From Squalus acanthias (lineage: Eukaryota): a stretch of DNA of 64,000 bases. Below are positions 1-64,000 of the stretch, in pieces; positions within the stretch are counted from its first letter, which is position 1, and the number at the start of each line of letters is the position of its first letter. The translations under genes and the position numbers were made by a program. Location: assembly GCA_030390025.1 (NCBI GenBank), contig CM059432.1, positions 13,268,001-13,332,000 on the forward strand, in the 5' to 3' direction. The notes beneath the pieces were generated by a model. The model did not search any database. It was given only the letters and a program-made list of their open reading frames with translations, and was not told the origin of the DNA.

Positions 1-304
1 TGTGAGCAGTTATGCAAAAAAGTATTTTCTCTGACCCGTGGAAAGTGCAGTCAGAAATGGAAACTGCTCAGTCAGGAAAGATTGCTCTTCGACATTTTGG
101 GTTAGGCATTAGCTTGGTCCTGCAACTATTATCCTGGGATGCTGAGTCATAGTTTTTCATCAAGCATGCCTGAGAATTATCTGGGGACTTGTTTTTTTAA
201 TCAGGTTTTCCTATATATATATATATATATTTTATTTTTTCTTATCCACACTTTTGTTTGGCCCTTTTTTCTTCCCTCCCAGAAGCTGGCAGCTGTCCTT
301 CATT

Positions 305-625
305 CTGCCAGCGCAATTCACACTTCATCTAGAGCTATCCTTTGTCTCTTAACCTGTCCCATTACCATCTCCTCTTGCCTTGAATATCTCTTAATGTCTC
401 TTAATCTCTCCTGCTTTCTGTCCTATCACTGACCTTCCCTTTTGTTCTTTCATCCCCTCCCCCTTTTCCCAGCCCTAAACTTGCTTTAAAATTATATTTC
501 ATTTCCTGCTTTTTTCCAGTTCTGACAAAAGGTCTTCGACCTGAAACGTTAACTCTGTTTCTCTCTCCACGGATGCTGCCTGGCCTGCTGAGTTTTTCCA
601 GCGTTTTCTGTTGTTATTTCTTATT
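305..625 (+). mobile_element. Penelope-like element terminal fragment, copy 1
   Basis: Similar to 2400-2745; pyrimidine-rich body then ctgacaaaaggtcttcgacctgaaacgttaac...gatgctgcctggcctgctgag. Confidence 0.6.
518..554 (+). ncRNA. Minimal hammerhead ribozyme-like motif (core G8 changed to A)
   Basis: AGTT-CTGACAA-A-AGGTC ttc GACCT-GAAA-CGT-T-AACT. Confidence 0.5.
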
Positions 626-691
626 TGATTCTAGTTCCATTAGCTGTATACAAGAAAGAAATACATGCCAAAACCCTCACTAAAACCCTTC

Positions 692-1331
692 AGGCTGAAT
701 CTTGACAGGGGCGTGCTGTGTAGGCAGAGGAGTGGGGGGGGGGGAATGGAGTTTCTGTCGGGAAGCCCGTAAGTTCGAGTTTTGACTCCACAGCGTGTCA
801 TTTTGCTTTGACAGGTTCCCTGCCCAGAGGTCAGTCTGATTGACAGACTTGGCTTCCAGTTGGGCGGGGAGCCCTCCAGAGGAGGCCGCAACCGCAGGTA
901 AGTCACTTGCTGCTGCTATTGGGAGCATGGAGAGGGGGGCGGGGGGGGGGGGAGGGCGATTCCTGACCCGGGGCTGGGGGGATATGGGGGGGTCTGATGG
1001 TGGGGAGCTTGGGGGGGCCGGTGGCGGGGAGGAGCTTACCTTCTTCCCCGAAGCTGTCCTCACCTCCCTTCAGCTACCGGATTTCCAGGGACCTGGGAAA
1101 CCCGGCCGGCCAGAGTTAATCCTGCAAAGCAGGTTAAATCAGAGGCTGCCAGCCTCATTAAAATATTTAACTGGCCAACCTGCCTCCTGGGGGCGGGTTG
1201 GCTGCCTGCCCCTTGTCCCGCCTCCGTTAAACACGGAAGTGGGCGGATTGGGATCGGGTTTGAGATTTTTAAAGTTTGGTCATCTCACCCGACCCCCAAC
1301 CCACCCATTTCTGGTGTTTAAGATTCAACCC
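692..1331. mobile_element. PIF/Harbinger-type MITE
   Basis: TIR AGGCTGAATCTT / AAGATTCAACCC (2 mismatches); TTC on both sides. Confidence 0.7.
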
Positions 1332-2399
1332 TTCTTTTCCACCATACCTTCAAGCCACTAGCCCTCTCCATTTTCCCTTCTTCCCTCCTGCTCAGTGCCC
1401 GCTGTTTCTCCTCCTTACTGTACAGTGCTTTGTCATAGAATCAGAGTATCATGCAGCACAGGAGGCCATTCGACCCATCGTGCCTCTGTCAGCTCTCTGA
1501 AAGTGCTACCAATTAGCCCCACTTCCCTTTTGAGGAGATCTGTAGCAATACATATATATCGAAAATATATTAATAGTTTGGCATTTAGAGCACACTTCCT
1601 GTAAGTGTTCCAATTGCATCATGTAACAACTTCCCTGTCAAACTTACCCCACCCAACTCACTGTGAGCAATGCCACCAGGGATTGACTAGTATATAAAAT
1701 ATAATTGGACACAGAGTAATTATGCTATGCAGGTTGAGAGAGATAAAAGTAAGAGAGTGTGACTGATAGTGAGACTTGCATATAAAACTAGAATGCTACT
1801 CCCCCACATTTTCCTCCCCTCATTTTTAATCCCTTATTCCCTCTTCTCCTGAAAATGATGATTCACGCTGAGGTCAGTTGCACGGCTCCAGGGAGTCTCC
1901 AGTAACTCGCCCAAAAGACCATTCTTTGTGTGCAGGAGGTGGGGGGGAGGCACAGACAGAGAGTATTTAGTCGTGTATTCAATCACAGGCTGCATTACAG
2001 TCGAGCCAGATCTTGGCCGCATCCTAATATCCATGTGCATATTTCTGAAGGGGCTGCCGCTTGGATATCAGGAGTGGGAATCCCTAGGTGATTTTTATTT
2101 TGAATTTTCCCTTCCCTATCCCACTGATTCTGAAGCCATTTGTAGCACCATCCCTAACCCGGCTTAGTCAGCTCACTCACAAAGGTACGCGGGTGAGGGA
2201 GGCCATTCAGCCCATCTAGTTCTTCCTTCCAATGGAGCCTAGACTGTCCCCTATGGCAGCATCTAACTATCTCTTGAATTATTCCAGGGTTTTTGCCTCC
2301 ACTGCAACTTGCTCTTAAAGGGGAGTTGAGGAGCGTATTCGTTGGCTGAAGCAGTATCTGGTCTGCAGTGATGTCTCTCTGATGGCAGGTACATTGTAA

Positions 2400-2745
2400 T
2401 TCAGCCATTGCCATTTACACTTCATCTCGAGACATCTTTTGTTTCTTAACTTGTCCCATTACCATCTCCTTTTGCCTCGCACCATCATCCCTTTTGCCTC
2501 TTAATCTCTCCTGCCTTCTGTCCTATCACAGACCTTCCTTTTGTTCTTTCCTCCCCTCCCCCTGCCCCTACACTTGCTTAAAAACCTGTTCCATCTCCAA
2601 CTTTCTCCAGTTCTGACGAAGGGTCATCGGCCTGAAACGTTAACTTGTGTTTCTCTCTCCACAGATGCTGCCTGACCTGCTGAGTGTTCCCAGCATTTTC
2701 TGTTTTTATTTCAGATTTCCAGCATCCGCAGTATTTTGCTTTCGT
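2400..2745 (+). mobile_element. Penelope-like element terminal fragment, copy 2
   Basis: Homologous to 305-625; contains CTGACGA...GAAACGT hammerhead-like core. Confidence 0.6.
2609..2645 (+). ncRNA. Minimal hammerhead ribozyme-like motif (core intact)
   Basis: AGTT-CTGACGA-A-GGGTC atc GGCCT-GAAA-CGT-T-AACT; helix I AGTT/AACT, helix II with G-U pairs, palindromic ACGT. Confidence 0.6.
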
Positions 2746-3261
2746 ACATTGTAATTCTTCTTCCTTTTCTCTTCCTATAGTTTCTTCCCGAGATGACGTG
2801 AGAGCAAGTGGCACGACAGAGCCTGGCACCTCGCAACACACTGCGCCTGGCAACAACTACGAGCACCTCGCGGCCGACACTTGGTGAGTTTGTGGAATTG
2901 TCCCTGAATGAAGCACAAGTAAGGAGCAAGTGCAGACGGCAGGAGAGGGAAGCAGAAAGATCTGGCGAGGCTGCCGGCCCACTGCAGTTGCCAAAAGCAT
3001 AGGCCAGGGATTGGTATCCTAATGAGCCAGCCTTCCCACGAGTTGATGCAGGAGAACAACGTGTTTATTACATCATTTGAGTCCACCGTGAGCAGCTTGC
3101 AGCAGCTATCAGAGAGCCTCTCACATCACTACAGCCCTGCTGGAGGGACTTATTGACACGCAGCGGATAATGAAGTAAGCAGATTCTTTGCTGCCCTCTG
3201 TAGGGGAACCGCTAAGCAGTGAGGGAGCAAGCATGGAGCAGAGTTCTCACTGAGACCTTGA

Positions 3262-3757
3262 TAAGAACATAAGAAATAGGAGCAGGAGTCGGCCATTCAG
3301 CCCCTCGAGCCTGCTCCGCCATTCAATAAGATCATGGCTGATCTTCTACCTCAACTCCACCTTCCCGCACTAACCCCATATCCCTCGATTCCCTTAGTGC
3401 CCAAAAATCTATCGATCTCTGTCTTGAATATACTCAATGACTGAGCCTCCACAACCCTCTGGGGTAGAGAATTCCAAAGATTCACAACCCTTTAAGTGAG
3501 GAATTTCTCAGTCCTAAATGGTCGACCCCTTATTCTGAGTCTGTGACCCATAGTTCTAGATGCCCCAGCCAGGGGAAACATCCTCCCAGCATCTACTCTG
3601 TCAAGCCCCTTAATAATTTTATGCGTTTCAATGAGATCACCGCTCATTCTTCTAAAGTCTAGGGAATATAGGCCCAGTCTACTCAATCTGTCCTCATAGG
3701 ACAATCCCCCCACCCCAGGAATCAGTCTAGTGAACCTTCGTTACACTCCCTCTAAGC
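3262..3757 (-). mobile_element. CR1 LINE 3' fragment
   Basis: GLSYEDRLSRLGLYSLDFRRMSGDLIETHK C-terminal motif and typical 3' tail. Confidence 0.9.
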
Positions 3758-4069
3758 CAGTTATAGGAATATGTTACTGCCAGATTTGGCAGACTGGGCG
3801 ATCATTTAGAAACAGTAGTGATATCTGGCTTCACCCACATCATAGGCATCCGACAGACCGCTCTCGTGCAGTTTGTGAGGTATCTAGGAGGGAGCCGCAG
3901 CATCAAGGATATGTCAGGAGAAGGGTCTGAGAAGGTAGCCTTCCCTCAAGGACTTGGCACAAGTTCCCACTCTAACCAGGCCTCTCAAAGGAGTGAAGAA
4001 CTGCCAGAGAGAGGGCAGGCGCTGCATCATTGAATGAGGCTCCCGCTGTTGCAGGGACAACACAAGACA

Positions 4070-4266
4070 ACTCTGGCTGATGTCTCCTGTGGGGGGCCTG
4101 GAGGGAATCAGGAGCATAAAAAGTTAATGCCATTGTCACCTTCACAGCTACAGAGTGCGCCATACTAGTTCTTTGGGTTGTCGGAAGATCAGCCTGCCAC
4201 AAGTGCGTAGCTTGGTCGCTGCATCTCTGGAAAAGCAGAACTAACAAAGGCAAATCTCCTCAGATC
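4070..4266 (-). pseudogene. Decayed Harbinger (HARBI1-like) transposase N-terminal fragment
   Basis: HLWQADL...AHSVAVKVTMALTFYAPDSLQA and, after a frameshift, TGDISQ; resembles the Harbinger AL.FYA.GSFQ...GD..ISQ motif. Confidence 0.7.
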
Positions 4267-4853
4267 GCCCCTGGTCCGATTGACTTGATCTGCATACTCA
4301 GGTCCTGAGGTATAATGAGTAAGAGCACGCATAGCTCCTGCAGTGCATTTTGCATCTGATGTGCTCTGAAGAATTCAACCTCCTTATCCATGTCACACAG
4401 CATAAATGGGAATACCCAAAGGGATTCCTATCCTCCCACCTTGCTGAGCTGCACCAATAGTAGTAATGGCCCAGACTGCAGGCTATAGCTCAAAAGGGAC
4501 CAAAAACAAGACCAAAAATGGAAGCTACCAGAATATGCAGGGTGTATAGTGCAGCCAAACAGAAATACTCAGTGACGTAAGAAAACTACTAGGCACTTGG
4601 TCTAAGTGTTAAACAAAGCTTTAATCAACTGTTTTACAACATGGAGGTCTAGTTGTGTCCTTCACTAGTTCCTGTTAAGAATGTCCTGCGCAAGCTGGGC
4701 CCGTGCCCGAGTTTTTATACTCTCCCTGGACAGCGCCACCCGCAGGCCACTCAGTATTATTTCATAAGTCTTTCTTTCATGAATGACAGATTCATGTCAC
4801 TCAGTAACCAAAAATTACATAGTGATTGCCAATCACAATCCTGCAACAACCCT

Positions 4854-5500
4854 GGTCTAAATTTCCACTCCAACCAATGTAATCTGGTTGGGCAGGAGGG
4901 GAAAATCAGGCGGGGAGCCACTCCGCTGGCGTGCCCAACCCAACAGCATTTCCTGGGCGGAAGTGATGTCAGATACATAATAATGCATTGGCCCAAATAA
5001 GGGTGTATTATAATTCAACGGAAACAAGAGACTACATCATATTTTCCATCGCTTGCACCGTAGCAATGCTAGGCAAACTCAGGTGTGTTGCTGGCATCCA
5101 GCGTCGCTATGGGCCGCAGGAGGGAGGGGGGGTCACGCTTTTAAAAGCTATTTTGCCTACTGCGATCGATTGCAGTGCACTACACAGAGAAGGAATGATA
5201 AAAATGCTAATTTTTCTTTTAAAATGTTTGTTCTTCAACTGGCACCGACTGGCCATGCTGCACAATAGCAGGCACTGCAGCAATTTCCCTCTTTGCCTAG
5301 CAGAGGTGGGAAATCCACCAGCGGAATTAATGGCCCTGACACCGCGCCCCCCCCCCCCCCCCCCACCGCCCCCCGCCAAGTTATGATAATTGCCCAGACC
5401 CCAGGAGATCAGTCAGGCTCAGGAGCACATGCGTGGAGTGGGTAGAAGCCTTGCCCGTCGAAGATTTCTTGCCATTCCCCTGAAGAGGAAAATCCACCCC
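4854..5500. mobile_element. Old MITE-like element
   Basis: Diverged termini ggtctaaatttcc / ggaaaatccacccc with GC-rich arms; TSD not clear. Confidence 0.35.
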
Positions 5501-6540
5501 CCATAGCTTATGAAAATCTATAAAGCAGGCTAAGGCCATTCCCACAGATATTCCATTTTATATGGGAGAATGTTGGATCAACTGTTAGTCAACCTCCTTC
5601 CTTCCATGGTTCACATTGACACGCTTCGAGTGAGCACGAGACACTTGAATGGTGGAGTATATGGAACAGACTTTATTCATATACAGCACAGGTGATCAAT
5701 CTATACCGTACAAAGGAGTAGATTTTGGTTTCTCTATCTTTCGAGCTCTCCAACGAATTCTGGAAAACTATGCTCCTTTTATACCTCAGTTCGCCTACTT
5801 CCAAAGGTACATGTCACAGATAAGATCTCACAGTTTGTCTGCTCTTGAATCCTTTTAAGAATGGTTTATTTACATATTATTTAGTTGTTTACTTCAAAGA
5901 TACTTTCCACAGCCAAGACTTCCTGATCTATTTGTCTTGGGTCCTTTGAGAACTAGTTTTATCAACAACTTATCTCCTGAAACATCCACTCTATACCATA
6001 GTTAATTGACTCCTCTGCCTATATTTATTACACTAGCCAAACATTATACATTAAGCACTCACGGTCGATACTGTCCCAGTCACTTATTTCCTGGCTGAGC
6101 CATCGTGCTGTTTTCCTGTTTATCTTAGAAAGCCTTTTGCTCTATGACCAGTTATAGTTATACAGATCAGTTCGATTATTAACCCTTAACTCTCCAACAG
6201 CAAACTGCACCTTGTTGGGCCGAGCCTCATCCAACCACAGGAAATTTGCTTAGGAATAAATAAAAATAGTTTTAATCGGCTAATCGGGGATTTCACAGAC
6301 CTTAAGTGAAGTCTGCCGTGCGCACAACGGAATGCCAGCAAATCAGGCATGGAGTGAACACACCACTCCCATCTAATCCACGGTGCAAATAAGGCCCCGT
6401 GATGCATGCATTACCTCATAAAATTGGGGAGGTTGTGCATTTTCATCAACTTCTGCTTTTATTTCAGATCTGCGGTTTTTCTTTTCTTCAGGAATGACTC
6501 ATTTTTTTCTGCTCCTTTGCGGAGATCAATTACAGGATCG

Positions 6541-6655
6541 CTCCGAGATTAACTAACTCAGTACAGACCAGGGATCGAGCTTGCAAACCTCTGTGGGCTA
6601 GTATGGCTCAATTCCACACCGAACAGTGCACTTAGTAACGGAGTGTCCAGGGAGC
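6541..6655 (-). mobile_element. Old tRNA-derived SINE head fragment
   Basis: B-box-like gctcgatccctggtctgtactgagttag on minus; related degenerate copies near 53870-54128 and 56460-56660. Confidence 0.45.
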
Positions 6656-7189
6656 TTCAGGATTATTCAATGCATCTTGGGAGGCACATCTGCATGTTAC
6701 TAAACCTTGTGTCTCTCTTCCAGTCCATTAGGAGGTACCAGAGACAGCAGACAGCCTGAAATACGGTACAAGTAGCCATGAAACAATCAATGTATATGGA
6801 TAAATATTGACTGCAGTCTGCTGGAATTCTTCCAGTGCAGGTTCGTAACATTACATGAGAATTATCGTGAGACGTCGTATTCATCTGCATTTGCTAATGA
6901 CTTGCACTCAGATAATTTCAAGAAGGTCCTTCAGAATTTTTTTTAATTGTATTTGCTGTGAATTGATTTGGCCCAAATAGTAGCTCTGAAGATACCCACA
7001 GGAACATCCGACCAGTGTCTGGGACTACCAGAGGCTCCTAATATGCTGCAACTGAACTGTAACTTTGGGTAGGTCGGCATCGCTGCTGATGCCTGCATAT
7101 GCTGCAGACATTTAGATGAGGCAGATCGTGACTTCAGTGAGTGTGCAACTCTAGACCACCCTTAGGTTGGATGTGGTGGCTGAAAGATG

Positions 7190-8950
7190 TTCAGACCCCC
7201 ACCACCCTCTGGGTGAAAACATCCCTCCTCAACTCCCCTCTATTCCTTCTACCAATTACTTTAAATCTATGCCCTCTGGTTATTGACCTCTCTGCTAAGG
7301 GAAATAGGTCCTTCCTATCCACTCTATCTAGGCCCCTGATAATTTTATACACCTCAATTAAATCTCCCCTCAGCCTCCTCTGTTCCAAAGAAAACAACCC
7401 CAGCCTCTCCAATCTTTCCTCATAGCTAAAATTCTCCAGTCCAGGCAACATCCTCGTCAATCTCCTCTGTACCCTCTCTAGTGAAATCACATCTTTCCTG
7501 GAATGTGGTGACCGGGACTGTATGCAGTACTCTAGCTGTGGCCTAACTAGAGTTTTATAAAGTTCAATCATAACCTCCCTGCTCTTGTATTTTATGCCTC
7601 AGCTAATAAAGGCAAGTTTTGGTTGTTGGAGACCAATCAGCTCAGCCCCAGGACATCGCTGCAGGAGTTCCTCAGGGCAGTGTCCTAGGACCAACCATCT
7701 TCAGCTGCTTTGTCAATGACCTTCCCTCCATCATAGGGTCAGAAGTGGGGATGTTCGCTGATGACTGCAGTGTTCAGTGCCATTCGCAACTCCTCAGATA
7801 ATGAAGTGGTTCGTGCCCGCACGTAGCAAGGCCTGGACAACATTCAGGCTTGGGCTGATAAGTGGCAAGTAATATTTGCGCCACACAAGTCCCAGGCAAT
7901 GACTACCTCCAATAAGAGAGAGTCTAACCACCGCCCCTTGATATTCAACGGCATTACCATCGCTGAATCCCACACCATCAGCATCCTGAGGGGGCGGGGG
8001 TCATCATTAACCAGAAACTTAACTGGACCAGCCACACAAATACTGTGGCTACAAGAGCAGGTCAGAGGCTGGGTATACTGCAGCGAGTGACTCACCTCCT
8101 GACTCCCCAAAGCCTTTCCACCATCTACAAGGCGCAAACCAAGAGTGTGATGGAATACTCTCCACTTGCCTGGATGAGTGCAGCTCCAACAACACTCAAG
8201 ATGTTCGACACCATCCAGAACAAAGCAGCCCGCTTGACTGGCACCCCAGCCACCACCTTAAATATTCACTCCCTCCACCACTGGCGTACCGTGGCTGCAG
8301 TGTGTACCATCTACAAGATGCACTGCAACAACTCGCCAAGGCTTCTTCAACAGCACCTCCAAAACCTGCAACCTCTACCACCTAGAAAGACAAGGGCAGC
8401 AGGATTATGGGAACACCACCACCTCCAAGTTCCCATCCAAGTCACACACCATCCTGACTTGGAAATATATCGCAGTTCCTTCATCGTCGCTGGGTCAAAA
8501 TCCTGGAACTCCCTCCCTAACAGCACTGTGGGAGTACTTTCACCACACGGACTGAAGTGGTTCAAGAAGGCAGCTCACCACCACCTTCTCAAGGGCAACT
8601 AGGGATGGGCAATAAATGCTGGCCTTGCCAGCGACGCCCACATCGCATGAATAAATTTTAAAAAATCCCGTATGCCTTCTTAACCACCTTATCTACCTGT
8701 CCTGCTTCCTTCAGGGATCTGTGGACATGCACTCCAAGGTCCCTCTGTTCCTCTACAGTTCTCAGTATCCTATCATTTATTGTGTATTCCCTTGCCTTGT
8801 TAGCCCTCCCCAAATGGATTGCCTCACACTTCTCCGAATTGAATTTGCCATTTTTCTGCCCACCTGACCAGTCCACTGATATCTTCCTGCAGTCTACAGT
8901 TTTCTTCCTCACTATCAACCACACGGCCAATTTTTGTATCATCTGCAAAT
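7190..8950 (-). mobile_element. CR1 ORF2 fragment split by a LINE at 7618-8660
   Basis: LYKTLVRPQLEYC...RGDLIEVYK; host sequence aaggcaagt|atcccgtatg rejoins across the insert. Confidence 0.88.
7618..8660 (+). mobile_element. Second CR1-group LINE (family B), 3' part
   Basis: [11 protein letters not shown] and MFADD RT motifs; tail gggatgggcaataaatgctggccttgccagcgacgcccac. Confidence 0.85.
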
Positions 8951-9190
8951 ATTAGGACAGATGGCCAAAAGGTTGGTTAAAGAGGTCGGTTTTAAGGAGT
9001 GTCTTAAAGGAGGAGAGAGGTAGAGAGGCGGAGAGGTTTAGGGAGGGAATTTTCAAACTTAGGGCCCAGGCAGCTAAAGGCACGGCCGACAATGGTGGAG
9101 CGATTAAAATCGGGGATGCGCAAGAGGCCAGAATTAGAGGCACGCAGAGATCTCAGAGGGCTGGAGAAGGTTAGAGATAGGGAGGGGCTT
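8951..9190 (-). mobile_element. L2 LINE 3' fragment
   Basis: SLSSFKTLLKTDLF motif; homologous to 31692-32228 and 60313-60840. Confidence 0.7.
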
Positions 9191-9354
9191 CTTCCGATAT
9201 GTTCTTCAGTTGAGCGCTAGTTATAACATACCCAATCTTGCAGAAAGCGCATACAGTAAAATGGCGCTTTTCTTTGCATCTGCTTTAAAATGGGAGAAAA
9301 TTGTCACCCTAATTGAACATGCTCTTTAATAATAACTCAGACTAGTAACATAAT

Positions 9355-9673
9355 AGATGCTGAGAGGTTGATTCCCCTAGCTGGAGAGTCTAGAACCAGG
9401 GGGCATACCCTGAGGATAAGGGGTCGGCCATTTAAGACTGAGATGAGGAGGAATTTCTTCACTCAGGAGGGTTGTGAATCTTAGGAATTATCTACCCCAG
9501 AGGGCTGTGGATGCTGAAATAGGTAGATTTTTGGACTCTAGGGGAATCGAGGGATATGGGGATCGGGCGGGAAAGTGGAGTTGAGGTCGAAGATCAGCCC
9601 TGATCTTATTGAATGGCGGAGCAGGCTCGAAGGGCCGTATGGCCGACTCCTGCTCCTAATTCTTATGTTCTTA
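9355..9673 (+). mobile_element. CR1 LINE 3' end
   Basis: ESRTRGH.LRIRGRPFKTEMRRNFF coding remnant and cttatgttctta tail. Confidence 0.85.
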
Positions 9674-9819
9674 TTTGTAGCCTTCATTTTCATGAAAGCT
9701 CAACTATAAGCGATCTGATATTCCAGATGTAATTCCCACCATTTCTAAGTACAAATAGCGATTGACATTCTCCAAATCTGAAACAGGGTTTAAAGAGCTG
9801 GACTTTACAGCATGTTTAC

Positions 9820-9891
9820 CTCATTTGTGATGTCGTAAACTATAACAGCAGCGGCAGATCCACGGTAATACATCGGAGCCAACGAGTGGAA
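9820..9891 (-). CDS. RAB31: RAB31 internal coding exon (exon 4 equivalent), switch II
   Basis: Pyrimidine tract then cattag|TTCCACTCG...AATGAG|gtaaac; 72 nt, phase 0; FHSLAPMYYRGSAAAVIVYDITNE. FHSLAP fits Rab31 rather than Rab22A (FRALAP). Confidence 0.96.
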
Positions 9892-10779
9892 CTAATGGGA
9901 AGAAAAGACAAAACAAAATCAAACAAGCTTCAAGTGTGCATTTCCAAAATGAATACATGGTTATTTTATAACAGCGACCCTTAAGGCCAGCTCGTTTGTA
10001 TGCTCATCATTTATACCATTAAAAAAAAAATCACATTCCGAACTTTTAACATGTATTTTGCTTGTTTTTTTCTTCACTTACCAACTAACAGGTATAAAGT
10101 TACGCATCAGCTGAGCTACACCAGCTTCAGTGTTCCACACATTCTTCCTTCAGAATATGTGTGATCATGTATTGCACATAAGGTGTTACATGTTCCAATG
10201 GCAAGAGCCAATTGACAGATCCAAAGATGGTTAAAAGATTAAAAAGAAAGTTTGGAATTCTCTGAGGAACTCTTTCAAAATGGTCAGTATTAGCACAGTC
10301 ACAGAAGGACAGTGGAGATGAGGCTGACATATATACATTGAATACAATTACAAATAAAGTCTATGTTATTTTGTATTTTTGATCCCAATTTTCTCATTTG
10401 GTGTTTTTGCTTCACACTGTTGTGGGGACAGGAAAAGGGGTAAAACTGTTGGGGCAAATTTTCCAATTGCACTTCCAATCGCGTGTTAGTTGAGCAACGT
10501 GCTATTCGCATCCATCCAACCATTAATGTGCTGATGTCAGCGGATTTTCCAGAGTCAGTTTCATTTACATAGATTAGGAGGAAAGAAGGACCTCAGGGCG
10601 ACTTCACAACCAATGAGGTACTTTCGAAGTGTGGCTCCTGTTGTAATGTAGGAATGGGTGAGATCCTGGCCCACACTGGGTCTGGCGTTAGGAGCTCACC
10701 AAATGCAGATAGGAAATCACAGAAAAGCAGCACTTAAAGGGATGCTTAAAAGACGTGATGGGTTCATTTAAAGGGATGC

Positions 10780-11147
10780 ATGTTAGATGGCTGTATACAT
10801 TCACTCCCTCCACCACCGGCGTACCGTGGCTGCAGTGTGTACAATCTACAAGATGCACTGCAGCAACTCGCCAAGGCTTCTTCGGCAGCACCTCCGAACC
10901 CGACGACCTCTTCCACCTAGAAGGACAAGGGCAGCAGACTCATGGGAACACCACCACCTCCAAGTTCCCCTCCAAGTCACACACCATCCTGACTTAGAAG
11001 CTATATCGCCGATCCTTCATCGTCGCTGGGTCAAAATCCTGGAACTCCCTCCCTAACAGCACTGTGGGAGCACCTTCACCACACGGACTGCAGCGGCTCA
11101 AGAAGGCGGCTCACCACCACCTTCTCAAGGGCAACTAGGGATGGGCA
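10780..11147 (+). mobile_element. Family B LINE 3' part; tail resumes at 13818-13863
   Basis: IHSLHHRRTVAAVCTIYKMH motif; tail broken at gggatgggca by the CR1 at 11148-13817. Confidence 0.8.
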
Positions 11148-13817
11148 TAGAGTCATAGAGTTATACAGCACAGAAAGAGGCCCTTCGGCCCATCATGTCC
11201 ACGCCGGCCATCAAGCCCTATCTATTCTAATCCCATTTTCCAGCACTTGGTCCGTAGCCTTGTATGCTATGGAGTTTCAAGTGCTCATCTAAATGCTTCT
11301 TGAATGTTGAGGGTTCCTGCCTCTACCACCCTTTCAGGCAGTGAGTTCCTGATTCCAACCACGCTCTGAGTGAAAAAGTTTTTCCTCAAATCCCCTTTAA
11401 ACCTCCTGCCCCTTACCTTGAAGCTATGCCCCCTGGCTATTGACCCCTCTACTAAGGGGAAAAGTTCCTTTCTATCTACCCTATCTATGCCCCTCATAAT
11501 TTTGTACACCTCAATCAGGTCCCCACTCAGCCTTCTCTGCTCTAAGGAAAACAACCTGCTTGTCCAGTCTCTCTTCATAGCTGAAGCGCTCCAGCCCAGG
11601 TAACATCCTGGTGAATCTCCTCTGCACCCTCTCCAATGCAATCACATCCTTCCTATAGTGTGGCGACCAGAACTGCACACAGTATTCCAGCTGTGGCCTA
11701 ACTAGCGTTTTGTACAGCTCCATCATAACCTTCCTGCTCTTATATTCTATGCCTCGGCTAATGAAGGCAAGTATCCCATATGCCTTTTTAACCACCTTAT
11801 CTACCTGTCCTGCTGCCTTCAGGGATCTATGTACATGCACACCAAGGTCCTTCTGATCCTCTGTCCTTCCTAGGGTCCTACCATTCATTGTGTATTCCCT
11901 TGCCTTGTTAGTCCTCCCAAAATGCATCACCTCACACTTTTCAGGGTTAAATTCCATTTGCCACTGTTCTGCCCATCTGACCAACCCGTCTATATCATCC
12001 TGTAGCCTGAGGCTTCCCTCCTCGCTATTTACCACTCCACCAATTTTCGTGTCATCTGCGAACTTACTGATCATACCTCCTACATTCATATCTAAATCAT
12101 TAATGTACACTACAAACAGCAAAGGACCCAGCACCGATCCCTGCGGTACACCACTGGACACAGGCTTCCAGTCACAAAAACAACCTTCGACCATCACCCT
12201 CTGCCTCCTGCCATGAAGCCAATTTTGGATCCAATGTACCAAATTGCCCTGGATCCCATGGGCTCTTACCTTCTTGACCAGTCTCCCATGTGGGACTTTG
12301 TCAAAAGCCTTACTGAAGTCCATGTAGACTACATCAACTGCACTACCCTCATCCACACACCTAGGTCACCCCCTCGAAAAATTCAATCAAATTGGTTAGA
12401 CATGATCTCCCCCTGACAAAGCCATGCTGACTATCCTTGATTACTCCTTGCCTCTCCAAGTGGAGACTAATTCTGTCCCTCAGAATTTTTTCCAATAATT
12501 TCCCTACCACTGATGTTAGGCTCACTGGCCTGTAATTCCCTGGTTTATCCCTACTACCCTTCTTGAATAATGGTACTACGTTAGCTGTCCTCCTGTCCTC
12601 TGGCACCTCCCCTGTGGCCAGAGAGGTTCTGAAAATTTCTGTCAGAGCCCCTGCAATCTCCTCCCTTGCCTCACACAGCAGCCTGGGATACATCTCGTCT
12701 GGGCCTGGGGATTTATCCACTTTTAAGCCCGCTAAAACCTGCTAGTACCTCCTCCCTCTCAATACTAATTTGTTCAAGTCTATCACAATCCCCCTGCCTG
12801 AATTCTATGCCTACATCGTCTTTCTCCATAGTGAACACAGATGCAAAATATTCATTTAAAACCTCACCCACATCTTCCGGCTCTACACAGATTGCCACTT
12901 TGGTCCCTAATGGACCCTACTCTTCCCCTGGTTATCCTCTTGCCCTTAATATACTTATAAAACACCTTGGGATTTTCCTTTATTTTGCCCGCCAGTGTTT
13001 TTTCATGCCCCCTAGTGTTTTTTCATGCCCCCTCTTCGCTCTCCTAATTTCTTTTTTAAGTACCCCCCTGCACTTTCTACACTCCTCTAGGGCTTCCACT
13101 GTTTTTAGTCCTTTGTATCTGCCAAAAGCCTCCCTTTTTTTCCTAATCCATTCTCGTATATCCCTGGACATCCAGGGTTCCCTGGGCTTGTTGGTCCCAC
13201 CCTTGACCTTTACGGGAACATGTTGGCGTTGTACTCTCTCTATTTCCTTTCCTTTCTGAAAGACTCCCACTGCTCTGATGTGGATTTTCCTACAAGTAAC
13301 TCCCAGTCCACTTTGGCCAGATCCGGCCTTATCATATTAAAATCGGCCTTCCCCCAATTTAGAACCTTTATTTCCGGTCCATCTTTGTCCTTTTCCATGA
13401 CTACCTTAAATCTCACCGAATTATGGTCACCGTCACCAAAACGCTCTCCTACGGACACATCTACCACTTGCCCGGCTACATTCCCTAGAATTAGGTCCAG
13501 TACCGCCCCCTCTCTTGTAGGACTTTGTACATGCTGGCTCAAAAAGCTCTCCTGGATGCACTTTAAGAATTCCGCACCCTCTAAGGCTTTCACACTCTGA
13601 CTATCCCAGTTAATATTGGGGAAGTTGAAATCCCCTACTATTATTACCCTATTATTTCTACACTTCTCGGAGATTTGCCTACATATCTGTTCCTCTCTCT
13701 CCCCCTGACTGTTTGGGGGCCTATAGTACACTCCCAGCAAAGTGCTTGCCCCCTTTTTGTTTTTAAGTTCTACCCATATGGCCTGATTAGAGGAACCTGC
13801 TAAGATATCATCCCTCA
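11148..13817 (-). mobile_element. CR1 LINE, most of ORF2 (endonuclease + RT), disrupted
   Basis: [32 protein letters not shown] and FADD motifs across frameshifted ORFs. Confidence 0.93.
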
Positions 13818-15156
13818 TTGCAGCGACACCCACATCCCATAAAAACAAATTAAAAAAAAAAATATGGGGATAACAATGTTGGGAGCTTTTACCAAGGCTG
13901 CTAATATTTTGCAGGTATATTGTTTTCAACCTTTACAAAAGGTTATTTTAAAGTAACAAAAACATCTGGTAAATCCCAGTGGATCAATAAACTGGAGGCA
14001 GGAAGCTGATTGATGGAGCAGTGCAACACTCTAACCCCGTGTTTAGTGGCTGGCAAAGTTGAGGTGGTACTCCCTCTAAGGCAAGTATGTCTTTCCTTAG
14101 GTAAGGAGACCAGAATTGTACACAGTACTCCAGGTGTGGCCTCACCAATACCCTGAACATTTGTAGTAAGACTTCTTTACTCTTGTACTCTAATCCCTTT
14201 GTAACAAAAGCTAACATACCATTTGCTTTCCTCATTGCTTGCTGTACCTGCATGTTAACTTTCAGTGATTCATGTACAAGAACACCCAGATCCCTCTGAA
14301 TGCAAGCATTTCCCAGTCTCTCACCATTCAAAAAAATATTGTGCTTTTTTGTTTTTCCTACCAAAGTGGATAACGTTACACTTCCACACATTGTATTCCA
14401 TTTACCCACTCAGTCAACCTGTCTATATCTCTCTGCAGCCTCTTTGCATCCTCCTTACAGCTTACTTTCCCATCTAACTTTGTATAATCAGCAAACTTGG
14501 ATACGTTACACTCAGTCCCTTCATCTAAGTCATTAATATAGATTGTAAATAGCTGAGGCCCAAGCACTGATCCTTGCTAGTTACAGCCTGCCAACCCGAA
14601 AAGGTCCCGTTTATTCCTGCTCTCTGTTTTCTGTCCATTAACCAATCCTCAATCCATGCTAATATATTACCCCAATTTTGTATAATTACCTCTTGTGTGT
14701 CACCTTATAGAATGCTTTTTGAAAATCCAAATACACTACATCCACTGGTTTCCCCTTATCCATCCTACTAGTTACATCTTCAAAAAGCTCTAATAGATTT
14801 GTCAAACATGATTTCCCTTTCATAAAACCATGTTGACTCTGCCTAATCATATTACGATTTTCTAAGTGCCCTGTTACTACGTCCCTAATAATAGATTCTA
14901 GCATTTTGCCTACTACTGATGTCAGGCTAACTGGCTTATCGTTTCTCATTTTTTCTCTTCCTCCTTTCTTAAATAGCAGGGTTATGTTTGCTGCCTTCCA
15001 ATCCTTGGGGACTGTTCGAGAATCTAGGGAATTCTGGAAGATTAATACCAATGCATCCACTATCTCTGCAGCTACCTCTTTTAAAACCCTAGGATGCAGG
15101 TCGTCAGGTCCAGGGGATTTGTTGCCACCTCGTCCCATTAATTTCTCCAGCACTAT

Positions 15157-16040
15157 GGGGGAGAAATTCAGTATCGCCCCATTTGGGGCGCAATTATCGG
15201 CCGGGCGCAAAGATTAGCGCCTGGCGCTAATTATCGCCTCCGACTGCAAACTTGACCTTTATCGCCCCTGCAGGTGATTGGAGCGCTAAATCAGGCGCGT
15301 CACACCTGTCTTAAGGCGCAAAGGCCGAGGAGCGAGGCGCTACCTCAGAGCGCTGGCGAAGCTCATGTGATGTCAGTCAGCAATGGAACACACACACAAT
15401 GGCGCAGGCCAGTTCTTAAAGGGGAGGGTTGATCTTGCTTTCCATCCACATCCTGCTCATTGCAGCCTTGACTCTCGGCCTGGAGAGACCTGTACATCAA
15501 ATCTGCTGGTAAGAACAATGGAGAGTACCAGGGAAAGAGCTCAGAGTGCAGCCCCCACAGTCTCTTCTAAATCGATACAAGGAAGGGCAAATCAAAATGA
15601 ACCTGCAAAGTACTGCTCAGTACCCAAAACTCCTTCACACAGCGTTGAATCTCTCCAGAAGTCTCTCTCTCTCTCTCTCAGAATGCGTGGTTCAAAAATG
15701 TCACCAACAATAAAAGGCAGGAAGCGGTCGCCTTTAAATAGCGCTCCCCCGTCCCTTCCTGACGCTCCCCTCAACCTGTCGTTGCTAGCGGCAGGTGGTA
15801 AGGCAGGGGGCGCCACTCAATATCTGCTCCGGGGCGATACCGGGGCGTTGCGCACTCGACTGACGTCACGATCTGCCGGCGCAGGAGATCGTGGCGGTAG
15901 TGTTTAGTGCCGCCGCAAAATGTCTAGTTAATTTCGCGAGCGGCGCAAACATCGCCGCGCCCAGGCGCTAGTTGCTTTGCGCCCCATTAGCGCCCTCTTA
16001 AGGCGCTAACGGGAGGCGCAACCAACTGAATTTTTCCCCC
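15157..16040. mobile_element. PIF/Harbinger-type MITE (GGCGC-rich family)
   Basis: TIR GGGGGAGAAATTCAGT / ACTGAATTTTTCCCCC (15/16); TSD TAT. Confidence 0.9.
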
Positions 16041-16155
16041 TATGTCTTTACTTATACTGATTTCTTTAAGTTCCTCATTCTCTCTAGACCCTTGGTTCCC
16101 CATTATTTCCGGAATGTTTTTTGTGTCTTCTACCGTGAAGACAGATACAAAGTAT

Positions 16156-16910
16156 GGGCTGGATTTTCAATGACCCGTGGAGTCGGGTTTGGAGGCGTGT
16201 GGGGGGTTAAAGTTGCAGATTCGGGGTTCCCGACCCCATCCCAACTCCATTCTGCCTCCACACAATTTTGACAAAATCGGTTGCGGGGTTCCCGACTCCG
16301 TCCCACCTCCAAGAGGCGGGAGAGGCCATTAAAGCCCTTAACAAGCCCTAAATTGGCTCTGTAATGCCATTTTGAAACGTTTTAGCTAGTTTAACCCTTT
16401 TCCGATGTGAAGTACGCCTGATGTGAAACACGCCAGTGAAACCTGGCGGGAGCACAAGTGGATAGCTGACTATCAGCTGCAAGTCCACTATTACAACGGA
16501 GATGTGATGAAGGTAGTAGTAGTATTGTGATGAAGGTAGTAGTAGTATTAGGTCTGAAAGTCGCCTCTGATGCTACTGTATTGAATGTCTTCAGAGACTG
16601 CCTGGGAGGACTTGGTTGGAAAAAAAATTCTCTCTCTCTCTCTCTCTCAGATGCTGCTCATTTTGCATCCAGGTCCTCTCACAGCAAAGGCCAGGCAGTC
16701 TCTGCAATGATGGTCCCTGCAATGATGACATCATCAGAGGCGACTTTCAGACTGAAACCACTAATTGGTTCATGGGTTCCCACATGCTGGAACTCAATTG
16801 CCCAATAAAGTGAAAATTGCATCATTCATCCACATTAATCTGGAGTCGGGGGGGCAACACGAAATGCGGGTAACACAACCCCAACCTGACCCCAAGACAA
16901 AATCCAGCCC
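16156..16910. mobile_element. PIF/Harbinger-type MITE family A, copy 1
   Basis: Perfect TIR GGGCTGGATTTT / AAAATCCAGCCC; TSD TAT; close homologs at 47982 and 61286. Confidence 0.93.
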
Positions 16911-17532
16911 TATGTGTTTAATGCGTCTGCCATTTCCTTATTGCCCATTATAATTTCTCCTGTCTCTGCCTCTAATGGGCCCACATTTACTTTCACTAAT
17001 CTCTTCCTATTTACATACCTATAGAAATGTTTACAATCTGTTTTTATGTCTCTTACTAATTTACTTTCATATTCTTTTTTCTCTTTCCTTAGCAATTTCT
17101 TGGTCCTCCTTTGCTGAATTCTAAAATCCTCCCAATCCTTAGCCTTACTACTCTTTTTGGCAACATTATAAGCCTCTTCCTATGATCTAATACTATCTTT
17201 AACTTCTCGTTAGCCACAGTTGGACCACTTTTCCTGCGGGGTTTTTGTGCATTCAAAGAATGTATATTTGTTATAAATTATGTATTAATTCTTTAAATGC
17301 TAGCCATTGCTTGTCCACCATCATATCTTTTAATGTAGTTTCCTAATCTACCTTAGCCAACTCGCCCCTCATACCTACGTAGTTTGCTTTGTTTAGATTT
17401 AAGACCCTAGTTTCAGACTTAACTGAATCACTTTCAAACTCAATATAAAATTCTATCATATTATGGTCACTCTTCCCTAAAGGCCCCTTTACTACAAGGT
17501 TGTTAATTAACCCTTTCTCATTGCACAATATC

Positions 17533-18086
17533 AGGGGCGGGGGGGGAAACTCTCCACTGGCTGGAGTCATACCTAGCACAAAGGAAGATGGTTGTGGTGA
17601 TTGAAGGTCAATCATCACAGCCCCAGGACATCGCTGCAGGAGTTCCTCAGGGTAGTGTCCTAGGTCCAATCATCTTCAGCTGCTTCATCAATGACCTTCC
17701 CTCCAAGTTCAGAAATGGGGATGTTCCCTGATGACTGCACAGTGTTCAGTGCCATTCACAACTCCTCAGATAATGAAGCTGTCCATGCCCGCAAGCAACA
17801 AGACCTGGACAATGTTCAGGCTTGGGCTGATAATTGGCAGGTAACATTCGCGCCACGGAAGTGCCAGGCAATGACTATCTCCAACAAGTGAGAGTCTAAC
17901 CACCTCCCCTTGACATTCAATGGCATTACCATCGCCGAATCCCCCACCATCAACATCATGGGGGTCACCATTGACCAGACACTTAACTGGACCAGCCACA
18001 TAAATACTGTGGCAACAAGAGCAGGTCAGAGGCTAGGTATTCTGCGGCGAGTGTCTCACCTCCCGACTCCCCAAAGCCTTTCTATA
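17533..18086 (+). mobile_element. Family B LINE RT fragment
   Basis: Homologous to 7618-8130. Confidence 0.8.
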
Positions 18087-18410
18087 GGCTGAGGCTCCTC
18101 CAGCACTGCACCTGGGGTCCCCTTACCTGCCCGAGTTGCAGTCACACCCTCCTGTCCCTGACCACTAACCAGACCTGTACCACTACCTAACCTAAGGGGG
18201 TGTGACTGCCTCCTAGATCAAAGTGTCCCGGTAACTCTCTCCCTCCCTGATGCCCCCGCAATGTCTGCACCTCAGACTCTAGCTCAACAACTCTGATCTG
18301 AAGTTCCTCAAGATGCAGGCACTTCCTGCAAACGTGGTTGTCCGGGATCACAATGCTCTCCACAAACTCCCACATGCTGCAGTTGCGGCACACCACCTGC
18401 ACTGCCATCC
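18087..18410 (-). mobile_element. CR1 ORF1 N-terminal fragment (zinc finger / leucine zipper)
   Basis: MAVQVVCRNCSMWE...CRKCLHLEELQIRVVELESEVQTL: CxxC..CxxC followed by hydrophobic heptads. Confidence 0.75.
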
Positions 18411-18605
18411 CTCTATGACCTTGTGTTATTTAATTCAATTTGTATTTCAGCAACAGTTTAGTTTCTTGACTACTTACCTGATCTAGATTAAGTTATGGGT
18501 AAATGAAATTAAATATCTACCTGTAACAGAAAGCACTACAAGTAGTGGAGGCAAAAAGCAATATCTCCTTCCCCTTCTTCCCCGAATTCCCACTCTCCCC
18601 AAATT

Positions 18606-18881
18606 TTTTAATTCATTTATGGGATGTGGGCGTCGCTGGCAAGGCCAGTATTTATTGCCCATCTCTAGTTGCCCTCGAGAAGGTGGTCGTGAGCCGCCTT
18701 CTTGAACCGCTGCAGTCCGTGTGGTGAAGGTGCTCCCACAGTGCTGTTAGGGAGGGAGTTCCAGGATTTTGACCCAGCGACGATGAAGGATCGGCGATAT
18801 ATTTCCAAGTCAGGATGGTGTGTGACTTGGAGCGGAACTTAGAGGTGGTGGTGTTCCCATGCGCCTGCTGCCCTTGTCCTC
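18606..18881 (-). mobile_element. Family B LINE 3' end
   Basis: Reverse complement of the tail seen at 8390-8660. Confidence 0.85.
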
Positions 18882-19891
18882 CCCAAATTCCCAAATAAAA
18901 CACTCTATTTAGGTGCATTCCATTTAATCCCGCTCTGTGGAAAGTGAAGTTGAGATTGAAGATCAGCCATGATCTTATTGAATGGTGGAGCAGGCTCGAG
19001 GGACCGTGTGGCCTACTCCTGCTCCTAATCCTGATGTTCTTATCGCACCACTCAGCAAGTTATTTAACAAAAAAACTCTTCAAAATGGCTGAAGTCTTGG
19101 TACAGCAGCTCCAGCCATGTGAAGTCCCAGACAGCGAGAGCACAGAAAAAGCAAATTATGTATGATCCATATTTCACTGCTGAGGCAGATCTCCCCAAAT
19201 CCCTCTTGAACATTTCAATCTATTTTTTACTGCCTTAGCCCTGTGGCTCACCCATTTAAAAATCAGGCCAAAATTCAAACTGCTTTCGGGTTGTTTTGGC
19301 AGAGAACCAGATAGCTTCTAATGTCTGAGAATGTACCATGTTATCAAGGACCTCCAATCTGACATTACGGAGACATGACTTTCCATTAATTCTGATAAAA
19401 AACAGAACTCATAGAAAATATAATCGCCACAAGATGGATGTGAACGCTTTGCTGTTGCACATATTGTAGATCGACTTGAAGGTGAAAGGCCAGCAAAACT
19501 ATTCGCAATTGATAGCAGTCGATTTGAAGTTGACAGTGCTCTGGTTTCCATTAAGCGCACTCACAACCTTACAGCTCAGGGACTGACACTATTCAAAAAA
19601 CCGTACATGTGTCTTGAATCCTACATCATATGATTCCAATCACACGCAACAGCTTGCAGTTTTACAGTACCATTAACAGTAAATAGTAAAACGTTCACGG
19701 GGGTAAAAGCAATCACATAGATCTAGATAACGGTAAAAGTGGTATATTAACCCTTGGGGACTTGATCGTCATTTTGTTTTTAAGTATTATGCTGATTCAA
19801 TACTGTTCTTTATCATTTGGCTTCTGTGTTTCAATAAATTCAACCAAATAATTTTAGCCTTTACACTTTGGCCTCTTTTCCTGTTGTCTTC

Positions 19892-20769
19892 GGGCGCGAT
19901 CTTGCCAGCCCTGGGGAGGCGGGTTTAGAGGCGGGACTGCCGGGAAAATGGCAGAATCTGGGGGCGGGTGCCCATCCCGCCCCCAACCCGCCTCCGTGCC
20001 ATCTTTTCAGGAGGCGGGTAGCCGACCCGCGCCGGGTCCCGTCTCCTGGAGGCGGGAAGGGGATTACAGCCACTTAACTGCCTGTTAACAGGTAGTTTAC
20101 AGGCAGGTAAGAGGATTATCCCCATTTTTCCAACAGTTCCTGACGTCGGGAAACCCCGCCAGGGTCACCGAGGCGAGCAGTGGGTCTGCGGGGGTCGAAT
20201 GATGACAGTTCCTGACGTCGGGAAACCCCGCCAGGGTCACCGAGGCGAGCAGTGGGTCTGCGGGGGTCGAATGGATGCAAATGTGCACTGTGAAGGTAAG
20301 TGATGGGTGCAAGTGTGGAGAGGTAAGTAGGTGAGGTGAGTGGAAAGTGATAGAAAATGTTTACTTACCTTTGTTTCTTCCTGCAGGCTTCAACAGTTGG
20401 GGATGCGGACAGTCTCGCATCTCACCGGCAGAGATGACCGATGGCTGCTGCATTCTCCGATGCAACAACCATCTAATTTCTGCTCACAAAAGAGATTTGA
20501 TGAGTCTTGAATACAAGAACTCATCAAACAACATAGAATGTCAGTGTTTGACAGCTTCACAGAGCTGTCAAACGATGACAATTCATCATACGCTGACGTT
20601 CTCTGTAACCGGCTTCCCCTTAATTGGCCTGCTCAGCCCGCTGGCCGGGCTTAACAAGGTCAATCAAGGGAAAATAGCGTGGGTTGGCCACAAGTCGATG
20701 GAGGCGGGACTAAAACCCGACAAGCAGCAGGCCCGCCTCCAACGCGCCCCCAGTGACAAAATTGCCCCC
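19892..20769. mobile_element. PIF/Harbinger-type MITE family C, copy 1
   Basis: Termini gggcgcgatcttg / caaaattgccccc; inverted homolog of 56666-57489; internal 69-bp duplication; TSD not preserved. Confidence 0.82.
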
Positions 20770-21172
20770 CACCTGTTGGAAAGATAGAGAATATGGTGGG
20801 CATCTTATATAAGCCAGTGAACAATACTGCCTGATTAGGCATCAGTCATTAAAGCTGGGCACACGAATCCATACATGGCAGATATACGGGTACGGGTGCG
20901 GGTATAAGTCCATGGGACAACACTTATGGAACCCACCTTTTGCCATGAACACAATTCAAAAGTGTTAGTAAAGAATCTGGGTTGTGATATATCTTTTTGA
21001 CTAGTCCCCTCAGTTTCCCATTCCAAATCCCAGCTGTACATTGACATCAGTAATGGATACTTGCAACCCGATTAGTTGATTGGAAAGTTGATGAAGATAC
21101 AATGAAATTTTAAATTGAAAAAAGCTTAAATTCACACTTGAAATTGCACTATGCAGCAATAGCAGACACATT

Positions 21173-22723
21173 GGGGGTAATATTGACTGCCTCCCCCCCG
21201 CCCCCCCAGGATGGGCAGGACAATGTCGGGGGTGGTGGGGGGAGGTTAAATTGTTAAAAATGGAAAACCCGACCACAACCTGCGGCGAACGCGTCTACCT
21301 CCAGGTTAACCAGGGTGGGTTTTGGGGCGAGACAAGTAACCCGCTCTGGAGAGGCGGGTCCGTGATTATAATATTTAAATGAAGCTCCTTGCCTCAGATT
21401 TTGTCAGTGACTTGGATTTAACGGCTGCGGGCCGGGTTTTCCAACACTGCTTGTGGGCCAGGAGGAGGAGATCTTCCCCCCGGCCCCCTCCCCCCAAGAA
21501 AACCTGCCACGATCGGCCTCCCCGTGCTCGGCCAACCACCTTCCCGCTGCAATCTGATCTCTCCCCGCTCCCGCGATCTCCCCCACCCCCGCGATCTCTC
21601 CCCGCTCCCGCGATCTCTCCCACTCCCGCGATCTCTCCCCACTCCTGCAATCTCCCCCACCCCCGCGATCTCACTCCCCGCGATCTCTCCCCGCTCCCGC
21701 GATCTCCCCCACCCCCGCGATCTCTCTCCCCGCGATCTCTCCCCACTCCTGCAATCTCCCCCCACCCCCCGCGATCTCACTCCCCGCGATCTCTCCCCGC
21801 TCCCGCGATCTCCCCCACCCCCGCGATCTCACTCCCCGTGATCTCTCCCCGCTCCCGCGATCTCCCCCACCCCCGCGATCTCTCCCCGCTCCCGCGATCT
21901 CCCCCACCCCCGCGATCTCTCTCCCCGCTCCTGCAATCTCCCCCACCCCCGCCAACGCTCTCTCCTCTCCAGCGATCTCCCCCACCCCCCCGTGATCTCT
22001 CTCCCTGCGATCTCTCCCCGCTCCCGTGATCTCCCCCACCCCCGCCAACGCTCTCTCCTCTCTAGCGATCACCTGATCTCCCCCCCACCCCCCGCGATCT
22101 CACTCCCCGCGATCTCTCCCACTCCCGTGATCTCCCCCACTCCCGCGATCTCCCCCACCCCCGCCAACGCTCTCTCCTCTGCAGCGATCTCCTGATCTCC
22201 TCCCCACCCCCCACGATCTCTCCCCGCGATCTCTCTCCGCTCCTGCGATCTCCCCCACCCCCCCGAGCTCTCTCCCCGCGATCTCTCCCCGCTCCTGCGA
22301 TCTCCCCCACCCCCGCCAATGCTCTCTCCTCTCCAGCGCTCTCCCCCCACGCACTCACCCCCGCCGAGCTCTCTCCCCGCGATCTCTCCCCCCGCCCACA
22401 ATCTCCGGTCACCCCGCCCCCCGTGATCTCTCCGTCCCTCCCTCCTCTCTGCTGCACTCCGAGCCCACCCCGAACCCCCCCAAGTCCCCCGATCTTCTCG
22501 ATTGCCGGGGAACGTCCCCAGCGGTCCCCGGCTGCTGCCTTGTAGCGCTGGCTTTCCGGTCCTTCAGCCTTCAATCTGGCTGGCAGGAAATGGAGTAAAA
22601 AAAAGTTGAAATGAGGTCCTGCCGTTAAATTTGTCAGGACCTCCACATTCCCAGCATTACCGGGTTTCCAGTCGCTGACAGGTGCCCCCACTCCCTCCCT
22701 GCCTCCCTGCCAATATCAGGGCC
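21173..22723. mobile_element. Harbinger-type MITE with expanded central minisatellite
   Basis: Imperfect TIR GGGGGTAATATTG / CAATATCAGGGCC; ATT on both sides. Confidence 0.7.
21550..22435. repeat. C-rich minisatellite, units about 16-20 nt with core cccgcgatctc
   Basis: Dozens of variant units visible directly. Confidence 0.95.
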
Positions 22724-22899
22724 ATTGTTAACACATCATTTGAAATCCCTCTGCCAGGTTTTTAAATAAAGGCACTAACCTGTTTATTTTAAATGGGTTA
22801 ACAGCTTCCTGCACTCTTGCTCAAGATGATTCCCCCCAGTTGAAAGTTACCATTGAGCGCTGCACTGGAATACAATTTAGCTGCTTATGGAAATCACTC

Positions 22900-23265
22900 T
22901 GGAGGAGGAAACGGATTACAGGGTTTGAAAAAGTGTGTAGAAGGCTAAAGCACAGTCGGCAGTTCTGCTGGACTCAGAGCTGGACCTTACTGAAGGCTGA
23001 GAAACAAAGGCTGGAGGCTTTAGCACAGCATTGTGCAAGGTGAATATTGGCAGCAGCTGGGTTGACAAATGACCAACAATGAAGTAATGAGAAGGAACGA
23101 TCTGCCTGCAATAACAGGCATGTTACAGTGAGAAAACTCCATTGGACAGGTACATGTACTGTATGGCCGGCACTGTTCGAAGGCAATGGAATGGATCACA
23201 GATGGGAAAAGACCACAGGGAAGGCCAAAGTTGAGGTAAAGGGACTGTGCCAAGGAAGACCTAAA
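22900..23265 (+). mobile_element. Ancient RTE-like LINE C-terminal fragment
   Basis: Frameshifted SWTLLKAEKQRLEA ... W.DK.TN.EV ... GKRPQGRPKLR motifs. Confidence 0.6.
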
Positions 23266-23279
23266 TGTCAAAGCAAAAA

Positions 23280-23460
23280 TTAACTTGCATTTATATAGTT
23301 CATTATCATGTCAACCCAAAGCACTTTACAACCAGTGGATTACTTTTGAAACATCGGCAGTGCAGCACTCCTTCAGTGCTGCACTCAAGTGTCAGCCTAG
23401 ATTATGTGCTCAAATCCACAGTGGGGCTTGAACCCACAACTTTCTGACTCAGAGACAAGA
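23280..23460 (-). mobile_element. Deu-domain SINE, internally deleted
   Basis: Head and tail match the reverse of 28552-28995; middle missing. Confidence 0.65.
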
Positions 23461-23477
23461 AGTTTTCTCCTTATTAT

Positions 23478-23790
23478 TCTCTCGATGTTAGCAACGCTGT
23501 CAAGGCTGCATTTAGTGCCCATCCCTGCTTGTCCTAAGAAGGTGGTGGTGGGCCTTCTCTATGAACCACTAGCAATTGCTTACAGCTAACTGCCTTGCTC
23601 GGCCACTTCAGAGGGCATAAAGAGTCAACCACATGGTGTGGACGTGGGTCGCATGTAGGCAAGACCGGGCAGGGGGGCAGATCGGGCAGGGGGGCAGACC
23701 GGGCAGGGGGGCAGACCAGGGTAAGGGGGCAGACCGGGAAGGGGGGCAGACTCTCTTCCCTGAAGGACATCAGTGAACCAGTTGGGAATG
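23478..23790 (-). mobile_element. SINE with family B tail and an expanded 17-bp G-rich unit
   Basis: Tail like family B; about five copies of agaccgggcaggggggc at 23662-23750. Confidence 0.65.
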
Positions 23791-24039
23791 TTACTCACTG
23801 AGCCAAACCGACACCTCATACACAAGTGGTCCTGCAGGTTAAAAGCTACACCACCTTTAGCCTGGAGAACCACTTCTACCTCAAGCAGCTCCTGGGTTGT
23901 AGAATTGACTCTATTCAGATTCCACAGAACAATGGAGAAAAACCTGCAGAGCAGAGCCACAATCGCATGCGTACATCTTCTCCCCGTAAGCCTAGCCTCA
24001 CTGCTGGGAAAAGTTCCTCCAGGCCAGCCACCGGCTCCG

Positions 24040-24260
24040 AGAGGGAGACATAGAGTGAGAGTAGGACAGAGAGAGTGAGTGGGACCAAGAGAGAGAGAGA
24101 GAGAGACAGGGAAGGAGTGTGTGTGAGAGTGAGAGTAGGACAGAGAGAGTGAGCGGGACCAACAGAGAGAGAGAGTGAGAGAGACAGGGAAGGAGTGTGT
24201 GTGACAGAGGGACAGAGTAGGAGAGACAGGGACAGTGTGTGAGAGAGGGACAGAGAGAGA
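24040..24260. repeat. Compound (GA)n/(GT)n purine-rich repeat
   Basis: Seen directly, with a higher-order duplication of about 73 bp. Confidence 0.9.
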
Positions 24261-24454
24261 GTTTTTACAATTATATTAGGAAAAAGAGGATAGTCAGGAG
24301 CAATGTTGGCCCCTTAAAAACTGAAAGCGGTGATATTATCAATGATGATAAGGAAATGGCGGACATGTTGAATAATTACTTTGCGACAGTATTTACAGTA
24401 GAGGAAGAGGATAGCATGCTATAAATCCCAAGGAAACTAATACTGAATCAGGGA

Positions 24455-26694
24455 ACATAAGAACATAAGAAATAGAGCAGGAGTAGGCCATTTGGCCCTT
24501 CGAGCCTGCTCCGCCATTCAGTAAGATCATGGCTGATCTTCTACCTCATCTCCACTTTCCTGCACTATCCCCATATCCCTTGATTCCCTTAATATGCAAA
24601 AATCTATCGATCTCTGTCTTGAATATACTCAACGACTGAGCCTCCACAGCCCTCTGGGGTAGAGAATTCCAAAGATTCACCACCCTCTGAGTGAAGAAAT
24701 TTCTCCTCATCTCAGTCCTAAATGACCGACCCCTTATTCTGAGACTGTGACCCCTGGTTCTAGACTCCCCAGCCAGGGAAACATCCTCCCTGCATCTATC
24801 CTGTCAAACCCGGTAAGAATTTTGTATGTTTCAATGAGATCACCTCATCCTTCTACACTCCAGAGAATATAGGCCTAGTCTACTCAATCTCTCCTCATAG
24901 GACAATCCCCCCATCCCAGGAACCAGTCTGGTGAACCTTTGTTGCACTCCCTCTATGGCAAGTATATCCTTCCTTAGGTAAGGGGACCAAAACTGTACAC
25001 AATATTCCAGGTGTGGTCTCACCAGGGCCCTATATAATTGCAGTAAGACGTCTTTCCTCTTATACTCAAATCCTCTTGTAATAAAGGCCAACATACCATT
25101 TGCTTTCCTAATTGCTTGCTGTACCTGCATGTTAACTTTCAGTGATTCGTGTACAAGGACACCCAAGTCCCTCTGAACACCAATATTTCCCAATCTCTCA
25201 ACATTTAAAAAATACTCTGCTTTTCTATTTTTCCTACCAAAGTGGATAACTTCACATTTCTCCACATTATATTCCATTTGCCATGTTTTTGTCCACTCAC
25301 TTAACCTGTCTATATCCCCTTGAAGCCTCTTTGCATCCTCCTCAACTTACATTGCCACCCAGCTTTGTATCATCAGCAAACTTGGATATATTACATTTGG
25401 TCCCCTCATCCAAATCATTGATGTAGTTTGTGAATAGCTGAGGCCCAAGCACTGATCCTTGCGGTGCCCCACTAGTTACAGCCCGCCAACCCGAAAATGA
25501 CCCGTTTATTCCTACTCTTTGTTTTCTGTCCGTTAACCAATCCTCAATCCATGCTAGTATATTACCCCCAATCCCATGAGCCCTAATTTTGTTTAATAAC
25601 CTCTTGTGTGGCACCTTATCGAATGCCTTCTGAAAATCCAAATACACCACATCCACTGGTTCCCCCTTATCTATTCTGCTAGTTACAACTCAAAAAACTC
25701 CAATAGATTTGTTAAACACGATTTCCCTTTCATAAATCCGTGTTGACTCTGCCCAATCCTATTATTATTTTCTAAGTGCCATGTTACCACGTCCTTAATA
25801 ATAGATTCTAGCATTTTGCCTACTACTGTTGTCAGGCTAACTAGTCTGTAGTTCCCCGTTTTCTCTCTCCCTCCTTTCTTAAATAGTGGGGTTACATTTG
25901 CCACCTTCCAATCCATGGGAACTGTTCTAGAATCTATGGAATTTTGGAAAATGACAACCAATGCATCCACTATCTCTATAGCCACCTCTTTCAAAACCCT
26001 AGAATGGAGGCCATCAGGTCCAAGGGATTTATCAGCTTTCAGTCCCATTAATTTCTCCAGTACTATTTTTCTACTAATACTAATTTCTTTCAGTTCCTCA
26101 TTCTCACTACAGCCTTGGTTCTCCACTATTTCTGGGAAGTTTTTTGCCATTTCCTTTCTCCCCATTATAATTTCTCCTGTCTCAGCCTGTAAGGGACCCA
26201 CCTTTACTTTCGCTAATCTTTTCCTTTTTACATACCCCACTAGTTACAGCCTGCCAACCCGAAAATGGCCCTTTTACAGTCTGTTTTTATGTCTCTTGTT
26301 AGTTGTCTCTCATATTCTATTTTCCCTTTCTTTATTAATTTCTTGGTCCTCCTTTGCTGAATTCTAAAATCCTCCCAATCCTCAGGCTTTCTATTCTTTT
26401 TGGCAACATTTTAAGCCTCTTCCTTTGATCTAATACCATCTTTAACTTCTCTTGTTAGCCACGGTTGGATCACTTTTCCTGTGGGGTTTTTGTGCCTTAA
26501 AGGAATGTATATTTGTTGTAAATTATGTATTAATTCTTTAAATGCCAGCCATTGCTTCTCTACCATCATACCTTTTAATGTAGTTTCCCAATCTACCTTA
26601 GCCAACTCGCCCCTCATACCTACATAGTTTGCTTTGTTTAGATTTAAGACCCTAGTTTCGGATTTAACTAAATCACTTTAAAACTCAATATAAT
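24455..26694 (-). mobile_element. CR1 LINE nested in CR1
   Basis: RT motifs on minus; AGGGA at 24450-24454 and 26695-26699 (candidate TSD). Confidence 0.9.
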
Positions 26695-28144
26695 AGGGAC
26701 AGGGACTCAATAAAATTAATGTAAGTAAAATAACAGTAATGAAGAAAATAATGGCACTAAAGAGTGACAAATCCCCAGGACCAGATGGTTTCCATCCCAG
26801 GGTTTTAAAGGAAGTAGGTGAGCACACTGCAGATGCCCTAACTATAATCTTCCAAAGTTCTCTCGATTCAGGAACCATTCCTTTAGATTGGAAAATTGCA
26901 CTGTCACTCCGATATTTAAAAATGGTGAGAAAGGGAAACCAGGGAATTATAGACGAGTTAGCCTAACATCTGTTGCCGGGAAATTGCTAGAGTCTATAAT
27001 TAAGAATAGGGTGACTGAACACCTCGAAAATTTTCAGTTGATCAGAGAGAGCCAGCATGGATTTGTGAAAGGTAGGTCATGCCTGACAGACCTGATTGCA
27101 TTTTTTGAGGAGGTGACTAAAGTAGTGGACAGGGGAATGTCTATGGATGTTATTTATATGGACTTCCAGAAGGCATTTGATATAGTCCCACATAAGAAAC
27201 TGTTAACTAAGGTAGAAGTCCACGGAATTGAGGGCAAATTATTGACCTCGTTAGGAAATTGGCTGAGCAGCAGGAGACAGAGAGCAGGGATAATGGGCAG
27301 GCACTCAAATTGGCAGGTGGTGACTAGTGGTGTCCTGCAGGGATCTGTGTTGGGACCTCAATTATTCACTGTATTTGTTAATGACTTAGATGATGGCATA
27401 GAAAGCCACATATCCAAATTTGCCGATGATACAAAGATAGGCAGCATTGTAGGCAGTGTAGATGGAAGCATAAAATTACAAAGGGATATCGACAGATTAA
27501 CTGATTGGGCAAAATTGTGGCAAATGGATTTCAATGTAAGCAAATGTGAGGTCATCCACTTTGGACCTAAAAGGGATAGAACTGGGTACTTTCTAAATGG
27601 TGAAAGGCTAAAAACAGTGGAGGTCCAAAGAGACATGGGGTTTCAGGCACATAGATCAATAAAATGTCATGAACAGGTACAGAAAATAATCAAAAAGGCT
27701 AATGGAATGCTGGCCTTTATATCTAGAGGACTAGAATTCAAGGGGGTAGAAGTTATGCTGCAACTATACAAAACCCTGTTTAGACCACACCTGGAGTACT
27801 GTGAGCAGTTCTGGGCACCACACCTTAGGAAGGATATATTTGCCTTGGAGGGAGTGCAGCGTAAATTTACCAGAATAATACCTGGACTGCAAGCGTTAAG
27901 TTATGAGGAGAGATTGCACAAATTAGGGTTGTATTCCCTAAAATTTAGAAGGTTAAGGGGTGATCTGATCGAAGTTTTCAAGATATTAAGGGGAACAGAT
28001 AGGCTAGACAGAGAGAAACTATTTCCGCTGGTTGGGAATTCTAGGACTAAGGGGCAAATTAGAGCCAGACCTTTCAGGAGTGAAATTAGGAAACACTTCT
28101 AGACACAAAGGGTGGTAGAAGTTTAGAACTCTCTTCCACAAACA

Positions 28145-28275
28145 GCAATTGATGCTAGATCAATTGTTAATTTTAAATCTGAGATTGGGCAATTGATGCT
28201 AGATCAATTGTTAATTTTAAATCTGAGATTGGGCAATTGATGCTAGATCAATTGTTAATTTTAAATCTGAGATTG
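28145..28275. repeat. Three tandem copies of a 44-bp unit in a CR1 3' region
   Basis: gcaattgatgctagatcaattgttaattttaaatctgagattg(g) starting at 28145, 28189, 28233. Confidence 0.95.
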
Positions 28276-28551
28276 ATAGATTTCTGTTAAACAAAAGTAT
28301 TAAGGGATATGGGCCAAAGGCGGATATATGGAGTTAGGTCGCAGATCAGCCATGATCTCACTGAATGGCGGAACAGGCTCGAGGGGCTGAATGGCCTACT
28401 CCTGTTCCTATGTTCCTATAGCCAAGAAAAACTGAAGACCAACACCACCACCAATGGCCATTTATATTTGCCACCAGCGATACTCCTGCCTTTAGAAGAG
28501 CTTCCAGGGGATTCTCCCACGCCCTAACAACAGCAACACCACCTCATTCGG

Positions 28552-28995
28552 TGTCAGCCATGGATCAGATGGTCGCACTCTCACTTCGGAGTCAGAAGGT
28601 TATCTCACTCCAGAGACTTGAGTGCATAATCCAGGTTGACACTCCCAGTGCAGTATGGAGGGAGTGCTGCACTGTCAGAGGTGCTGTCTTTCAGATGAGA
28701 TGTTAAGCCGAGGCCCCGCCTGCCCTCTCCGGTAGAGGGGAATGATCCCATGGCACTATTTCGAAGCAGAGCAGGAGAGTTCTCCCTGGTGTCCTGGGGC
28801 CAATATTTATCCCTCAACCAACTGCTAAAAACAGATGATCTGGTCATTATCACATTGCTGTTTGTGGGAGCTTGCTGTGCGCAGATTGGCTGCGCATTTC
28901 CTACATTACAGCAGCACTTCATTGGCTGTAAATTGTTTTGGGACATCCTGAGGTCGTGAAAGGCGTTATATAAATGCAAGTCTTTATTTCTATTT
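28552..28995 (+). mobile_element. Deu-domain SINE (SacSINE1-like), near full length
   Basis: tRNA-like head, core ggagtgctgcactgtcagaggtgctgtctttcagatgag...gatcccatggcactattt, L2-like tail aaaggcgttatataaatgcaagt. Confidence 0.8.
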
Positions 28996-29039
28996 ATAGT
29001 GTCTGCTACTGAAGTTAGAATTACCATCGGTGGCACAGT

Positions 29040-30135
29040 ATGGGTATCGGTGTGGGAGTCACAAAGATTGAGACCATCCATTCAGCTGTCTGTGCCACTT
29101 CCCTCCCTTCCCCTAGCACACCAGGCAAAATATCCCCTAAGGTCCCCCCCGCCCTAGACCTGAACTCATCTTTCTTTAGTCTCTCTCCTATCTCCCATCA
29201 TGCCCTCTCTGAGCTCAGCTTGTCCATGAGACCGACTTCCTGCTCCCTCAACTCTTTTCCCACCAGACTACTGACCACACAAATTCCCTTCATGTCCCCA
29301 TGTTAGCTGATGTTGTGTTGTGAACGGTTCTCTCTCCTCAGGTACTGTCCCCCTCCCCTTCAAATCTGCTGTCATCACTCCACTCCTTAAAAAAAAAACC
29401 TTCTGTCCTCGCAAACTACAGCCCCATCTCCAACCTCCCTTTCCTCTCCAAAGTGCTGAAACCTGTTTTCACCTCCCAAATCTGTGCCCATCTTTCCCGC
29501 AAACGGCCCTTATCAAAGTCACAAATGACATCCTGTGTGATTGAGACCATGGTAAGCTATCTCTCCTCATCCTTCTCGACCTGTCTGCAGCCTTTGACAC
29601 CACTGACCACACCATCCTCCTCCAACGCCACTCCTCCGTCGTCCAGCTGGGTGAGACTGCCCTCGCCTGGTTCCATTGTTATCTCTCCAATCGTAGCCAG
29701 AATATCACCAGCAATGGCTTCTCCCGCACCATTACCTCTGGTGTCCCCCAAGGACCTATCCTTAGCCCCCTCCAATTTCTCATCTGCATGCTCCCCCTCA
29801 GCAACATCATCCAAAAACACAACATCAGGTTCGACATGTATGCTGACGACACTCAGCTCCACCTCACCACCACCTCTCTTGACCCCTCCACTGTTTCTGA
29901 TTTGTCACACTGCTTGTCTGACATCCGGTGCTGGGTGAGCAGAAATTTCCTCCAACTAAATATTGGGAAGACCAAAACCATTGTTTTCGGTCACCGCCAC
30001 AAACTCCGTTCCCTAGCCACCGACTCCATCCTCTCCCTGGCAAGTGTCTGAGGCTGAACCAGACCGTTTGCAACCTTGGTGTCGTATTTGACCCCGAGAT
30101 GAGCTTCCCACCCCATATCCGCAAGATCACCAAGT
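29040..30135 (+). mobile_element. L2 LINE RT fragment
   Basis: TALIKVTNDIL, LDLSAAFDT, YADDTQL, LQLNIGKT motifs. Confidence 0.88.
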
Positions 30136-30687
30136 ATTTATCCAATTCCCTTTTGAAGGCTATTATTGAATCTGTATCCACCACCCGATCAGGCAGTGCA
30201 TTCCAAATCCTAACCACTCGTTGCGTAAAAGATTTTTTCCACATGTCGCCTCTGGTTCTTTTGCCAATCACCTTAAATCTGTGCCCTCTGGTTATCGACC
30301 CTTCAACCATTGGAAACAGTTTCTTGTGATTTACTCTATCTTCACCCTTCATGATTTTAAACACCTCTATCAAATCTCCTCTTAGTCTTCTCTGCTTTAA
30401 GCAGAACAACCCCAGTTTCTCCAGTCTATCCCTGTAACTGTAATCCCTCATCCCTGGAACGATTCTGGTTAATCTCTTCTGTACCGTCTCCTAAGCCTTC
30501 ACGTCCTTCCTAAAGTGTGGTGCCCAGAATTGGACACAATACTCCAGCTGGGGCCGAATTAGTGTTTTATATAACTTCCTGGCTTTTGTACACTATGCCT
30601 CTATTTATAAAGCTCTATTAACTGCTTTGTTAACCTGTCCTGGCACCTTCAAAGATGTGTGCACAAAGACCCCCAGGTCTCGCTCTC
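30133..30687 (-). mobile_element. CR1 LINE 3' fragment
   Basis: RLRGDLIEVFKIMKG...VVRIWNALP. Confidence 0.88.
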
Positions 30688-31691
30688 TTCTTGCTAGTTG
30701 TTGTTGAGTTGGCTGGGGAGATCATGCAGATGAATGCGAGTGCATAGTACTCAAAGGGTCTGTACAAGTAATTCTTCGCCCTCTGAAGAACCACAAGCAC
30801 CATGACCTCACAAGCAACACGGCCAAAAGTTAACAGTTTACTGAAACTGGATTCCACACTGTTATGTAAGAGACTCATGTTTTTTAATAACATAGGAAAT
30901 GAAGTGTACGGCCTGTTCTTGGTTTGAGCACAGATGGTGAAAATTCTTGAATGTTATTCATTAAATATTTTCATTCCTTTCATCCCATATCCTGGGTCTG
31001 TAAATCTGCACGCTCACACAGAGACAGGAAAAGATCAAGATGGCTCACGGATCGGTTCGAAGGATGTGGGCCTTTGAAACTCTTTTAACCCTTCGCTTTC
31101 CCTGGGCTACTTCCCCCACCCCGCTGCTCCGCCCCCAGCATACAACTATCGCTGTTGGAAATGAAGGTTTTTAATGGTAAAGGGAAAAATCATTCCCGGC
31201 AGCCTGTGGTTCCTCAGGCAGCAGCGCTGAGCAATGACTCACTTTCCTGTTGAGAAATCCACATTTATTTTTGTTGCTGGTTTTGTTATCGAATGACCAG
31301 CGTCTTTTTATCAAGGTTGATAAATGGACCTTTTCCGGCTTTTTCTGATGCATTGCCAAATTTGGAAGATTCCCAATCTGTTTCAGCTATCTGTTTTCTT
31401 TCTTTAATCAAGCCAAATGAGTTTTATATTCTGTATTCTGCATCTTATGCTTGACACACTATGAGGCCAATTGCCATGTCTACATTACCACACACACACA
31501 CACACACATTTTCGGGTAGTATAGCTGAATAACATACAACACAATGCATTTGCCCACCAACATGGTGAAGAAGCCAATTATGTTCTTGTCAGAATTTTCA
31601 TTTAAAATTTAAAACTCATCAGAATACACAACAAATTGTCCCATATTCAGATCCATCTGGTGCAATGTTTCAGCTGGGACTGACAGGAGTT

Positions 31692-33022
31692 ATTCCAATC
31701 CTCTCCTGACCGGCCTCCTGTCTTCCACTCTCCATAAACTTAAGCTCATCCAAAGCTGTACTGCCCATATCCTGCCTCGCGCCAAGTCCCGTTTACCCAT
31801 CACCCGCTGTGCTCGCTGACCTACATTGGCTCCCAGTCCAGCAACACCTCAAATTAAAAATTCTCATCATTGTGTTCAAATCCCTCCATGGCCTCGCCCC
31901 CCTCCCTATCTCTGTAACCTCCTACAGCCCTACAACCCTCCGAGAGCTTTGCGTTCCTTCAGTTCTGGCCTCTTGTGCACCCCAGATTTCCTTCACCCCT
32001 CAATTGCCTTTCTTGCCTTCAGTTGTCGAGGCCCTAAGCTCTGGATTTCCCTCCCGAAATCTCTCCACCACTCTCTCCTCCTTTAAGACGCTCCTTAAAA
32101 CCTACCTCTTTGATCAAGCTTTTGGTCACCTGCCCTAATATATCTCCTTATGTGGATCGGTGTCAAGTTTTATTTGATAACGCTCCTGTGAAGCGCCTTG
32201 GGACGTTTGACTACGTTAAAGGCGCTATGGCCCGGAATTTGCAGTCAGCGGCGAAGCAAAGGCACTCACCGCTGGCCCCGGGGAAAGCTGCCCACAAAGG
32301 TCTCGCGATCCCTGTGGCCAGAAGTTTGCCTTTTTCGATGCCTAAGAGAGATCGTGGGAATCCCGGGCCTAGTGCCGCTGTGACGTCAACAAGCTGCCTA
32401 AGCAGCCAATCACAATGCAGACTTCTCACAGGCAGGGAACCAGGAACTGAAGGAGTTGCTTTTATTCGGACTTTAAAAAAATTGTTACCGAGAGCAAAGC
32501 AAAGATTGGGGGCTCTCACGTGGGATAAGGGTAAACCTGCAATTAACATTTAAAAAACATTAAAAAAACATTTTTTAAAGTTTCTTAAAAATGTTAATTT
32601 TTTTTAAATCATACTGGAGAAATTTGACACTCCACAAAATTTAAATGAGTTTTTCAGGGCCAGAACCTTTGTTTAGCAGTCAATGCACTGTTAAAACCCC
32701 GGTTACACCTAATCCAACAAGGCTTAACATTTAACGGGGTATTCAACAGCGATATTACCGCGGAAAAGCCCAAGTTTTTGTCAATTTCCCTGATTACACT
32801 GATTGCCGGCTATGGGGGTGGCGGGGGGGTTGTCCACAGCGCAGCCAGTGTCGGAGCAGTGAATGACTGACCGCAACTTCAGGATTTCCCCGTTTAGATG
32901 CACACGCGTTACAACCTGAAGTTGTGGTCAGTTTTAGAGGGGCAATGATGGCGAACGCTGACAGTTCGTCCTCATTACCCACCGCAAATTCCGGGCCTAA
33001 ATAAATGCAAGTCGTTGTTGTT
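31692..33022 (+). mobile_element. L2 3' end with a MITE inserted in its tail
   Basis: LADLHWLPV...FKTLLKTYLF; tail aaaggcgctat|MITE|ataaatgcaagtcgttgttgtt. Confidence 0.85.
32229..32997. mobile_element. PIF/Harbinger-type MITE
   Basis: Perfect 14-bp TIR GGCCCGGAATTTGC / GCAAATTCCGGGCC; flanks TAT / TAA. Confidence 0.88.
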
Positions 33023-33129
33023 CAGTTTCAATCCTGCCCCTTGGCTGCTTTATGTTTAATGATTTCGTAATTCTCCAAAAATGCAATAAAGGACTATTTT
33101 AAAAATGCAGAATAAAGGAAGTAGGTGTA

Positions 33130-33575
33130 GATAAGACCATAGGAAGTAAGAGCAGGAGTGGGCCATACGGCCCCTCGAGCCTGCTCCGCCATTCAATAAG
33201 ATCATGGCTGATCATCGACCTCAACTCCACTTTCCCGCCCGATCCCCATATCCCTTGATTCCCCGAGAGTCCAAAAATCTATCCATCTCAGCCTTGAATA
33301 TACTCAAAGACTCAGCATTCACAGCCCTCTGGGGCAGAGAATTCCAAAGATTCACAACCCTCTGAGTGAAGAAATTCTTCCTCATCTCAGTCTTAAATGG
33401 CCAACCCCTTATCCTGAGACTATGCCCCCTAGTTCTAGACACTCCAGTCAGGGGAAACAACCTCTCAGCATCTACCCTGTCAATCCCCTTCAGAATCTTG
33501 TATGTTTCAATGAGATCACCTCTCATTCTTCTAAACTCCAGAGAGTACAGGCCCATTCTACACAATCTCTCATCC
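33130..33575 (-). mobile_element. CR1 LINE 3' fragment
   Basis: RRMRGDLIETYKILKG...WNSLPQ plus tail. Confidence 0.9.
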
Positions 33576-33817
33576 CTGCTGCTCAACAGTTTGCCTTGAG
33601 TAATGTCTTGCTGTGTCAATGCATGTCACAGGGGACTTGACAGGCACAATGGGTTAGCACAGAGATATTTCCTCTCTGAGAATCCAGCATTGACTATTGA
33701 ATCAAAGTCTCCTCTCACTGCCAGGTGGAAGGTTCCTAACATGAAATTAGTCTGAACACGCTCAACACAGATTCCAGTGAGGATGATCTGTAACATTAAA
33801 CAGCCCATACTTTGGCA

Positions 33818-34278
33818 AAGCTCAACTCCATCCAGGACAAAGCAGCCCACTTGACCGGCACCCCATCCACCACCATAAACATTCACTCCCTCCACCACCG
33901 GCGCACCGTGGCTGCAGTGTGTACCATCTGCAAGATGCACTGCAGCAACTCGCCAAGGCTTCTTCGGCAGCACCTCCCAAACCCGCGACCTCTTCCACCT
34001 AGAAGGACAAGGGCAGCGGCAGCAACACCACCACCTCCAAGTTCCCCTCCAAGTTACACACCATCCTGACTTAAAAGTATATCGCCGATCCTTCATTGTC
34101 GCTGGGTCAAAATCCTGGAACTCCCTACCCAACAGCACTGTGGGAGTACCTTCACCACACGGACTGCAGCGGTTCAAGAAGGCGGCTCGCCACCACCTTC
34201 TCAAGGGCAATTAGGGATGGGCAATAAATGCTGGCCTTGCCAGCGACGCCCACGTCCCATAAACGAATTTTTTTTTAA
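33818..34278 (+). mobile_element. Family B LINE 3' end
   Basis: IQDKAAHL...IHSLHHRRTVAAV and family B tail. Confidence 0.85.
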
Positions 34279-35049
34279 ATTAGCAATCTTACCAATTGCG
34301 AAATGACAGTCATTTGGAGGTGCTTTTTCTGAGGCTGTGGTTCAGTTACACTGCTGTGGCAAAATAGAGGTACATTCATCCCGGGTCTAACCCATGCTTT
34401 CCCACAGGTGTGTTCAAGCTTTTTGTCTTTATGAGACATTTAGGTGCACAGCATGGAGCTTTGCACCGTACGTAAGTAATTTAAATCAATGTTCCCATGA
34501 ATTTCTGTTTATCTCAAGCAGCATCTCCAGGTTGTCTGATTCAGGATTTATAACCAGGAGGCAGTAAGACTCAGAATAGCCCTTTCTAAACCTCCAGGCT
34601 TACTTAAAAAAGGAAAAACCAGTGAAGTTCAATATAAGCACGTTTAATATAAGCACATTCATGGACCATATTACCAAGGTTTGCAGGCTTGATATGGCAC
34701 ACAGGTCATAGTTCGGATACCTCTGTTATACCCGATCTCTGTACGCTCAGTGACAACACTGAGATGCAAAAGGAGAAGATTGGTCAGTTCCCCAACAGCA
34801 CAACGAATGCTAATTTGTAAGGTGTGAACTTAGCATTAGCATGCTACTTTGTGCCCCGCCAATCCTTCCTTCTTCAATGTTTTTCAAAGACGAAAGTTCG
34901 CAAAAGGATTACTGTTGGTGAATTGAGTCACAGACAGTGGAATGTGGGTTTGCACTTGCAGTTTTCCCATGCAGTGAGTTTCCAATCTGAAGTGTGCCAT
35001 TAGAAGGAAAGCACAAAACAGAGGCCTACATTCTTCCCTTCTGTCTGCC

Positions 35050-35985
35050 CACATTCCCACCCTCACCCCCACCTCCATATCCCCACTCCCTCACCCCCAC
35101 CCCCACCCCCTCACCCCCACATCTCCACCCCCTTACCCCCACCGTCACACCCCCTCACCCCTACCCTCACCCCCACACCCCTACCCTCACCCCCACCCTC
35201 ACCCTCTTACCCCCACCTCCGCATCCCCACCCCCTCACCCCCACCCCCTCACACATCCCCACCCCCTCACCCCCACCGCATCCCCACCCCCTCACCCCCA
35301 CCCTCACCCTCTTACCCCCACCTCCGCATCCCCACCCCCCACCCCCTCACACATCCCCACCCCCTCACCCTTACCCCTACCCTCACCCTCTTACCCCCAC
35401 CTACGCATCCCCACCCCCTCACCCCCACACCCCCACCCCCTCACCCCCACCGCATCCCCACCCCCTCACCCCCACCCCCTTACCCCTACCCTCACCCTCT
35501 TACCCCCACCTCCGCATCCCCACCCCCTCACCCCCACCCCCACCCCCTCACCCCCACCGCATCCCCACCCCCTTACCCCTACCCTCACCCTCTTACCCCT
35601 ACCCTCACCCTCTTACCCCCACCTCCGCATCCCCACCCCCTCACCCCCACCCTCACCCTCTTACCCCCACCTCCACATCCCCACCCCCTCACCCCCACCC
35701 CCACCGCATCCCCACCCCCTCACCCCCTTACCCCTACCCTCACCCTCTTACCCCTACCCTCACCCTCTTACCCCCACCTCCGCATCCCCACCCCCTCACC
35801 CCCACAGCATCCCCACCCCCTCACCCCCGCCCCCTTACCCCTACCCTAACCCTCTTACCCCCACCTCCGCATCCCCACCCCCTCACCCTCACACCATCAC
35901 CCCCACCGCATCCCCACCCCCTCACACCCACATCCCCACCCCCTCACACCCACACCCCCACCCTCTCACCGCACCCCCACCCCCC
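35050..35985. repeat. C-rich complex minisatellite
   Basis: Shuffled units ccccaccccctca / ccctaccctcaccctctta / cctccgcatcccca. Confidence 0.95.
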
Positions 35986-36415
35986 GTGGCTCCATCCCCG
36001 TTCTCGGGTTACCTCGGGAAACTCTTCTGCATCAGCTAACAACAGGCTTCTGAGCAACATTAGCAGAGGCCGAAAAGCAGCTCACCCCTTGCCCTTTCAA
36101 TCAGGAAATGGTGAATGGAAACCTCTTAAAAGGGAAGCGAGAAAAACACAAAAATAAATTATATTTCAAATCCTTTTGACACAAAGTAATACCATGGCCG
36201 AATCCCCCAGCATCAACATCCTGGGGGTCACCATTGACCAGAAACTTAACTGGACCAGCCACATAAATACTGTGGCCACAAAAGCAGGTCAGAGGCTGGG
36301 TATTCTGCGGTGAATATCTCACCTCCTGACTCCCCAAAGCCTTTCCACAAGGCACAAGTCAGGATACTCTGCACTTGCCTGGATGAGTGCAGCTCCAACA
36401 CTCAAGAAGCTCGAC

Positions 36416-38895
36416 AATGTGGTTGACTCTTAACTTCCCTAGCAAGCCACTCAGTTGTAACAAACCGCTACGAAAAACAGTATTAAGAATGAAACTGGAC
36501 GGACCACCCGGCATCGACCTCGGCACCGGCTACAGACACGGCAACAGCACACCCAGCCCAGTCAACCCTGCAAAGTCCTCCTCACCAACATCTGGGGAAT
36601 TGTGCCAAAATTGGGAGAGCTGTCCCATAGACTAGTCAAGCAACAGCCTGACAAAGTCATACTCACAGAATCATACCTTTCAGCCAATGTCTCAAACTCC
36701 ATCACCATCCCTGGGTATGTCCTGTCCCACCAGCAGGACAGACCCACCAGGGGTGGCGACACAGTGGTATACAGTCGGGAAGGAGTGGCCCTGGGAGTCC
36801 TCAATATTGACTCCGGACCCCATGAAGTCTCATGGCTTCAGGTCAAGCATGGGCATGGAAATCTTCTGCTGATTACCACCTACTGCCCTCCCTCAGCTGA
36901 TGAATCAGTACTCCTCTTGAACACCACTTGGAAGAAGCACTGAGAGTAGCAAGGACACAGAATGTACTCTGGGTGGGGGACTTCAATGTCCATCACCAAG
37001 AGTGGCTCAGTAGCACCACTACTGACCGAGCTGGCCGAGTCCTGAAGGACATAACTGCCAGTCTGGGCCTGCGACAGGTGAAAAGAGAACCAACACGAGG
37101 GAAAAACCTACTTGACCTCGTCCTTACCAATCTACCTGTCGCAGATGCATCTGTCCATGAGAGTATTGGTAGCAGTGACCACCGCACAGTCATTGTGGAG
37201 ACGAAGTCCCGTCTTCACACTGAGGACACCCTCCATCGTGTTGTGTGGCACTACCACCGTGCTAAATGGGATAGATTCTGAACAGATCTAGCAGCTCAAA
37301 ACTGGACATCCATGAGGCGCTGTGGGCCATCAGCAGCAGCAGAATTGTATTCCACCACAATCTGTAAACTCATGGCCCGGCATATCCTTCACTCTACCAT
37401 TACCATCAAGCCAGGGGACCAACCCTGGTTCAATAAGGAGTGTAGAAGAGCATGCCAGGAGCAGCACCAGGCGTACCTAAAAATGAGGTGCCAACCTGGG
37501 GAAGCTGCAACACAGGACTACATGCATGCTAAAAAGCAGAAGCAGCATGCTATAGACAGGGCTAAGCAATCCCACAATCAACGGATCAGATCAAAGCTCT
37601 GCAATCCTGCCACATCCAGTCGTGAATGGTGGTGGACCATTAAACAACTAACGGGAGGAGGAGGCTCCAGGAATATCCCCATCCTCAATGATGGTGGAGC
37701 CCAGCACGTGAGTGCAAAAGACAAGGCGAAGCGTTTGCAACCGTCTTCAGCCAGAAGTGCCGAGTGAATGATCCATATCGGCCTACTCCTGAGGTCCCCA
37801 CCATCACAGAAGCCAGTCTTCAGCCAATTCGATTCACTCCACGTGATATCAAGAAACGGCTGAGCGCACTGGATACAGCAAAGGCTATGGGCCCTGACAA
37901 CATCCCGGCTATCGTGCTGAAGACTTCTGCTCCAGAACTAGCCGCGCCTCTAGCCAAGCTGTTCCAGTACAGCTACAACACTGGCATCTATCCAACAATG
38001 TGGAAAACTGCCCAGGTATGTCCTGTCCACAAAAAGCAGGATAAATGCAACCCGGCCAATTACCGCCCCATCAGTCTACTCTCAATCATCAGCAAAGTGA
38101 TGGAAGGTGTCATCAACAGTGTTATCCAGCGGCACTTACTCACCAATAACCTGCTCACTGATGCCCAGTAAGGGTTCCGCCAAGACCACTCGGCTCCCGA
38201 CCTCATTACAGCCTTGGTCCAAACATGGACAAAGGAGCTGAATTCCAGAGGTGAGGTGCGAGTGACTGCCCTTGAAATCAAGGCAGCATTTGACCGAGTG
38301 TGGCATGAAGGAGCCGTAGTAAAACTGAAGTCAATGGGAATTGGAGGGAAAACTCTCCACTGGCTGGAGTCATACCTAGCACAAAGAAAGATAGTTGTGG
38401 TGGTTGAAGGTCAATCATCACAGCCCCAGGACATTGCTGCAGGAGTTCCGCAGGGCTGTGTCCTCGGCCCAACCAGCCCGTTTGATTGGCACCCCATCCA
38501 CTCCCTCCACCACCGGCGCACCGTGGCTGCAGTGTGTACCATCTACAAGATGCACAGCAGCAACTCGCAAAGGCTTCGTCGACAGCATCTCCCAAACCCG
38601 CGACCTCTACCACCTAGAAGGACAAGGTCAGCAGGCGCATGGGAACACCACCACCTCCAAGTTCCCCTCCAAGTCACACACCATCCTGACTAGGAAATAT
38701 AATCGCCGTTCCTTCATCGTCGCTGGGTCAAAATCCTGGAACTCCCTCCCTAACAGCACTGTGGGAGTACCTTCACCACACGGACTGCAGCGGTTCAAGA
38801 AGGCGGCTCACCACCACCTTCTCAAGGGCAACTAGGGATGGGCAATAAATGCTGGCCTTGCCAGCGACGCCCACATCCCAGGAACAAAAACAAAA
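36416..38895 (+). mobile_element. Family B LINE, longest copy (endonuclease + RT, internal deletion near 38475)
   Basis: ILTESYL, VGDFNVHH, SDH, KAMGPD, NYRPISLL, KAAFD, PQG motifs; tail intact. Confidence 0.9.
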
Positions 38896-39263
38896 AGATC
38901 ATTGTGAAATAAGGCACTGGCGGGCATACGATTTGTTGAATAAAATGGATTGTACATTTGCCAACTGTAAACCAGGAATGTACTGTAAGAATGCATTAAG
39001 AGATAGCTAGGGGTTCAGAAACAATTCACATTCTCATAAAACAACAGCATGAAAATTACTTTACCAAATAGGACAATAATTTAAATCGTGTACCCTTTAA
39101 AATGTCAAGCATTTGCCGCCCCACATTTTTCGTCAATTATCATTAACTTTCGCTTCTATTTCTTACTTGCTGGTTTGTTCTGTTTGAATTTTGTTAGCCT
39201 GGAGGTTTGGAAAGTACTATTCTTATCACTGTTGCTTCATAAATCCTAAATCGGAACATCAAC

Positions 39264-40071
39264 GGGGTAGAGTTTCCGCTCGGTCGCGCTGGTTTTTTTC
39301 CCTGACGTAATTCGCCCAAAATCAGCGTAACCCGCGCAAACGATCGCGGAATTTTGAGCGGAAATTGCGTCCAGCGCAAATCGAGTTTCCGCGATCTTTT
39401 GCGCTGGTTTAAAAAAGATCGTGCTGGAAGCCGGCCCCGCCCACAAAACTGGCCATGCCCCCCAGGATGAATTAATTGGGAGTTTCTGCTAATTGCGTTT
39501 GCAGACTGTCGAGGAGGCTCTGAAAATTAAGCTGGTTCTTTTGGGCGCAAGGACACGAGTAGGCAGGTTTTAAAAGCTTTTGAATATATACTTTTTTTAA
39601 TTTTCTAAGAAATTGATTACTGTACCCCAGTAGAACTAGCAAATGGTGCTGTATATTTTTTTTTAAAGGAGCTTTGGGACATCCGGTGGTCGTGAAAGGC
39701 GCTATATAAATGCAAATGCAAGTCTTTCTTTCATTTTCAGAAATTTTAAATCGGGTTACTCACGAGTGGTGGACTGACACTCTGATTTAAAATGTTTATT
39801 TTTTGTGATTAAACCCATTTTCAGCTGTATTAATTAAACTGCACCAAGTTACCACTCTTAAATATATCAAGGCAATATTATTTGAAGCAAAATTCTTTTT
39901 GGAAAAATTACATTTTAAAACGCTGCCCAATTGCGCTGGTTCATGGCAGATTTTGTGTTCAGCAACATGCAAATAAGTTTGGGCGGAGACTCGAGAAAAA
40001 AAATTACTTCTCAAAACGGGCACAATTTGCGCCCAGATCGTGGCTTGCACCCAAAGCAGAAACTCTACCCC
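39264..40071. mobile_element. PIF/Harbinger-type MITE with a SINE tail fragment inside (about 39668-39731)
   Basis: Perfect 13-bp TIR GGGGTAGAGTTTC / GAAACTCTACCCC; flanks AAC / AAT. Confidence 0.85.
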
Positions 40072-40106
40072 AATATATCTTATCAAGAGCTTGAGATATA
40101 TGCAAA

Positions 40107-40560
40107 TTACATTTATTTACATTTATATATCACTTTTCATGACCTCAGGACATCCTACAGTGCTTTACAGCCAATGAATTACTTTTGAAACGTAGTCACT
40201 GTTGTAATGTAGGGAAACGCGGCAGCTAATTTGTGCACAGCAAGCTCCCACAACAGAACAGATGACTAGCTCAACTCTTTTTTAGTGAAGTTGGTTGAGG
40301 GATAAATATTGGCAAGGAAACTGAGAGAACTCCCCTGCTCTTCTTCAAATAGTGTCATGGGATCTTATGCATCCACCTGAGAGGGCAGATGGGACCTCGG
40401 TTTAACGTCTCATCTGAAAGACGGCACCTCCGACGGTGCAGCACTCCCTCAGCACTGCACTGTATGCCAATGTAGATTATGTGCTCAAGTCTCTAGAGTG
40501 GGGCTTGAAACCACAACCTTCTGACTCAAGAGGCGAGAGTGTTACCACTGAGCCTAGTCT
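40107..40560 (-). mobile_element. Deu-domain SINE
   Basis: Reverse homolog of 28552-28995. Confidence 0.8.
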
Positions 40561-40714
40561 CACTGGGGACATTCATTTAAACTATTCATTGTGCGCCATA
40601 AAGCTGCACTTAAATGGACCATGAAGACAAAAAGCTTGGACACTCTGGTGGATATACAGATTGGCATTCAGACTAAGGATTTAAAAAAACATATATCTGA
40701 AGCATGTTTTATTA

Positions 40715-43700
40715 TTGACATGAAGCCTTGTACTTGTCTCTCTGACGGAACAAGGTGTTGGTTATGACAAGGCCATGTTCTAAGCATTTCGACAGGAGGA
40801 GGGGACCGTTGGAGTTGGCTTACTCTACCCCCTCTCTGCCGATCACACCTCCCCAGAGGTCAGTGTCCTTTCCAACTCTAGCATTAAAGTCTCCAAGGAG
40901 GATCAGCTTGTCGCCCGTTGGGACTCGGGACAGGGATTGTTCGAGGCTGGAGTAGAATTCCTCTTTGGTCTCGTCTGTGGCTTCCAGTGTTGGGGCGTAC
41001 GCACTGATGACCGTAGCGCACTGGTTCCGGGCTAGGGTGAGCCGAAGAGTCATGAGGCGCTCGTTTATTCCACAAGGGGAGTCTCTGAGACGCCCAACTG
41101 GTTCATTTTTTATGGCGAAGCCTACCCCATGGAGGCGGCGTTCTTCTTCAGGTTTGCCTTTCCAGAAGAAGGTGTAGCCACCGCCTTGCTCCTTGAGCTG
41201 GCCTTCCCCTGCCCGCCGGGTCTCACTTAGGGCAGCAATGTCAATGTCGAAACGTCTGAGCTCCCGGGCAACGATAGCAGTACGGCATTCCAGTCTGTCG
41301 CTGTTGGGGTTGTCCATGAGGGTCCTGACATTCCAGGTCCCGAACTTCATTTTAAAGGGTGGAAGATGCCTGTGCGTGAATTCTTTTAATGTGGGGTGGC
41401 CGTTGCACACCAGCTACCACACGGGCTTGACAGAGCAAGGTCTTGGTCCAATGGCAAGGGGATCCAAGACAATTGGAGACCAGGCTCTGCTACAACGGCC
41501 TAGCACACACACACAAACATAATGCTACTGTCCTCCTCCCTCCTTCCCACAGGTCCTCTCTGCCTGGGTTTCGTAGGATGCATTGTGGTCCTCCCGACCT
41601 CGCTGTTGGCCCGTGCCGCACCTTCCCTGGGCCCCGACCCCGCTGCTGGTCCACGCTGCGCCACTCCTGGTCCTCGACCTCGCTGCTGGGCTCGTCCTCG
41701 CTCCTGGGTCCCGGCCTCGGACATGAATGATGTTGTCTCTCCAAGCACTGGCACCTGCTGGACTACGTCATCGTCCGAGCGAGGGACCGCAAGGACGTCC
41801 GCATCACCCGCGCCATGACAGGAGCTGACGACTGCTGGACAGACCACCGCCTAATCCGCTCTGTCATCTCCATCAATGTAGCCCCAAAACAGCGGCGGCA
41901 ACAGAAACAATGCCGCAGGAAAATTAACGCTGGAGCACTCAAAGACCCTGCTAAGAAGGGCCCTATTCAGCCTGTGCCTCACAAACAACCTGACGACTCC
42001 CAGTGATGCAGAGACACAGAGTGCCCACAGCGCCTGGTCTGCACTCAAGGCCTCCATAATCAGCACCTGTGAAGAGACGCTCGGTCACTCGACCAGGAAA
42101 CATCAAGACTGGTTCGACGAGAACGACCAGGAGATCCAGGCGCTAATAAGCCGCAAGCGCAAGGCATTCCTGATCGGGAAACAGCAGCAGAACTCGAGAG
42201 CAATAAAGCAGCTCTACAGACGCCTGAAGGCCGAGGTCCAAAAAAAAACTCGCAACCTAAAGAACAGATGGTGGGTGGAGAAAGCGCTGGAGATCCAGCA
42301 GCTAGCCGACAACCACGACGTGCGTGGATTCTTTAGCGCAGTCAAGACCATCTACGGCCCAAGCACCTAAGGCCCTACCCCACTGCAGGCCAAGAACGGA
42401 GAGGTACTCATCAAGGACAGAGAGGCAGTCAGTGCCCGCTGGAAGGAGCACGTCGAAGATCTCCTTAACCGAGACTCTGTCTTCGACACAAGTGTCCTCA
42501 ACTCCATCCTGCAGTATGCTACCCGCCACCATCTCAGCACAACCCCAGCCCGGCATGAGGTTGAAAAGGCCATCCGACAACTGAAGAACAACAAGGCCTC
42601 AGGAGCAGATGGAATCCCCGCTGAGGCACTAAAGCATGGCAGAGAAGCACTACTGGCGCGAATTCATGAACTCATTTCTCTTATATGGAAGGAGGAGAGC
42701 ATGCCAGGGGATCTCAGAGATGCCGTAATTGTGACCATCTTCAAGAAAGGTGACAAGTCCGATTGCGGTAATTACAGAGGAGTTTCCCTGCTGTCTGCCA
42801 CAGGGAAAGTCATCACAAGAATCCTCCTCAATCGCCTTCTCCCAGTGGCCGAAGAGCTCCTCCCAGAGTCGCAATGCGGATTCTGCCCACAAAGGGGCAC
42901 GATGGACATGATCTTCACCGCACGTCAATTGCAAGAGAAATGCAGGGAACAGCACCAACCGCTGTACATGGCCTTCTTTGATCTCACAAAGGCCTTCGAC
43001 ACTGTCAACCGTGAGGGATTATGGAGTGTCCTCCGCAAATTCGGCTGCCCTCAAAAGTTTGTCACCATCCTCCGCCAGCTTCACGACGACATGCAAGCCA
43101 ACGGTTCCACCACAGACCCAATTCACGTATGAACCGGGGTCAAGCAAGGCTGTGTCATCGCACCAACGCTCTTCTCGATCTTCCTTGCTGCAATGCTCCA
43201 TCTCACCCTCAGTAAGCTCCCTGCTGGAGTGAAGCTAATTTACAGAACAAACGGGAAACTGTTCAACCTCCGTCGCCTCCAGTCCAGATCCAAGGTCGTC
43301 CCATCCACTGTCGTCGAATTACAGTATGCAGACGACGCTTGCGTCTGCGCTCACTTGGAGGTCGAACTCCAAACCATCGTCAACACCTTCACCGAAGCGT
43401 ACGAGAGCATGGGCCTTACACTAAACATCCGTAAGACAAAGGTCCTCTACCAACCTGCCCCTGCCACACAGTACTGCCCCCCGATTATCAAAATCCGCGA
43501 TAAGGCCTTGGACAACGTGGACCACTTTCCATACCTCGGGAGCCTACTGTCAACAAGGGCAGACGTCGACGACGAAGTCCAACACCGCCTTCAGTGTGCC
43601 AGTGCAGCCTTCGGTCGCCTGAGGAAGAGAGTGTTTGAAGACCAGGACCTCAAACCCGGCACTAAGCTCATGGTCTACAGAGCAGCAGTGATACCCGCCC

Positions 43701-44135
43701 TGCTGTATGCCTCAGAGACATGGACCATGTACAGCAGGCACCTCAAAGCACTGGAGAGGTACCACCAACACTGCCTCTGCAAGATCCTGCAAATCCATTG
43801 GCAGGATAGGCGCACCAACGTCAGTGTTCTTGCTCAGGCCAACATCCCCAGCATCGAAGCTTTGACCACGCTCGATCAGCTCCGATGGACAGGTCACATT
43901 GTCCGCATGCCCGATACGAGATCCCAAAACAAGCGCTCTCCTCGGAGCTCCGGCACGGCAAGAGAGCCCCAGGTGGGCAGAGGAAACACTTCAAGGACAC
44001 CCTCAAAGCCTCCTTGAAAAAGTGTAACATCCCCACCGACACCTGGGAATCCCTGGCCCAAGACCGCACAAAGTGGAGGAGAAGCATCCGGGAAGGCGCC
44101 GAATACCTCGAGTCTCTTCGCCGGGAGCAAGCGGA
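40715..44135 (+). mobile_element. RTE/BovB-like LINE with inverted 5' segment; 3' tip missing
   Basis: Minus 40715-41500: MKFGTWNVRTL...SETR...LGDFNARVG...TNTLF; plus 41740-44135: SKHWHLLDY...YADD...KASLKK. Confidence 0.92.
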
Positions 44136-44614
44136 GAGGAGTCATGTGCCACCTTCACTGTGACACCTTCACTGTGATGACATCACATTCGACTGCAGGG
44201 ATAGTTTACTTTGGTGCAATTTACAAAGAAATGAGAAAGATGATTGCCAAGCACTACAACATGAAAACATTCATCAAAAGGGAAAAATCAAAACATTGCA
44301 AAATTGGATAAAGGAAAACAATAATCTACGTCAGTGACCAAAGGGCAGCTTTTCAATGTTTTGAGCAGCCGCTATCCAACAGACAACCCTGATGTGAGAT
44401 GGAGAACAACATAAAACCACAATAAAAGAGGCAGCCTTCCTTCCATTCTGACTCAGATAACCAACAGATTTGAATAACTTGCAAAGTCGACTAATTTTAG
44501 CCCGAATGTGTCACCGTGCCCAGTAAGGGAGTGCTGATGCGCACACTTGGCTCTCAAGCTTGGATTATGACAAAGAAACACTCCAGAGGCTTGAGCACAT
44601 AATCTGGGCTGACA

Positions 44615-45512
44615 CTTTCCGACCACCGATGTTAAGCTAACTGGGCTGTAGTTCCTTGGACTTGTCCTATCTCCCTTTTTAAATACAGGAATCACATTAG
44701 CTGTCCGCCTGTCCTCTGGCACTATTCCCTTTTCTAATGAATTTTGATATATTTGTAATAGTGCCGCTGCTATCTCTTCCCTAATTTATTTTAATATGCG
44801 TGGATGCAATCCATCTGGATCAGGGGCTATTATCCTCTCTAAGTTTGATTAGTTTATCAATTATCTTTCTATCTTAAATGTCTTTGTATCATTTTTGTTC
44901 TCTTCTTCTAATGTCATGCCCACCATGTTAGTCTCCCTGGTAAATACTGAGGCAAAGTCATTATTCACTATTTCTGCCATTTCGCTGTCATTACCTGGGA
45001 GTTTATCTTGGGCATTCCTGAATGGCCCGATCCCTATCCTGATTTTTCTTGTTATTTATGTGTCTGCAGAATACTTTAGTATTTTCTTCTTTTATTCCTT
45101 GATAATTTAATTTCGTCGTTCCTCTTTGCTTTCCTAATTGTTTTTTTCCCACTTTTTTCCTCACCTCTTATTCCCTTTTGTCATCCTCTCCTTTATTGTC
45201 TGTGTACTTGGAGTATGTTGTTTTCTTCAGTTTCAATTTTACCCTTGTGTCTTTGTTCATCCACGGTCTTTCATCATGGGCAAGTTTGATCTTGTATCTT
45301 TAGAGGAATATATTTCTCCTGAACTCAGTTGATCATCTTTTTAAATATTTCCCATTGCTGTTCTATCTCTTTGTCTGTCAAGACTTTTTCCCAGTTTAAC
45401 TTCCCTAGTTCCATTCTCATCCCCTCAAGATTAGTTTTTTTATTTCCCCCAATCTACTACTTTGGTTTTTGTCTTAATTTTGTCTTCCACAAACATTATC
45501 TTAAATTATGGT
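44615..45512 (-). mobile_element. Older CR1 ORF2 fragment
   Basis: PEDRRTANVIPVFKKGDR...PVSLTSVVGK. Confidence 0.75.
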
Positions 45513-45790
45513 AGACATAAATGATACCACGGCACTATTTGAAAATGAGCAGGGGAGTTCTTCTAGTGTCCTGGCCATCATTTATCCTTCAAGCAACATC
45601 ACTAAAAAACAAATGATCTGGTCTTTTGTCTCATTCTTGTATCATTGCTGTTTCTGGGACCTTGCTGTGCCACTTTTCCCGACATCACAAGAGTGATTGC
45701 ACTTCAGCAATATTTCAGTTGTTGTGAAGCGCTTTGGGACGTCCTGTGGTCGTGAAGGGGAGTATATAAATGAAAGTTCTTGGTTTCTTT
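45510..45790 (+). mobile_element. Deu-domain SINE, 5'-truncated
   Basis: ggcactatttgaaaatgagcaggggagttc ... tatataaatgaaagtt. Confidence 0.7.
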
Positions 45791-46038
45791 CTTAATTACA
45801 AATTATATTTGCATTTTGTGTTTTTAAATGTAACGAGGGGACTCCCCATCCATCACTGTAACTGTTATTTTGTATCCTGTTTGATACTAAAATAGTAATG
45901 TAAACATCTCCCTCTTTTGGTGATCTGAGTCAGAAGGCGACGAAATCTCAGCTACCGAATTTGTATTCTAATTATTTTTCCTCAACAGTTTGCTCTCCTC
46001 TTCTGAAGACATTGACATCGTGCAGGTGTAGTCTCACG

Positions 46039-46542
46039 ATCTTGCTCAGACCAACATCGCCAGCATCGAAGCTTTGACCACGCTCGATCAGCTCCAATGG
46101 ATGGGTCACATTATCCGCATGCCCGATACGAGACTCCCAAAACAAGCGCTCTACTCGGAGCTCCGGCACGGCAAGAGAGCCCCAGGTGGGCAGAGGAAAC
46201 GCTTCAAGGACACCCTCAAAGCCTCCTTGGAAAAGTGTAACATCCCCACCGACACATGGGAATCCCTGGCCCAAGACCGCACAAAGTGGAGGAGAAGCAT
46301 CCGGGAAGGCGCCGAACACCTCGAGTCTCTTCGCCGGGAGCAAGCGGAAGCCAAGCGCAGGCAGCGCAAGGAACGCACGTCAACCCAAGCACCCCACCCA
46401 CCCGTCCCTTCAACCACTGTCTGCCCCACCTGTGACAGAGACTGTAGGTCCCGCATTGGACTCACCAATCACCTGAGAACTCATTTTTAATGTGGAAGCA
46501 AGTCATCCTCGGTTCCGAGGGACTGCCTAAGAAGAAGAAGAA
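46039..46542 (+). mobile_element. RTE/BovB-like LINE, 5'-truncated
   Basis: C2H2 end CPTCDRDCRSRIGLTNHLRTH; (GAA)n tail; TSD GTAGTCTCACG at 46028-46038 and 46543-46553. Confidence 0.93.
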
Positions 46543-47580
46543 GTAGTCTCACGGGTGCAGACTCCCTTCTGGTATCTTGCCCACGTGGCAAATGAAATTT
46601 TTACCGACAAATGCAAAATATGATGTATTTGATGGACTGAGCTACATCAGTATACAATGAAAAAACAGAATGAGTATATGGTGACTTAGAAAGAGACCTG
46701 GGAGTATCATTGTTGAGACAATGTGGAAAGGCAATTAAATAGCTAAACAGAATATTGGGATACATATCCAGAACAGTGAAGTATAAAGTGGTTATACCAA
46801 GTTGTTATAATGCACTGGCCAAAACACATCGTTGGACCAAAATTGCTGAAGGGTGAGAGGACACAAAGCGGGCGGGGGCAGGAATTCGGGTTAGTACCCA
46901 GATCTCCCAGGTTTCTGCCCCAGGAAGAGTCTCCCAAATGTGGCTGGGGTCTGCTACTTGCCCCAGACCAACACAGCCAGCTTTGGGGGACTGCCTTGGG
47001 GCGTCCCTGGACTACACACAAACTCCAGTCAGTAAACCCTCATGTTTTGGCATTTTTTTTTTGACCATTTTTTTTCAACCGAAAGAATTGAGGGGAAAAA
47101 AAGCTACTCTTAAATGCTGTGCATTTTAAAGCCTAGTGTATCCGCATAATTGTTTTTAAAAGGCCGAGACTAACAGCTATTTAAGATGCTAACAAGCCAG
47201 CTTTGATGTTACTTCCCGCAGACTGTAAATAAGAAGCAATATATTAGATTGTCTCAGTGATGAATAAATACGTCACACCCATTGTGTTGAGCAGTTATTT
47301 TCTAAATGGTCAGAAGCTAGGAACTATGGAGGAGCCGAGAGATTTAGGGCTCCAAGTACAGAAATCACTAAAAGCTTGTGGCCAGGTACAAACCATTTAT
47401 AAGGCTACTGGAATGTTGGCCTTTATCTCAAGGGATCTGGAATACAAAGGGGTGGAAGTTAGGTGACAGTGTACAGAGCTCTGGTGAGACCCCATCTGGA
47501 GAACTGCATTCAGTTCTGGGCATCGCACCCCAGAAAGGAGATATTAGCCTTGGAGCGGGTGTAGCGCAGATTCACCAGAA

Positions 47581-49357
47581 TATTCCCCAAGGTTTGGTAC
47601 TAGGACCACTGCTGTTTCTAATGTACATTAATGACTTGGACTTGGGGGTACGGGGCACAATTTTGGAATTTGCAGCTGACACGAAACTTGGAAGTGTAGT
47701 AAACAGCGAGGAGAATAGTGATAGACTTCAAGAGGATATAGACAGGCTGGTGGAATGGGCGGACACATGGCAGATGAAATTAAACATAGAAAAGTGAGAG
47801 GTGATACATTTTGGTAGGAAGAATGAGGAGAGGCAATACAAGCTAAATGGTATAATTCTAAAGGGGGTGCAAGAACAGAGACCTGGGGTGTTTTGTGCAC
47901 AAATCTTTGAAGGTGGCAGGACAGGTTAACAAAGCGGTTAATGAAGCATCTGGGATCCTGGGCTTTATAAATAGAGGCATAGGGCTGGATTTTCAATGAC
48001 CCGTGGAGTCGGGTTTGGAGGCGTGTGGGGGATTAAAGTTGCAGATTCGGGGGTCCCGACCCCATCCCGACTCCATTCTGCCTCCACGCAATTTTGACAA
48101 AATCGATCGCGGGGTTCCCGACTCCGTCCCGCCTCCAAGAGGCGGGAGAGGCCATTAAAGCCCTTAACAAGCCCTAAATTGGCTCTGTAATGCCATTTTG
48201 AAACATTTTAGCTAGTTTAACACTTTTCCGACATGAAGTACGCCTGATGTGAAACACGCCAGTGAAACCTGGCGGGAGCACAAGTGGATAGCTGACTATC
48301 AGCTGCAGGTCCACTATTACAACGGAGATGTGATGAAGGTAGTAGTAGTATTGTGATGAAGGTAGTAGTAGTATTAGGTCTGAAAGTCACCTCTGATGCT
48401 GCTGCATTGAATGTCTTCAGAGACTGCCTGGGAGGACTTGGTTGGAAAAAAAATTCTCTCTCTCTCTCTCTCTCTCTCAGGTGCTGCTCATTTTGCATCC
48501 AGGTCCTCTCACAGCAAAGGCCAGGCAATCTCTGAGACCAGGCATTCTCTGACCTACAATGATGACATCATCAGAGGCAACTTTCAGACTGAAACCACTA
48601 ATTGGTTCATGGGTTCCCACATGCTGGAACTCAATTGCCCAATGAAGTGAAAATTGCATCAATCTCCCACATCCAATTGCAGGCGGGTAGATAACACGAA
48701 ATGCGGATGACACGACCCCAACCCGCCCCAGTATCAAAATCCAGCCCATAGAGTACAAAAGCCAGGAAGTTATGATGAACCTTTATAAAACACTCGTTCG
48801 GCCCCAGCTGGAGTATTGTGTCCAATTGTGGGCACCACACTTTAGGAAGGACATGAAGGCTTTGGAGAGGGTACAGAAGAGATTTACTAGAATGGTTCCA
48901 GGGATTACAGTTACATGGATAGAGAAGCTGGGGTTGGTCTCCTTCGAGCAGAGAAGGCTAAGAGGAGATTTAATAGAGGTGTTTAAAATCATGAAGGATT
49001 TAGATAGAGTAAATAAAGAGAAACTGTTTCCAATGGCTGAAGGGTCAATAACTAGAGGGCACAGATTTAAGGTGATTGGCAAAAGAACCAGAGGCGACAT
49101 GAGGAAAAACTTTTTTTACGCAACGAGTGGTTAGGATTTGGAATGCACTGCCTGATAGGGTGGTGGAAACAGATTCAATAGTAGCCTTCAAAAGGGAATT
49201 GAATAAACACTTGAAGAAGAAAAAAATTGCAGGGATATGGGGAAAGAGCAGGGGAGTGGGACTAATCGGATTGCTCTTCGAAAGAACCGGCGCAGATTCG
49301 ATGGGCCGAATGGCCTCCATCTGTGCTGTACTATTCTCTGATTCTATTCTACGATTT
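47581..49357 (+). mobile_element. CR1 3' part split by a MITE
   Basis: agaggcATA|MITE|ATAgagtacaaaagc restores RGIEYKS. Confidence 0.88.
47982..48747. mobile_element. PIF/Harbinger-type MITE family A, copy 2
   Basis: Perfect 12-bp TIR; TSD ATA, shown by the reconstructed host reading frame. Confidence 0.94.
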
Positions 49358-51430
49358 TATGATACCGGGGCTAAAAGGGTTAAATTATGTGGACAGTTTA
49401 CATAGACTAGGCTCGTATTCCCTTGAATATAGATGAAGGAGTGATCTAATTCAGGTGTTAAGATGAGTAAAGGATTTGATAGTGTGGGAGAGTCCAAGCG
49501 GCACAACCTTAAAATTAGGACATGTCTGACTAATCCATTTGGATTTATTTTTTTTAAAAAGGTCATATATATTGATGACTTGGATGAAGGAATAAAAAGT
49601 TGTATGTCACTCAGTTATATCAAACTGCTGCGGTTTAAGTTGAAGTCGATCCCACCCCCTTTTCAGGGTGACTAGGGATGGGCAATAAATGCCAGCCTTG
49701 CCAGTGACGCCCATGTCCCGAGAATATGTATTTTTTCCCATGACCCGGGTTGTGGTTACATCTGTCTTTCTTGTCTGTTCAATTGGAATCTCCAAAGGAA
49801 TGCCTATCCGACCCATTTGTGCTGGCCGCAAGTCGCAACCGGAAGCGAGACAGTTAAAGGAAAAGTTGGAAATAATGTCATGCAATTGAGAAAAATCAGG
49901 CGTAAACAACAACAAAAAGTAATGCACCAATGAAAATGCAGATAAAACAATGTAACAATAAGCAACCATCACTGAAAAGTGGTACAAACGTTTTAAGAAG
50001 CCAAATCTTCAAGGCCAGGACCATCCAGACAGATTTGCGCCTGTTTTATATAGGCAAGCATAGAAACATAGAAAAAATAGGAGCAGGAGTCGGCCATTCA
50101 GCCCTTCGAGCCTGTTCCGTCATTCAATATGATCATGGCTGATCCTCTATCTCGATACCATATTCCCGCTCTCTCCCCATACCCCTTGATGCCTTTTGTG
50201 TCTAGAAATCTATCTATTTCCTTCTTAAATATATTCAGTGACTTGGCTTCCACAGCCTTCTGTGGTAGAGAATTCCACAGGTTCACCCTCTGAGTGAAGA
50301 AATTTCTCCTCATCTCAGTCCTAAATGTCCTACCCAGTATCCTGAGACTGTGACCCCTCGTTCTAGACCCCCCAGCCAGGGGAAACATCCTCCCTGCATC
50401 CAGTCTGTCTAGCCCTGTCAGAATTTTATACGTTTCAATGAGATCCCCTCTCATTCTTCTAAACTCTAGGCCTAGTCAACCCAATCTCTCCTCATACAAC
50501 AGTCCTGCCATCCCAGAAATCACTCTGGTGAACCTTCGCTGCACTCCCTCTATGGCAAGTATATCCTTTCTTAGGTAAGGAGACCAAAACTGCACACAGT
50601 ACTCCAGGTGTGGTCTCACCAAGGCCCTGTATAACTGTAGTAAGACTTCCTTGCTCCTGTACTCAAATCCTCTTGCAATGAAGGCCAACATACCATTTGC
50701 CTTCCTAACTGCTTGCTGCACCTGCATGTTTGCTTTCAGTGACTGGTGTACAAGGACACCCAGGTCCCTCTGTACATCAACATTTCCCAATCTATCACCA
50801 TTTAAATAATACTCTGCCTTTCTGTTTTTCCTACCGAAGTGGATAACTTCACATTTATCCACATTATACTGCATCTGCCCACTCACTCAACTTGTCTGAA
50901 TCGCTTTGAAGCCTCTTTGCATCCTCCTCACAACTCACAATCCCACCTAGTTTTGTGTTGTCAGCAAACTTGGAAATATTACATTTGGTTCCCTCATCCA
51001 AATCATTGATATATATTGTGAATAGCTGGGGCCCAAGCACTGATCCCTGCGGTACCCCACTAGTCACTGCCTGCCACCCCAAAAAAGACCCATTTATTCC
51101 TTACTCTCTGTTTCCTGTCTGTCAACCAATTTTCAATCCATGCCAGTATATTACCCCCAATCCCATGTGCTTTAGTTTTGCACACTAACCTCTTATGTGG
51201 GACTTTATCAAAGGCCTTCTGAAAATCTAAATACACCACATCCACTGGTTCTCCCTTATCTATTCTACCAGTTACATCCTCAAAAAACTCCAGTAGGTTT
51301 GTCAAACGCGATTTCCCTTTCATAAATCCATGTTGACTTTGTCTAATCCTGTTGATATTTTTCTAAGTGTCCTGTTATCACAGCCTTTATAATAGACTCT
51401 AGCAGTTTCCCTACTACTGATTTTAGGCTA

Positions 51431-52006
51431 TGTAAGGGCGAAAAATTACACTTAGGAAGAATAAGGGAGGTAAAGGGTGTTTTAGAAGATTTAGGATAAG
51501 GCTGAGTTAAGCAACTGGCAGGACATAGGTATAATCTCGCTCAAACTGGTTTTGTGCTGACAATAACCGCATTTGCTTGTTTCTCACTGTGAGAGTAGGG
51601 TTGCGAAATACCGACATGTCACGCAAAACGGTATAGTAATATAATTAAGTTGTTTTTGAAAGAAGTTAGCTAACGGTATAGTAATATAATTAAGTTGTTT
51701 TTGAAAGAAGTTAGCTAACGGTATAGTAATATAATTAAGTTGTTTTATAATTAAGTTGTCTTTGAAAGAATGTGATTGAAGGTTGCTAAGGTACCGGATT
51801 GGCCAAAGAATTAATGTAATAACTGCTGATATCAGTACCTTTCCGTTTTTTTTGAACTGTATAAAAGAAGCTCGGCTGCCATTGTAAAACCGAGAAGAGG
51901 GTTATTAGACTGCGGAGTTTTTTGAACCCTTCTCCCGAAGCGCTTCGTATAATAAACTGTGTGCCTTTACCTTAAACAGAGGAGAGTGAATTTATTTACA
52001 CTAACA
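51431..52006 (+). mobile_element. Solo LTR, 576 bp
   Basis: TG...CA ends (TGTAAG / CTAACA); 5-bp TSD GGCTA; TATAAAA 51860-51866; AATAAA 51951-51956. Confidence 0.88.
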
Positions 52007-52289
52007 GGCTAACCGGTCTGTAGTTCCCTGTTTTCTCTCTCCCTCCTTTTTTAAATAGTGGGGTTACATTTGCCACCCTCCAATCTGCAGGAACTGTTCC
52101 ATAATCTATAGAATTTTGGAAGATGACAACCAATGCATCCATTATTTCCATGGCTACCTCTTTTAGTACTCTGGGATGCAGATTATCCGGCCCTGGGGAT
52201 TTATCGGCTTTCAGTCCCATTAATTTCTCCAGCATTATTTTTTTACTAATACTAATTTCCTTTAATTCCTCCTTCTCACTAGACCCTTG

Positions 52290-52741
52290 GTGCAGGTTCA
52301 TTTTGATTTGCCATTCCTTGTATCGATTTAGCAGAGACTGTGGGAGCTGCACTCTGAGCTCTTTGCCTGGTACTCTCCATTGTTCTTTCCAGCACATTTG
52401 ATGTGCAAGTCTCTCCAGGCCGAGATTCAAGGCTGCAATGAACAGGATGTGGATGGAAAGCAAGATTAACCATCCCCTTTAAGAACTGGCCCGTGCCATT
52501 GTGTGTGTGTTCCATTGCTGACTGACATTACATGAGCTTCGCCAGCGCTCTGAGTTAGCGCCTCACTCCTTGGCCTTTGCGCCTTAAGACAGGTGTGCAG
52601 CGCCTGCTTTAGCGCTCCACTCACCTCCCGGGGCGGTAAAAGTGAAGTTTCCAGTCAGTGCCGATAATTAGCGCCAGGCGCTAATATTTGTGTCCAGACG
52701 ATATTTGCGCCCCAAATGGGGCGCGACCTAATTTCTACCCC
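52290..52741. mobile_element. One-ended copy of the GGCGC-rich MITE family
   Basis: Inverted homolog of 15157-15607; surviving TIR AATTTCTACCCC; TTG on both sides. Confidence 0.82.
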
Positions 52742-53492
52742 TTGGTTCCCTAGCATTTCTGGGAAGTTATTTGTGTCCTCTTCCGTGAAGACAGAACCAA
52801 AGTATTTGTTTAATTGCGCTGCCATTTCCTTGTTCCCCATTATAAATTCTCCTGTTTCTGACTGTAAAGGGACCTACATTTGTCTTCACTAATCTTTTTC
52901 TTTTTACATACTTGTAGAGGCTTTTACAGTCCGCTTTTATGTTCCTTGCAAGTTTACTCTCAAGCAACATAAGTAACAAAGTAGGGCCTCTCCCAAATTG
53001 TGAGACCAATTATTATGAGGCAGTAAGCCCACAAGAAAAAAAAATGGACATTTTTTTGGTTGCAAAATTTGTGCCAACGCAAATCAGTGACATAAAGCTC
53101 TGAGCATGGCTGTGAGATTCACTCTCCCTGTCTGATGAATCTATGCACCAGGAGCAAAGCCACACAATACTGTCCCTTTACTGCTCGTGGAAAAGACAGA
53201 CAGAGCCATTCATTGATAAAGTTCCCCAATGCTCCTGAGGAGGAGGCAAATGAACTAAAAACATTTGTCAGTGAAGTTAAATCTTTGGCTTTAAATCCAA
53301 GGGATATCTAAACGTAAAAATTAAGTCCTCATCTGAAGTGCACAATTATGTTATTGCATCAACCACTCTTACATATAATCCCAAGATCTAACCTACTAAT
53401 CCACAATCAGATTTCCCTTGGTCACTGTGAAAATAACACAATATCTATATTTTTTTTCCGACCGCAAACTGAAAACATGTAAAATTACATAC

Positions 53493-53574
53493 CCGTTCTT
53501 GGCCAGCTGTATCCCAAATCAGAAACTTATGGAGCTCGTTTCCACAGCTCACAGTCTTAGTCATGAATGATGCA
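53493..53574 (-). CDS. RAB31: RAB31 internal coding exon (exon 3 equivalent), G3 box
   Basis: ttccag|TGCATCATTC...CAAGAACGG|gtatgt; 82 nt; first base completes the Gly codon from the previous exon; ASFMTKTVSCGNELHKFLIWDTAGQER. Confidence 0.96.
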
Positions 53575-53664
53575 CTGGAAAGCAGTCCAGATCAGACAAG
53601 AAGTCAGTTTAACAATAATGCATGATTAAAACTCTAGGAACAGGATAAATCTGTCAGTACTCAC
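53575..53664 (-). other. RAB31: RAB31 intron, 90 nt
   Basis: GT...AG between the two adjacent exons; frame preserved. Confidence 0.93.
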
Positions 53665-53744
53665 CCAATAGTGGGCAGAGTATTGAGATCGAAGGTGTCT
53701 TGAACAAATCGGCATACTATACTTGACTTCCCAACCCCTGTGTC
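53665..53744 (-). CDS. RAB31: RAB31 internal coding exon (exon 2 equivalent), P-loop end and switch I
   Basis: Minus strand ttttag|GACACAGGG...ACTATTGG|gtgagt; 80 nt; translates DTGVGKSSIVCRFVQDTFDLNTLPTIG, matching the Rab31 G1/G2 region. Confidence 0.95.
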
Positions 53745-54227
53745 CTAAAATCATTAAACAGACAGAAATACAGCATTGAGATCAAAGAATCATTTGGAAA
53801 GTCAAAAGGATTTTTTTTTTAAAAACTGCCCTGGTAAAGTGTACATATAACGGAGCCAAACAAACCAGGCAAGCCAAGTTGCAATCCCAGTCTGTGTTGT
53901 GGGAGCAGGTCTCGGCCAGGTAAAAGTGGTTATGAGACACTGGATAATTGAAGACTTTTTGTTGTTTTTGCTCCACGCTCTTTTCTCTACTCCTCCCCGC
54001 TGAGGTTAAATGTGGCACAGCAGCTGAGATGAACTAACTCTGTTGTGAACCAGGGATCAAACTGGAGATCTGCAGCTCTATATGGCTTTGTACTACACCT
54101 GTCTTTACCCACAGGACATCAGAGGGGCTACACAGCACAATATATGCCTGTTACTGGGGGTAACCACAGTAAACAATAAAGGCCTCAACTGCACTATCTA
54201 TAGATTGTGACTTGTTTAAATATTGTT

Positions 54228-55595
54228 TCATAGAATTACATAGAATTTTACAGCACAGAAGCAGGACAATCGGCCCATCTGCCCCATGCCGGTGTTTATG
54301 CTCCACACAGGCCTCCTCCCACCCTGCTTCATCTCAGCCTATCAGCATATCCTTCTATTCCTTTCTCCCTCATGTACTTATCCAGCTTCCCCTTAAATGC
54401 ATCTATGCTAGTCGCCCCAACCACTCCATGTGGTAACAAGTTCCACATTCTCACCACTCTCTGAGTAAAGATGTTTCTCCTGAATTTCTTGTTGGATTTG
54501 TTAGTGTCTATCTTACGTTTATGGTCCCTAGTTTTAGACTCCCCCCACAACTGGAAACATCTTCTCTACGTATACCCTATTGTGAGTTGTGAGGAGGATG
54601 CAAAGAGGCTTCCAGGTGATTTAGACAAGTTGAGTGAGTGGGCAAATACATGGCAGATGCAGTATTACATGGATAAATGTGAAGTTATCCACTTCGGTAG
54701 GAAAAACAGAAAGGCAGACTATTATTTAAATGGTGATAGTTTGGGAAATATTGATGTACAAAGGGACCTGGGTGTCCTTGTACACCAGTCACTGAAAGCA
54801 AACATGTAGGTGCAGCAAGCAGTTAGGAAGGAAAATGGCATGTTGGCCTTCATTGCAAGAGGATTTGAGTACAGGAGCAAGGATGTCTTACTACAGTTGT
54901 ACAGGGCCTTGGTGAGACCACACCTGGAGTACTGTGTGCAGTTTTGGTCTCCTTACCTAAGAAAGGATATACTTGCCATAGAGGGAGTGAAGCGAAGGTT
55001 CACCAAAGTGATTCTGGGGATGGCAGGACTGTCGTATGAGAAGAGATTGGGTCGACTAGGCCTATATTCACTAGAGTTTAGAAGAATGAGGGGATCTCGT
55101 GGAAACGTATAAAATTCTGACAGGGCTAGACAGACTGGATGCAGGGAGGATGTTTCCCCTGGCTGGGGGGTCTAGAACGAGGGGTCACAGTCTCAGGATA
55201 CGGGGTAGGACATTTAGGACTGAGATGAGGAGAAATTTCTTAACTCAGAGGTGAACCTGTGGAATTCTCTACCACGGAAGGCTGTGGAAGCCAAGTCACT
55301 GAATATATTTAAGAAGGAGATAGATAGATTTCTAGTCACAAAAGGCATCAAGGGGTATAGGGAGAGAGCGGGAATATGGTATTGCTATAGAGGATCAGCC
55401 ATGATCATATTGAATGGCGGAGCAGGCTCGAAGGGCCGAATGGCCGACTCCTGCTCCTATTTTTCTATGAACCGCTTCATAATTTTAAAGACCTCTATTA
55501 GGTCATCTCTCAGTCTTCTCTTTTCTCGAGAAAAGAGCCCCAGCCTGTTCAGCCTCTCCTGATAGTTGTATCCTCTCAGTTCTGGTCTCATCCTT
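54228..55595 (-). mobile_element. CR1 3' fragment split by a plus-strand CR1 (54580-55467)
   Basis: Minus-strand element resumes near 55470; the insert has its own 3' tail. Confidence 0.82.
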
Positions 55596-56665
55596 GTCCT
55601 TGTTCCAAGACCATTCCAATCATATTCCTATCTGTACTAAATTTCCTCGTGGAATATTTTCAACCCAATATTCCAAGATGAGGAGCAGGTGAATTTGAAT
55701 TGGCCCTTTTCTAGGTGAACTATGCTTGTGCGGTTTTAATGAAGGATTGTGCATGTAGTAAGGGTGACTGGAACCAGCACCAGAATAGCGGTGTACATCT
55801 GTAGGTTGAAAGCAATGAAAAGCCAGTTATTTTCCTCCATTATGGATCCTAGTTGGCTTCAACCTGGATTACTTTATTAGTTACTTGTGAAAATTTTTGG
55901 GCAAGTATATGAAACAGAGTATCCAATGTACTAATGGAACTGCCAAGGGGTCAATCATGAAGGTGGTTAGGATATAGTGCAGGTAATGGCACATTCTGAC
56001 TTGCCGTTACTAAATTCTGTACCAGTTAATCATCTTCAAATTTCTGTATCCTCTCTGATTATAGTTTAAGATCTTCTCTCACTATAGCTATGTGTTTGGG
56101 AACAGTAAAGCGACAAGCTAGGTAGTCCTCAAAGTAACAGGTTTCTGTTGACCTTGTCTCTGTGTACTGATAAAATGTCTTCTCTGCAGATACGGCAAGG
56201 TGGTAATATTCTTAGTTGCAGCTGGTAATGTTAGTGCAGGTGCTGATAAGACTAATCCCTCCCCCCAGGTCTTTAATTCACTCGCTCATGTCCAGCTAAC
56301 ATCAAGCTAGGGTTCTCCATGTGTGTGCTGAGATTGAGCCCATGGATTAAAAAAAAACTCCAGCATGAATTTGACAATTTTACTTAACATCTAAGTCTAA
56401 TACCCTCTCCCAGTCAGAATGTAAATCCCAAACTTTGAGGGAACTAAAAGGGAGATGATTAATCAGCAGGGATGCAACATGGACACTTCTCAACAGAGGT
56501 CAATGGTCAGTGTTCAGGAAAGTGTTCCCTATTTGATTTTTCCCCTTCCTAGGCAAGAGGTACAGCAAGAGGCCAGCTGCAGTAACTCTATTTTGCCCCA
56601 GCTAAGATCAGCTAACACAGACCAGGGAATCAAGCCTAAGGTGTCCCAAGAATCCGAGACACTTA

Positions 56666-57489
56666 GGGGGCGATTTTGTGAATGGGGGCGCGATGGAGGC
56701 GGGACTGCTGCTTGTCGGGTTGATGTCCCGCCTCCATCGATTTGTGGCAAACCCATACTATTTTCCTTTGATTGACCTTGTTAAGCCTGCCCAGCTGGCT
56801 TAACAGGCCAATTAAGGGAAAGCTGGTTACAGAGAACATCAGCGTATGACGTTTCATCTCTCAAAAACTTTTGACAGATGAATTGTCATCATTTGACAGC
56901 TCTGTGAAGCTGTCAAACAGAGACATTCTCTGCAGTTTGATGATGTCTTGCATGCAAGACCTCATCACCCTTCTTTCTTTGACAGAAATGAGATGTTTGT
57001 TGCATCTGAGAATGCAACGGCCATCCCTCATCTGCAACACGGAGGTGCGAGAGTCTTCGCATACAAACCGGCTGAAGCCTACAGGAAGAAACAAAGGTAA
57101 GTATACTTTTAAAAACATTTTGCACTTACCTCAGATACTCACCACTACACTCTTGCACCCATCACTTACCTTCACAGCACACTTCTGCACCCCGCCCCCG
57201 ACCCCCGCAGACCCAGTACTCGCCTCGTTGACGTGCCGTGTTTTGGAGCCTTCGGGAAGCCCGCACTTGAGGGCAGAAAGGGGATAATCCTATTTTCTGC
57301 CCGTTAACAGGCAGTTAATTGGCTTTAATCCCTTCCCGCCTCCAAGGAGACGGGACCCGGCGCGGGACGGCTACCCGCCTCCTGGGAAGATGGCACGGAG
57401 GCGGGTTGGGCAACTGCCCCCAAATTCTGCCATTTTCCCAGCAGTCCCGCCCCCATACCCACCTCCCCAGGGCTGGCAAAATCGCCCCC
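56666..57489. mobile_element. PIF/Harbinger-type MITE family C, copy 2
   Basis: Perfect TIR GGGGGCGATTTTG / CAAAATCGCCCCC; canonical TSD TTA. Confidence 0.94.
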
Positions 57490-58116
57490 TTATCTCCACA
57501 CTGAGCAGTGGCTTGACCAATGAAGACACCAGGACGTGTTTAACCAGATAATCTTTCAAGTAACTTCATTGGCTGTAAAAACTCTTTGGGATAATCTAAG
57601 GTCACAAAAGACGCTATATGAATGCAAATTCTTCCTTTCTTTCTTTAAAATAATGCATTATTTTGCAGACAAATTTGTTACTCGTGTGAAATGTCAACGC
57701 ACAAGTTGCTATTTATAATCCTGTTACCACACTTCAAAAAGCTACACACGCACAAAGATTCCTTTGCAAAATTGGACTTCTCCTTTACTATGACTGAAAT
57801 ATGAACTGTCTAAATTATGTAATATGAATGACTGAAACATATTACACATGCTTTCCAAGCGTGGCACAAATCGTAGGTCAGACCTGCGTCAAGTTGCACT
57901 CATCAGCAGTGTCATCGACATCACCCACACAGGCAGCTATCAGCATCTGCCTTTAAATATCTGAGGACAAGACACCCGGGAGGATGGCGGCAGGGGGGAG
58001 GGTAATTTTAACTTTGGGCAATGGGTGATATCGATTCTACCGGCCGTTATACATCTCTCCCCATTTCCATTTACTTCATTTTCTTCTCATTTCCTTGTCT
58101 AACCTAGCCACATAAA

Positions 58117-58949
58117 GGGCAGAATTTTCATTGACCCGTGGAGGTGGGTTTGGAGGCGTGTGGGGTGGGAAAATAGCAGATTCGGGGGTCCCGAACCCAT
58201 CCCGCCCCCAACCCGCCTCCATGCCAGTTTCACAGGAGGCAGGTACCCGACCTGTGCTGGGACCCGCCTCCCCGAGGCGGGAAGGGGATTAGTGACAATA
58301 AACTGCCTGTTAACAGGTAGTTTTTTGCCTAATCCCTATATTTAGCCCTGAAGTGTGGGCTTCCCGACAGGTCCGAACCACGCCGTTTTAGCGAGGCGGA
58401 CCATGGGTCTGCAGGGGTTGGAGGGGTCGATATGTCAGGTGGGCAGGTGAGTGATGGGTGCATGTGTGCAGAGGTCAGTGTGTAAGGTAAGTGTAAAGTG
58501 TGGAAAAAAGTTTTACTTACCTTAACTTCCTCCTGCAGGTGTCAGCCCTTCAGGTCTCGGGAGTCAGAAATCTCACCGGCACAGAAAGCAGAATGGCCGT
58601 TGAGCTGTCAAAAGCTGCAGCCTCTGCTTTTTGTTCTGCAGAGATCTCTAAATCAGCCTGAGAGGAAGGAATTAACTTAGAGGACAGATTGTCAGTGTTT
58701 GACAGCTTCAAGGAGCTGTCAAACGCTGATATTTCATCTGTCAAAAGCTCTTGACAGATGAAATGTCAATCTGTGACGTCACCTGTTACCGGGCGGCCCT
58801 TAATTGGCCTGCTGAGCCCGCTGGGCGGGCTCAACAAGGTCAATCAAGGGAAAATCGAGTGGGTTGGCCACAACTCGATGGAGGCGGGACTACAACCCCA
58901 AAAGTGGGAGTCCCGCCTCCTGCTCGCCTCCATTGATAAAATCCAGCCC
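58117..58949. mobile_element. PIF/Harbinger-type MITE, C-like body with A-like left arm
   Basis: TIR GGGCAGAATTTT / AAAATCCAGCCC; AAA on both sides. Confidence 0.88.
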
Positions 58950-58953
58950 AAAG

Positions 58954-59340
58954 TCTTACATTTGTATAGCGCCTTTCACAACCTCAGGACGTCCCAAAGT
59001 GCTTTACAGCCAATGAAGTACTTTTTGGAGTGTAGTCACTGTTGTAATGTAGGAAACGCAACAGCCAAATTGCGCACAGCAAGCTCCCACAAACAGCAAT
59101 GTGATAATGACCTGTTTGTTTAGTGATGTTGATTGAGGGATAAATATTGGCCAGGACACCGGGGATAACTCCCCTGCTTTTCTTCGAAATAGTGCTGTGG
59201 GTTCTTTTACCTGAGAGAGCAGACGGGGCCTCGGTTTATCGTTTCATCCGAAAGATGGCATCTCCGGCAGTGCAGCACTCCCTCAGCACTGCACTGGAGT
59301 GTCAGCCTAGATTTTTGTGGTCAAGTCTCTGGAGTGAGAC
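58954..59340 (-). mobile_element. Deu-domain SINE
   Basis: Homologous to 40107-40560. Confidence 0.8.
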
Positions 59341-60312
59341 TTGCACGTTGACATGCCTACAATCGAACAAAAGTACAGGCAGAAACAAATCTGCTCTGAA
59401 CCATTTGTTGGCAGGTGCCCCAAAACAGCCTAGGGATAGCTTCCCATTTGATTTTCTGTCAGTTCCTTATGGGTAAGCACTTTGCTTCCATTCAGCAGCA
59501 ACCCACAGGGGTGTAGCTGTAATCGGAACGGAGTGGCACTGGATAATGACATCCTGTCATGTCATGTTTCCTCAGCATGGCTCTTTTATTTAAGCAGGCT
59601 TCAAATTGTTTGCAAAAATATAAAATATTTCATATCGATCAAAAATTTTTTTAAGAACATGGGTAGCAACAACTCTCTGATAAAATAAAGTATCGCTCTG
59701 TCACAGACTGGCTGTCATGGACAGAAACTACAAGATTGGGAAACCAGCTAAAAAAATAATGAACGTAAGTTTACAGGAAACATCGTGAATTTGGCTCACT
59801 GCCTTCTTTGGCATCGCATCATCATTTTGAAACTAGTGGCCAGTTTCTGTACAGTTTTGGAAAAAAAAATGTATTTGCGCATTTTCCTGCACTTGCCAAT
59901 GCGTGGCTCATAAGAATGGCATCACATCTGTGGTTTTACTTCCCCCTTCTTTTTCCACCAATATCCATAGTGTAGAACAAGTCCCAACTTGAAAAGAGTG
60001 GAGGGTAAATTCAGCAATGCAGTGCCCCAAGCGGGGAAGCCAGGCTCAAAGGCAGTCAGGTCGGTGATAGGTCCACAGCGTTGTAGCCCTAATTCTCCAA
60101 GTCACGCTGCCTTTGAATGCAGATTTCCTTTTGGAGCATTGAAATTACCCTGAGGAGAGAACATGAGATCACTAACAAACTAGTCATTAGGTGACGCCAA
60201 CCCTGGGTTTTAAAACTGCTCAGCACGTAGAAATAAGGAAAGACTAAGGCAGGTTCTATCGTCCTGAGGTCCAGGGAAAGAATGAATTGGAACAGGAAAC
60301 AGTGTATTGAGT

Positions 60313-60840
60313 CTTCCAACGCACTCCTGGCTGGCCTCCCACATTCTAGCCTACGTAAACTTGAGGTCATCCAAAACTCTGCTGCCCCCGTGTCCTAACT
60401 CGCACCGTCCCATTCACCCATCACCCCTGTGCTCGCTGACCTACATTGGGCTCCTGGTTAAGCAATGCCTCGATTTTAAAATTCTCATCCTTGTTTTCAA
60501 ATCCCTCCATGGCCTTGCCCCTCCCCATCTCTGTAATCTCCTCCAGCCCCACAACCCTCCGAGATATCTGCGCTCCTCTAATTCTGACCTCGAGCACCCC
60601 CGATTATAAATCGCTCAACCATTGGTGGCCGTGCCTTCTGTTGCCGAGGCCCTAAGCTCTGGAATTCCCTCCCTCTACCTCTCTTTCCTCCTTTAAGGCG
60701 CTCCTTAAAACCTACCTCTTCTGCCCTAATATCTCCTTATGTGTCTCGGTGTCAAATTTTGTTTTATAACGCTCCTGTGAAGCATCTTGGGACGTTTTAC
60801 TACATTAAAGGCGCTATATAAATGCAAGTTGTTGTTGTTG
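60313..60840 (+). mobile_element. L2 LINE 3' end
   Basis: DFKILILVFKSLHGLAP; tail aaaggcgctatataaatgcaagttgttgttgttg. Confidence 0.85.
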
Positions 60841-61285
60841 TAATACAACACAGTGAGGATGCAGGGAGAGAAAAGTTCTATGCTTCTTTAATCACTCTTC
60901 TCTGCATCCTAATGCCTTGGGACATAAGATGGCCAAAACTCCACACCATGCAGCTTCAGTGATATTCTTTAGGATAACTTGTGTCAAGTTATATAATCAT
61001 ATGTACACCTTTCAGACACATCCAGCACTGATCAGCTGTGATGACAACAGCTTCACATTGACTGGAACCTATCAGTGAATAATTATGGATCAATCATTCT
61101 TGTAATCTGGTTCAATCATGGGGCGAGATCCTAAAAAGGTCTCCGACAATGAATTACATTTGACCTTTGGACAGCAATTTTGCTGCTTTTAAAAAGTCAA
61201 ACACCCGGACACGGCTTGCTCCAAAAACTTCTGAAATTCAAAGCCATGTAATAAGTTGAAAAAATTGGGTGCTGACAGACATGAG

Positions 61286-62046
61286 GGGCTGGATTTTGAA
61301 TGACCCATGGAGTCGGGTTTGGAGGCGTGTGGGGGGTTAAATTTGCGGGGTCGGGGTTTCCGACCCCATCCCGACTCCATCCCGCCTCCACGCAATTTTG
61401 ACAAAATCAGTCGCGGGGTTCCCGACTCCGTCCCGCCTCCAAGAGGCGGGAGAGGCCATTAAAGCCCTTAACAAGCTCTAAATTGGCTCTGTAATGCCAT
61501 TTTGAAACGTTGTAGCTAGTTTAATCCTTTTCTGACGTGAAGCACGCCTGGTGTGAAACACTCCAGTGAAACCTGGCGGGAGCACAAGTGGATAGCTGAC
61601 TATCGGCTGCAGGTCCACTATTACAACGGAGATGTGATGAAGGTAGTAGTAGTAGTATTAGGTCTGAAAGTGGCCTCTGATGCTGCTGCATTGAATGTCT
61701 TCAGAGACTGCCTGGGAGGACTTGCTTGCAAAAAAACTTCTCTCTCTCTCTCTCTCCCCCCCGCCCCCCCATTTTTGCATCCAGGTCCACTCACATCAAA
61801 AGCAAGCCAGGCAGGTCCTCTCTCACCAACAGTCTCTGAGACTAGGCAGTCAGCAATGATGACATTATCAGAGGCGACTTTCAGACTGAAAACACTAATT
61901 AGTTCATGGGTTCCCACATGCTCCAACTCAATTGCCCAATTAAGTGAATTAATTAAATCAGGCATCCACATTAATCTGGAGTCGGGGGGAAAACACGAAA
62001 TGCGGATTACACGACCCCAACCCGACCCCAAGACAAAATCCAGCCC
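61286..62046. mobile_element. PIF/Harbinger-type MITE family A, copy 3
   Basis: Perfect 12-bp TIR; TSD GAG. Confidence 0.93.
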
Positions 62047-62574
62047 GAGGTCTCTCCATCATATGATAACGCCCCTTCTTACAGGGACCATCGCTGCTTT
62101 GGGAGGGAATGATTCTGGAACAATATTCATAATTTTCATTCCAGATGAGTCACAACCCTGCTTTTTGCAATGTAAATGATGTATATGAACAGAGAGAGAA
62201 ATCGCCGAACTAACTCATAAAGCCAATGACACCCTTTTAAAAAGCAGTTTTCTCCAATCAAGTCGCACAATAAATGCAATCATTAATGCCTGAAAAGAGT
62301 AGCTTACGATCGCAACATTAGAGGTTTTTCAAGATCTGTAATCAGGTTCTGCAAATAGCCGACGTGGGCTGGAACACACTTCCCCTTTTACAAATAGACC
62401 CGTACTGTGCAACATCCTCTGCCAGTGTTTTACTGTGAAAAAAAGTGCCCTTAAGCACATTTTCCACAGCACAGTCCATACTTCTGGTGCAGAGAGAGGA
62501 TCAGCCATGATCATAGTGAATGGCGGAGCAGGCTCGAAGGGCCGAATGGCCTACTCCTGCTCCTATTTTTCTAC

Positions 62575-63200
62575 GCCACATTGAAGGCGGCGATAGGCAA
62601 GGAGGGTTGGCATTTTTGCTCGTCAGAGTCACTCTTCTCAGAAAGCAGCAGGTAGCAAAGCAAGTGAATGCAGTTTCTGCAGTAAAGAGATCTTCCTCCC
62701 AGATGAGGAAGAAATTCATCACTTTGAAGAAGTTTGCCACGGTAAGTGACCACTGTTCTTATATCTCAACAGAGCTTACCAATGGCATGCCTGCAACACA
62801 CACACTCACACATACACTTTTCCCTCAACGAGATGCATACTCGCATGCAATGCTTCCCATGTCTTTACATGCCCCTTTGCTCTCTCTAACACTGACAGAA
62901 GGCACCCATATTCATGTACGACACACATTTCATCTTCCGTGCAAACCTGTCACTGGTGGAGAGTGGGACCATGACACATTTCCCACCCGCACCCCCCCCC
63001 CCCCCCGCCCCGTACCCATTAGCATTTTTGTCATGAAGCACAGTGGCCAACTGCGTAGCTGTTGCAAAGTTCACGAAAAAACAATTCATCAGTCTCATGA
63101 CTGCAAGAAGAGGAAGTCCAGAATAGCAGGGAAAGGCTGAAAATTGGAGGGGGCACTGCAAATGTCAAGCCCTTGCCACGCTGGAGAGGAGCATGCAGAC
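62575..63200 (+). pseudogene. Decayed Myb/SANT-like DNA-binding ORF of Harbinger type, two exon-like segments
   Basis: QQVAKQVNAVSAVKRSSSQMRKKFITLKKFAT|gtaagt (62742), then EEEVQNSRERLKIGGGTANVKPL at 63107-63175. Confidence 0.65.
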
Positions 63201-63311
63201 AAAGAACCTTCATCTGCAGACCAGTACCCATTCTTCCATCTTTCTCCCTCCTCAAAGAATTAGTCCTTCATTCTGCAATAGGAACTGAGCTGCCATTACT
63301 ACCTCACATGC

Positions 63312-64000
63312 GTTGGCCTGAGCGGGAACACTGACGTTGGTGCGCCTATCCTGCCAATGGATTTGCAGGATCTTGCGGAGGCACCATTGGTGGTACCTCT
63401 CCAGTGCTTTGAGGTGCCTGCTGTACATGGTCCATGTCTCTGAGGCATACAGCAGGGCGGGTATCACTGCTGCTCTGTAGACCATGAGCTTAGTGCCGGG
63501 TTTGAGGTCCTGGTCTTCAAACACTCTCTTCCTCAGGCGACCGAACGCTGCACTGGCACACTGAAGGCGGTGTTGGACTTCGTCATCGACGTCTGCCCTT
63601 GTTGACAGTAGGCTCCCGAGGTATGGAAAGTGGTCCACGTTGTCCAAGGCCTTGTCGTGGATTTTGATAATCAGGGGGCAGTACTGTGTGGCGGGGGCAA
63701 CATCCCCAGCATCGAAGCTTAGACCACGCTCGATCAGCTCCGATGGACGGGTCACATTTTCCACATGCCCGATACGAGACTCCCAAAACAAGCGCACTAC
63801 TCGGAGCTCCGGCATGGCAAGAGAGCCCCAGTGGGGAGAGGAAACACTTCAAGGACACCCTCAAAGCCTCCTTGAAAAAGTGCAACATCCCCACCGACAC
63901 CTGGGAATCCCTGGCCTAAGACCGCACAAAATGGAGGAAAAGCATCCGGGAAGGCGCCGAACACCTCGAGTCTCTTCGCCGGGAGCAAGCGGAAGCCAAA
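63312..64000 (+). mobile_element. RTE/BovB-like LINE with inverted 5' segment, running off the window
   Basis: 63312-63699 is the reverse complement of about 43455-43843; 63698-64000 matches 43840 onward. Confidence 0.92.

Follow-up and report, generated by a model that had tools for sequence, protein, structure and literature searches.

We put at roughly 0.8 the probability that the RTE-type LINE copy at the right end of the window (63312-64000, copy F) is one insertion made by twin priming. The window is the whole stretch of DNA that we analysed, 64,000 nucleotides long; it is repeat-rich eukaryotic sequence, with a G+C content of ~47% and many CR1-like fragments. In the covered parts of PMC2912911, twin priming is described as a process in which one target end primes at the 3' end of the RNA and the other pairs with the RNA internally, after which the cDNAs anneal at a short complementarity. 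The initial annotation had claimed that this RTE family can use twin priming, and the claim is supported by the geometry of copy F, a probable 4-nt microhomology at its outer joint, a probable empty site in a relative, and a second inverted copy (B).

Three copies of the LINE family are present in the window, F, B (40715-44135) and C (46039-46542), and tblastn with three homologues found no other close family copies in it. The blastn results show that F 63312-63699 is the reverse complement of B 43456-43843, with 376 of 388 positions identical and without gaps, and that F 63695-63993 matches B 43837-44135 in the forward direction (284/300 identical); the forward arm is likewise close to copy C (286/303 identical). 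By tblastn, the inverted arm corresponds to residues 792-918 of the full-length homologue P0007 (1063 aa) on the minus strand, and the forward arm to residues 918-1019 on the plus strand. Thus, the earlier description of a reverse-complement arm running upstream from a point P, followed by a forward arm from P, is borne out by both types of alignment. The same holds for the description of the inner joint as a junction through CA without foreign DNA: exactly two letters fit both arms, no flank DNA is present at the joint, and the arms are contiguous in element coordinates. Taken by itself, the 2-nt overlap lends little weight to our reading, and it is the contiguity at P that carries the case. 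The motif CAAC (B 43840-43843) was also correctly reported in both arms, which overlap by 4 nt in element coordinates; however, its left copy, which reads GTTG at 63312-63315, is probably target DNA and not element sequence copied twice, as suggested by a contig from a related organism (X21 record 19, see below). The element match of copy F has its left edge at 63312, to the left of which blastn against the window copies gave no element match, and no 12-mer from the end of the left flank is repeated elsewhere in the window. Based on the offset from copy C, the tail of F is expected to end near 64187, past the window edge. Copy F is a dead, 5'-truncated and 5'-inverted copy of ~0.88 kb without any sign of function. 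We also considered whether P is an open site on the RNA. In the predicted fold, P lies at a loop edge, but as 23% of 4-mers are equally open, the fold provides no evidence for this idea.

Table 1. Coordinates of the RTE-type copies in the window and of their joints and flank.
Feature	Positions	Strand	Description
Left flank of copy F	62920-63311	.	Free of RTE sequence; its orthologue in organism I is the apparently empty site
Left-hand target-site duplication copy of F, predicted	63304-63315	+	10-12 nt ending at 63315; predicted from the organism I contig and the published RTE peak
GTTG	63312-63315	+	Organism I contig (X21 record 19) fits through 63315
Copy F, inverted arm	63312-63699	-	RTE-type LINE sequence upstream from P; blastn against B, tblastn
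Inner (inversion) joint of F	63698-63699	+	CA, 2-nt microhomology fitting both arms; 0 inserted letters
Copy F, forward arm	63698-64000	+	From P (B 43840) toward the 3' end; runs off the window
Copy B, inverted arm	40715-41719	-	~370 nt putative 5' region and endonuclease domain (P0007 residues 1-210)
Copy B, filler at the inner joint	41720-41737	+	18 nt, degenerate direct copy of the start of the B inverted arm (40717-40742)
Copy B, forward arm	41738-44135	+	P0007 residues 216-1017 with RT domain; 3' end and duplication missing
Copy C	46028-46553	+	Ordinary 5'-truncated copy with C-terminal zinc finger and (AAG)n tail; reference for the family 3' end

The described traits of the family fit a placement in the RTE clade. 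The homologues of the element are single proteins of ~1050-1100 aa with an endonuclease and an RT, and copy B, when its flip is allowed for, is collinear from residue 1 with such homologues of 1056-1063 aa. The closest named protein homologue belongs to the shark Heptranchias perlo (77% identity, covering 77% of the query), and the host is therefore probably a cartilaginous fish. The RT piece of B is 42-77% identical to database homologues and 32% identical to the CR1-like RT of the window, and, among solved structures, the closest ones are those of L1 ORF2p (E about 1e-26) and of R2 proteins. One relative of the element carries the name 'craniofacial development protein 2-like', a name that goes with RTE-type endonucleases. 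Copy C carries an (AAG)n tail and is flanked by a target-site duplication of 11 bp (46028-46038 and 46543-46553), so that the RTE-type tail and duplication length are found in one copy (n=1); its zf-C2H2 match (E 3.5e-4) is below the curated cut-off. In the parts of the literature covered, the RTE clade is characterized by a 5' UTR that is short and by one ORF (PMC13174262; PMC5389967), by a full length that is 3.2-3.9 kb in Anolis (PMC5389967), and by a microsatellite-like 3' tail with duplications mostly of 7-15 bp (PMC6007223), whose peak at 10-12 bp is also quoted in PMC4245944. Copy B, 3.42 kb long although ~0.2 kb is missing at its 3' end, falls within the RTE full-length range. The 5' truncation of copy C (~B 43828) lies ~12 nt from point P of copy F (B 43840); with these two copies only, this is perhaps an indication of a spot near P at which reverse transcription tends to stall.

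Copy B is a near-full-length, 5'-inverted member of the same RTE-type family. P0007 residues 1-210 match it on the minus strand (41350-40721) and residues 216-1017 on the plus strand (41740-44136) by tblastn, and its domains are recognized by Pfam as Exo_endo_phos (E 4.4e-11) and RVT_1 (E 4.8e-20 and 9.8e-11). The arms of B do not overlap and leave a gap of ~5 codons in element coordinates. The filler at its inner joint and the four bases after it form a repeat of the start of the inverted arm, with an alignment score that was matched by none of 1905 random 35-nt pieces of B; the filler and the arm start have an 8-mer and a 9-mer in common. At the outer joint of B, one codon reads Cys although it encodes Trp in all 109 homologues bearing the motif (out of 204 proteins), and the same letter recurs in the filler. 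The simplest reading of these letters would be that the Cys letter was contributed by a target end whose pairing to the RNA contained one mismatch, and that, prior to the joining of the ends, the first cDNA went on to copy some of the top strand. We found no target-site duplication for B; its left flank has two 7-mers in common with 44100-44600, no more than expected by chance. Likewise, no 3' end of B was found after 44135. The region upstream of its start codon (41351-41719, minus strand), whose G+C-rich first half is single copy in the window, may be the 5' UTR of the element or read-through from the source locus. Two of the three RTE copies in the window are thus inverted. As copy F prompted the search, the fair count is one of the two others, an outcome with a probability of 0.19 if 10% of copies are inverted and 0.02 if 1% are.

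Four sequencing runs out of the 24 listed with the left flank were compared, all as contigs: X1 and X5 from organism A (two samples, two studies), X19 from organism H and X21 from organism I. In each of the four runs there are contigs from other copies of the family that connect 63312/63316 with 63702/63698 on opposite strands, with 4 letters that match either side. Straight read-through at P is supported, over two joint rows, by 8, 3, 7 and 15 contigs per run among those listed. The family contigs therefore cross P uninterrupted in 4/4 runs, which identifies F as the rearranged copy.

Among the X21 contigs, record 19 (524 letters, depth 8.9, similar to that of neighbouring contigs) fits 62920-63315 with its letters 102-495, with 30 differing letters and 14 gaps, and then continues with 101 letters that do not fit. 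Because minus-strand records are numbered in their own direction, these 101 letters sit to the right of 63315. X21 records 11 and 20 would otherwise begin exactly at 63312, and records 15 and 23 end exactly at the inner joint. Record 19 is most likely the empty orthologous site in organism I, a reading taken from the end coordinates of one contig, with the joints being those among the matches listed; an uninverted copy in organism I is unlikely. The fit of this contig extends through 63312-63315, precisely the four bases common to both arms of F (chance p 0.0025), which suggests that the left GTTG is probably the target DNA that primed on the RNA at P. Measured from the 63315 end coordinate of this one organism I contig, the outer microhomology of F, between the target end and the element, is 4 nt. 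Organism I differs from the flank in the window by about 6-8% (27/444 and 30/396 letters) and F from B by 3-5%, values that would be compatible with an insertion of F after the lineages of the window and of organism I split.

As regards an uninverted allele or orthologue, the four runs can be summarized as follows. In X5, record 26 fits 62688-63339 and hence contains the inverted outer joint, as flank plus 28 letters of the inverted arm, a length below our 31-letter bridging rule. X21 looks empty, and the flank contig of X1 (record 3) stops at 63310, short of the element. X19, which has no piece at the outer joint among the matches listed and is without coverage near 63040-63105, carries no information. 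Among the pieces listed for the four runs, none crosses the inner joint at 63699 and none extends to the tail of F. Together with the end of the X1 contig at 63310, this would be in keeping with an assembly or library chimera, but X5 comes from a different study and links the flank to the inverted arm over its 28 letters. Considering, in addition, the microhomologies at the joints and the templated filler in B, which likewise argue against such an artefact, we regard a chimera as scarcely credible.

The contigs also yielded side observations. One X21 contig (depth 124) has an opposite-strand joint at 63535/63601 within RTE sequence, possibly another inversion of this family in organism I. X21 records 18 and 19 overlap by 5 nt at 62920-62924 and each have 27-29 further letters that do not fit, a pattern as of an insertion with a 5-bp duplication that is absent from the window. 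Further upstream, a 68-nt CR1-like 3' fragment occupies 62495-62562. The fit of organism H and I contigs to the window breaks off at ~62494, where these contigs have 280-293 letters that do not fit; the orthologous site thus differs there.

It could also be argued that copy F represents two RTE insertions that occurred independently, in opposite orientations, at a single site. The family is abundant, as summed contig depth amounts to about 1e6 for the element, compared with 10-35 for the flank, a figure that is not a copy number, and over 297 columns private changes are somewhat more numerous in the forward arm of F (10) than in B (4) or C (6). However, the minus-strand piece lacks both a 3' part and a tail, and right up to its edge the flank matches the site of the relative. 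Moreover, the two pieces adjoin at one and the same element position, to within 4 nt in F and ~5 codons in B, and the divergence of the two F arms from B (12/388 for the inverted and 15/297 for the forward arm) is not significantly different (Fisher p 0.24). Two separate insertions are therefore, in our opinion, highly improbable.

The initial annotation stated that the geometry marks twin priming. The geometry does fit, but the statement is slightly too strong, because a truncated copy that was flipped later between GTTG and CAAC would give identical letters, duplication included. In such a scenario, a plain 5'-truncated RTE copy would have had a TG microhomology to the flank, and its first 384 nt would have been inverted through repair or replication template switching at the 4-nt inverted repeat formed by GTTG at the flank end and CAAC at P. 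This history yields the exact letters: both the end of the flank and B 43456-43457 read TG, and GTTG is the reverse complement of CAAC. In addition, templated filler of the kind found in B is a known product type of repair-type template switching. On the other hand, the left breakpoint of a later flip would have to coincide with the 5' junction of the element, though 4-nt inverted repeats are ubiquitous. The outer joint of copy B, too, consists of element and not of flank, according to tblastn, and the inverted outer joint of F is present in a second sample (the 28 letters of X5). A further argument against a later inversion is that none of the 22 same-strand CR1-like blocks of the window contains a flip that is contiguous in element coordinates. 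Taking these points together, we consider a later inversion unlikely.

The CR1-like blocks, which are mostly short and of mixed age, also serve as a modest control for the inversion of the RTE copies. Two candidates for a flip among them were discarded. Firstly, the flip-like signal of 14923-15607 versus 52005-52741 is due to an unrelated element nested in two CR1 copies of opposite orientation, and is not a CR1 inversion. Secondly, the pieces of an opposite-strand CR1 pair at 54339-55456 overlap in element coordinates. The repeats at 15157-16039 and 52291-52741 are one family (91% alike over 451 nt) that lies inside two CR1-like copies, in opposite orientation and at nearby CR1 positions, possibly reflecting a target preference. 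Another young LINE family, distinct from the RTE type and with copies ~92% alike, is present at 36400-38900, with shorter copies at 8264-8667, 10798-11147, 18604-18880 and 33880-34267; there are no flips among its 9 listed pieces. Degenerate C-rich and GA-rich tandem arrays are located at 21531-22432, 24034-24263 and 35062-36066.

How the insertion of copy F might have proceeded by twin priming can be outlined in four steps. First, the endonuclease of the element would have nicked the bottom strand and reverse transcription would have started at the 3' tail of the RNA, as is established for LINEs. Second, the top strand would have been cut early, and its 3' overhang ending in GTTG would have paired with CAAC of the same RNA at P, priming a second cDNA that ran 384 nt upstream; the position of this arm is seen directly, and the target origin of GTTG is deduced from the contig of one relative. 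Third, the first cDNA would have halted at the bases occupied by the primer, which would account for the observed start of the forward arm with CAAC. Finally, the two cDNA ends would have paired over 2 nt (CA/TG), the overlap present at the inner joint, followed by fill-in and ligation. Copy B would be the record of a second such event. In PMC2912911, as far as covered, outer-joint microhomologies of 2-5 bp are given for ~70% of 605 5'-inverted L1 copies, so that the 4 nt of F would be typical.

The likely enabling factor is the stagger of 10-12 nt of this family, which would be long enough for pairing with the RNA, as opposed to ~5 nt in L2/CR1; here we extend the model of PMC4245944. According to the covered sections of that study, an overhang of ~5 nt is too short for pairing with the RNA, inverted L1 inserts have duplications of 10-20 bp, and 5' inversion is proposed to depend on host conditions as well as on a long 3' overhang. 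By this measure, a stagger of 10-12 nt as in RTE would be sufficient and that of CR1 (3-5 bp) too short, in agreement with the pattern in the window. The order of events and the role of overhang length in copy F are what we infer from these considerations.

A rearrangement during integration that does not involve priming of RT on the RNA would be an alternative to twin priming, and might have occurred by host end-joining (polymerase-theta-like) or by snap-back of a longer first-strand cDNA. Snap-back junctions to antisense sequence are known for insertions driven by R2 protein (PMC11371274, covered in part), and the templated filler at the inner joint of B points to host end-joining. Snap-back should, however, produce an inverted arm that duplicates part of the forward arm, and the arms overlap by only 4 nt in F and not at all in B. 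Besides, it is the sense strand at P to which the target end is complementary, and until the second strand is synthesized this strand would be present as RNA only. In view of this, we find such a rearrangement rather improbable, and we continue to favour twin priming.

We also searched for relatives outside the window. Exact-pattern scans for the family gave no matches in metagenome contigs, 1 in viral contigs and 40 in bacterial genomes; none of these 41 loci aligns to B over >40 nt, and we discarded them as chance matches. A protein-profile scan of metagenome contigs, of which the best 80 of 488 matches were analysed, resulted in 70 loci of distant relatives. The inversion geometry was present in 0/70 of these loci and pieces on both strands in 2/70. 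This result is uninformative, because the majority of the loci are full-length and probably represent collapsed repeats, and only 8/70 contain a 5'-incomplete copy together with flank. The protein-profile scan of viral contigs gave no relative.

The mechanism itself is already known; what is new, as far as the literature covered shows, is the RTE clade and the host. In the covered parts of PMC4245944 and PMC2912911, 5' inversion is treated as near-exclusive to L1 in human or mammalian cells. PMC4245944, in the same parts, reports 5' inversions solely for human L1 in cells of human origin, with one Nimb-2 insert as the exception; RTE was not among the elements tested. A further article (PMC4476161), as far as covered, states that L2 and RTE elements make U6 chimeras solely via template switching. 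We found no RTE 5' inversion in the parts of this literature that were covered. The copies described here raise the possibility that the mechanism of 5' inversion may not be special to mammals.

A broader view would be that twin priming is a routine outcome for the RTE LINEs of a cartilaginous fish, affecting about one tenth of long copies or more, while CR1 in the same genome does not invert; we see the chances of this as evenly balanced. If it were true, inversion would be set by the overhang that the element's own endonuclease leaves (at least 10 nt), and not by L1 ORF1p or mammalian host factors, and 5' inversion would arise in a single-ORF element. An inverting RTE family with 11-bp duplications beside non-inverting CR1, in one non-mammalian genome, would be a natural test that separates the contribution of the element from that of the host. 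The value of the F locus is that it invites a family-wide test, with a second example 20 kb away. There are also practical consequences: repeat annotation would break up inverted copies like F into two insertions, and inverted inserts are unwanted by-products of gene-writing tools derived from non-LTR elements.

Ostertag and Kazazian are said to have put forward the twin-priming model for L1 in 2001. Compared with mammalian twin-primed L1, as described in the covered parts of PMC2912911 and PMC4245944, copy F is alike in having an inverted 5' arm that abuts a forward 3' arm, a microhomology of 2-5 nt with the target end at the outer joint, and a short microhomology at the inversion joint. The elements and hosts differ: the family of F is an RTE-type, single-ORF family with an (AAG)n tail in a non-mammalian host, whereas mammalian L1 has ORF1 and poly(A). 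RTE-clade LINEs of the RTE-1 and Bov-B type resemble the family described here in their one ORF with endonuclease and RT, short 5' region, length of ~3.6 kb and microsatellite tail, and, in the case of copy C, in the 11-bp duplication. The 5'-inverted Nimb-2_DR insert in chicken DT40 cells (PMC4245944, covered in part) is, like F, an inversion of a non-L1 LINE in a non-mammal; it has a duplication of ~12 bp, belongs to a different clade and was one event in cell culture, whereas here there are two genomic RTE-type copies. Finally, the R2 cDNA snap-back in the covered part of PMC11371274 and copy F both join flank to antisense element sequence, but R2 snap-back duplicates sequence held by the cDNA, whereas the inverted arm of F is derived from upstream of its forward arm, with an overlap of 4 nt only.
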